Position numbers and translations under genes: made by a program
Assembly: GCA_023151145.1 (NCBI GenBank)
Contig: JAKLJM010000003.1
Coordinates: 1 to 37,496, forward strand
Length of the DNA stretch: 37,496 bases
Reading direction: 5' to 3'
Source of the DNA: Bacteriovoracaceae bacterium
GTDB taxonomy: Bacteria > Bdellovibrionota > Bacteriovoracia > Bacteriovoracales > Bacteriovoracaceae
Shown here: positions 1-37,496 of the stretch, piece after piece
Numbering within the stretch: the stretch's first letter is position 1
Layout of the letters: each line of letters opens with the position of its first letter
Notes under the pieces: generated by a model
Database searches by the model: none
What the model was told of the DNA's origin: nothing
Seen by the model: the letters and a program-made list of their open reading frames with translations, nothing else

Positions 1-2
1 CA

Positions 3-602
3 AAAATTTTAAATCCAGTTGAAAGAGTGCGTTTTGTTCACGATATGATCGATCAAGAAATGAGCGATTTAAATCAAAATGAAGCAGTTAAAAAATTAAC
101 AGCTTGTCAGAAAGGATGTGCAGCTTGCTGTCACACCCAAGTAAGTGTGACAAAAGATGAAGCTAACTTACTTACTGATCGAATCATGCAAGGGCATCCG
201 ATTAATTGGGATAATTTTCACTTACAGGTCAAGGCCGAAAATAACACCACTGATTTTATGAGTATTAATTATAAAAATCGCTCCTGTATTTTCCTTGATA
301 GTGAAAATGCTTGTAGTGTTTACGAGGATCGACCGAGTGTTTGTCGGACAAACGCTGTGGTTGGAAATGCTGAGCAATGTAAGAATGATGATGGTCAATT
401 TAGAACTCAGCAAATATTGAATACTTACAACGCTGACATGATTATTATGGGTGCTTATATGCATTCCGAAGAGAATGGGGCATTGCCTTCAATGATCTGG
501 AAATCTTTATGTGAGAAAAATAAACAAAATATAATCGAAAAAGAGATCAAGAATCCTGGAACTGTTCTAAAAGAAGTTTTCAAGCCAAAATCACTAGGGT
601 AA
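3..602 (+). CDS. YkgJ-family cysteine-cluster (zinc/iron-chelating) protein, probably 5'-truncated by the window edge
   Basis: CxxGCxxCC, CIFL, CSVYEDRPSVCR motifs; frame is open back to position 3. Confidence 0.85.
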   Translation, partial: KILNPVERVRFVHDMIDQEMSDLNQNEAVKKLTACQKGCAACCHTQVSVTKDEANLLTDRIMQGHPINWDNFHLQVKAENNTTDFMSINYKNRSCIFLDSENACSVYEDRPSVCRTNAVVGNAEQCKNDDGQFRTQQILNTYNADMIIMGAYMHSEENGALPSMIWKSLCEKNKQNIIEKEIKNPGTVLKEVFKPKSLG

Positions 603-611
603 AACCTACGG

Positions 612-1251
612 GTGAATTGCCCAATCTGTCAAAACTCAAGCTCATTTTATCACTCAACTTTTCATTGGAAAAAGCGCGATTTTTATTGCTGTCAATCATG
701 TGATTTCCGTTTTGTTTCTAAGGATACAATGTTGACTGCCGACGAAGAAATGTCTCGCTACGATCAGCATAATAATAGTATAAGCGATTTAACATACCGA
801 TCATATTTGCAAACATTGATTAAGCCCCTAAGTGAGTTGCTTACACAAAGAGCGCCAGGTAGTCATTTAGATTTTGGATCTGGAAAGGCACCTGTTGTGA
901 GCGAACTTTTTAAAGAACAAGGTTGGCAATCTGAATATTATGATTGTTATTTTTATCCATCATTCCTGCATTGAAGTCGTCGAGCACTTTAGAGATGCAT
1001 TACCAAATTGGCAGGAGTTGGTGGATCTAGTGAAAACCAATGGCCTTATTTTAGTGAATACTCAAATTTATCATCCCGAATTAAAACATGATGAGGATGA
1101 GCGAAAGTTTGAGCGTTGGTGGTACAAGAATGATCCTACCCATGTTGGAATCTATTGCGACAAAACCTTAGCGTTACTAGAAGTTAAGTTCGGTTTAGAA
1201 AGGCTGTATTTTGATAATATCAAAACAATTATTTGGAGAAAACGTTCATGA
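612..1251 (+). pseudogene. Class I SAM-dependent methyltransferase with N-terminal Zn finger, split by a frameshift/deletion near 960
   Basis: CPIC..CQSC, YDQHNN, LDFGSG in 612..974; EVVEHF and WWYKNDPTHV in 940..1251, a different frame; the linker between YDxYFYP and EVVEH is short. Confidence 0.75.
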
Positions 1252-1589
1252 AAGTCGTCATGTATGGAATTAAAAATTGTGATACGGTAAAAAAAGCAAT
1301 TGGTCACATTCAGCATATGGGACATGAAATCGAATTTTATGATTATAAAAAAACTTCTCCGACAGAAGAACAAATTGCCCGATGGGCGATTGATTTTGGA
1401 GAGTTACCAGTAAATAAAAAAGGGACTACTTATAAAAAAGTATCTGCAGAATTTGAAGCATTGAAAACAGAGAAAGCAAAAATCAAATTTATGATTGAAA
1501 ATTCATCAATGATCATTCGACCAATTATTGAAGATCACAAAACTCAGAAAATCTTGGCCATAGGGAAAAGTTTTGAATCAATCAAGTAA
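1248..1589 (+). CDS. ArsC/Spx (YffB-like) family protein
   Basis: YGIKNCDTVKKA, NKKGTTY, IIRPII; ATG at 1248 overlaps the upstream stop, with GGAG upstream. Confidence 0.88.
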   Translation: MKVVMYGIKNCDTVKKAIGHIQHMGHEIEFYDYKKTSPTEEQIARWAIDFGELPVNKKGTTYKKVSAEFEALKTEKAKIKFMIENSSMIIRPIIEDHKTQKILAIGKSFESIK

Positions 1590-2379
1590 GGTTAATTTAA
1601 CGGCCTATTTACAGAAAAAAGCTGAGTTGAACAAAGCTGAACAAAGTGTTCCACGGAAACAGTATTGTTTTTCCTGTATGCGACCTACAAAAAATTGTTT
1701 GTGCCGTGATATTCATAGCTTCAAACCTAGAATAAATGTAGTGATTCTTATTCATCCAATGGAAGCTAAAAAAGAAAAATTAGGAACAGGACGTTTAAGT
1801 CATTTATTTTTAGAAAACTCAAAACTCATTCAGGGGATTAATTTTACTCAAAACCAAGAGGTTAATGAGTTAATTGAAAATGAAAATAATGCTTGTTACT
1901 TACTTTATCCAGGTGAGAATGCAGTTAATCTTTCAATCGAGAGCGATGAGGTAAAAAAATCAGTACTGGCAAAGGACTATCAAAGCCAAAAAAATATTTA
2001 TGTCTTTGTCATAGATGGGACATGGCCTTGTGCTAAAAAAATGATGAAGGAATCAAAAAACCTTCATTCTTTAAAAAGAATTAGTTTTAATGTGGAGAAA
2101 AAATCCATTTTTGCCATTAAGGAGCAACCGGGAGATTTTTGTTTGTCGACCATTGAGTCTATTCATTTAATGCTTGGGTTGTTAGAGAAAAATAGCTTGG
2201 AACTTCCAATGATTCATCGAGATTTGATGCTGACAGTTTTTCAGAAAATGATTGATTATCAAATTCAGTGTGCAGCTGATCCGAGCTTGCCAAGCTTTAA
2301 AAGAAGTAAGCGCCCTTATAAAAACACTGAAGAGCGCACTCGATCGAAGAAATGGGAAACTAGAAAAATTATTTTTTAA
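1573..2379 (+). CDS. DTW-domain tRNA-uridine aminocarboxypropyltransferase (TapT-like)
   Basis: CxxC..CLC, HPME, LLYP, IDGTW, LSTIE motifs. Confidence 0.88.
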   Translation: MNQSSKVNLTAYLQKKAELNKAEQSVPRKQYCFSCMRPTKNCLCRDIHSFKPRINVVILIHPMEAKKEKLGTGRLSHLFLENSKLIQGINFTQNQEVNELIENENNACYLLYPGENAVNLSIESDEVKKSVLAKDYQSQKNIYVFVIDGTWPCAKKMMKESKNLHSLKRISFNVEKKSIFAIKEQPGDFCLSTIESIHLMLGLLEKNSLELPMIHRDLMLTVFQKMIDYQIQCAADPSLPSFKRSKRPYKNTEERTRSKKWETRKIIF

Positions 2380-4225
2380 GTTCAGGAAAGTCAGTAAAAA
2401 TTTTGCTCATATCTTGTTCATAAGAATAGGCAAAAAATTCTCTTAAAAATATCTCTTCGTTTGAAAAGTTATAGCTAGGGTGTTTGCTTTTAAAATCTTC
2501 AATAGTTTTTTTATCTAATTTTTTAATATGGTCTTTTAATAATTTTTTAATCTTTGGATGACTGGCAAAAAAAGTGTGTAATCGTTCATGATTTAAAGTA
2601 CTCGTGAAGTTTTTAGTAAACATGTCTTGAGCATCATTTGGATTCATGTTCTTGACACCGTCACCTAGTAACGTAAGTTCGTTAACAACTATTCCATACT
2701 GATTTTTCTCTAGAGATTTCAAAGGAAAATCGGAAACTTGATCCACGTTAAAAAAAGATTTAACAGCTTGAAGACAAACAAGTCCAGGTTTGGATTTTTT
2801 CCATTTTAAATAATCGGAATAGGCTTTTTTAGAAAATGAAATTCCTTTTATAGATAATGAAAACAATGGAAGAGGAAGCTCTTCTGATTTGAAAAGTTTT
2901 TCTTTTACCCCGTAGCAATAGAAGTTTTGGGTAAACTCTTCTTGGTTGTTGATAGCGATGGCTTTAGTGATATTGTCACTGGTGATTTTAGCTTGGTAAA
3001 CATGACTTTGGATAATTCGGCTGTGGGTACTAAAACGATTTTCTATATAACGTTTCCACTGACAGGGATGATTTGAGAATAAATCATTTCCATTGGTGTA
3101 CATGTCTCTTAGCTGAGGAAGTGGGCAAGTTTGATCAAGACGATTAAAGTGAAAGGCTTTAATTAACTCTTCTATATCGGTACTTTTTGGAGTTGGACAT
3201 TTTTCTATTTTTCTAATGTCACACCATCTTTTAAAACATTCTTCACTGTTTTGATCTTTTTCTACGCAAGATTTTAAAACAAAAAACTCCATTCTTTGGA
3301 TCATGTCAGCTCGGCTAGTTGGACGAAAAGCATCAATTTCTGCGCCTAAGACACCTTCTAGATCGATGCTTTGTTTGTTGTTTTTAAGCCAGATGATTTT
3401 TTTTTGATAATCAATTATATACTCATCACCTAAGACTTTAGGGCCGAGATTACCAGCGACTTCTCGATGAGCGAGTGCACCTGATTGACCGGTATACAAA
3501 TAGGCTTCAGTGGAAAACTCTAATGGACCACAGATGGTCTTTTTTAAATTTAAAAAAGAAGGGGCAAACATATTATTTATTTCATAAATTTTTTCAAAGA
3601 ATCGATTTTCTTTCACGAAATGAGTGTGAAAGGTAAGGGGGATTTCGGAGCCGGTATCTAATCTAAGTGGAAAACTTACTTTTGAGTTTGAACAATTAAG
3701 AACAAGTACATCTCTTCCTCGGATCTCAAATGGAAGTTGATATTGAAAACCTTGTGTGGATGCTGGCGAAAAAGTGATGGCGTTTTTAATGAGATCATAT
3801 TTAAGAGGGTATTGTTTTAAAAATGGAGAACCCAAAATACCATCACAACAATCAAGACCATCTTGAACGGTATTAAAGCGTTTATTTTTCATGATATTGG
3901 TAGGCATCTGATTAAAGCTTAAATCATTTATTTTTAAACTTAGCTTCGCACCAAGTGACGTTATTTTTTGATTAAAAGTCGAAACGTCAGTATTTAACGT
4001 GGAGTCCATCTCTAAAGCATTGGCTTTTTTCAATTCTTCAACGACGTCAGGATCAATAAAGTTAACATTTGAACCAGTATCTAATAAAAATTTATAAGGT
4101 TTATCAGAAATTTTAATTTCAACGATAACTAGGCTTGAGATATTGCGTAAAATGGGAAGAGAAGTTTCCGCTTTAAGAGAAAAGGAAAAAAAAGAGAGTA
4201 GAAGAGTTAGTAAACTCATTTTCAT
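2369..4225 (-). CDS. Secreted retropepsin-like aspartyl protease (two DTG lobes) with a long C-terminal region containing HExxH
   Basis: Signal peptide MKMSLLTLLLSFFSFSLKA; FLLDTGS, DGILG, LDTGS, GNLG; C-terminal NHERLH...REFFA. Confidence 0.7.
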   Translation of the reverse strand: MKMSLLTLLLSFFSFSLKAETSLPILRNISSLVIVEIKISDKPYKFLLDTGSNVNFIDPDVVEELKKANALEMDSTLNTDVSTFNQKITSLGAKLSLKINDLSFNQMPTNIMKNKRFNTVQDGLDCCDGILGSPFLKQYPLKYDLIKNAITFSPASTQGFQYQLPFEIRGRDVLVLNCSNSKVSFPLRLDTGSEIPLTFHTHFVKENRFFEKIYEINNMFAPSFLNLKKTICGPLEFSTEAYLYTGQSGALAHREVAGNLGPKVLGDEYIIDYQKKIIWLKNNKQSIDLEGVLGAEIDAFRPTSRADMIQRMEFFVLKSCVEKDQNSEECFKRWCDIRKIEKCPTPKSTDIEELIKAFHFNRLDQTCPLPQLRDMYTNGNDLFSNHPCQWKRYIENRFSTHSRIIQSHVYQAKITSDNITKAIAINNQEEFTQNFYCYGVKEKLFKSEELPLPLFSLSIKGISFSKKAYSDYLKWKKSKPGLVCLQAVKSFFNVDQVSDFPLKSLEKNQYGIVVNELTLLGDGVKNMNPNDAQDMFTKNFTSTLNHERLHTFFASHPKIKKLLKDHIKKLDKKTIEDFKSKHPSYNFSNEEIFLREFFAYSYEQDMSKIFTDFPELKK

Positions 4226-4262
4226 AGAACCGTCCATTGGTTGCAATTGAATTTAAATTATT

Positions 4263-5591
4263 CTACGACCAAGTGATGCTGCTTGCAAGCTCACTATCTG
4301 GAGCCAAGATAAATTTATGTAATCCTAATGAACCAAACATGAAATCTGGTACACGGATACGGTAAAAGATCCCTTTTTCGTGAGTGGCTGTATTGATAAT
4401 ATTGGTTTTTGAGCGAATTACTGAATGGGCCAAGCCGTCTTCGTAGGGAACAAATAAATCAAAAGGTAGTTGTTTTCTTAAAAAGAAATCAACAATGGTT
4501 TTACGTAAGTTTTTAATGTCTTCTGGTTCATTGGCCGAGATGAGAAAACTGTTGGGATGTTTTCTTAAAATAATTTTTTTCTTTATTTCATCGTGGAAAA
4601 GATCTTTCTTGTTAAAGACAATGATCTGATCTTTATCTTGAACACCGAGTTCTGTTAAAACTGATTTTGTTACTTCAAGATGTTTTTCAAAGTGTGGATC
4701 AGAAATATCACAAACAATAACTAAAAGATCAGCTTCTAGCGCTGATTCTAGAGTGGTTTTAAATCCATCGATTAAAGTATTGGGGAGGTTAGAAATAAAA
4801 CCTACAGTGTCAATTAAGATCATTGGAGGTTTGGTGTCTGGATTAAGCATTCGATAAGTTGAGTCGAGAGTGGCGAATAATTTATTTTCTTCTAACACAT
4901 CTACTCGGCACATTCTATTCATGACAGAAGACTTACCTGCATTGGTGTATCCTACCAGTGCCGCAGTTACCGATTGATTGGAACGCTTTTTCTTTCGTTC
5001 ATTTCTTTGAATTTCTAAAGTTTTTAATTCTTCTTTGTAGAATTCAATTTTTTCTCTGATTATTCTTCGGTCGAGCTCAATTTGTTTTTCACCTTCACCA
5101 CCAAGTACACCAACACCACCTCTTTGACGATTTAAGTGGGACCAAAAACCAGCCAGGCGAGGAAGCATGTATTGAAGTCTAGCGATTTCGATTTGTACTT
5201 TTGCTTCACGAGTACGAGCGTGTTTGGCAAAAATTTCTAAAATGACGTGAACACGATCAACAACAGAAAGTCCGGTGATCTCTCTTATGTTTCGAATTTG
5301 GCCAGCCGTTAATTCGAAGTCAAAGACTAACATCTTACTTCCTTCGTCATAGGCAGCATCCGCGATCTCATGAATTTTTCCTGAACCTAAAACAGTTGCA
5401 GGATCAACTTGTTTTCTAATTTGAATATGTTCAGAAGCTGTCTTTACACCAAGAGTGCGCAACAGTTCTTTTAATTCAGACATTGAACGTTTAGATTCTG
5501 ATTCAGTGGAATGTTCTGGAAAGTTTGGACAGACCAGAGAAACCAACGTGGCTTGATAATTTGTATCGATATTAAATTCGTTATCTAACAT
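4263..5591 (-). CDS. hflX: Ribosome-splitting GTPase HflX
   Basis: GYTNAGKS, LFATLD, DTVGF, NKKD; GEKQIELDRR. Confidence 0.96.
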   Translation of the reverse strand: MLDNEFNIDTNYQATLVSLVCPNFPEHSTESESKRSMSELKELLRTLGVKTASEHIQIRKQVDPATVLGSGKIHEIADAAYDEGSKMLVFDFELTAGQIRNIREITGLSVVDRVHVILEIFAKHARTREAKVQIEIARLQYMLPRLAGFWSHLNRQRGGVGVLGGEGEKQIELDRRIIREKIEFYKEELKTLEIQRNERKKKRSNQSVTAALVGYTNAGKSSVMNRMCRVDVLEENKLFATLDSTYRMLNPDTKPPMILIDTVGFISNLPNTLIDGFKTTLESALEADLLVIVCDISDPHFEKHLEVTKSVLTELGVQDKDQIIVFNKKDLFHDEIKKKIILRKHPNSFLISANEPEDIKNLRKTIVDFFLRKQLPFDLFVPYEDGLAHSVIRSKTNIINTATHEKGIFYRIRVPDFMFGSLGLHKFILAPDSELASSITWS

Positions 5592-6483
5592 GTAGTTTAA
5601 CTACCTCATTGTCTAACAGTCTGGTGCCATTGAGCCTCAGAACTCCTAGAATTGCTATTTGGGTTGATTGTTGAGTAACTGGTAAAAGAGAGTCGCCGTC
5701 GAGTATTTCTAAATAGTCATATCGTGTGTCTTGTAGAAAATCAGTTTGAAGACGAGCAGCTTTTTCTAAAGCAATTTCAAGATTAGGCTCTTGAAGAAAA
5801 ATGTTTTTTAAAATGATCAATGAGTGATGTAGTTTAAGCGCTTCTTCTTGATCTTTTTCCGAGAGATATTGATTACGAGAAGAAAGAGCTAGCCCATTGG
5901 CATTTCTTATAATGGGAAAAAAATGAAGTCGAATTCCTAAGTCTAGGTCGTTAACCATTTTTTGGATGACTATGCATTGCTGATAATCTTTTTGTCCAAA
6001 ATAAGCGTTATTAGGTTCTGTGATTTTAAATAATTTATAAACAACAGTGGTCACTCCATCAAAATGAGTTGGACGAAATTTACCACAAAGAATTTGGGTG
6101 ATTGGCCCAACGGAGATAAGTGAACTAAAGCCTGGGTTGTAAATTTCACTATCTGATTGTGGAGCAAAGATTAAGACAGATCGAGAAAGGGATTCATTTT
6201 TATTGCTAAACTCGAAAAATAGTTTAGTGATTTTTGCCACGTCTGCATCGAGGGTTCTTGGGTATTTATGATAATCTTCGTTAGGCCCAAATTGTTTAGG
6301 GTTTACGAAAATAGTCAGGAACGTGACTTCGTTTTCAAGGAGGGATTTTTCTAATAAAGAAATATGACCTTCATGTAAATTTCCCATAGTTGGAACAAGT
6401 CCAATTTTTGCACCTGGAAAATTTTGTAAATGCTCTTGTCTGAATTTTTTAAGTTCACTTTTGGTGTGAATTACTTCAATCAT
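5581..6483 (-). CDS. panC: Pantoate-beta-alanine ligase
   Basis: PTMGNLHEGH, FVNPKQF, RPTHFDGV, FGQKDYQQ, LALSSRN, RLLDN; ATG 6483 overlaps the coaBC stop. Confidence 0.96.
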   Translation of the reverse strand: MIEVIHTKSELKKFRQEHLQNFPGAKIGLVPTMGNLHEGHISLLEKSLLENEVTFLTIFVNPKQFGPNEDYHKYPRTLDADVAKITKLFFEFSNKNESLSRSVLIFAPQSDSEIYNPGFSSLISVGPITQILCGKFRPTHFDGVTTVVYKLFKITEPNNAYFGQKDYQQCIVIQKMVNDLDLGIRLHFFPIIRNANGLALSSRNQYLSEKDQEEALKLHHSLIILKNIFLQEPNLEIALEKAARLQTDFLQDTRYDYLEILDGDSLLPVTQQSTQIAILGVLRLNGTRLLDNEVVKLHVR

Positions 6484-7706
6484 ATTTTTAACCATTCAAG
6501 AATTTTATATCCTAAAAGTTTTTTAGGAATTCTTTGATCCAAGATTAAGTCATCATTTTGTAGGACGCGGTAGTGTGCATGATCACTATTGAATCCTTGA
6601 AGTTCATCTTCTTTTTTTACTAAACCGTTGTTGACTAATGTTCCAACTAAAAGATCTACAGGTTTTTTAGCTTGTTTTGTTTTTAACATTTCTTTGGTGA
6701 GATTTGTTTCTGCCGCAAACCCAACAATCTTTTGTTTGCCATTTGTTTTCTTTTTAAGTTCTAAAACATTTTTTAAAACGTCCGGTGCATTTTTAAGTTT
6801 TAATTCTGTAACACCTGTATCTTTTTTTATTTTTTGATCGAGTGGTTCAATTTCCCAATCACTTAAAGCAGCACTACTGATAAAGATTTTTGCCGAGGCA
6901 AATTCTTTTTGAATAACTTCATCAAACTCATGGACTCGTTTTAAACGAATAAGTTCAAACTGAGGATGTTTGTCGAGTAATTCTAATTGTGAAGTTGCAT
7001 TTATTCCTGCGATCACTTGCACTTTGAAACCTAAACTTAAAAAGCATTGGGCCAATTCAAAGCCTGTCACACCAGAAGAAGAATTCGTTAAATAGCGAAC
7101 AGGATCAATGGGAACGACACTTGCCCCGGTAGAGATGAGAATTTTCTCATTTTTAAAATTTAAAGGATTAATGGTTTCAGTTAAATAAATAATTTCATTA
7201 ACATCTGGTAATTTTCCTTCACCTTCATCGCCACAAGCTAAGAGTCCTGTTTTTGTTTTACTGATAAAAATATTTTTTAAACTTCCAAGTTTAGTCAATT
7301 GTTGGAAATTTTCCTGGATAAAGGGATGATGAAGCATGTTTGTGTTCATGGCCGGAAAAACTAAGAGTGGTTTGGTTTTTGGGTAAGCTAAAAAAACCGA
7401 AGTCAATAGATCACTGGCTTCTCCTCGCACTAAACGAGCCAGGGTGTTGGCCGAAAGTGGGGCAATGATAAATGTATCTGCCCATTTCACTAAATCAACA
7501 TGCAAAACATTGGTATGTAAAAAATCTTCTTCTGGCTGATAAAATTTTTCCACCCCCAAGTAGCCATAGAGCTCTGGAACTAAAAATTTTTTAGCACCAC
7601 TGGTGACAATCACACGAACTGCGTGGCCACGTTTAACTAACTCTCGGGAAAGATCGATGGTCTTATAAGCAGAGATTGATCCGGTGACGGCAAGTAGTAT
7701 ATTCAT
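6480..7706 (-). CDS. coaBC: Bifunctional phosphopantothenoylcysteine decarboxylase/synthetase
   Basis: TGSISAYK, PAMNTNM, LACGDEGEG, IDPVRYLTNSSSG, GFAAET. Confidence 0.96.
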   Translation of the reverse strand: MNILLAVTGSISAYKTIDLSRELVKRGHAVRVIVTSGAKKFLVPELYGYLGVEKFYQPEEDFLHTNVLHVDLVKWADTFIIAPLSANTLARLVRGEASDLLTSVFLAYPKTKPLLVFPAMNTNMLHHPFIQENFQQLTKLGSLKNIFISKTKTGLLACGDEGEGKLPDVNEIIYLTETINPLNFKNEKILISTGASVVPIDPVRYLTNSSSGVTGFELAQCFLSLGFKVQVIAGINATSQLELLDKHPQFELIRLKRVHEFDEVIQKEFASAKIFISSAALSDWEIEPLDQKIKKDTGVTELKLKNAPDVLKNVLELKKKTNGKQKIVGFAAETNLTKEMLKTKQAKKPVDLLVGTLVNNGLVKKEDELQGFNSDHAHYRVLQNDDLILDQRIPKKLLGYKILEWLKI

Positions 7707-7792
7707 AGGGGGGAACTATTTCATTTTTTCCCCTTTTTGGCCATACAACTAAAGTAAGAACTGCGTTAAGTTGCTGTGAACTTTGGGTTGAA

Positions 7793-8026
7793 TTAAGGTA
7801 ATACGATGGAGACTAGAGGTTTGGTTTGCGGAATAAAGCTCATGATGTAGAGGAGACAAAAAAAACCTAAAAATAAAGCCTGTGTCCCAACGATAAACCA
7901 ACCAATGGCACCGATACGAAAATCAACAATTTTTCGAGTATAGTAGTTTCGTAAGCTTTGCTGACGATATTCCATGGCCACTGAATTTTCGTGAATTGCG
8001 CGATCTAAATCTGAATGGAATGCCAT
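7793..8026 (-). CDS. Small membrane protein, hypothetical
   Basis: AAGGA RBS, one C-terminal hydrophobic helix, upstream sigma28-like promoter. Confidence 0.65.
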   Translation of the reverse strand: MAFHSDLDRAIHENSVAMEYRQQSLRNYYTRKIVDFRIGAIGWFIVGTQALFLGFFCLLYIMSFIPQTKPLVSIVLP

Positions 8027-8049
8027 AAATTCATCCTTGGTTAAAGGAC

Positions 8050-8077
8050 TTATCGGATAGTTTTTGGGGTTTCTTTA
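8050..8077 (-). promoter_or_regulatory. sigma28 (FliA)-like promoter
   Basis: Minus strand TAAA-N16-TCCGATAA versus consensus TAAA-N15-GCCGATAA, 23 nt upstream of the ATG at 8026. Confidence 0.55.
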
Positions 8078-8107
8078 AAACGGATATATTGAATTAAGTT
8101 TATGAAA

Positions 8108-9046
8108 TTACGAAGTGAGTCTCTTGTGATTGGCCGATTTTTGTAGACGTTGAGCCTTATTTTGGAAGCGCTGAATGAAGGGACATTTTTGACACATGTC
8201 TTCAACGAGCTCTCCACGCAAAAAGCCATTTAACATGTTTTGAGTTCGCTCTTTTAAATAAATTTCGCTGAAAGATTCTTCTTTGATGTTTCCTAATTTA
8301 ATGACGGCCTCTTTATCTAAACAACAAGGAACGACTGTTCCATCAGCATGGATGCCTAAATGTGATTGTACTCCCTGACAAGTTCCAGTCTCTGAGATCT
8401 TAGGCAATAGAGGTGAAGGCCATGTGAAACGTGAATCAAAGTGCACATATAATCGGCCTTGTACTTTTTTGTTTTTTCTAAAACTAACATCAACATTTTC
8501 CTGAATATCAGTTTGAAAATAGTGATTTATTAACTCAAGTATTTCACGATTATCATCAGTCACATCTAAATTTTCTTTTAATGTCCAGAGGCGATAATTC
8601 ATATAGAGATCGGGTCTTTTTTCCAACGCATGTTCAGAAAAAGACAGGATGTCCATAAGATAGGGAGCTATTGGTTTATCTCTAAAATTGTCTTTGAAAC
8701 TGTGTAGTGAAAAATTAATTTGTCTTACGTTTGGATTTTCTAAAATAAGGCTTTCATATTTAGGAATTAAAATCCCATTTGTGGTAAGATTTAAAAGTAC
8801 GTTGTATTTCTGGGCCAAACTTAAAATTTGAGGAAACTCAGGATGGGCAAGAGGTTCACCCATTAAATGGAGACAAACTTCTTCAGCAAACGGAGCAACT
8901 TTTTGAAGTATTTCCTCAAACGTTAAAGAGGGCATGACTTGTTTATCTCTTTCAACCACAGGACAAAAACTGCACTGTAGGTTGCAGATATTTGAGATTT
9001 CAATGTACACGCGTTTTAATTTATTCATTTCTATGTTATCTAACAC
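8108..9046 (-). CDS. Radical SAM/SPASM domain protein (start may be 9028)
   Basis: CNLQCSFC, MGEPL, GTVVPCCLD, C-terminal CQKC. Confidence 0.92.
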   Translation of the reverse strand: MLDNIEMNKLKRVYIEISNICNLQCSFCPVVERDKQVMPSLTFEEILQKVAPFAEEVCLHLMGEPLAHPEFPQILSLAQKYNVLLNLTTNGILIPKYESLILENPNVRQINFSLHSFKDNFRDKPIAPYLMDILSFSEHALEKRPDLYMNYRLWTLKENLDVTDDNREILELINHYFQTDIQENVDVSFRKNKKVQGRLYVHFDSRFTWPSPLLPKISETGTCQGVQSHLGIHADGTVVPCCLDKEAVIKLGNIKEESFSEIYLKERTQNMLNGFLRGELVEDMCQKCPFIQRFQNKAQRLQKSANHKRLTS

Positions 9047-9061
9047 AAAAGGTAGGTTTCG

Positions 9062-9976
9062 GTGAACAAAAAATTTGTGTATTTTCTGACGAATGTAGCC
9101 TCTAGGGAATGGCTTAAAAATGAACTGGCCATCTTTCGTCCGAAGTTAAAATTTAGTTATTCACGTGGTGGATTTATTACATTTGTTAATGCTGAATCAA
9201 ATGGTCGCCCTGAGGATTTTACTTACTTACCAGTTTTTGCACGTCACCATGGCTATTCTCAGACCAAAGGCACTCGCGAGGAGTGTGTAGAGTTTTACGA
9301 AAAAACTAAATCGAAGTTTCCTTTACTAGACACGACTTCAGCAAAAGTCACTCCGCCTGCTCCCTATTATGAATTAATCGAAGTATCTGAAGATGAGTTT
9401 TTCTTAGGTTTTGTGGATCACAACGAAAGCCGTTTTCCATTGAATGACCCGAAGGTTGAATTGGCAGAAAATGCACCTTCACGAGCTTATTTAAAAATTT
9501 TAGAAGTTGATCGAATCGGGGATTTGAAAATAGGAGCACAAGACACTGTGGTAGAATTTGGTTCTTCTCCCGGTGGTGCGGTATTCGCGCTCTTGGAAAA
9601 AGGAGCGAACGTTTTTGGAGTTGATACCGGAGAGATGGATGACATCTGTTTAAAGCATCCCAAATTTATATGGATTAAAAAAAGTATTCAAGAAACACTA
9701 AGAGAGGATTTCAAAGGAATGAATATTGATTGGGTCATTTCCGATATGAACCTTTCTCCCTTTGCCGTCTTTAGTGAATTGAAAAGTTTTTATGAAAGAA
9801 CTTTGATTAGTCCTAAAAAGGGATTTATTTTAACTCTTAAAATGACCAAACAAGAGATGATTAAAGAGCTGGATAGTTTTGAGGATAAACTTTTTAAAAG
9901 AGGATACCAGACTATTTTGATGAAGCAGCTCCCTTCTCATCATCAAGAGTTTGCCATTGTAGCTATTAAAAGATAG
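9062..9976 (+). CDS. RlmM/FtsJ-like rRNA 2'-O-methyltransferase
   Basis: APSRAYLK, VEFGSSPGG, VISDMN, LTLK. Confidence 0.78.
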   Translation: MNKKFVYFLTNVASREWLKNELAIFRPKLKFSYSRGGFITFVNAESNGRPEDFTYLPVFARHHGYSQTKGTREECVEFYEKTKSKFPLLDTTSAKVTPPAPYYELIEVSEDEFFLGFVDHNESRFPLNDPKVELAENAPSRAYLKILEVDRIGDLKIGAQDTVVEFGSSPGGAVFALLEKGANVFGVDTGEMDDICLKHPKFIWIKKSIQETLREDFKGMNIDWVISDMNLSPFAVFSELKSFYERTLISPKKGFILTLKMTKQEMIKELDSFEDKLFKRGYQTILMKQLPSHHQEFAIVAIKR

Positions 9977-10075
9977 CTGACTATTTTTCATTGGGAATTC
10001 CTATCAATATTTTTTGAAAATACTAATCTCTATTTTAAGCTTTTAAGTTAAAATGTAGGCTCACCAGGAGTTTAC

Positions 10076-10762
10076 ATGTTTCCATCTGACACAGAGATTA
10101 TGACTTGGTTTGCGCAATATGCTTATCAGCCTTGGTTAATTTATACAGCTGTCATTGCCATGATGACTCTATCAAGTTTTGGTTTACCGTTACCTGAAGA
10201 AGTAACAATCCTGGCTTTAGGGCTAATCGTTTATATGGGAAGAAATCCTGATCTTTATCCTCCACCAAGTTTGGACTCTGTGCCCGTCGATTTAACTTGG
10301 GCGATGATCATTTGTTTTTTAGCAATTTTTCTGAGTGATTTTCTCGTCTATTTTCTCGGGAGAAAGTTTGGACAAAATTCAAAGGTCCTAGTTTTTATTC
10401 ATCGTTTTATTAGTCCTGAAGCCTTTGATAAAACCAAAGAAATTATTCAAAAACATAGTTTTTGGGTTCCTGCCATTTTTCGTTTCACACCAGGAATTCG
10501 TTTTCCGGGTCATTTTAGCTGTGGCATGCTGGGAATTAAACCTTGGCAATTTTTAACGACAGATGGATTGGCCGCTCTTATCTCTGTTCCCACTCAAGTT
10601 TTTATCTTTGCTTATTATGGAAAAACCATCTTATCGACAATCACTTTAATCAAACAGTACTTATTGATCATTATTTTAATTGTCGCGGTCGTTGTTGTGG
10701 CCTACAAAATGTATCACTGGAGAATTGAAAAACGTCTTAAGGAAAAATTGAGTAAGAAATAA
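10076..10762 (+). CDS. DedA family membrane protein
   Basis: GLPLPEE, RFTPGIR, multiple TM helices; AGGAG RBS. Confidence 0.9.
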   Translation: MFPSDTEIMTWFAQYAYQPWLIYTAVIAMMTLSSFGLPLPEEVTILALGLIVYMGRNPDLYPPPSLDSVPVDLTWAMIICFLAIFLSDFLVYFLGRKFGQNSKVLVFIHRFISPEAFDKTKEIIQKHSFWVPAIFRFTPGIRFPGHFSCGMLGIKPWQFLTTDGLAALISVPTQVFIFAYYGKTILSTITLIKQYLLIIILIVAVVVVAYKMYHWRIEKRLKEKLSKK

Positions 10763-10807
10763 TGGTCGTCTACTTGTGCAATTTTTTAGCTCTTCTATGC
10801 TTAATAA

Positions 10808-11602
10808 ATGGGTATTAAAAAATTCCTAATATTCGCCATTTCTTTTTTCAGTATCAATTCGATACAGGCGCTTACTAAAATAAAAATTGCAACCTTAGAG
10901 TGGGCACCATATACCTGTTCACGTTGTCCGGATGGAGGAGTCGCCTCTAAAGTTCTTAAAGAATTTTTTTTAAAACAAGGTTATGAAGTTGAGTTGTCAT
11001 TTTACCCTTGGGCAAGAGCTGTTAAGCTTACAGAAAATGATCAAGTCGATGCTCTATGGCCTTGTTGGCCGAATGATGTTTCAGGTACAAAACTGAAAGT
11101 GGGAACACCATTTTTTAAGAGTACATTCGGTTTTATTTCACGCAAATCAAGCAATATTGAATTAAAACAAATTGAAGATTTAGGCAAATATCGCACGGGT
11201 GCTGTGGCCGGATATGGATATGATGAAGATATTTTACAAGTACTAAAAAGTGTTCCTAAAAAAGTTCAATATGTTACAGACGATAAATCTAATCTCAAAA
11301 AACTAATAGGCAATAGAATAGACATAGCCTTAATTGATTTAATAAATTATGAATACTCTTCTAAGTTTTTGTCGGTTGGTGAAAAAGAAGAATTAGTTGT
11401 TCAAAAAAATTTACAACGAAATTTAGATTTGGCTCTTGGCTTTACTGAAAATAATTTTTTAAAATACAATGAAATACTTAAGAAAGGTTTACAGCAATTT
11501 GATTTTGAAAAAAAATTAGCTGAGGAGCTTAGAAAACAAATGCTCGCTCCTCAGACTAAAGTAGAAGTGACAAATACTTATCTTTTTGCAATTAAACCTT
11601 GA
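10808..11602 (+). CDS. Orphan periplasmic solute-binding protein, family 3
   Basis: Signal peptide, EWAPY, PWARA, GYGY, LKKL..NRID. Confidence 0.82.
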   Translation: MGIKKFLIFAISFFSINSIQALTKIKIATLEWAPYTCSRCPDGGVASKVLKEFFLKQGYEVELSFYPWARAVKLTENDQVDALWPCWPNDVSGTKLKVGTPFFKSTFGFISRKSSNIELKQIEDLGKYRTGAVAGYGYDEDILQVLKSVPKKVQYVTDDKSNLKKLIGNRIDIALIDLINYEYSSKFLSVGEKEELVVQKNLQRNLDLALGFTENNFLKYNEILKKGLQQFDFEKKLAEELRKQMLAPQTKVEVTNTYLFAIKP

Positions 11603-12519
11603 GAGGCGAGGGCAGCACTGGTGAGCTTATACAATAAGCGCATTCCAACATTGGCATCCCATTCATCACCTTTTACACCCGATGGTGCAACTTCAACTAA
11701 ATCAAAACCAACAATGGTTCTTCCGCTATCGACAATTTCTTTAACAATTGAAACGAGTTCGTCTCTAGCGATTGATTGAAAGTTTTCACCTTTCATTTTT
11801 CTTTCAGCTAATTTTGCATCGAAGAATGTTTTAATTTTTTTATGAGATTCAATAAATTCATATTCCTCTTGGCAAAAGTCGCGAATTCCCACTTGTACGA
11901 GTTTTGAAACTCCTGAGATCTTCGTCATCACATTGTGCATGATAGAGGCGTGTGAGTGATTAAATCCCATGTAAGCATTTCTGGTATCAGAGTGTGCATC
12001 AAAATGCAGAATTCCCATTCCTTCATATTTTTCAGCGTAAGCTTTAATAGCACCAAAAGGAGTTGAATGATCTCCGCCAACGAGGACACTCATTTTATTC
12101 ATCTTTAAGACACGTTTTGTTTCTTTATAAACATAGTCATTTAGTTTATCAGAGTACTCGTTAACTTTTGCCAGTGTTTTTTGAAGTGCTTTACTTTTTT
12201 TAATTTCATTTTCACTAGCTTCAATAATTTTTTCGGCTAGTTTTCTTCCTTCTTTATTCAATTTTTTGATATTGGAATTTTCCTTAGTCATAAAAAGACC
12301 AGTTTTAAAGGCATCTATATAATCAAGATCAAAAAAATCAATTTGTGCCGAAGCATTAAGCATCGCTTTTGGGCCTTTATGAGTTCCATTTCCGTACGAC
12401 GTTGTTACATCCCACGGTACAGGAAGATAGATAACGGTAGATTCTTTTTCGTTGTACGGAAGACCGAAAATTCCATCATCACTTGATGCTTTTGCGTTTA
12501 AGTCAATTTCTTTTGCCAT
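11578..12519 (-). CDS. Agmatinase/arginase-family protein lacking the internal DxDxxDP..PGG segment
   Basis: GGDHS, HFDAHSD, SHAS, VGIRD, GFDLVEV are present; the conserved second metal-binding motif is absent at ...SIAR|DELV... Confidence 0.85.
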   Translation of the reverse strand: MAKEIDLNAKASSDDGIFGLPYNEKESTVIYLPVPWDVTTSYGNGTHKGPKAMLNASAQIDFFDLDYIDAFKTGLFMTKENSNIKKLNKEGRKLAEKIIEASENEIKKSKALQKTLAKVNEYSDKLNDYVYKETKRVLKMNKMSVLVGGDHSTPFGAIKAYAEKYEGMGILHFDAHSDTRNAYMGFNHSHASIMHNVMTKISGVSKLVQVGIRDFCQEEYEFIESHKKIKTFFDAKLAERKMKGENFQSIARDELVSIVKEIVDSGRTIVGFDLVEVAPSGVKGDEWDANVGMRLLYKLTSAALASQGLIAKR

Positions 12520-12775
12520 GAAAAACTCCTGCAATTGTTATTTGAAAACTCAAGATTCACTTAATTTATAATGGAGGAATAGTGCCATTGTGACCCTTTT
12601 TTGAAAACCAAAAGTTTGAAATTTTTGATGATCAATATCTAAATAATAGATCTCCAATTGAATTCACTCAGTTGAAGTGTTAGGTGGCGGTATTTTTTGT
12701 GGTCATAGCTTGCATCTTTGGCAAGGAGGGAGTAGCTTTCGGCCGAATCAAGCGTCAATTACCAAGGAAATGACC

Positions 12776-13867
12776 ATGAAACTTACCCAAGTTTTCTTAT
12801 CTCTGGCCCTCGCCTCGTCTATTGCTTTAAGAGCAGAGGATGGAGCCTATTTAGATCCAAAATATCCCAATCTGGTTCATCCAAAAGTAACAAAACTGCA
12901 ATTTAAAGGTGAAGCTAAATCAGACACTCTTAGCGTCCTAAAGAACCAATCTGCCGTACGTTCTCAGGGCGGACGTGGAACATGTTCAATATTTTCGGCC
13001 ACTGCCTATATTGAAAGTTTATTAATCCAAAAAGGTTATTTCCAAAATGATGTTGATCTTTCTGAAGAATGGTTGGAGTTTACGGCCGTTGGAGGCTCAA
13101 CTAGTGATGGCTCTTATGCTACGAAAAATTTTAATGCCTTAAAAAATTACGGGATTCCCACTGAAAAAACTTTGCCTTATATTTCTTCAGACTGGGTAGA
13201 TGGTTACCATTATTTAACTGAAAAACGTTGTGGTCATTTGACTGGAACGAAAAAAACCGCCTGTCAGGTTGTTCACTTTGATCCTACTTTATTAAAGAAA
13301 ACTGATTCAGAACTTCTCGATCAAACATCAGTAATTTTTAATCCAGAATTTGTTACTGCAAGAACAGAAGCAAAAGAAATTAGAGATCAATACATAAAAG
13401 TGACAACTACTTATTACAATATCTACGATACAGCAGAAGTAAAAAAACTTTTATTACAAGGTAAACCAGTTGTCCTTGAATCAGACTTTTATTACGGAGC
13501 TTGGAATCACCGTAAAGCAGAAGAACTAGGCATTAAACGTAATATGGATCATTGGAATAAAGGAATCGTTATTAGCCCAATTCCAGGTTCATTAGATGCA
13601 GTGAAATCTCCTACAAAGCCTGCAGGTCATTCTATTTTAGTTGTAGGTTTTGATGATCAAAAAACTGTGGAAGCCAATATTCAAATGAATGATGGAACGA
13701 TAAAAAAAGTCACTTTTAAAGGTGTTTATTATTTTAAAAATAGCTGGGGAAGTGATTCTTTCGGTCGTGATTTTGAAGTTGATGGCCAAAAATTTCCAGG
13801 CTATGGAATGATGGTGCAAGAATATGCTCATCGCGAAGGTTCATTTTACTTATTAGAAATTAAATAA
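12776..13867 (+). CDS. Secreted C1 (papain-like) cysteine peptidase
   Basis: QGGRGTCSIFS, GHSILVVG, KNSWG; AAGGA RBS and signal peptide from ATG 12776. Confidence 0.9.
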   Translation: MKLTQVFLSLALASSIALRAEDGAYLDPKYPNLVHPKVTKLQFKGEAKSDTLSVLKNQSAVRSQGGRGTCSIFSATAYIESLLIQKGYFQNDVDLSEEWLEFTAVGGSTSDGSYATKNFNALKNYGIPTEKTLPYISSDWVDGYHYLTEKRCGHLTGTKKTACQVVHFDPTLLKKTDSELLDQTSVIFNPEFVTARTEAKEIRDQYIKVTTTYYNIYDTAEVKKLLLQGKPVVLESDFYYGAWNHRKAEELGIKRNMDHWNKGIVISPIPGSLDAVKSPTKPAGHSILVVGFDDQKTVEANIQMNDGTIKKVTFKGVYYFKNSWGSDSFGRDFEVDGQKFPGYGMMVQEYAHREGSFYLLEIK

Positions 13868-13903
13868 AAAAAAAGGGCCCACCAATTCTGGTGGGCCCTT
13901 CTT
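13866..13903. terminator. Bidirectional intrinsic terminator
   Basis: 12-bp stem AAGGGCCCACCA/TGGTGGGCCCTT with 4-nt loop and A-tract, between convergent genes. Confidence 0.88.
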
Positions 13904-13933
13904 ACCCGAATCTCATAATTTTTTCCAAACAAA

Positions 13934-14545
13934 CTACTGACATCTTCTCCATTGTAACTTGTACAAGATACCTGTCTTAAAGTCAGCCGAGTCAACAGTG
14001 GCTAGAGCTAAATCGCTATAGCGATTTGTACGAACCAACATAGAAGCATTTACACGTAAAATAGTATCAGCTCCACACGGTGACCAAACAGTTGCTTGAA
14101 GGCCAATAGTGTTTTGAAAATTGTAATCTGTATCAGTACGACCAACAAACGTTCTATCAAAACGTGGACCTTGTGAGCCTGCTAAAAAGTACTCAGCCGT
14201 TAAACGCGCTTGACCTTGTGGTGGTAATGAAACGTATCCACGGTAGTCGACGTCAATAACTGATACTGAAAAACCTTGTGGGACGTGTACTGGAATAGCG
14301 ATGTTACAGCTTTTTCTCTCAAGAGATCGACCGCCGCCTCCGGCTTCTACTACAAATTGATCGAAAATAATTGAAAGTGATTTATTGTCTGGTGAAAGAG
14401 CAGCTGAAGCAGAACCTGCAGGACAGCCTGTTCCACCATATGCTGGTTCACCTAGTTGAATGTCATTTAAATTGGCTTGAGCCATTGTTGAAACAGTAAG
14501 TAGAGTTCCTAGAGCTAATTTTTTTAACACGTTTCCTTTCATCAT
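13934..14545 (-). CDS. Secreted DUF4360 protein
   Basis: GTGCPAGS, IIFDQF, RKSCNI, DYRGY, LQWRRC; GAGGGG RBS before ATG 14545. Confidence 0.88.
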   Translation of the reverse strand: MMKGNVLKKLALGTLLTVSTMAQANLNDIQLGEPAYGGTGCPAGSASAALSPDNKSLSIIFDQFVVEAGGGGRSLERKSCNIAIPVHVPQGFSVSVIDVDYRGYVSLPPQGQARLTAEYFLAGSQGPRFDRTFVGRTDTDYNFQNTIGLQATVWSPCGADTILRVNASMLVRTNRYSDLALATVDSADFKTGILYKLQWRRCQ

Positions 14546-14661
14546 TTTTTCCCCTCTTGAAAAAAGTTTTGTTTCGAGCTTTTTTTGTTTGCTCACAAGA
14601 TTTAGTTGTAAAGAAAAAACTTTTTAAAGAAAAGTCTAAACTGACTGAGCTTTTTGATTGC

Positions 14662-14696
14662 TCGCCAGTTGGCGAACTCACTTCGCCAGGTGGTGA
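14662..14696. promoter_or_regulatory. Tandem palindromic operator-like sites
   Basis: TCGCCA-GT-TGGCGA (14662-14675) and TCGCCA-GG-TGGTGA (14683-14696), 21 bp apart, GC-rich within an AT-rich divergent intergenic region. Confidence 0.6.
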
Positions 14697-14799
14697 ACAT
14701 TCAAATATTGCAGAATTGTTATGATTGAATAAAGTTATTTCTTCCATTAATTAATAAGAAGAATCACCATTGCGTTGATTGGAATAGAGGGGGAAATTT

Positions 14800-15573
14800 A
14801 TGGGAACAATGTTTACAAAAAAATCACTAATAGGATGTGCACTCTTCTTAGTCTCATCTTTTTCGTTTGCTCAATCACTACAGTTTACATCTATTAGAAC
14901 CGGCGGAGTTGGTTGTCCGGTTGACGTGACATCTATTGCCACAGCTCCAGATTTAAGTAGTGCCAGTATTATCTTTGATCGCTTTGAAGCTCGAGTTCCG
15001 TTACAAATGCCAAACGGTGGCATGCGATCAATGATTGATGTTCCTTGTAATATCTTTGTCGAAATGGATTTACCTTCAGGGCATAAAATTGAAGAAATGG
15101 AAGTAACTTATGATCTAAGAGGGCAAACGTTTTTAGATCCAGGAGTCGCGGGAAGCTTTAGAAGTTTTATGATGTCTATTGCGGGAAATTCTGTACCAAG
15201 AAGTAGAGCGCCAAGAAGTGTTGTAGAAAAAACTTGGAATAATACTTATGTTGAGCAATCAGATGACTTCTATGTTCAACATGTACAAAAAATTCCTGTC
15301 CTTTCTAATTGTAGTAATGGAAGAGATAAAGTGGCCATGCACCTTCAGCACCATGTGGAAGCAAAGATTCTTAATCAGGCAGATGTATTTAGTCGCGAAG
15401 GATTTATTATTGTCGATTCATCCGACATATCAGGCGGGGTTCGATTAAAGGCTAGAATTAGTCGATGTACAATCGGTGGCAACGGAAATGGAAACGGTAA
15501 TGGTAATGGAGGAAGAACCTGTCGAACAGTGATTGTTCGCGGTCGTCCGGTTCAATCTTGCACCGAAAATTAG
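14800..15573 (+). CDS. Secreted DUF4360 protein (divergent paralogue) with GN-repeat tail
   Basis: GVGCP, IIFDRF, PCNI, YDLRG, VDSSD; signal peptide. Confidence 0.75.
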   Translation: MGTMFTKKSLIGCALFLVSSFSFAQSLQFTSIRTGGVGCPVDVTSIATAPDLSSASIIFDRFEARVPLQMPNGGMRSMIDVPCNIFVEMDLPSGHKIEEMEVTYDLRGQTFLDPGVAGSFRSFMMSIAGNSVPRSRAPRSVVEKTWNNTYVEQSDDFYVQHVQKIPVLSNCSNGRDKVAMHLQHHVEAKILNQADVFSREGFIIVDSSDISGGVRLKARISRCTIGGNGNGNGNGNGGRTCRTVIVRGRPVQSCTEN

Positions 15574-15698
15574 AAAATACTTGGGTAAGAAGTTAATATT
15601 AGGGAATTTGGAGCCAAAATGGCCCACAAATTCTTTTTGTTTCTGACAGCGAATGAAAAAGAATTAACAAGAAAGTAGCTTTTTTTTAAAGTGAATTT

Positions 15699-16544
15699 AT
15701 GGATGATTGTTCACTCGAAAATTCACATTCACTAAAAACTACAGTTAATTCTGAACTAAGAGAACTTCTGAAATCTTACTTAGAAAGACACCCTAAGCTC
15801 ACGATGAATGCTTTGTCACAAAGAGCAGGAGTGGCCGGAACAACGCTTAGAAGATTGTTACAAGAAGAGAATCGAAGTGAAGTGGCTCCGCATACTGTCT
15901 TGCAATTAGTTTCCTACATCTATAAAGAGCGAAAAATTTCAAAACTTTTAGAGGTGTGCACTGGAGAAATTGGAGAATTATTAAAACGTTCATTTGATCA
16001 ATTTATTTTTGATGCTGAAAAATCAGACCATAAACTAAATACAGATCATAATGAATTATTTAAAGATGAAACCATGTATGTGATTTATAAGTTAGCGGCT
16101 AATAAATTTGGAACAAGCAGAGTAGAAGTTGAAGCAGTTGTGGGTTCTATGGGGATGAAAAAGCTAGAGAAGCTTTTATCTCTAGAGACACTGACAGAAG
16201 ATCAAAATGGACGCATCCATGCTGTAGAAAAAAACTTTTCAGTAGATCTAAAACTTGCTCATCAGCTAACGCATGTTCTTTTAGATTTTTATAAACCAGA
16301 AAAAGTAGCCGATGGTTTAAATTTATTTTACTCCCTTTCTGAAGGTTTAAATGCAGAGGGAATTAAAAAAGTTAAAGAAATTGAAAAAGAAGCAGTTTTA
16401 AAAGTTTTTGAAGTAATGAATAACGAAAATTATCAAGGATTGATTCCGTATTTTTCAATTGTGCTTTCAGATGTCATGGGGAAAAGTGACTCCGCTTGCA
16501 ATTTAAATGATTTTGAAGACCAGAATAGGAGAGTGGTTCAATGA
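15699..16544 (+). CDS. HTH-containing protein resembling the TIGR02147/DUF4423-type regulators
   Basis: N-terminal HTH (LTMNALSQRAGVAGTTLRRLL), central winged-helix-like segment; family call is by resemblance only. Confidence 0.55.
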   Translation: MDDCSLENSHSLKTTVNSELRELLKSYLERHPKLTMNALSQRAGVAGTTLRRLLQEENRSEVAPHTVLQLVSYIYKERKISKLLEVCTGEIGELLKRSFDQFIFDAEKSDHKLNTDHNELFKDETMYVIYKLAANKFGTSRVEVEAVVGSMGMKKLEKLLSLETLTEDQNGRIHAVEKNFSVDLKLAHQLTHVLLDFYKPEKVADGLNLFYSLSEGLNAEGIKKVKEIEKEAVLKVFEVMNNENYQGLIPYFSIVLSDVMGKSDSACNLNDFEDQNRRVVQ

Positions 16545-16837
16545 AAAAATTAGTAAAAAAATGGATGGTTTTTTCCCTATTGATTCTTTTTTCTTTCAAC
16601 ATGAAAGCTTCAAGAATGGTGCAGGTCAATGGAGAACTTACTGGCGCAGGATCAAAATACTCTGTAAAATCCCTGGTTGGATTTATTCATAATCGCGAAG
16701 TTTTACCAAAAGAAAAATGTTCAAAAATCATTCTAAAAAAATCGGATAATCCAAGGATTTCAGACATCACGAAAGTGGAAATCAACGGTGAAGTAGTTGA
16801 AGCTCATCAGTTTGATGGTTTTGTTGTTCAAGAATAA
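16541..16837 (+). CDS. Small secreted hypothetical protein
   Basis: ATGA overlap with the upstream gene, GGAG RBS, signal peptide. Confidence 0.7.
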   Translation: MKKLVKKWMVFSLLILFSFNMKASRMVQVNGELTGAGSKYSVKSLVGFIHNREVLPKEKCSKIILKKSDNPRISDITKVEINGEVVEAHQFDGFVVQE

Positions 16838-16976
16838 TTTCACACATGGCCCAGTCTAAGTTTTTCCGGCTGGGTCAAATATAAAATTTCTGTCTTAAAT
16901 TATCTTAAGGTTTTGTTTAGAATTTATTCAATTTTAACTTTCTTGAATCAAGAATGAAATTTGATATGATTTGTAA

Positions 16977-17774
16977 GTGAAAACTTCATACCTTAAAATT
17001 ATTATTTTTCTCTTCCTTCTTATTTCCTTTACCACTAAAGCAGACACGGCGACGCCATTAAAATTAGTTACAGGTGAAATGCCGCCTTTTGTAGGAAAAG
17101 ACCTCCCACAGAAAGGTGCTATGAGTGAAGTCGTTTCCAAAGCTTTTATGAAATTAAATATTCCTATCGATATTGAATTTAGACCATGGGCCAGAGGGTA
17201 TAGTGAAACCAAAGAAAATATTTTTTTTGGAACATTCCCTTATGTGAAAACTTCTGGGCGTGAAAAAGATTTTTATTTTTCTACTCCTATTTATGTCACA
17301 AAGCCTAAATTATTTATTCGTTCGGATTTAAACACTCGCAATAAGATAGCAAATCTTTCACAACTTAAAGAACTGCGCTTATGTTCTCCCATTGGCTTTG
17401 CTGTTAATAAAGATTTAATTGAAAAATTTCCACACTTAGAAAAAAATCACTTAGAGCCTCTTGATTTAGCGAGTTGTGCACTAATGCTTTCACAGAAACG
17501 TGCTGATTATTTTATCGTTAACACCGATCAGGGGCGTGCTGCTTTAAAAAAGGTTAATATTGAAAAAGAAATTCACATTATTGATTTGGGCTTAAGAACA
17601 AATGAGTATTATCTTATTGTGCCTAAAACGAATAAAAATGCTCTGAGTGTTTTGAATCAGTTTAATGCTGAAATTATCAAAATGAAAAAATCAGGTGAAG
17701 TTCAAAATATTTTGCGTCAACATTTTTCAAAACATTTTATGGACTCAGAAGTGATCGAATTGGCAGGTTTTTAA
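16977..17774 (+). CDS. Orphan periplasmic solute-binding protein, family 3
   Basis: Signal peptide, GEMPPF, PWARG, FYFSTP, RADY. Confidence 0.85.
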   Translation: MKTSYLKIIIFLFLLISFTTKADTATPLKLVTGEMPPFVGKDLPQKGAMSEVVSKAFMKLNIPIDIEFRPWARGYSETKENIFFGTFPYVKTSGREKDFYFSTPIYVTKPKLFIRSDLNTRNKIANLSQLKELRLCSPIGFAVNKDLIEKFPHLEKNHLEPLDLASCALMLSQKRADYFIVNTDQGRAALKKVNIEKEIHIIDLGLRTNEYYLIVPKTNKNALSVLNQFNAEIIKMKKSGEVQNILRQHFSKHFMDSEVIELAGF

Positions 17775-17790
17775 TTTTTGAATGAGAAAT

Positions 17791-17818
17791 AAAAAAGGGG
17801 AGAATTTCTTCTCCCCCC
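17791..17818 (-). terminator. Intrinsic terminator of peptide-1 mRNA
   Basis: Minus strand GGGGAGAA-gaaa-TTCTCCCC-TTTTTT, just after the TAG. Confidence 0.85.
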
Positions 17819-17823
17819 AAATA

Positions 17824-17913
17824 CTAGAACCACTCCATTAACAATTTTAAAACAGTTGTTAGCAGTTTTAAAATCTGGATAATAATTTCTAGCACTTTCA
17901 ATGCTTTGAGCAT
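17824..17913 (-). CDS. 29-aa amphipathic peptide MLKALKVLEIIIQILKLLTTVLKLLMEWF, putative type I toxin (TisB/DinQ-like)
   Basis: GGAGG 5 nt before the ATG; 90-nt ORF; paralogue of identical length with synonymous/conservative changes; terminator follows the stop. Confidence 0.82.
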   Translation of the reverse strand: MLKALKVLEIIIQILKLLTTVLKLLMEWF

Positions 17914-17960
17914 CCTTGCCTCCAGAAGATCGCCTTCATTGGCGTAAGGAGCTCACCGCT

Positions 17961-17988
17961 TTGATCTTATTTATAAATGTGATAACAT
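17961..17988 (+). promoter_or_regulatory. sigma70-like promoter of sRNA-1
   Basis: TTGATC-N16-TAACAT with extended -10 TG; same position in copy 2. Confidence 0.6.
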
Positions 17989-17993
17989 TAACT

Positions 17994-18069
17994 ACCCCCA
18001 AATACAGGTTTGTTAGACCTGCGGGAATTTTCAATGCTTGAAGACCCCTCTTATCACGAGGGGTTTTTT
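17994..18069 (+). ncRNA. Putative antitoxin sRNA-1 (~75 nt; 5' end inferred)
   Basis: Bounded by a promoter and terminator ACCCCTC/GAGGGGT-TTTTT; internal hairpin CAGGT/ACCTG; two 11-nt segments complementary to the peptide-1 mRNA. Confidence 0.72.
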
Positions 18070-18161
18070 ATTTTCTTTTTTTTTTTAATATTTTGGTAAT
18101 TTTTTTCTCTTATGAAATCAAATAATCGAATTGGTAGGGATTTAATTTTTTAATGTGAAAT

Positions 18162-18189
18162 AAAAAAGGGGAGAATTTCTTCTCCCCCC
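18162..18189 (-). terminator. Intrinsic terminator of peptide-2 mRNA
   Basis: Identical to 17791-17818. Confidence 0.85.
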
Positions 18190-18194
18190 AAATC

Positions 18195-18284
18195 CTAGAA
18201 ATTAGCTTTTAACAGTCTTAAAATTATTACTAGTAATTTTAAGACCAGAACTAACTGCTCTAAGATTTTTAATGCCTTAAGCAT
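18195..18284 (-). CDS. 29-aa amphipathic peptide MLKALKILEQLVLVLKLLVIILRLLKANF, putative type I toxin
   Basis: GGAGGCAAGG-ATG, 90-nt ORF, 16/29 identical to peptide 1. Confidence 0.82.
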   Translation of the reverse strand: MLKALKILEQLVLVLKLLVIILRLLKANF

Positions 18285-18330
18285 CCTTGCCTCCGTAGAT
18301 TAGCCTTCAGTGGCCATAGGAGCTCTCGGC

Positions 18331-18358
18331 TTGAAAAAAATGATAAAAGTGCTAGAAT
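18331..18358 (+). promoter_or_regulatory. sigma70-like promoter of sRNA-2
   Basis: TTGAAA-N16-TAGAAT with extended -10 TG. Confidence 0.65.
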
Positions 18359-18364
18359 TAGTTA

Positions 18365-18440
18365 TCCCCTAAGTCCAGGTTTACTAGACCTATTAGGAGA
18401 TTTTTAATGCCTAAACCCCTCTTACCACGAGGGGTTTTTT
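18365..18440 (+). ncRNA. Putative antitoxin sRNA-2 (~75 nt; 5' end inferred)
   Basis: Promoter and terminator bound it; hairpin CCTAA..AGGT/ACCT..TTAGG; 15-nt perfect and 11-nt G:U-containing complementarity to peptide-2 mRNA. Confidence 0.72.
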
Positions 18441-18507
18441 ATTTTCAACAGTGTTGTCTTTTTGTCTTAGGACTATTTCTGAATTGAAATTTTTGGTTGA
18501 TATTGAA

Positions 18508-18996
18508 TTAGCTCTGAAAAAATTTTTGAAAATAATCAGATCCATAATTAATAAATTTATTTTCAAAAATCATTTTTTGAATTTTATCTTGGCTAGCCCA
18601 GTTGATTTCACTCACATCTTCTGGGCAAATAATTGTTTCTGAAAGAGAAACATCCATCTGAGTTACATAAATGTCAGTGTGTTCATTTTTACCAAGTTCA
18701 GAAAATAGAAGTTGAGTTTTGTTAGGATTGATTTTTAGCCCGATTTCTTCACCTGTTTCTCTAATAATTGCTGTTAGGCTATCTTCTCCTGCATGTGCTG
18801 AATCACCTGTTGTTGCCCAAAAACCGGGCATCCAATTTAGGGTTTCTGATCTTCGTTGAATTAGATATTCATTTTTGGAATTGATGATCCATATGTGAAC
18901 GACTTAGTGAAATTCACCTTCACTTAATTTTTCAGATCGCTTTATCGTGCGACCTGTTTTGGTTCGATCTTTATTATAAATATCCCAAATTTCCAT
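18508..18996 (-). pseudogene. NUDIX hydrolase (IDI-like) with an in-frame TAA at codon 31
   Basis: MEIWDIYNKDRTKTG...GEFH*VVHIWIIN...LIQRRS...PGFW...GED..AIIRETGEEIG; stop at 18904-18906. Confidence 0.82.
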
Positions 18997-19023
18997 ATCG
19001 TTTTATGTTGAATTATACGCAAA

Positions 19024-19090
19024 AAAAAAGCCCCGCAATTGCGAGGCTTTCATTTTTAATTTTTTTTGATCAGAAAAAGTGGCGGGAGCG
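19024..19090. repeat. att direct repeat, island end distal to the tRNA: displaced tRNA-Asp 3' end plus terminator
   Basis: AAAAAAGCCCCGCAATTGCGAGGCTTTCATT...TTTTTGATCAGAAAAAGTGGCGGGAGCG, near-identical to 31691-31757. Confidence 0.92.
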
Positions 19091-19237
19091 GATTACGACG
19101 TACACGAGTTATCTAATTGAAATTAATGATAAAAAATCAAAAAATAGCCTTTGTTTAAAGATTAGTGCACCGGCTTTTTGGCTATAATTTTTTCACAAAC
19201 CGTGTTTAATGAGCTGAAAATAGGTTAGGATGCAGCT

Positions 19238-19504
19238 ATGACAGAAATAGAGAAAGCCTTTTTTGAAAACGAAGTACACCTTGCAAAGAGCTTTAGCCTT
19301 GAAAAGCTAGGTAGACAGCTTAATTATCTTGCAAGCTGTTCAAAGTCTTTTTCGAATCCTCCACCAGAAGCCATTCAAAAAAAAGCCAATACACTGTATT
19401 GGCATTTAGTAAAATTTGGATATCAAAACTCTCAGATTGAAAATACTTTAGTTTCATACGAATCAAGACAATTAATAAATGAGTTTATTCTTACCTATCA
19501 TTAG
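19238..19504 (+). CDS. Hypothetical protein
   Basis: AGGA RBS; 88 aa; convergent overlap with the HD gene. Confidence 0.5.
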   Translation: MTEIEKAFFENEVHLAKSFSLEKLGRQLNYLASCSKSFSNPPPEAIQKKANTLYWHLVKFGYQNSQIENTLVSYESRQLINEFILTYH

Positions 19505-21020
19505 TGCCGTTCGCCTTTTTATTTTCTTCTTCGTGTATATCTTGTAAGCTCACCTTTAGTTTTTCTAAGTCTTTTTCGAAAGCCTCATTTTTCCAGAATA
19601 TATTAGGCTTAAAGCTATGATTTTTTAAATTTTGACATACAATTGAATTTTTTTCCCAACTATAAATTTGATATTCTTTTTCTATCTTCGTAAACAACCA
19701 AACTAGCGAGCTATCTTTTATCATATCTCTCTTCTTGGTGTTCAGCGAAGTGTATTTTTTTTCATCGAGGATACTTGGTAAGATGACGCAACTTGGGAGG
19801 CCATAAATATTTTTAAAATTTGTATTATTTTTATAGTCTTCGTGGCGATTGAGAACTTTATTAATAAGTTTATTCGGGTCAAAGTTATTTGCTCCAAGTT
19901 CAGCAATAAATAAAAGATCATTGTTTCCTTTATGCCATTCAAGATAGTTTTGACTTGCTTTTTCTTTGCTTAGGTATGTTTTATAAACTTTAAATATTTC
20001 AGTTAATTCATGATTTAATTGCAATGCTTTTGGATGAAAAATGACTTGTGTGTAAACCTGATACAGACTAAAAAAAAAGCTATCAAGAATGTGATTGTGT
20101 TTGAAGTTTGCTACGAATCCACTTTTGTAGTTACTTCCCTTACTGAACAAACAGGGAAAAAGGGAGTCAGTAATTTTATAAACTTCAATAGCTCCAATAT
20201 TTACTCCAGCCATTTGAGAATCCCTTATTACGTAATCTAATCTGTCGGCATCAATAAAGCCACTGGTCAAAGAAATTAATAAGTTGATTGCTTGCTGAGT
20301 GCTTTTGGAATACTTTTTCACTTTATATTCCTCAAGCATGAAATGTTTAAACTCTTTACTTATAAGTGCAGACACTATTTCAAAATTGTCTTCACTGAAA
20401 TATGGATGCTTTCCTTTTAATTCAGAGAAAATGACACTTAAGTACACCAAGGTGATGTCTTCATGATCTACTCTGTCTATTTTTTTTATATTGTACCTAT
20501 CGTTTATATATGACGTAAGAATAAAATGTAGTTTTCCAGGGAAAAGGTTTGATGCATCCGAAACAAATTGATCAGCTGGAATGAATTTTGCGTCCTCAAG
20601 TAAGTGGGAAAAGGGGCCATGTCCAAGATCGTGTGTTAATGCTGCTAAACCTACAAGAAATTTCCATATAGTCTTATCTTCTTCAATAAATTTATAACAA
20701 TCACTGGTGTCTTTTAATGAAATTTCATATCCATCAGAGATCGTTGGATTATTAATTTTTGCCATATTTACAATAAAATCAGTCGCTGCACTTTTTGTAA
20801 TTAAATTATCAAACCAATTCAAAGCAAGATGACATACCCCTAAAGAGTGTTGAAATCGTGTATGGGTCATGCCAGGAAAAACTTGGTAACATATGCCATT
20901 TTGAACTATGAATTTTAGTCTTTGGAATAACTCATGATCAATTACAAGCTCTAGCGGATGATCGAAATACATATCTCCATGGATAATATCTCTAACTAGC
21001 AGTGGTTTATCAGCAGGCAT
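19491..21020 (-). CDS. HD-domain phosphohydrolase, SAMHD1/dNTP-triphosphohydrolase-like
   Basis: DIIHG, FQRLK..Q.G, HTRFQHSLG, HDLGHGPFSH, HE, DADRLDY..RDS. Confidence 0.9.
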   Translation of the reverse strand: MPADKPLLVRDIIHGDMYFDHPLELVIDHELFQRLKFIVQNGICYQVFPGMTHTRFQHSLGVCHLALNWFDNLITKSAATDFIVNMAKINNPTISDGYEISLKDTSDCYKFIEEDKTIWKFLVGLAALTHDLGHGPFSHLLEDAKFIPADQFVSDASNLFPGKLHFILTSYINDRYNIKKIDRVDHEDITLVYLSVIFSELKGKHPYFSEDNFEIVSALISKEFKHFMLEEYKVKKYSKSTQQAINLLISLTSGFIDADRLDYVIRDSQMAGVNIGAIEVYKITDSLFPCLFSKGSNYKSGFVANFKHNHILDSFFFSLYQVYTQVIFHPKALQLNHELTEIFKVYKTYLSKEKASQNYLEWHKGNNDLLFIAELGANNFDPNKLINKVLNRHEDYKNNTNFKNIYGLPSCVILPSILDEKKYTSLNTKKRDMIKDSSLVWLFTKIEKEYQIYSWEKNSIVCQNLKNHSFKPNIFWKNEAFEKDLEKLKVSLQDIHEEENKKANGTNDR

Positions 21021-21179
21021 TAGGTTTTCCTTGTTTTGTGTTGGTTTACTACTCTTCGAAAGTTAGCCAAAGTAACTTTAGTAAAATAATCAACTATATT
21101 CATTCCAACTGACCGAGATTTCGATAATAAATAAATCAAGAAAAGCTATAACATAAATATAGGACTAAATTTTTGATAA

Positions 21180-21212
21180 AATTGAATATATCAGTGACTG
21201 ATATATTCAATT
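21180..21212. repeat. Perfect 16-bp-arm palindrome
   Basis: AATTGAATATATCAGT-G-ACTGATATATTCAATT. Confidence 0.85.
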
Positions 21213-21267
21213 GAAATTAATCCGCATTTAGAATTTTTTGAAAAACTTTGGGCCTTTAATTCAAAAC

Positions 21268-22499
21268 TGACCTGACCCCATCGTTTAGTCCACTATCCAT
21301 GCAACAATTCCATTTTCTCACCTAATTCATATCTCGGAAGAATAGTTACCGGGGTTGGCGGTTTGTATCCTAACGAACTATGTGGTCGGTATTGGTTATA
21401 ATCTCTTCGCCAGTTTTCAATGACGACTTTAGCTTCATTCAAAGTATAAAAAATTTCGCCATTCAAAAGTTCATCTCTAAGTTTTCCATTGAAAGATTCA
21501 CAGTAACCATTTTCCCACGGGCTTCCTGGTTCGATATAAAGCGTTTTTACGTCGAGTTTGTAAAGCCAAGCGCGCAACTGTTTCGCTATAAACTCAGGGC
21601 CATTATCTGAGCGTATAAACGCTGGTGCTCCATGTGCTAGAAATAAATCAGCCAGTGTTTCAAGCACATCAAAGGAGTTCATTTTTCTTTTCACTCTTAT
21701 TGCCATACATTCTCGACTGTATTCATCTATTATATTCAACGTTTTAAATGCTCTTCCATCATGAGTTCGATCCATGACAAAATCATAAGACCAAACATGA
21801 TTTTTATAAATTGGCCGATGTCTTATCGCCGATCCATTATTCAAAAACAAATGCCCACGCTTTGGTTGTTTCTGAGGAACTTTTAGTCCTTCTAGTCGCC
21901 AAATTCTCTGGACTCGTTTATGGTTTACGCACCAGCCTTCACTGCGAAGTAATGCCGTTATTCTCCGATAACCGTAGCGACCAAATTTACTCGCAAGTGT
22001 GATAATTCTCTCACGGATAATTTCTTCGTCGTCACTCTTAATCTTTTCGTAGCGCTGAGTGGCCCGATGTATACCAATAACTAAGCAAGCTTTTCTTTCT
22101 GAGACATTAAACTTGCTTAGGACTAAATCAACGGCCTTTCGCTTTCTCTCAGCGCTTAAAAGTTTCCCTTATTCACTTCCTTTAAAATATCGTTATCCAA
22201 AGAAAGATCGGCTACTATCTTTTTTAGTCGGGCATTTTATTTTTTCGAGATCTTTTAGGCGCCTGGCCTGTTCTGAGTGCATCCCACCGTATTCTTTTTT
22301 CCAGCGATAATAGGTGTGCTTAGTTACTTGAAGTGTTTTGGCAACATCATCAATTGATTTTCCTTCAGCAAAAAGAATTTCTGCTTTACGAAGTTTGGCG
22401 ATGATTTGCTCCATTGAGTGCTTAATCCTGGGCATAGTTCCTCCTTTTTATAGAGGAATTGTAGCATAAAGCTTGGACTAGATTTTTGGGGGCAGGTCA
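21268..22499 (-). mobile_element. IS3-family insertion sequence (1232 bp), probably inactive
   Basis: Imperfect IRs TGACCTGACCCCATCGTTTAGTCCA / TGACCTGCCCCCAAAAATCTAGTCCA; orfA HTH, GGGAAAC junction, orfB DDE (WSYDF, SDNGPEF, ESFNG). Confidence 0.93.
21293..22435 (-). pseudogene. IS3 transposase OrfAB; orfB frame open from ~22168 to 21293, orfA carries an extra frameshift near 22240
   Basis: OrfA reads ..RLKDLEK, and the expected NARLKKIVADLSLDNDILKE continues in another frame. Confidence 0.82.
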
Positions 22500-22908
22500 T
22501 TCTTTAATAAGTAAAAATAATGCAAATATTTTTATTGTTTATTTAGTATTGTTTCCAATTGCTTTTGCATTAAAATATGGAATCAATAAGATGCGTGTCC
22601 AGTTAAATTTAAACTGTAATAACTTAGAAAATTTAAAAAGAATTAAGAGAGAAATAGAAAATAATTTTTTATATAAATTTTTTGAAGATTTTTGGTTTCA
22701 TCGTATCCATGGTACTATAATAGTGGGATTACTCTTTTTTATTCTGGGTAAAATCTCTAATTCTGACTCAAATACGGTTATGGAATTATCTCTTTTTTTA
22801 ATCCCCATGATTATAGCCGTAGGTACTAACTTATTTATTCCTTATTTTGAATTGGATATAATAAATATGACGTTGAAGCAATGCGAACAGAATAACAGCA
22901 ATATCTAA
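22500..22908 (+). pseudogene. Membrane protein fragment, probably 5'-truncated by the IS3
   Basis: The track ORF starts inside the IS inverted repeat; three hydrophobic segments. Confidence 0.5.
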
Positions 22909-22946
22909 GTAATCAGTCAGCCTTAGATGATCTTGGAAAATAAGAT

Positions 22947-24857
22947 ATGGCAAAAAGTAAATACACGATAAACGATATGCACAAGATTGCAAAATCTCAT
23001 AAAGGGGAGTGTCTATCTTCAACGTATGTCAATTCAACCACAAAACTTAGATGGAAGTGCAAGAACGGCCATGAGTGGGATCAAATACCTGGGCATATCT
23101 TAAGAGGTGTATGGTGCAGATTATGTTCATACAAAAACCTATCAGAATTAAAAAGAACCAGCATTGAAGAGATACAATTATTGGCAAAAAAATTTGGAGG
23201 AAAGTTCACTGATTCAACTTTTAACGGAATGGGACATTCGGTAACTTGGGAGTGTGCCGTTGGACATTCTTTTAAAAAATCTGCTCAGTCAGTTCAAAAT
23301 GGTCGCTGGTGCCCTTATTGTAATCAAAACATAGGCGAGTCGATAACTAGAGTTTTCTTTGAAACAACATTTGAAAAAGAATTTCCAAAAGTCCGCCCAG
23401 AATGGCTTAGAAATACAAACGGGGCAAAACTTGAACTCGACGGTTATTGTGAAGAGTTGCAAATAGCATTTGAGCATCAGGGAACTCAACATCACTCGTT
23501 TAAAGGAAGATTTTACAAAGAAACGAAAGAACTAAATCAGCGATTAGTGATTGATAAGTTGAAAAGAAAAATATGCAAACAACGTGGTGTTATTTTAATA
23601 GAAATACCAGAAATACCAACAAAGCTTAGAATTACAGATTTAGGGAAATATGTAGAAGATTGTTTAAGGGATAAAGGATTTGCAGTAAAAAATTATAACT
23701 TTACAAGGGATATTGATTACGCACTTGCCTATAGCGAAAACTCTTCAACGAAAATAGAAGAGTTAAAAAAGATAGCAATAAGTAAAAAGGGAAAACTTTT
23801 AAGTCGCCAATATTTAGGCAGTACAATCCCATTACAATGGCAATGTTCTGAAAGACATATATGGAAGTCTCCTCCTTCATATATAAAAAATGGTAATTGG
23901 TGTCCAGTGTGTGCCAGACATCATTTGACTATTGATGATGTTAAATTAATAGCTAAAAAAATGAATGGAACACTTTTAGATTCTATATACAATGGCATGG
24001 CCTATAAATATAAATGGCAATGTGAAAAAGGACATGTTTGGAAAGCGGTTGCATCTTCAGTTGCTCAAGGATCATGGTGTCCTCGATGTGCTTTAGATCG
24101 TAATGGTGAACAAAGAAGAACTCCGATTGAAAAAATTCTTAAAATAGTTTCTGAAAAAGGTGGCCAACTTGTTTCTGAAAATTATGGAAGAAGTTCGGAC
24201 AAATATATATGGGAATGTGCTAAAAAGCATAGATGGGTAACTACAGCCGAAGTAATATTGCGTGGAAGCTGGTGTTCAGAATGTTCAAAAACAAAAAAAT
24301 ATACTCTTGATGATATGATAATGGTTGCTAAAAAAATGAAAGGCCAATGTATTTCAAAAAAATACTCAGGGGTAAAGAGTAAACTTCATTGGCAATGTTC
24401 AGAAGGGCACAAGTGGAAAACTACACCTGATACTATTATCAATGGCGGTTCGTGGTGTCCTTTTTGTTCTACAATTTCTGGAAAAAGCAAATCTAAAGGA
24501 AATCTTGAAGAATATAAAAAGATTGCAGAAAGTCGAAATGGTAAATGCCTTTCAAATAAATATAATAATAGTAAGTCGAAATTAATTTTTGAATGCGGAC
24601 AACAACATCAATGGGAAGCTTTGCCTGGTCATATAAAGAAAGGGTCTTGGTGTCCTGTGTGTGCCAAGACGGCACCTTTAACTATAGATGAAATGCATAG
24701 TTTGGCTAAAAAAAAGCAAGGCGTTTGCTTGTCAAAGAAATATATAAATTCTACTACTAAGCTAAAATGGAAGTGCCGTTTAGGACATTCTTGGAGTGCT
24801 TCACCTGCAAAAATTAAGCTCGGTCAGTGGTGCCCTGTTTGTAGAGGTAAAAAATGA
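22947..24857 (+). CDS. Zn-ribbon repeat protein (8 x CxxxHx[WF]...WCxxC) with an embedded Vsr/PD-(D/E)xK-like endonuclease domain
   Basis: 2 repeats, then GE...LELDGYCEELQIAFEHQGTQH...DKLKR...LIEIP, then 6 repeats. Confidence 0.85.
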   Translation: MAKSKYTINDMHKIAKSHKGECLSSTYVNSTTKLRWKCKNGHEWDQIPGHILRGVWCRLCSYKNLSELKRTSIEEIQLLAKKFGGKFTDSTFNGMGHSVTWECAVGHSFKKSAQSVQNGRWCPYCNQNIGESITRVFFETTFEKEFPKVRPEWLRNTNGAKLELDGYCEELQIAFEHQGTQHHSFKGRFYKETKELNQRLVIDKLKRKICKQRGVILIEIPEIPTKLRITDLGKYVEDCLRDKGFAVKNYNFTRDIDYALAYSENSSTKIEELKKIAISKKGKLLSRQYLGSTIPLQWQCSERHIWKSPPSYIKNGNWCPVCARHHLTIDDVKLIAKKMNGTLLDSIYNGMAYKYKWQCEKGHVWKAVASSVAQGSWCPRCALDRNGEQRRTPIEKILKIVSEKGGQLVSENYGRSSDKYIWECAKKHRWVTTAEVILRGSWCSECSKTKKYTLDDMIMVAKKMKGQCISKKYSGVKSKLHWQCSEGHKWKTTPDTIINGGSWCPFCSTISGKSKSKGNLEEYKKIAESRNGKCLSNKYNNSKSKLIFECGQQHQWEALPGHIKKGSWCPVCAKTAPLTIDEMHSLAKKKQGVCLSKKYINSTTKLKWKCRLGHSWSASPAKIKLGQWCPVCRGKK

Positions 24858-25318
24858 ATATGAAAGAAAAAAACATTCCAATCAATATATCTGGAATTGC
24901 AGGTGAATACTTTGTAGCTGCAGAATTATCGCGTCTTGGTTTTATCGCCTCGTTAACATTAAAAAACACCCAAGGGATAGATATTTTAGTTTCAACAAGA
25001 GAAACAGATAAATCTTTTGCAATTCAAGTAAAGACAACTCAAGGAAAGAAGAAAGAGTGGATGTTGAATGAAAAGTCAGAAAATCTTAAAGGAAAGAATT
25101 TTTTGTATGTATTTGTACGCTTAAAAGAATTAGGTGAATTGCCAGAATTTCATATTGTTCCTAGCAAGATCGTAGCGAAGAATATAAAGGAAGATCATCA
25201 GAATTGGTTAAGTACTCTTGGCAAAAAAGGCCAAAAAAGAAATGACAGTAAAATGAGAAAATTTCGTGATTATGAGGATAAGTATTTAGGGAAGTGGGAT
25301 TTGTTATGTGTGAATTGA
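24854..25318 (+). CDS. Small PD-(D/E)xK nuclease
   Basis: GIAGEYFVAAEL, GIDILV, IQVKT; ATGA overlap with the upstream gene. Confidence 0.8.
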   Translation: MNMKEKNIPINISGIAGEYFVAAELSRLGFIASLTLKNTQGIDILVSTRETDKSFAIQVKTTQGKKKEWMLNEKSENLKGKNFLYVFVRLKELGELPEFHIVPSKIVAKNIKEDHQNWLSTLGKKGQKRNDSKMRKFRDYEDKYLGKWDLLCVN

Positions 25319-25839
25319 TATCTTATATAAAAGATTTTTCTCCACTTGTAACTGTTTTTGGTACACTTGCTACTTTTTATTTTGCGATAGATGGGTTTTT
25401 ATTCAGAAAGAAAACAGAGCTTGAGATGCAGGCAAAAATGATTACTGGTTGGCTCAATGATTCCTATGATACAGAAACAGGGATGAATGGCTGCTTATAT
25501 TCATATTGCTATATAAACAATGGATCAAATTCGCTTATATATAATGTAATAGCTCGAGTTGTAGGTATGGATAATCAAGAATTTTTTGACAAAAGTGAAG
25601 AGGTAAAATTTTATGTAGGAATCGGGATTTTACCGATGGGACAGAATAAATTTAGAATTGAGCATCCTGGTCATGGAATGTGTAAGCAGTTTAATATAGA
25701 GATTACATTTACAGACTCTTCAAATAATCACTGGATACGATTTGCAAATGGCAAGCTTCAAAAATTAAATGAAGAGCCTCTTGATTATTATGGAATTGGG
25801 AGACCGTTTATATGGAAAAAGAAACATTTGGAAATTTAA
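25306..25839 (+). CDS. Hypothetical protein with an N-terminal membrane anchor and beta-rich domain
   Basis: Hydrophobic LVTVFGTLATFYFAI; overlaps the upstream stop. Confidence 0.65.
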   Translation: MCELISYIKDFSPLVTVFGTLATFYFAIDGFLFRKKTELEMQAKMITGWLNDSYDTETGMNGCLYSYCYINNGSNSLIYNVIARVVGMDNQEFFDKSEEVKFYVGIGILPMGQNKFRIEHPGHGMCKQFNIEITFTDSSNNHWIRFANGKLQKLNEEPLDYYGIGRPFIWKKKHLEI

Positions 25840-25911
25840 CGCTGCAATAAATATTAACAGTCTTAACGTTTAAAGAGTACATTTTTATTATTTAACTAGC
25901 TGGAGATATGA

Positions 25912-27120
25912 TTGGGATCTTATTGTGATTTAAAAGTTAAGAATTTAGAGCTGCTATGGAACAAAAGTGATGTTATCGGAATGGATATTTTTCGTCCCGA
26001 GGATAAAAAGATAATTCTTCCAACAAATGAAGATGAGCATCTTGTTTGTAAGTATTCCACTCCTGTTTCGATAGCAATAGATCGCTTGACGGCAATGGGC
26101 TATAAGGCTGAAGATATAAAGATTGGGCAAAAAAAATATATTGATGAGCTGAAGGACACTTATCTAAGACTTAATGAAAATCCCGATCCCGAAGTTGTAA
26201 AGAGGATAAATGATTTCAGCTTTAATTCGTGGCAAGATACAATTCGTTTAATGTTAGCTGGACAAATGTCGAGCAAGAATCCTTTTGAACTTGAATATGA
26301 TATAAAAAATAACCTTGACATCATTTCTAATGGTTATATGGATCAGAGTTTCTTTGGGGTTAACGCTTCTTGCTTTTCGACAATCTTAGCAATTTTAGAA
26401 TTAATAGATGATAAACATAATACCTATGTGACATTAGATTATAGCGATTTAGTAGGTGGGGGATTTTTTGAAAAAGAGGATGAGCTGTGTCGTGACTCTG
26501 ACTTTGAAAAAACAGTAATTCTTACTGAAGGTATTACTGATAGACGCTTCATTGAAAGGAGTCTTAAAATTCTTTACCCACATTTGTTTGATTATTATTC
26601 ATTTTTAGATTTTCAAGAATTGAAGCTTGGAGGAAGTGCAAGTTCCTTGGTTTATACAATAAAAGCATTTTCAGCCGCAGGTATAAAGAACAGAATTGTT
26701 GCAGTCTTTGACAATGATACTGCTGCAATAGATGCGATGAGGCCTTTAAATCGTTTACCAATTGCAAAGAATATTAGGATTGTTACTTTACCGAGTTTGG
26801 AATTTTTAAATAATTATCCAACAATCGGACCTCAAGGACTTCACAATATAAACGTTAACGGTCTTGCTGGTAGTATAGAACTTTATTTTGAAGAGTCTTC
26901 TTTAAAAGATGAGAATCAGAAACTAATACCAGTTGTTTGGAAGGGATTTAATGAGTCTGAACAAAAGTACCAAGGTGAAATTTCAAAAAAGTGCATCGTA
27001 CATTCTCAATTCGAGGATATTTTGAGTAAAGTTGAAGCAGGAGAAAGTATTTCAAATTATAATTTTGATTCAATGAAAAAGGTTTTTGAAACGATTTTTG
27101 GTTTTAAGCCAATTTGTTAA
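25912..27120 (+). CDS. HEPN/Toprim-associated N-terminal domain fused to an OLD-like Toprim domain
   Basis: MGSY..L..WNKS..IFRPED, DRL..MGY, LDYSDLV.GG; Toprim ILTEGITD and VFDND; GGAG RBS. Confidence 0.78.
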   Translation: MGSYCDLKVKNLELLWNKSDVIGMDIFRPEDKKIILPTNEDEHLVCKYSTPVSIAIDRLTAMGYKAEDIKIGQKKYIDELKDTYLRLNENPDPEVVKRINDFSFNSWQDTIRLMLAGQMSSKNPFELEYDIKNNLDIISNGYMDQSFFGVNASCFSTILAILELIDDKHNTYVTLDYSDLVGGGFFEKEDELCRDSDFEKTVILTEGITDRRFIERSLKILYPHLFDYYSFLDFQELKLGGSASSLVYTIKAFSAAGIKNRIVAVFDNDTAAIDAMRPLNRLPIAKNIRIVTLPSLEFLNNYPTIGPQGLHNINVNGLAGSIELYFEESSLKDENQKLIPVVWKGFNESEQKYQGEISKKCIVHSQFEDILSKVEAGESISNYNFDSMKKVFETIFGFKPIC

Positions 27121-27159
27121 TTATAATAATTCTAATTCATTTTTGTAATTTTTTTAAAA

Positions 27160-27519
27160 TTAGGCACTTTTTAAAGAGACTAAAAATGATTCAAATAAAG
27201 ATTCTGCATCAGTTGGCCAAATTAATGTATCTTTTGCAGGTTGGGACATTTTATCTAGAACAATTTGAACTGAAGGTCTATTAGGATCAAATCCAGGCTC
27301 ATTTATAATTTGCTCACCTAAAAAATTTGAAAGATTTACAAAAAAAGCGAACTTATTATCAAAGTCAGAGTCATTAATTCTTCTATTCTTCCACCAACTA
27401 GGGTGAATTCTATATCTACCTGCAAAGTCACTGTCTGCAAAATAACAAACATTATACTCTAAAATAATCCAAGACATTTCTATTTGATATTTTTTTAAAA
27501 GTTCAATTTGTTCATTCAT
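27160..27519 (-). CDS. Stand-alone protein resembling domain Ia of NAD+-dependent DNA ligase
   Basis: WIILEYNVCYF...INDSDFD resembles H..YY...ISD.EYD; resemblance only. Confidence 0.5.
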   Translation of the reverse strand: MNEQIELLKKYQIEMSWIILEYNVCYFADSDFAGRYRIHPSWWKNRRINDSDFDNKFAFFVNLSNFLGEQIINEPGFDPNRPSVQIVLDKMSQPAKDTLIWPTDAESLFESFLVSLKSA

Positions 27520-27526
27520 ACCCTTC

Positions 27527-27553
27527 TTATCGGCTCCAATAAAAAATACCTAA
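27527..27553 (-). promoter_or_regulatory. sigma28-like promoter
   Basis: TTAG-N15-GCCGATAA, ending 7 nt before the ATG. Confidence 0.6.
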
Positions 27554-27601
27554 ACATTTTTATCGGAGTTGACGAATAGTTTATAAATTAGAGGTACTTA
27601 G

Positions 27602-28450
27602 ATGAAAAAAAATATTTTTATAGATTTTGAATATGCTAATAGGAAATTGGATATAACAGAAGTTGGTGTGTCTTATATAGATGAAAAAAATGAAGCAAAG
27701 TTACTCTATCATTCATATATAAAATTAAATAATGAAATAGATATTGACCCAATAACATTTAAAGTAGCCAAAATTCCCTTGCAAACTTTGAATAAATCTG
27801 GAAAGCATATTGATGAAATAAAAATGAAGCTTAATGACATTTTAAGAGACTCTAACGTATTTCATTGGAGCGGGGCAGAGAAAAGGATACTGAACAAGCA
27901 ATTAGATATAAAAAAAATTGCTACAATCAATGATTTATCAAAAGAAGACTATGTTTCCCATAAAAAACTAATAATTTGCTTTAAAGAATGTTTTCCTTCT
28001 TGTTCAAGATTAAATATAGATATACACAGTGCTGAGTTAGATTCATTTTTGTCGGCTTTGATTTATAAAAAAATCAACTTAAAATTAGAAATAACTCAAA
28101 CAGAATTAGAATTTATTAAAAACAAAATAATAGAAAAAGATAAAATTATCAAACTCTTTAAAGAGAATGAAAAAGAACTTAGGCGAAATGCTTATGGCGA
28201 TAAAGACGGAATATATTTCAATAAAAAAATCAGCGTATATTTTTCTGGATATCGAGATGATCAGAAAGAAACATTAATACAAAAGTATAAAGGGCTAGGA
28301 ATAACGGTAATGGGTAACAAGGATCGGGCTGATTTTATAATTTTTAAAAATATTCACGAGCCGAGAGTTCAAAAATATAAAGAGCGAGCATTAACATTAG
28401 ATGATTTTGTATTGTTATTAAAAACGGGTGAAGTGAAAATGGCTTCATAG
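27602..28450 (+). CDS. DEDDh 3'-5' exonuclease with a C-terminal BRCT-like domain
   Basis: IFIDFE, INDL, HSAELDS; VYFSGY...K..L...G..V....ADFII; GAGG RBS. Confidence 0.72.
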   Translation: MKKNIFIDFEYANRKLDITEVGVSYIDEKNEAKLLYHSYIKLNNEIDIDPITFKVAKIPLQTLNKSGKHIDEIKMKLNDILRDSNVFHWSGAEKRILNKQLDIKKIATINDLSKEDYVSHKKLIICFKECFPSCSRLNIDIHSAELDSFLSALIYKKINLKLEITQTELEFIKNKIIEKDKIIKLFKENEKELRRNAYGDKDGIYFNKKISVYFSGYRDDQKETLIQKYKGLGITVMGNKDRADFIIFKNIHEPRVQKYKERALTLDDFVLLLKTGEVKMAS

Positions 28451-28551
28451 AATACAATTGTATTATGTAATTGTAAGAGTTTAGTTTACATTAAAACCTT
28501 TTTTAAAAGAATCTCCAATTATAGATTAATTTTAGCATATCGGTAATTTAG

Positions 28552-28606
28552 AAGTGTAAACTATGTCTCCGGTATAAAGTGTAAAGGAGGTGTCCGGAAA
28601 GGACCA
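28552..28606. mobile_element. Isolated IS end remnant (IS481-like)
   Basis: 25-bp-period repeat AAGTGTAAActatgtcTCCGG / AAGTGTAAAggaggtgTCCGG; no transposase adjacent. Confidence 0.45.
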
Positions 28607-28712
28607 ATAAAATCAAAAGAAATTGCTTAGTCGTGCTGAATGATAACTCCTCAACACTATTTTACTAGGTGAAAATATAAAGAATATTTTACTATTTTTG
28701 TATTGGGTACAA

Positions 28713-29435
28713 TCATTTGCCTAAGATCTTATTCATAGTTCGGTATAAAGAAATTTTAATACGATCTCTTTCTAGTAAACCGACTACCGTTGATGGTAAA
28801 AAACTTATTGAATTTGCATTTAGTATTTTTGATTTTTCCTTTTCGCTTAAGAAAGGATTGATAAAATTCTTTTGTCCAGCCGCTTCTGAAGCACCACCAA
28901 AACCACCAATAACATAGGACGGGATTCGATGTTTTTCAGCTATTGTTAATTCCTCGGGAACACCGGGTTTTATTTGAGTATTGGGGTGAAGCTTACCACC
29001 TATTGATAGAATACAATTAGCATCATAGATCATTTTTTCACGTAAATTTCTAAGACTATTATTTCTAGCAATAGGATCATTATGGTCTTTACTGTTTTGA
29101 TAGCTTGGTATTTCAATTATGGTGGAGTAGGCATCATGTTTTTTGATGTCACCTTGTCCCCACATAGCGGAAACATATAGTTTAAGTTGTGATTTATTTT
29201 GTGCAAAATTTTTTGCTTGTTCTGCAACAATTGGTGTGAATAGTGGATGAGAGCCGTGAATAATGGTACCTCCTTTTGCAAATATCATTGCTGAGAAATA
29301 TGAGACAAATTCTAGTATGTCCTGGTCAATTAAGGGGTGTGGCCAATATTCGTTTTCTGGAATTGCACCAGATAGCCAAACCTTAATGGATTTCAAGTTT
29401 TTTTGAGGACGAAATTTTTTATATAGGTATGTCAT
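28713..29435 (-). CDS. Stand-alone SLOG-superfamily protein (TIR-associated type)
   Basis: LSGAIP, IIHGSHP, LREKM, SIGG, PGVPEE, GGFGGA. Confidence 0.85.
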   Translation of the reverse strand: MTYLYKKFRPQKNLKSIKVWLSGAIPENEYWPHPLIDQDILEFVSYFSAMIFAKGGTIIHGSHPLFTPIVAEQAKNFAQNKSQLKLYVSAMWGQGDIKKHDAYSTIIEIPSYQNSKDHNDPIARNNSLRNLREKMIYDANCILSIGGKLHPNTQIKPGVPEELTIAEKHRIPSYVIGGFGGASEAAGQKNFINPFLSEKEKSKILNANSISFLPSTVVGLLERDRIKISLYRTMNKILGK

Positions 29436-30604
29436 TGGTCTAAAAACTCTTCAATTTGCTCGTGATGTAAAATAATAATGTTGGAAACAGCTATTTCTGG
29501 AATCTCATTTAAGATTTCATCTATCTCATTTTCAGAACGAGGTTTACCATCGTATATAAAGATATTTTCATTGCGTCTTACATTTAAACCACGAGTATAA
29601 ATAATAAAGTTATTTATAAAAGTATTGTGGATTCCGTCATAGAGGGGGCAATGTGACAGTAGTGTTCGCCAGTCTTTGAATTTTCTTGCTTTTTTAGATT
29701 CAAAAAGTAGTTTAACCTGATCTAGAGTTGACCAGGTATAGCCCTTATCCCTAAACTTATTTGCAACTTCAAATGGGACATTTTTTTTTCTTTTATAAAC
29801 ATCTGCTAAAATTTTAAAAATATCATCAATTATTTCATCAAAATTATTTAGTTGAACGTCAGACTGAGAATATCTATTGAGTGTTTGAAGTTTTCGAAAG
29901 TGAGATCCTTTTTTACCATCATTTCTTATGCAAAGAGGGAGTACCGGAACAAGGTGAGCATGGGCATGATCAATTTCATGGTGAACCCATTTAGAATAAT
30001 CAGCCTCTGGAGTATCAAGTAATAGGACGAGATTAGATTGGATGATCGCCTTGTTAATTTGTTCTTGTACATCCAAACCAATAGTCAAATTTCCTTCATG
30101 GTCTTCGTCTCTATCATCATCTCGCCAGACTTTAAAACCTATATATTGCAGTATGGAAGACAAGGCTATAGCAATATCTTTACCATCTGTAACTCTGTAT
30201 GAGATAAAAATTTGATTATCTTTCGGCAGAATCTTCAATCCAAGGAATGCTCCGACTCGATTTGCTAAGTTATTTTCCCAGTTCTTTTGATTTGTGGAAT
30301 GAGATTTTATTTTTGAAAGTGGTTCATTCGAAATATATTTTTTGTCACTAAATGAAATGGGTATAATTACGGCATTTTTGTCAAAATATGCTTGAAATTT
30401 TATGGCTACGCTTAGAATTTGTTCGTCAATGTTATCATTGTTAAAACAAATTAAAAGGATTGAATTAATATCAAACTGAGTTACCTCACAGGTGACGGGA
30501 TTGACTTTCTCAAAACTAAGTTCAGAATAGCCGTTTTGTAAAACTGAAATGATACTGTTTATTTGATTATCATTGCAGTCATTATTTAAAATTAACACAT
30601 TCAT
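29432..30604 (-). CDS. Long TIR-domain protein
   Basis: IFISYRVTDG, VWRD, VLLLDTP, SKWVHHEI (catalytic Glu). Confidence 0.87.
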   Translation of the reverse strand: MNVLILNNDCNDNQINSIISVLQNGYSELSFEKVNPVTCEVTQFDINSILLICFNNDNIDEQILSVAIKFQAYFDKNAVIIPISFSDKKYISNEPLSKIKSHSTNQKNWENNLANRVGAFLGLKILPKDNQIFISYRVTDGKDIAIALSSILQYIGFKVWRDDDRDEDHEGNLTIGLDVQEQINKAIIQSNLVLLLDTPEADYSKWVHHEIDHAHAHLVPVLPLCIRNDGKKGSHFRKLQTLNRYSQSDVQLNNFDEIIDDIFKILADVYKRKKNVPFEVANKFRDKGYTWSTLDQVKLLFESKKARKFKDWRTLLSHCPLYDGIHNTFINNFIIYTRGLNVRRNENIFIYDGKPRSENEIDEILNEIPEIAVSNIIILHHEQIEEFLDQ

Positions 30605-30607
30605 TTT

Positions 30608-31105
30608 TTAATTTTTACTTCTTATCTTAATTGCTTCATCTATCCATCCCGAAATATTATCAGAAATCCATGCATAAACTTCTTTGCTATCGTAACTGAG
30701 AGGAGGTGAATGTAGTTTTACAATTGTTGAAAGTTTTTTGTCTCCAATGGTAAACCCATCAAAGGGGTTTGGACCAAGGCTACAGGTTTTGCTATCTTTG
30801 TCTTTTAATCCGTTTATAGCTATTCCAACTAGGCCTTTGTTATTATTCCAGGCTTTTTCTATTTCTTTTTTAACCCATTTGCGATTAGCCGTGTCTGTTC
30901 CAACCAGAACAACGACACATTCTTTATTTTTCATCTCTAGGTCTATCCAATTTTCAATGGCCTTATCTCCATTTTTCTTAACCTCTTCCCATTTATTTGC
31001 AGTGACAGGCTCGTTGCCTTCAATTGTTCCTATTTGTCTAACCGTTTGTACTCGCCAAACATCATTATCAAAATGAAAGCTGTAAAAAATTTTTTTCTTT
31101 GCCAT
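30608..31105 (-). CDS. ThsB-like TIR protein
   Basis: FYSFHFDND..R, WEEV, VVLVG..TA.RKWV..EI; GAGGA RBS before ATG 31105. Confidence 0.9.
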   Translation of the reverse strand: MAKKKIFYSFHFDNDVWRVQTVRQIGTIEGNEPVTANKWEEVKKNGDKAIENWIDLEMKNKECVVVLVGTDTANRKWVKKEIEKAWNNNKGLVGIAINGLKDKDSKTCSLGPNPFDGFTIGDKKLSTIVKLHSPPLSYDSKEVYAWISDNISGWIDEAIKIRSKN

Positions 31106-31136
31106 TACTTTATCCTCTTGTAAAAAAAACAATCAA

Positions 31137-31511
31137 CTATTTCAAAATATTTTTTAGATTTTCCCAATCCCACTTATATAGAGTACCTGCATCTGGAACT
31201 CTCGTATAATCGCCATCTTTGTAACCAATGATTTGAACGATTTTTTTGTTATGCTTGCGAGCCATAGCTACTTCTTTCAAGACGCCTGAAGCTTTATGAG
31301 TCCCTTTGCCAACCATTACAATGACTAAGTCTGATGCTTTTATTTTGGCTTCTGCCTTTTCTTCCCAGTCTTTTTCAGGAGCTGCTTCTTTGAGTGAGCA
31401 ATCAAAAATTTCAAAAGGAGAATCTGAATTTTTTGCTTGTTGAAGTAAAAATTCTTTTAAAACTTTATCGTTATCAAAATCAAAACTTATAAAAGCCTTA
31501 GTTTTTGCCAT
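31137..31511 (-). CDS. Short ThsB/MTH538-like TIR protein
   Basis: AFISFDFDND, DCSLKE, VIVMVG..TH.A.GV.KEV. Confidence 0.87.
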   Translation of the reverse strand: MAKTKAFISFDFDNDKVLKEFLLQQAKNSDSPFEIFDCSLKEAAPEKDWEEKAEAKIKASDLVIVMVGKGTHKASGVLKEVAMARKHNKKIVQIIGYKDGDYTRVPDAGTLYKWDWENLKNILK

Positions 31512-31540
31512 TTGTATTTCCTTTTATTATTTAGGTTCCT

Positions 31541-31570
31541 ACAATAAGAGTTACGAAGGATTGGTGTCAA
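31541..31570 (-). promoter_or_regulatory. sigma70-like promoter of the TIR-SLOG operon
   Basis: Minus strand TTGACA-N18-TATTGT. Confidence 0.5.
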
Positions 31571-31690
31571 GGCATTCTGTTTAGAATATGTGGCCCGTAA
31601 AGCTAGCCTTATTGGAGATAGGAAAGTTTGGAAAAATATATTGAAAAGTACAAATGCTTTCACATTTTCCCCAACGAACCCCACAAAAAC

Positions 31691-31757
31691 AAAAAAGCCC
31701 CGCAATTGCGAGGCTTTCATTCTTTTAATTTTTTGATCAGAAAAAGTGGCGGGAGCG
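31691..31757. repeat. att direct repeat, tRNA-proximal; includes the tRNA terminator hairpin
   Basis: Matches 19024-19090; AAAGCCCCGC-AATT-GCGAGGCTTT hairpin with a T-tract on the minus strand. Confidence 0.92.
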
Positions 31758-31823
31758 AAGGGACTCGAACCCTCGGCCTTCTGCGTGACAGGCAGACGTT
31801 ATAACCAACTTAACTACGCCCCC
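31747..31823 (-). tRNA. tRNA-Asp (GTC), 77 nt, encoded CCA
   Basis: Acceptor GGGGGCG/CGCTCCC, anticodon arm TCTGC-CTGTCAC-GCAGA, GGTTCGAGTCC, 3' GCCA. Confidence 0.97.
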
Positions 31824-31841
31824 AACAAATTCTGAGACTCA

Positions 31842-31870
31842 AATCTAAGGTTTTATAAAGAATTCGTCAA
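31842..31870 (-). promoter_or_regulatory. sigma70 promoter of tRNA-Asp
   Basis: TTGACG-N17-TAGATT. Confidence 0.7.
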
Positions 31871-32028
31871 GTTACTTTTTGTAAAAAAGTGAAGAAAATC
31901 GTTATGGTAACCCACGAAATTAAAGGGAAATCATCCTCCGAAATAATTTGAGAAAAAGTTATAATTTACTGAATTCTTTGATAAAATCGTTACTTGAGCC
32001 ATCTGGCCCAGCTTTCAGGAAGAGTGTT

Positions 32029-32781
32029 GTGAATATATTTATCACCGGTGGAACCACTGGAATTGGTTTTGAACTAGCTCAGGCTTATTTACGCGAAGGT
32101 CATCGTGTTGGAATTTGTGCACGCGATATCAGTAAATGTCCGATTGAGGTTCGTAATAAGTATAAACTTTTAAAAGTTTATGAATTAGACGTAACAGATC
32201 GCGAAGCTTTAAAAAAGGCAGTGGCCGACTTTGTTGGTGCAGAAAAAATTCTAGATATGATGATCGCCAACGCCGGAAGATCTGTAGGCGCTAAAAATAA
32301 ATTACCTAATTTTGAAGTGGCTCGAGAAATTGTTGATATCAATATCGTGGGTGTTTTAAATGCCTTTGATGTGGCCGTGGAATATATGTTACCAAAAAAT
32401 CACGGACATTTAGTGGCCACTTCTTCAGTAGCAGGCTTAGTCGGATTACCTGGCGTTGCCGCTTATTCAGCTTCTAAAGCTTACGTGTTAAATTTTTGTG
32501 AATCACTGGGATTAGATTTAGCAAAATACGGAATTACCGTTACAGCGATTTTACCAGGATTTGTTGATACGCCATTAACCAAGAAAAATAATCATAAAAT
32601 GCCTTTTTTAATGACCGCGGATAAAGCTGCCGGCTTGATAAAAAAAGCATTAGATGAGAAAAAAAGCATCTATATCTTCCCATGGCAAATGAATTTGGTC
32701 ATGAGTGTTTTAAGACGAATTCCACGTTCATGGTATCGATGGTTGATGAAGTCAAAAATTTTTAATTATTCGGAAAAATAA
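32029..32781 (+). CDS. SDR-family oxidoreductase
   Basis: ITGGTTGIG, ANAG, YSASK, PGFVDT; likely GTG start at 32029. Confidence 0.93.
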   Translation: MNIFITGGTTGIGFELAQAYLREGHRVGICARDISKCPIEVRNKYKLLKVYELDVTDREALKKAVADFVGAEKILDMMIANAGRSVGAKNKLPNFEVAREIVDINIVGVLNAFDVAVEYMLPKNHGHLVATSSVAGLVGLPGVAAYSASKAYVLNFCESLGLDLAKYGITVTAILPGFVDTPLTKKNNHKMPFLMTADKAAGLIKKALDEKKSIYIFPWQMNLVMSVLRRIPRSWYRWLMKSKIFNYSEK

Positions 32782-32824
32782 TAGCAATGATGCTATTGGT
32801 TTTTATAACTTACGGAGAGAGTTC

Positions 32825-33109
32825 ATGCGTGCCTTATTGTTTGTTGTTTTAATTTCATTGAGCCTGGCTTCTTTAGCAGCTGAGAACAAAGAGAAAACTG
32901 CAGCGACGAAAAAAATTGTTTCAAAAAAAGAAGAAATCAAAAAATCTGATGGGAAAAATCCTGAGGATTGTGAAACAACTGAAGAATTGAAAAAAAAATT
33001 AGTAGCAAAACCAGTTCTCGCAGCACCAGCGAAAGTGGAGCCAGCTAAGGATGATAAAGCTATTCAAGGATTAGGTGGTCTTTCGGGAACTACCGGATGT
33101 TCTCTTTAA
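32825..33109 (+). CDS. Small secreted hypothetical protein
   Basis: GGAG RBS, signal peptide, Lys/Glu-rich, two Cys. Confidence 0.72.
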   Translation: MRALLFVVLISLSLASLAAENKEKTAATKKIVSKKEEIKKSDGKNPEDCETTEELKKKLVAKPVLAAPAKVEPAKDDKAIQGLGGLSGTTGCSL

Positions 33110-33806
33110 TTTCAATGATCGTCACTTTCTTTAAAACAGAATCTATTTTAAACAAAATATTATAATCGAGGAGATACACCCCAAGGATCTCCTCATCATT
33201 TTCTAAGTCATCTCTTTTAAAACTAGGCCTAGGGTCACGTTTTAAAATTTCAGCAATAGTTTTTTTATCTTCTTCATTGATTTTAGATTCTGATAACAAA
33301 TTAAAATTAACAATATATTCCTCATTGAGTGCATGGTTTTTTTCAATATCATTCAACCAGCCACTTTTAGCATCAGGAATAGATTCATACTCGGGAATAT
33401 AAGGTTTGATATCGATGACAGGAGTGCCATCGACAAAATCACCTCCAATGATGGTGATGGAGTTTTCGTTTATGCTTTTGATTTTCACTAAACTTAAACC
33501 TATACGGTTAGGCCGATGGGGAGAGCGAGTGGCATAGATACCCATTTTTTCTTTTCCCCCTAAACGAGGGGGGCGAGTGAGGTTTTGCTCATTGGCTTTA
33601 GCTTCGTCTACTAAGTGAAAAATGAAAGTGACCCACAGATGGGAAAAATTCTCTAATCCACGAAAACGCAATTTTTCTTCTGCTGATTTAAAATCAAAAA
33701 TGATTTCACTTTGAATGTGATTTAATCCACTCTGGCGCGGAACTGTGAATTTTTCTTTATAAGGTGAGCGAATAATCGCAATGGGATTAATCGAGTAGGT
33801 CGTCAT
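33090..33806 (-). CDS. tsaA: tRNA m6t6A37 methyltransferase TsaA/TrmO
   Basis: PRQSG, RPPRLGG, ATRSPHRPN.IG, DGTPVIDIKPY, DPRP. Confidence 0.93.
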   Translation of the reverse strand: MTTYSINPIAIIRSPYKEKFTVPRQSGLNHIQSEIIFDFKSAEEKLRFRGLENFSHLWVTFIFHLVDEAKANEQNLTRPPRLGGKEKMGIYATRSPHRPNRIGLSLVKIKSINENSITIIGGDFVDGTPVIDIKPYIPEYESIPDAKSGWLNDIEKNHALNEEYIVNFNLLSESKINEEDKKTIAEILKRDPRPSFKRDDLENDEEILGVYLLDYNILFKIDSVLKKVTIIEIKENIR

Positions 33807-34362
33807 TGTTACTTTCATTTTCTGCTTTTGGTGGAGCAATAAATTGATCAAACTCTGCTAGATAACTAAGCATGCTTGGATCTTTTAAACGATCAATAAA
33901 AAGTTTACCAAAGAGATGATCAAGTTCGTGTTGAAAAACCGTGGCAAGAAATCCTTCAACTTCTAGTGAACGAAGTTGATAGTTTTCATCTTGAAATTGA
34001 ACGCGTATTTTATTAGGTCGTTCGACAAAGCCGCGAAGACCTGGAACAGAGAGACAACCTTCCCAGAATCCTTGTTTGTCATCTGTTAAAAACTCTATTT
34101 GAGGATTAATAATAGTGATAAGACCAGTAACTGGTAATTGACCATAGCGTTCAGAGAATTCGGGTAATTCAATGAGAGCGACACTTTTAGAGATATTAAT
34201 TTGCGGAGCAGCTATACCGATTCCACCTTCTTTTTTCATTGTGTCGTATAAATCGACAAGAAGACTTTTGAATTCTTGAGTATGAAACTCGCCTTCTGAA
34301 ATGTGATCGGCTGTTTTTCGAAGTGTCGGATGTCCCATCCGAATGACGGTTTGTGCGGCCAT
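33787..34362 (-). CDS. def: Peptide deformylase
   Basis: GIGIAAPQ, EGCLS, QHELDH. Confidence 0.96.
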   Translation of the reverse strand: MAAQTVIRMGHPTLRKTADHISEGEFHTQEFKSLLVDLYDTMKKEGGIGIAAPQINISKSVALIELPEFSERYGQLPVTGLITIINPQIEFLTDDKQGFWEGCLSVPGLRGFVERPNKIRVQFQDENYQLRSLEVEGFLATVFQHELDHLFGKLFIDRLKDPSMLSYLAEFDQFIAPPKAENESNNDDLLD

Positions 34363-34424
34363 AATTAATCTCCTTACTAAAAAGTAATAGCATAAATTTC
34401 AGGATATGAGTAAACTCAATATCT

Positions 34425-34907
34425 ATGAAATCTGTGTTATTTGTATGTTTAGGAAATATTTGTCGCTCTCCAGCTGCGGAGGGGGCTTTTTTAAATTTAC
34501 TCTATCAAGAAAATCGCGCCCATGAGTTTAAAGTAGATTCAGCTGGAACCACTGGGCATCATCGTGGTGAAAAAGCTGATAGCAGAATGATCGAACGTGC
34601 CGAAGCTCGAGGGATCATTCTTCCAAGTATTGCGAGGCAATTTGAAGAGCAAGATTTTGAACATTATGATTTCATCATTTGTATGGATAAAAATAATTTA
34701 GCGAACGTAAAAAAAATGGACAGCCATAATCAGTTTGCGCACAAAATTTTTCTCATGTCTGATTTTATCAAAAATCAAAAAAAACAAGACATTCCAGATC
34801 CTTATTATGGAAACGTGAAAGATTTTGATCTCGTGCTTGATCTTGTTCAAGAAGGTGCACAAGGTCTCTTGGAATTTATCGATAATAAGTTAAAAAAAAA
34901 TGAGTGA
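34425..34907 (+). CDS. Low-molecular-weight protein-tyrosine phosphatase
   Basis: VCLGNICRS, DPYY. Confidence 0.95.
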   Translation: MKSVLFVCLGNICRSPAAEGAFLNLLYQENRAHEFKVDSAGTTGHHRGEKADSRMIERAEARGIILPSIARQFEEQDFEHYDFIICMDKNNLANVKKMDSHNQFAHKIFLMSDFIKNQKKQDIPDPYYGNVKDFDLVLDLVQEGAQGLLEFIDNKLKKNE

Positions 34908-35409
34908 AAAAAATTATATAACTCCAATGGGTTTTGAAAAACTTAGAACCGAGTTGGATTATTTAGTAAAAATAGAGCGTCCTGAAGTCACTAAGACTGT
35001 TGCCTGGGCCGCTAGTAATGGTGATCGTTCTGAAAATGCTGATTATCAATATGGTAAAAAACGTTTGAGAGAAATTGATCGTCGTATTCGTTTTTTAACT
35101 AGTCGATTAGAAAAAGCTGAAGTGGTTGATCCGGAAAAACCTCATCATCCCCATAAAGTACAATTTGGTGCCCAAGTAAAAGTTGAAGATGAAGAAGGGT
35201 GTGTTCGAGAGTTTGTTATTGTCGGAGTAGACGAGATTAAAACAGAGCTTGGACTGATTAGTTGGAGGTCTCCAATTGGGCGATCTCTTCTGGGGAAAGA
35301 AACTGGAGATGATGTTTCCATTCAAACTCCTCAAGGCATAGTAGAATATACTATTTGTGAAATTCAATATCGAGCGATAACAATTGTAGGTGATGCCAAT
35401 GAAGATTGA
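34900..35409 (+). CDS. greB: Transcription elongation factor GreB
   Basis: WAASNGDRSENADYQYGKKRLREIDRRIRFL, ISWRSPIG. Confidence 0.95.
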   Translation: MSEKNYITPMGFEKLRTELDYLVKIERPEVTKTVAWAASNGDRSENADYQYGKKRLREIDRRIRFLTSRLEKAEVVDPEKPHHPHKVQFGAQVKVEDEEGCVREFVIVGVDEIKTELGLISWRSPIGRSLLGKETGDDVSIQTPQGIVEYTICEIQYRAITIVGDANED

Positions 35410-35742
35410 ATGTGAAATTTCTCTAGGAGAATTGGTTGATAAACTCTCAATTCTTTATATTAAAGAAAAGAACTTGCAAGATCCGGCGAAGCTGGTGCAT
35501 GTACATTGAACTTGGCCGGAATGGATAGTTATTTAAATCGTCTAGTGACAATTAATTCAAGCCTATGGAAAATAGAGGACGATATTAGGGATAAAGAAAG
35601 GTCCAAAGAATTCGATAATGTTTTTATCGAACTTGCTCGTAGTGTCTATATTACCAACGATCAAAGATTTGAATGTAAAAATGAAATTAATGCGAAATAT
35701 TCTTCTGCAATCGTAGAAGTGAAATCGTACCAACAATATTGA
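35399..35742 (+). pseudogene. DUF6165-like protein split by a frameshift/deletion near 35505
   Basis: MKIECEISLGELVDKLSILYIK from ATG 35399 stops at 35507-35509; LWKIEDDIR...ARSVY.TND.R...EVKSY continues in another frame. Confidence 0.78.
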
Positions 35743-35749
35743 GAAAATC

Positions 35750-36595
35750 ATGAGCAAAGCAAAGAAAGAAAGTAAGGCAGAAAAAGTAGTACCTGGTAAA
35801 CGATTATCGATAACAGAGAAGTACCGTTTATATGAAGCTTCGGTACAAAACCCTGAAGCAGATATTAAATTTATTAACAAAGTTTATCTTGATCATTATG
35901 GAAAAGCGCCTTTATCTTTGCGCGAGGATTTTTGTGGTACAGGGAAAATGGCTTGCGAATGGGTGACTCAAGGACCAAAGCATGAATCTCATGGAATTGA
36001 CTTAGATTTAGAGCCAATTACTTATGGTGTGGATCATCACTATTTTTCACTAACTGAAGATCAGCAAGAGCGCGTGAAATATATTAAAGGAAATGTCATG
36101 GATCCTCATCACTTTGAATGTGATGTAGTGGTGGCTTTTAATTTTTCTTATTATTTTTTTAAAGAAAGAAATGATCTTCTTCATTATTTTAAAACGGTGA
36201 GAAAATCATTTAAAGCGAATAAAAAAGGTGCCTTTTTTATTGATCTCTTTGGCGGAACGGAAGCTCGTAAGCCAAGTGTGGAGAGTGCTAAACATCAGCA
36301 CCACACCTATTTTTGGGAATGTGAACGTTATAACCCACTAACGGCCGAGTGTTTTTATTCAATACATTTTAAGGACCACAAGTCGGGAATTAAATACCGC
36401 AGAGTCTTTAGCTATGATTGGAGAATGTGGGACAATCGTGAACTTATGGATCTCTTAAAAGAAGCGGGATTTTCAGAGGTTAAAAGCTTTTGGGAAGGCG
36501 TTAGTCGCGATGGGACTGGAAATGGTAACTTCAAAGAGAGTAATAAGGCCGAAAATTGCGAATCATGGGTGACTTATCTTTGTGCAATTCCTTAA
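35750..36595 (+). CDS. Class I SAM-dependent methyltransferase
   Basis: YEASVQ, LREDFCGT, GIDLD, AFNFSY. Confidence 0.85.
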   Translation: MSKAKKESKAEKVVPGKRLSITEKYRLYEASVQNPEADIKFINKVYLDHYGKAPLSLREDFCGTGKMACEWVTQGPKHESHGIDLDLEPITYGVDHHYFSLTEDQQERVKYIKGNVMDPHHFECDVVVAFNFSYYFFKERNDLLHYFKTVRKSFKANKKGAFFIDLFGGTEARKPSVESAKHQHHTYFWECERYNPLTAECFYSIHFKDHKSGIKYRRVFSYDWRMWDNRELMDLLKEAGFSEVKSFWEGVSRDGTGNGNFKESNKAENCESWVTYLCAIP

Positions 36596-36667
36596 GATAA
36601 ATTTAAGGTCTTTTGCGATCACGAGGGTGATATAATGATCAAGTTTCAAAGCTAGAAAGGAAAAGAT

Positions 36668-37496
36668 TTGGCACACCATAAAATTTTAATTGTAGATGAT
36701 GAAGAAGAGATTCGAGAAGTCATGGTCATGATGATCGAGACAATCGGTCAATTTGAGATTGTTGAAGCTCATTCAGGAAATCACGCGATTAAAATTCTTC
36801 AAAGCCATCAAGATATCGGACTCATTTTTTGTGATTACCGTATGAACGATGGAAATGGCGGAGATGTTTATCAATGGGTTTATCAAAACCGTCCAGAAGT
36901 TCCTTACGTTTTAGTTTCCACTGCGGAACCTCGTGATATCGATGCGCTCAAAGGGTTGTTTGAACACAATCGTTTGAATGATCATATCGTAAAACCATTT
37001 GACGATGATATGCTTCGTGGAAGTATTGAAAGAGTTTTTTTAAATCAAGACAATAAAAGAAAACAAAATGATCTTTCTAGTAAAGTGAGTTTTTGCCAAA
37101 TAGCTATTCTGGATTTTTTAAAATACAACCCAGCATGTAAGGTCTTTATTAAAATAAACGATGATAAGTTTATTAAGATTCGCGATGAAGACGACGAGAG
37201 CGTTGACCTGTTGGAGAAGTATCGCGAAAAAGGAATGGTTGAAGTTTATATTCTGAAAGCAGACTATGAATCTCTTATTCTAGATCGATTAAAAGAAATT
37301 CAGGCCAAAAATGACACAATTTCATCATTAGAATTCACCCGAGAAGTTTTAAGAAATTTAGGCGTGCAAGAAATTACTATTGCTCAAATTGATGAAGTGG
37401 TCGGCCAGATAGAAAGTGAAATTAACGAAGTCCCAGAACTTCGGAAATTTCTCGATAAGTTTAAAAAACGTAGAGACTATATCACTGACCATAGTA
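36668..37496 (+). CDS. Response-regulator receiver protein, likely with a downstream HD-type output domain; 3'-truncated by the window
   Basis: TTG start after AAGGA; ILIVDDEE, FCDYRM, VKPF; the frame runs off the end at ...DYITDHS. Confidence 0.8.
   Translation, partial: MAHHKILIVDDEEEIREVMVMMIETIGQFEIVEAHSGNHAIKILQSHQDIGLIFCDYRMNDGNGGDVYQWVYQNRPEVPYVLVSTAEPRDIDALKGLFEHNRLNDHIVKPFDDDMLRGSIERVFLNQDNKRKQNDLSSKVSFCQIAILDFLKYNPACKVFIKINDDKFIKIRDEDDESVDLLEKYREKGMVEVYILKADYESLILDRLKEIQAKNDTISSLEFTREVLRNLGVQEITIAQIDEVVGQIESEINEVPELRKFLDKFKKRRDYITDHS

Follow-up and report, generated by a model that had tools for sequence, protein, structure and literature searches.

A candidate type I toxin-antitoxin family of Bacteriovoracaceae with a small RNA predicted to pair at three sites within and just after a small coding region

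A tandem duplication with a unit of 371 bp is found in the window, by which is meant the whole 37,496-nucleotide stretch of DNA analysed. The unit takes in the last codons of an upstream solute-binding-protein gene and, at its right end, a conserved element. The resulting pair of cassettes is flanked by the solute-binding-protein gene and by a NUDIX gene that is broken by an in-frame stop. The preliminary description placed two homologous cassettes at 17781–18446. Both are present, and both 29-codon minus-strand open reading frames give the peptides quoted there, but the repeat is larger, its two units together spanning 17749–18490. Both cassettes display a GGAGG 6 nt 5′ of the ATG and, directly after the stop codon, a terminator (17795–17818 and 18166–18189). 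The region shows 16 terminator-like sites versus 1.4 ± 1.4 in shuffles. Of the parts described earlier, the GGAGG ribosome binding site, both terminators and the plus-strand promoter are confirmed. The plus-strand RNA, put at about 75 nt, is here about 78 nt, as predicted from promoter, terminator and co-variation. A comparison with Rfam, which had also been proposed, gave no covariance model match at the gathering score over the cassettes, either in the window region or at five further loci. The features are as follows.

17749–18119, no strand assigned: cassette copy 1 (duplication unit)
17787–17818, minus strand: intrinsic terminator of peptide mRNA 1, with stem covariation
17814–17824, minus strand: target site A′ of copy 1 (end of the stop codon and 5′ arm of the terminator)
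17824–17913, minus strand: peptide open reading frame 1, 29 aa, hydrophobic, putative toxin; predicted to fold as a single long hairpin
17856–17862, minus strand: target site B′ of copy 1, 7-nt YUNR loop, codons 18–20
17896–17906, minus strand: core of target site C′ of copy 1, codons 3–6 (family range codons 2–7)
17919–17923, minus strand: Shine-Dalgarno GGAGG of copy 1, from the sequence
17931–17944, minus strand: leader hairpin of copy 1 with near-invariant AAUGAA loop
17948–17959, minus strand: leader 5′ arm of copy 1, an inverted repeat of the Shine-Dalgarno/codons 2–4 region
17961–17988, plus strand: predicted sigma70 extended −10 promoter of sRNA 1, TTGAWN-16-TGnTAnnnT
17994–18071, plus strand: predicted antitoxin sRNA 1
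17995–18005, 18010–18016 and 18029–18039, plus strand: site A, loop B and site C of sRNA 1
18040–18068, plus strand: terminator of sRNA 1
18104–18117, minus strand: conserved upstream element TTCA-N5-GAAA of copy 1, likely part of the promoter/operator of the peptide gene
18120–18490, no strand assigned: cassette copy 2 (duplication unit)
18158–18189, minus strand: intrinsic terminator of peptide mRNA 2
18185–18195, minus strand: target site A′ of copy 2
18195–18284, minus strand: peptide open reading frame 2, 29 aa, hydrophobic, putative toxin
18227–18233, minus strand: target site B′ loop of copy 2, with stem arms 18215–18229 and 18231–18245
18263–18280, minus strand: target site C′ of copy 2
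18290–18294, minus strand: Shine-Dalgarno GGAGG of copy 2, from the sequence
18302–18330, minus strand: leader hairpin and 5′ arm of copy 2
18331–18358, plus strand: predicted promoter of sRNA 2, TTGAAA-16-TAGAAT with TG
18364–18442, plus strand: predicted antitoxin sRNA 2
18366–18376, 18381–18387 and 18398–18415, plus strand: site A, loop B and site C of sRNA 2
18413–18437, plus strand: terminator of sRNA 2
18476–18489, minus strand: conserved upstream element of copy 2

A profile search across genomes, as had been suggested, recovered a family with 50 intact distinct cassettes in Bacteriovoracaceae. There were 92 profile matches covering at least 60% of the cassette. Two of these, L043 and L141, were unparsable, and the remainder consist of 54 distinct sequences, from which four with frameshifts or early stops were dropped to leave the 50 analysed. 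One cassette, L034, was excluded from the G·U count and from the consensus folds but retained in the cognate tests and in the tree. The window's genome carries eight intact cassettes and two relics. Cassette DNA matches are found in 24 of 28 genomes of the same genus, some of them to a terminator only, and in none of the 8 other genera of Bacteriovoracaceae in the same sample. The peptide profile has matches in 16 of 25 same-genus genomes, in 5/40, 1/2 and 1/1 genomes of three other genera (one of those five is of the sister family described below) and in 1 of 233 genomes outside the Bacteriovoracaceae. A pattern scan of GTDB gave 27 loci, 23 of them titled Bacteriovorax, Bacteriovoracaceae or Bacteriovoracales, and the placement of the DNA in Bdellovibrionota by the preliminary description was correct. 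Two further loci of the 27 lie on one Pseudobdellovibrionaceae MAG contig and represent transfer or misbinning. Two GTDB pattern matches outside Bdellovibrionota and two weak HMM matches were rejected as chance.

A search at the DNA level of phage, plasmid and IMG/VR collections showed no cassette match. A search of 50%-representative proteins gave nine matches, eight of which are members of the family with upstream extensions, unnamed or annotated as hypothetical, and one a repeat artefact. The cassettes are scattered, and there is no conserved neighbour gene among the 74 neighbours scanned. The next gene is convergent in 28 of the 47 cassettes with flank, including copy 1 of the window. A tRNA gene is present in 10 of 60 loci (tRNA-His in six of them), and the window cassettes are situated 600 bp from a tRNA-Asp island that carries Thoeris-like TIR genes.

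By sequence comparison the peptide open reading frame is under coding selection, as had been claimed. The dN/dS is 0.26 in frame; the two remaining sense frames give 0.50 and 1.69, and the antisense frame with shared third positions gives 0.33. Across the family the peptide length is 27–30 aa, TAG, TAA and TGA all serve as stops, and the spacing from Shine-Dalgarno to start is fixed. The peptides show a mean GRAVY of 1.54 (TisB, ShoB and DinQ are at 1.6–1.9) and a net charge of +3. AlphaFold gives one helix for a 30-aa member with a pLDDT of 93.7; the peptide is predicted to be a single hydrophobic helix. The heptad-spaced charges reported there hold in part: K16 is near-invariant (49/50), but E9 and K/R23 are each present in only 35 of 50 peptides.

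Similarity of the peptide to TisB is sub-threshold throughout. Pfam on the window gave only TisB matches of this kind (PF13939/TIGR04459; 14.9 bits versus a cut-off of 25), and over 33 family members the best E-values on the TisB model, 0.009 and 0.042, also fall short of the cut-off. TisB in turn reaches 4.0 bits on the family HMM, a score equalled by 33 of 500 shuffles, and hhalign yields a probability of 14%. ShoB and DinQ do no better, and homology to TisB, ShoB or DinQ was rejected, none being above shuffles. On this evidence the TisB likeness appears compositional. There is no peptide match in the PDB, and melittin matches, also sub-threshold, are found in 3 of 33 peptides.

Every intact copy displays a TTGNNN-16/17-TGnTAnnnT promoter pattern followed by about 78–90 nt up to a terminator. 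In alignment the predicted sRNA condenses the antisense strand of its own mRNA into three pieces, A, B and C, in order. Site A, at the 5′ end of the sRNA, is complementary to the stop codon and the 5′ arm of the terminator. Site B is the loop of an sRNA hairpin and matches codons 18–20, which form a 7-nt YUNR loop on a hairpin within the open reading frame. Site C matches codons 2–7. Loop B matches exactly in 47 of the 50 cognate pairs, compared with 35% when the partners are non-cognate. Over the 50 cassettes, the duplex energy of cognate versus non-cognate pairs is −22.4 versus −10.8 kcal/mol for site C and −20.1 versus −13.0 kcal/mol for site A. At all three sites, the fit of either window sRNA is better to its own mRNA than to that of the neighbouring copy. 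Insulation is incomplete, and some sRNAs in the window's genome pair equally well with the site C of another copy.

Transition mismatches are biased as well. With L034 excluded, those compatible with G·U pairing between a plus-strand sRNA and a minus-strand mRNA outnumber the others by 37:3, or 23:3 when distinct contexts are counted. At site C alone the ratio is 15:1, and the full mismatch set includes 18 transversions in addition. At site A the basal stem of the sRNA itself may account for part of the bias. When changes are traced on a tree for which the sites had been masked, loop B has 13 in the sRNA, 12 in the mRNA and only 13 when the two are counted jointly. On the same tree site C shows at least 78 shared changes versus 14–27 for shifted columns. 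The three sites of the predicted sRNA therefore track their own partner at the sequence level, co-varying copy by copy. The loop stem of the sRNA was counted directly, since consensus folding of the sRNA alignment recovered the terminator only; in the model its loop B reaches only 0.59 unpaired. A search of RNA runs gave a share of the stretch of at most 0.08, as scattered fragments, some of which come from related cassettes; the runs are probably DNA.

The target is itself predicted to be structured. The open reading frame folds as a single long hairpin with a mean z of −2.3 relative to synonymously resampled sequences (the two window copies have −1.3 and −1.7), and the hairpin stem carries compensatory changes beside the loop. 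Loop B′ of the mRNA is predicted to be 0.97 unpaired and reads YUNR in 49 of 50 cassettes. The codon for Leu18 is CTA or CTC in 49/49, and the adjacent Leu17 uses four codons, so that loop B′ fixes the Leu18 codon. The MFE folds pair both the Shine-Dalgarno sequence and the AUG. The leader co-varies with codons 2–4, and this extends up to the −35 box of the sRNA. In the folding ensemble, however, the leader does not lower the predicted accessibility of the Shine-Dalgarno sequence, which is 0.48 with the leader versus 0.38 without it. An upstream open reading frame starting at the leader-loop AUG was rejected, as the frame is not conserved and copy 2 has CUG.

There is no conserved sigma70 promoter next to the leader. 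A bivalent sigma70 promoter inside the sRNA promoter was also sought and rejected, there being no conserved position. What is conserved is a TTCA-N5-GAAA element 46–48 nt beyond the sRNA terminator, present as a loose pattern in all 44 first-aligned cassettes. This element is unlike a sigma70 promoter. A strict core of it survives in 46 of the 50 intact copies versus 8 of 21 relics; one further relic has the element closer, where it was missed by the fixed window, and another has lost its flank. Loss of the element in relics may reflect general decay. The element is inferred to belong to the transcription unit of the peptide, and the sRNA gene would therefore lie inside the mRNA leader. It is thus somewhat favoured that transcription of the mRNA begins close to the upstream element and past the sRNA terminator, with the sRNA gene placed within the leader in the manner of hok/sok and ldr/rdl, and that the internal sites would let the sRNA also catch a 5′-shortened message. 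The simple divergence of mRNA and sRNA in the preliminary description is replaced by a probable overlap of the mRNA with the sRNA gene.

Other roles of the element were considered. LexA/SOS control was rejected: the LexA direct repeat of the genus is found before lexA and recA in 5/5 genomes, but 44 cassettes show no full copy of it, only incidental half-sites. A genome-wide search with an element PWM at 12 bits or more gave 30 intergenic versus 134 coding sites, mostly the cassettes themselves, and the strict pattern has one match in a complete relative. By these scans the element marks no wider regulon. The idea that the element pairs with the leader loop or with site C′ was rejected as well, no co-variation being seen on inspection.

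Decay of the cassettes is one-sided. Twenty-one relics retain the sRNA terminator without a translation start for the peptide. Several of these arose by deletion between repeats, A–A or C–C, and one by an insertion in the leader. Only two open reading frames are found without an sRNA loop. The first has lost its Shine-Dalgarno sequence and carries a mutated upstream element, and the second is separated from the leader by an insertion. A third, an open reading frame fusion of the loop-less kind, carries a nonsense codon. Loss of the peptide start first would be the outcome expected of addiction, and the asymmetry may partly be ascertainment, the relics having been found by similarity. L034 is an exception of another kind. 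Its intact open reading frame lies beside a non-cognate sRNA, with a loop mismatch and a C duplex of −12.1, and four other sRNAs from the same genome reach only −11 to −19. L034 could be a chimera.

A type I toxin-antitoxin function is likely for the cassette, with a three-site sRNA that would silence a hydrophobic peptide, because the peptide adjoins a predicted sRNA complementary to its message at three co-varying sites. The probability of this reading is put at about three in four. A type I-like family in Bdellovibrionota, as proposed in the preliminary description, is therefore still the best reading, and the strongest evidence for it, the three co-varying sRNA-mRNA sites and the one-sided decay, was not part of that description. 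It is probably a new family with a new RNA layout.

Very probably, the sRNA would be transcribed from the extended −10 promoter, its loop would kiss the U-turn loop B′ in the open reading frame, and its free 3′ and 5′ segments would zip onto C′ and A′, which flank the base of the open reading frame hairpin. Site C′ presumably lies within the footprint of the initiating ribosome, so that binding would block translation whether or not RNase III cleaves the duplex. With good likelihood, the peptide enters the membrane as a single helix and has toxic activity, the predicted damage being to the inner membrane. Loss of the RNA while the peptide is expressed would therefore be purged, and copies would diverge into mostly insulated pairs.

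The pairing could also be real and the peptide a non-toxic small membrane regulator, for instance of a transporter or sensor, which would make the cassette an sRNA-gated microprotein. The intact L034 open reading frame beside a non-matching sRNA is in keeping with this, as is the conservation of the peptide as a protein. A regulatory role of this kind is nevertheless unlikely, since copy number varies with up to eight intact cassettes per genome, scattered and with no conserved neighbour among the 74 scanned, since there are many dead copies in which decay removes the peptide start first, and since each copy keeps a private RNA key.

Less probable again is a weapon or defence effector released on cue, either a lytic peptide acting in prey or an abortive-infection toxin freed when a phage stops transcription of a short-lived sRNA. 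The helix is cationic and hydrophobic, with the sub-threshold melittin matches in 3 of 33 members, and some copies are found at tRNA-linked islands (10 of 60 loci), the window pair being 600 bp from the TIR-gene island. The whole peptide, however, is one short helix without a separate export leader, the distribution is patchy with many relics, and genes other than defence genes make up most of the neighbours. The toxin-antitoxin reading and the phage variant can both hold, differing in biological role only.

The three repeats might instead be leftovers at the DNA level whose likeness is maintained by gene conversion within a small mobile repeat, and the RNAs would then not pair. The repeats do recombine as DNA, yielding the deletions seen in relics. 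This origin is very improbable given the 37:3 polarity of the G·U mismatches in one strand orientation, a 7-nt site that changes in step at least 12 times, and the conserved promoter and terminator together with coding selection. An amino-acid attenuator for the downstream gene, suggested by an open reading frame rich in Leu/Ile/Val with a terminator directly after it, can practically be set aside, since 28 of 47 cassettes, copy 1 of the window among them, are followed by a convergent gene, no branched-chain amino-acid biosynthesis family is present among the 74 neighbours, and the co-variation of the sRNA would be left unexplained.

A sister family shares the leader hairpin and the upstream element. 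A pattern of leader loop, Shine-Dalgarno sequence and ATG is found in 65 of 237 Bacteriovoracaceae genomes versus 8 for the reversed pattern. Among the loci covered, 56 of 82 distinct matches that are not of the window type lead into a hydrophobic open reading frame of 20–32 aa. The sister family is alignable to the window's family with an hhalign probability of 68% (E-value = 5e-5). It has the upstream element at two fixed distances before the peptide (the best site in 36 of 56 loci), and an element score of 9 or better is seen in 25 of 56 sister loci versus 7 of 54 controls. There is no sRNA gene between element and open reading frame, and a divergent promoter is found in 1 of 56. A convergent promoter with the same consensus appears instead about 50 nt after the stop codon in 27 of 56 sister loci, versus 2 and 0 in the controls and 1 of 50 cassettes in the window's family. 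A variant cassette, L188, lacks the upstream element, and its upstream sRNA has sites A and C but not B. One sister peptide reaches an E-value of 4e-4 on the TisB model, so that a remote kinship with TisB is possible.

Because pieces A, B and C keep a collinear order and the promoter consensus is shared, the three-site sRNA may be a relocated and shrunken copy of a convergent antisense gene. Tentatively, with odds slightly short of even, a convergent antisense gene was copied 5′ of the toxin and shrunk to a 78-nt three-point clamp, which would be a new antitoxin architecture. The clamp would hold the coding region, folded as a hairpin, by the tip and by either side of the base. If this is true, a first superfamily of type I toxins in Bdellovibrionota would be made up of the window's family, the sister family and L188. 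It would also offer a natural series from cis antisense RNA to trans-type RNA, and dozens of RNA-RNA keys that are largely orthogonal.

Type I toxin-antitoxin systems have been reported from few phyla, according to the available text of PMC12390103 and PMC5367252. None was found for Bacteriovoracaceae or Bdellovibrio in the full-text literature searched. In at least 7 of the 8 supplementary files of PMC2887945, Bdellovibrio bacteriovorus HD100 is given 0 type I loci of known families, and the name Bacteriovorax is absent. The family would thus extend the type I class to predatory bacteria. Its 50 natural cognate pairs with compensatory changes are ready controls for kissing-loop recognition and for paralogue insulation, and with the sister family the origin of trans-encoded antitoxins becomes open to test. 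Cognate pairs might also find use as compact, orthogonal switches of translation.

No family member is found above the cut-off of known peptide families, and the family falls outside TisB, ShoB, DinQ and Fst/Ldr. Similarities with known systems are of arrangement. TisB/IstR-1, ShoB/OhsC, DinQ/AgrB and Zor/Orz likewise have a hydrophobic helical peptide of 26–29 aa, an antitoxin gene 5′ of the open reading frame on the other strand and a complementarity that comes from a repeat, and zor-orz shares the tandem copies. In the Enterobacteriaceae, the antitoxins of TisB, ShoB, DinQ and Zor pair at one site in a long 5′ UTR, as described in PMC4147584. The longest complement starts 7 nt into the coding sequence here versus −94 to −123 from the AUG in the E. 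coli systems, where antitoxins of the TisB/ShoB/DinQ type show at most 7 nt of complementarity in the coding sequence. The window's family differs from these and from Zor in having three sites, in the coding sequence and after the stop, and no LexA box. The analogy with TisB, DinQ and Zor drawn in the preliminary description thus holds for the type of peptide and fails for the pairing site and for LexA.

The phage antisense RNA c4 of P1 and P7 also carries several short boxes that match the message of a nearby small open reading frame, and controls an antirepressor operon. Unlike in c4, the open reading frame of the window ends in its own terminator, and there is no Rfam gathering-score match.

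Fst/RNAII, the par system of pAD1, has points of likeness in its pairing. According to the available text of PMC7472228, a YUNR kissing loop starts pairing there via direct repeats at several sites, and copy-specific repeats prevent cross-talk; the par RNAs are convergent with a common terminator, whose loop contains the U-turn, and the Shine-Dalgarno sequence and start codon are covered by the repeats. Multi-site pairing, a YUNR loop and copy-specific repeats are thus common to both as far as par is described there, and by analogy loop B′ is inferred to start the kissing complex as in par. In the window's family the sRNA gene is upstream and the U-turn loop is inside the open reading frame. 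An Fst/RNAII-style convergent promoter pattern is found in 1 of 50 cassettes, and the P/D/S/TxxxG motif of Fst/Ldr, as defined in that text, is found in 0/50 peptides. Trp, which in Fst/Ldr is conserved before a charged tail, occurs in only 13/50.

Hok/Sok and Ldr/Rdl are scattered and tandem chromosomal repeats in the available part of PMC8594479. The antitoxin is 5′ of the open reading frame as here, where it is probably inside the mRNA leader. They differ in a full cis complementarity to the leader and in an unrelated peptide, and the extra co-varying coding and 3′ sites are absent from their layouts as described in that part. Relative to the layouts listed there for T1TAdb, an upstream antitoxin with coding and post-stop targets gripped at three points would be new.

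The sister family, with convergent promoters in 27 of 56 loci, resembles the convergent systems of the Ibs/Sib, TxpA/RatA and MsoT1/MsoA1 type. Sib has two recognition domains, one of them in the coding sequence, in the part of PMC4147584 used here. In the window's family, unlike in these systems, the antitoxin is a separate miniature gene.

Hydrophobic peptides of 23–27 aa form a sister family of the cassettes of the window in other Bacteriovoracaceae genera (loci L111, L152–L170 and L180–L230, collected from other genomes). The leader hairpin and the upstream element, TTCA-N5-GAAA, are common to both families. Sister-family cassettes are frequently found in tandem, and approximately half of the copies display a convergent extended −10 promoter 3′ of the stop codon. 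The 3′ tail is complementary to the leader loop in 36 of the 56 loci counted versus 6 in the control, which suggests that the two ends of the sister-family mRNA may pair, 5′ to 3′, through tail and loop. A REP-like palindrome of ~27 nt is present in many intergenic copies in L151, L152 and other genomes of genus g32; it often adjoins sister-family cassettes.

Locus L188 (positions about 1200–1660) adjoins tmRNA and carries a third variant, consisting of tandem peptides and a ~55-nt upstream sRNA. This sRNA shows a 19-nt match to the coding region and one post-stop match; the loop site, which matches the middle of the open reading frame in the cassettes of the window, is absent from it. At locus L034 (1434–1820), an intact peptide open reading frame and its adjoining sRNA come from different subtypes, with the join lying in the leader; this is either a natural recombinant or an assembly chimera. 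Outside the Bacteriovoracaceae, one Pseudobdellovibrionaceae MAG contig carries two cassettes near-identical to Bacteriovorax types (L148, L134 and L135), the result of either horizontal transfer or misbinning.

In the window, the start of ORF 1 (17877–17898) and the promoter of sRNA 2 (18346–18367) display a 22-nt inverted similarity of 86%, which is probably due to chance; the copy 1 promoter has no comparable 22-nt inverted similarity to the ORF start. The cassettes are followed by a NUDIX hydrolase gene and a ~12.7-kb island delimited by direct repeats, which also contains an HD-domain gene and IS3-type remains:

18508–18996, minus strand, NUDIX hydrolase gene with an in-frame stop at codon 31
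19062–19090 and 31729–31757, the 29-bp direct repeats that delimit the island, in overlap with the 3′ end of tRNA-Asp
22947–24857, plus strand, island gene for a 636-aa protein that carries some 8 treble-clef zinc-finger repeats (DUF4379)
29432–31511, three TIR-domain (ThsB-like) genes of the island

A TTACGC-type direct repeat overlaps the lexA and recA promoters in 5 of 5 genomes (L061–L065, L069–L073) and is the probable LexA box of Bacteriovorax. The top match to the upstream element outside cassettes (G000:C231:6706, genome:contig:position) is possibly the remnant of a deleted cassette. It lies 132 nt 5′ of a small open reading frame, which we take to resemble a BrnT-type toxin.

Follow-up and report, generated by a model that had tools for sequence, protein, structure and literature searches.

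Candidate type I toxin-antitoxin cassettes of Bacteriovoracaceae in which a small RNA is predicted to pair with its own message at three sites

How does a small RNA recognize the message of a neighboring ORF that it does not overlap, and what would its binding do? The question is raised by a tandem duplication with a period of 371 bp in contig JAKLJM010000003.1 of a Bacteriovoracaceae bacterium, where the window (the whole stretch of 37,496 nucleotides that was analyzed) holds two cassettes, each made up of a 29-codon amphipathic ORF and, in the opposite orientation, a gene for a small RNA (sRNA) of about 76 nt (n = 2 in the window). Per cassette, the ORF and its own terminator lie on the minus strand, and a promoter, a hairpin and a second terminator lie on the plus strand. 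The reading that we favor, to which we give a probability of roughly 0.7, is that each cassette would be a type I toxin-antitoxin pair in which the sRNA grips its own mRNA at three sites, here called A, B and C, blocking the translation of a membrane toxin. The elements of both cassettes are as follows, with primes marking the sRNA counterparts of the sites.

17791..17818, minus strand: intrinsic terminator of peptide mRNA 1, a 10-pair stem and U run, whose outer 5' arm overlaps site B
17814..17824, minus strand: site B of mRNA 1, nt 90-100 counted from the AUG
17824..17913, minus strand: peptide ORF 1, 29 aa, amphipathic, likely type I toxin
17838-17842, minus strand: 3' bulge after apical helix 1, nt 72-76
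17843..17875, minus strand: predicted apical helix of coding-region hairpin 1, nt 39-51 with 59-71
17856..17862, minus strand: site C of mRNA 1, the 7-nt apical loop (nt 52-58, codons 18-20) with a YUNR start, a predicted kissing loop
17894..17906, minus strand: site A of mRNA 1, with its core at nt 8-20 (codons 3-7)
17919..17923, minus strand: Shine-Dalgarno sequence GGAGG of ORF 1, conserved in the alignment
17931..17964, minus strand: leader of mRNA 1, with a small hairpin at 17931-17944 and, at 17946-17964, a strand whose predicted pairing spans the AUG and the opening codons
17961..17988, plus strand: promoter of sRNA 1, -35 TTGATC and extended -10 TG-n-TAACAT
17994..18069, plus strand: predicted sRNA 1 with a putative start; B' 17995-18005, loop C' 18010-18016, A' 18027-18039, terminator 18040-18069
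18104..18117: conserved dyad TTTC-N6-GAAA of cassette 1, the outermost conserved element
18162..18189, minus strand: intrinsic terminator of peptide mRNA 2
18185-18195 (B), 18227-18233 (C) and 18263-18277 (A), minus strand: sites of mRNA 2
18195..18284, minus strand: peptide ORF 2, 29 aa; Shine-Dalgarno sequence 18290-18294, predicted leader lock 18318-18330
18331..18358, plus strand: promoter of sRNA 2, -35 TTGAAA and extended -10 TG-n-TAGAAT, 10/12 consensus matches
18364..18440, plus strand: predicted sRNA 2 with a putative start; B' 18366-18376, loop C' 18381-18387, A' 18398-18412, terminator 18413-18440
18476..18489: conserved dyad TTTC-N6-GAAA of cassette 2

The cassette family and its peptides

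The genome that holds the window carries eight full cassettes and at least two broken ones, and cassette DNA was matched in 22 of 28 genomes of the same genus and in none of 8 genomes from the family's other genera. A profile of the peptide matched 11 of 301 genomes of the phylum, seven from the genus (the own genome included), three from other genera of the family and one from another family; one of the three other-genus matches was weak (E 0.005) and has an internal stop. True cassettes were assigned to Bacteriovorax, Bacteriovoracaceae and Bacteriovoracales, with one contig assigned to Pseudobdellovibrionaceae, and we infer that they come mostly from one genus, Bacteriovorax. The 105 full-length matches, parsed with the -10 of the sRNA promoter as an anchor (8 failed), were reduced by deduplication to 71 distinct cassettes, from which L181 (misparsed) and L069 (an ORF deletion) were dropped to give a final set of 69 intact cassettes; those left out of the 69 were read by hand separately. 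The sRNA promoters in this set keep a -35 TTG in 94-98% of cassettes. Neighbor genes vary from locus to locus (75 neighbors scanned), and no cassette match was found in 72,556 plasmids or 50,697 phages. Five pattern matches on viral contigs were rejected as cassettes, four having no profile match and one covering 37 positions only, and matches of the sRNA model in other genera were weak (E about 0.001-0.01), with the terminator part alone aligned where displayed. For the cassette of a relative, the ORF and most of the cassette were without coverage in four small-share contig runs, which says nothing on expression.

The window cassettes themselves lie about 500 bp outside the left edge of a 12.7-kb island bounded by a direct repeat of about 70 bp (19019-19089 and 31689-31759) that holds the 3' end of a tRNA-Asp gene (tRNA 31747-31823). 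The island carries three TIR/ThsB-like genes and a SLOG gene (Thoeris-like, 28713-31511), a HEPN/Toprim-N gene, an HD-domain gene and an IS integrase. Nearer to the cassettes, a NUDIX-domain ORF (18508-18831) follows a separate ORF of 30 codons (18904-18996) that resembles its N-terminus; the two (18508-18996) are possibly one frameshifted gene.

The peptides (63 distinct, 27-30 aa) are hydrophobic and amphipathic, with a GRAVY of 1.53 and a net charge of +3.2, and among codon positions the third is the most variable and the second the least. The cassette ORFs are short and hydrophobic, under coding constraint, and have a Shine-Dalgarno sequence and a terminator, as looked for in a type I toxin gene; linked to each is a small RNA gene with complementarity to the peptide mRNA and with a promoter, a terminator and three co-evolving sites. 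The peptide is likely a membrane toxin. The nearest profiles are TisB and DinQ, and the nearest neighbors in an atlas (DinQ 0.81, TisB 0.80) serve as leads only. PF13939 (TisB) matches 19 of 44 members at E<=1 (best E 0.0092) and TIGR04459 matches 12 of 44 (best E 0.0036); the window peptides reach 14.9 and 11.5 bits against PF13939, below its cut-off of 25, and such sub-cut-off TisB matches may reflect composition. Beyond TisB, Pfam gave only one Melittin match (E 0.9), a PDB search gave a single match (E 8.2), and Rfam gave nothing at gathering score within the cassettes. A search of 1.84 billion representatives returned eight matches, all from the same peptide family and N-terminally extended. 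The PXXXG(C) motif described for Fst/Ldr peptides (PMC7472228) is not seen in the column composition, and an Fst/Ldr profile match is likewise absent.

Predicted pairing between each sRNA and its own message

The original prediction proposed that each sRNA is antisense to its own message through two repeats separated by a hairpin, and these repeats are correct at every coordinate. Site A is repeated at 18029-18039 (= 17896-17906) and 18398-18412 (= 18263-18277), and site B at 17995-18005 (= 17814-17824) and 18366-18376 (against 18185-18195, where both differences give G:U pairs); the hairpin between B' and A' is present in both sRNAs (fold z -3.2 and -2.8). The longest exact repeat between the sRNA body and the gene is 11 nt in cassette 1, reached by 11 of 5000 dinucleotide shuffles, and 15 nt in cassette 2, reached by 0/5000. 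Targeting by repeats proved to be three-part rather than two-part, as a third repeat, site C, had been missed. It forms the loop of the sRNA hairpin: TTGTTAG at 18010-18016 equals 17856-17862, and TTACTAG at 18381-18387 equals 18227-18233. Within the window alone this 7-mer is at chance level (shuffling produced a match of 7 nt in 2234 and 3152 of 5000 cases), and support for site C comes from the homologues, not from the window.

Across the 69 cassettes, site A (nt 8-20 from the AUG) is paired in 65-69 of 69 per column with up to six pair types, and site B (about nt 90-101) in 58-67 of 66-69 at nt 91-100 except at nt 93 (55/68), the registers for both counts having been picked by best match. 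Mean duplex energies in kcal/mol for cognate and non-cognate pairs were -23.0 and -12.3 at A, -19.4 and -12.6 at B, and -5.7 and -3.7 at C, which puts cognate pairs ahead by about 11 at A and about 7 at B; at none of the three sites was the cognate value reached in 10000 permutations. Because kin share sequence, a pair test based on a tree was used, in which the tree was built from non-site columns and 34 edge-disjoint pairs gave a tree-independent test. Cognate pairing beat swapped pairing by 21:1 at A and 22:1 at B, and by 6:0 at C with six informative pairs only (p 0.03), whereas no excess was seen in 12 control pairings, for which segments of the sRNA were set against different parts of the mRNA (p 0.21-1). 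Nor was a signal seen in the pair test for a fourth contact through the sRNA terminator loop, for an inverted repeat between the sRNA 2 promoter and ORF 1 (12:9), or for cognate pairing of the sRNA with the leader (10:6 and 7:12). Taken site by site, the cognate partner was best or tied in just 32/69 (A) and 31/69 (B). In an unguided MI-APC scan the top five pairs fell in A, A, B, the loop-closing pair of the mRNA helix, and C (67/69 rows). Both A and B are thus kept as pairings that co-evolve with their own ORF; loss of either in homologous cassettes, the outcome that the original prediction named as counting against it, is not seen.

Mismatches within the helices point in the same direction. 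Counted at internal positions only, as helix edges dilute the signal, mismatches compatible with G:U pairing for a plus-strand RNA outnumber the others by 19:2 at A and 22:1 at B, or by 9:2 and 11:1 when each position and type is counted once; with the edges included the bias is weaker, at 113:67 for A and 44:28 for B (p 0.08 for B). This bias indicates that selection acts on RNA pairing rather than on DNA copying, and that a plus-strand RNA is the partner of the minus-strand mRNA.

At site C, the 7-nt loop of the sRNA equals mRNA nt 52-58 exactly in 65 of 69 cassettes, in five variants, and parsimony counts 16 changes in the mRNA loop and 17 in the sRNA loop, of which the joint count is 19. 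Eight cassettes outside the 69 add seven exact loop matches and one with a G:U pair, and include one previously unseen loop variant. The mRNA loop is predicted to be open (P(unpaired) 0.93-1.00) and begins with YUNR in 69/69 cassettes, its first two bases being also fixed by the invariant Leu18 codon; the variable loop base switches residue 19 between Thr, Ala and Val. Loops of the YUNR type begin the kiss in both par pAD1 and CopA/CopT (PMC7472228, PMC10798244). The four mismatched cassettes are L063 (905-1205), which joins the ORF of one type to the sRNA of another and has a degenerate dyad, G000 C185:16833, which has a mid-helix Asp and a broken terminator, L163, with a single substitution, and L157, an exception that may be a recombinant. 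Natural recombinant cassettes with mixed ORF and sRNA types are represented by L063 and by L069, the ORF deletion, L157 being uncertain in this regard.

Could site A alone matter, with B and C as passengers that remain from the duplication behind the sRNA gene, or that gene conversion or linkage keeps alike? Energy is indeed strongest at site A, which in 19 of 69 cofolds computed without pseudoknots is the sole helix, and recombination between paralogues does occur (L063, L069) and can mislead a tree. We nonetheless consider this very improbable, given that B co-evolves no less strongly than A (22:1), that copying cannot make a 22:1 bias toward G:U, that a tract of 7 nt would be too short for conversion, and that both loops changed jointly between L169 and L035 although just 26 of 331 columns differ. 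The same cofolds bear on the original expectation that cognate pairs would join at both sites: A and B form together in 48 of 69, which agrees, whereas A alone forms in the 19 that include window cassette 1, and B only and neither account for one each.

A genome with several cassettes raises the matter of cross-silencing. Within the own genome, summed site energies rank the cognate mRNA best in 8/8 rows. The full cofold matrix separates the pairs less clearly, as several sRNAs bind to certain loosely folded mRNAs, and because some sRNAs there bind a non-cognate mRNA better than their own, insulation is not absolute. Comparing the sequences is enough to show that there are three repeats, that these co-evolve, that G:U pairs favor one strand, and that each sRNA has its best summed match among paralogues with its own mRNA. 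Decayed copies hint at a price: among 24 partial-match stretches that were read, four join the toxin terminator to the sRNA body at B and four join the ORF to the sRNA terminator at A, and from these clean deletion joins in 8 of 24 the repeats seem prone to deletion and kept only in intact cassettes, which suggests that keeping them is costly. Orphan sRNA genes with no peptide ORF, some with promoter-like sequence, were also seen (L060, L052, L066, L070, L074) and could silence a paralogue in trans or be remnants. In L065 (about 1150-2450) an insertion that bears inverted terminal repeats apparently splits a cassette within the leader.

Folding of the message, its leader and its promoter

The coding region is predicted to fold as one long hairpin, with the apical helix (39-51:59-71), the bulge (72-76) and a foot (17-30:82-95), followed by the terminator. 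The apical helix covaries in the pair test (16:2), and 51:59, the pair that closes it, ranks in the top five of the covariation scan, whereas the foot alone does not covary (14:9). RNAalifold on 69 mRNAs recovered four elements only: the apical helix, the hairpin of the leader, a short helix that spans the AUG, and the terminator. With nt 17-30 predicted to pair with nt 82-95, A and B would meet at the hairpin foot, and the notion that the sRNA bridges distant start and stop regions gives way to one in which these already adjoin. Site B is also not tied to the stop codon as had been thought, since it stays at about nt 90-101 where the ORF stops at nt 82 (e.g., L036, L056, L116, and L138); its position tracks the hairpin foot and terminator. 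In the predicted folds the sRNA mirrors the layout of the mRNA in small, as B'-stem-C'-stem-A'. Opening of the terminator, which the original prediction also raised, is seen as a prediction only, the cassette 2 cofold keeping 5/10 terminator pairs and the lowest-energy dimer of cassette 1 pairing at site A only.

Upstream of the ORF, the leader is predicted to lock the ribosome site, at an opening cost of 15.9 kcal/mol with the lock and 6.6 without it. The lock changes along with the first codons between subgroups of the alignment, with pair tests that are not significant (10:3 and 8:3). The net energy with which the sRNA binds a locked message is modest, at -9.8 kcal/mol on average, and the sRNA adds 2.8 kcal/mol to opening of the ribosome site on the locked mRNA and 10.7 on the unlocked one. 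The antitoxins of tisB and aapA1 target the activated message (PMC4147584, PMC5416894), and the energies for the unlocked mRNA (6.6 and 10.7 kcal/mol) agree with such targeting. The leader hairpin (17931-17944 and 18303-18315) has a well-conserved loop, mostly AAUGAA, in the first cassette alignment, which loci found later cannot confirm as they came via the same motif. Its AUG is not kept in all copies and so is not an upstream ORF; the hairpin is possibly a protein or nuclease site.

It could be asked whether the peptide is a toxin at all, or whether the sRNA instead stabilizes or activates the mRNA, for example by prying the leader lock off at site A. Site A does overlap the outer portion of the leader helix, which is displaced in the cofold, and the peptide profile matches are below cut-off. 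In the cofold, however, the lock on the AUG is kept and the ribosome site becomes costlier to open once the sRNA is bound, and pairing within the first five codons can repress translation (PMC9486967). The size and charge of the peptide, the multicopy scatter among unrelated neighbors, the orphan sRNAs and the dead ORFs fit toxin-antitoxin systems of type I, and we regard an activating role or a harmless peptide as quite improbable.

Where the toxin message begins bears on the claim that the two genes are divergent and do not overlap, which is true of the ORF and may not be true of the leader. A conserved sigma-70 -10 box was not found on the minus strand: within 60 nt of four anchors TAnnnT occurs at no offset in at least 30% of cassettes, bar one (29/69) that mirrors the sRNA's own extended -10. 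A promoter-like sRNA terminator loop was considered and rejected, as its last base is wrong and divergent copies do not have it. With no minus-strand sigma-70 promoter found, the mRNA leader may cover the sRNA gene. In that case the toxin mRNA would start beyond the sRNA terminator near the dyad, the sRNA would also be a full cis-antisense RNA like IsoA1-aapA1, and the three sites would act on a 5'-processed form or atop the cis duplex, a variant of our favored reading that we hold as a tentative possibility, rather unlikely on present evidence. It is helped by the want of a -10 box between the leader and the sRNA start and by the dyad TTTC-N6-GAAA, which is the outermost conserved element, lies 45-47 nt past the sRNA terminator in 69/69 cassettes (best window, 6-8/8 matches, 27 offsets searched) and ends 2 nt short of the edge of the 371-bp tandem unit. 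The -10 box was not found near the dyad either, however, the tandem copy L151 (9+) is without the dyad, pairings available only to a long mRNA show no cognate excess save one that follows from site A, and a perfect cis duplex alone would not hold three partial sites in step.

The dyad is possibly a regulator site for the toxin gene, and if it marks the toxin promoter, the sRNA would also be cis-antisense to the leader. As a LexA box it was rejected, the best scores upstream of lexA and recA being 1.1 and 6.8 bits vs. about 18 at cassette sites. In both of these upstream regions (G000:C176 about 3425-3450; G000:C8 about 1800-1825) ACTTACGC occurs as a direct repeat, which makes it a candidate for the LexA box of this genus. 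A genome-wide scan with the dyad gave no clear regulon, with 8 of 33 non-cassette matches at >=14 bits being intergenic vs. 11% intergenic DNA. About 140 nt downstream of the top non-cassette match, G000:C231:6708 (L241), is a BrnT/CopG type II toxin-antitoxin pair; because the flank of this match resembles that of L035-type cassettes, it may be a remnant.

Under the favored reading, in which the sRNA silences a toxin through three sites, the predicted starting state is one in which the leader covers the AUG and locks the mRNA, with both 7-nt loops and the A' tail of the sRNA open. In the order that we infer, the YUNR loop of the mRNA would first kiss the sRNA loop in a fast and specific contact, the single-stranded A' tail would then bind codons 2-7, and strand exchange at the hairpin foot would finally put B' on nt 90-101. 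The outcome would be a complex resembling a four-way junction, with the ribosome site occluded, the outer arm of the terminator loosened and decay perhaps made faster. The real target would be an activated mRNA in which the leader lock is lost or refolded, and changes in site sequence would keep the up to eight paralogues per genome from cross-silencing.

How the kiss relates to the other contacts depends on geometry. Kissing complexes of more than 6 bp are rare (PMC10798244), and perhaps only about five central pairs of site C form; a lack of complementarity in the flanks keeps the kiss from extending. Since it is also separated from the foot by about 25 bp, it is either a transient first step or part of a hairpin bent at the bulge. 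In the latter case the sRNA would be a miniature mirror of the coding hairpin that holds all three contacts simultaneously, the conserved 5-nt bulge at nt 72-76 bending the hairpin until the 13-bp tip returns to the foot and the short stem of the sRNA closes a triangle. We think this unlikely. If true, the sRNA would recognize an untranslated message by its three-dimensional fold, antisense recognition of this geometry would be new, and the Thr/Ala/Val codon in the loop would be the address that separates paralogues.

Relation to known systems and significance

The precedents for this arrangement exist singly, as divergent layout, YUNR kiss, dispersed repeats and four-way junction. The zorO/OrzO system of Escherichia coli has a divergent layout. 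In par pAD1 of Enterococcus faecalis, Fst RNA I and RNA II begin with a YUNR kiss, from which pairing spreads to direct repeats (PMC7472228); the likeness, which for the cassettes is in part predicted, extends to a small membrane peptide, three dispersed contacts, a reversible kiss, a lock on the ribosome site and variable repeat sequences that insulate paralogues (PMC7472228), with the dispersed direct repeats and YUNR kiss of the cassettes being present at the sequence level only. However, the Fst genes are convergent, their kiss forms between overlapping terminator loops and DRa/DRb cover the Shine-Dalgarno sequence and start codon (PMC7472228), whereas the cassettes have the sRNA gene upstream in the opposite orientation with separate terminators at opposite ends, a kissing loop that lies within the coding sequence and is not cis-encoded, and a second helix past the ORF end. 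The tisB/IstR-1 system of Escherichia coli shares the divergent layout and a 29-aa hydrophobic peptide, and would also share trans pairing by repeated sequence and an inert primary mRNA that needs activation before antitoxin binding; IstR-1, however, uses a single 21-nt site in the 5' UTR (PMC4147584), and in the cassettes all three sites are in or after the ORF. The aapA1/IsoA1 system of Helicobacter pylori is similar in its 30-aa peptide and multicopy nature and, going by the predictions for the cassettes, in an inert full-length mRNA and kissing loops that set specificity, but IsoA1 kisses loops of the 5' UTR and extends to a full 76-nt duplex (PMC5416894), as the cassette kiss cannot, and no homology of the peptide or RNA to a curated aapA/IsoA family was found in Pfam or Rfam.

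Outside these, CopA/CopT of plasmid R1 proceeds from a YUNR kiss to a four-way junction (PMC10798244), RNAIII of Staphylococcus aureus combines one duplex with a separate loop-loop contact when acting in trans on coa and rot (PMC8383071), and Sib/ibs uses two recognition domains, one of them coding (PMC4147584). CopA and Sib are fully complementary cis-antisense RNAs and RNAIII is a large global regulator, unlike the cassette sRNA, and a dedicated miniature mirror of the target's coding hairpin is not described for CopA/CopT, RNAIII or Sib in the source text available. The available portions of the literature likewise gave no system whose antisense contacts all fall within or beyond the coding region and persist through compensatory change alone, no description of a three-site antisense geometry, and no type I system or small RNA of such kind for Bdellovibrio/Bacteriovorax, where the supplementary tables of genome-wide toxin-antitoxin screens might list loci. 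The cassettes are likely a new type I toxin-antitoxin family, working like Fst/RNA II with a tisB-like layout and a member of neither. Bdellovibrionota was once classed within the Proteobacteria. A 2025 abstract on type I systems names only Proteobacteria, Firmicutes and Tenericutes (PMC12390103).

Overall, the cassettes represent a candidate type I toxin-antitoxin family in predatory bacteria. Their 69 natural variants form a test set for how pairing in trans co-evolves with protein sequence and how cross-talk between paralogues is avoided, and the cassettes could provide orthogonal RNA switch pairs.
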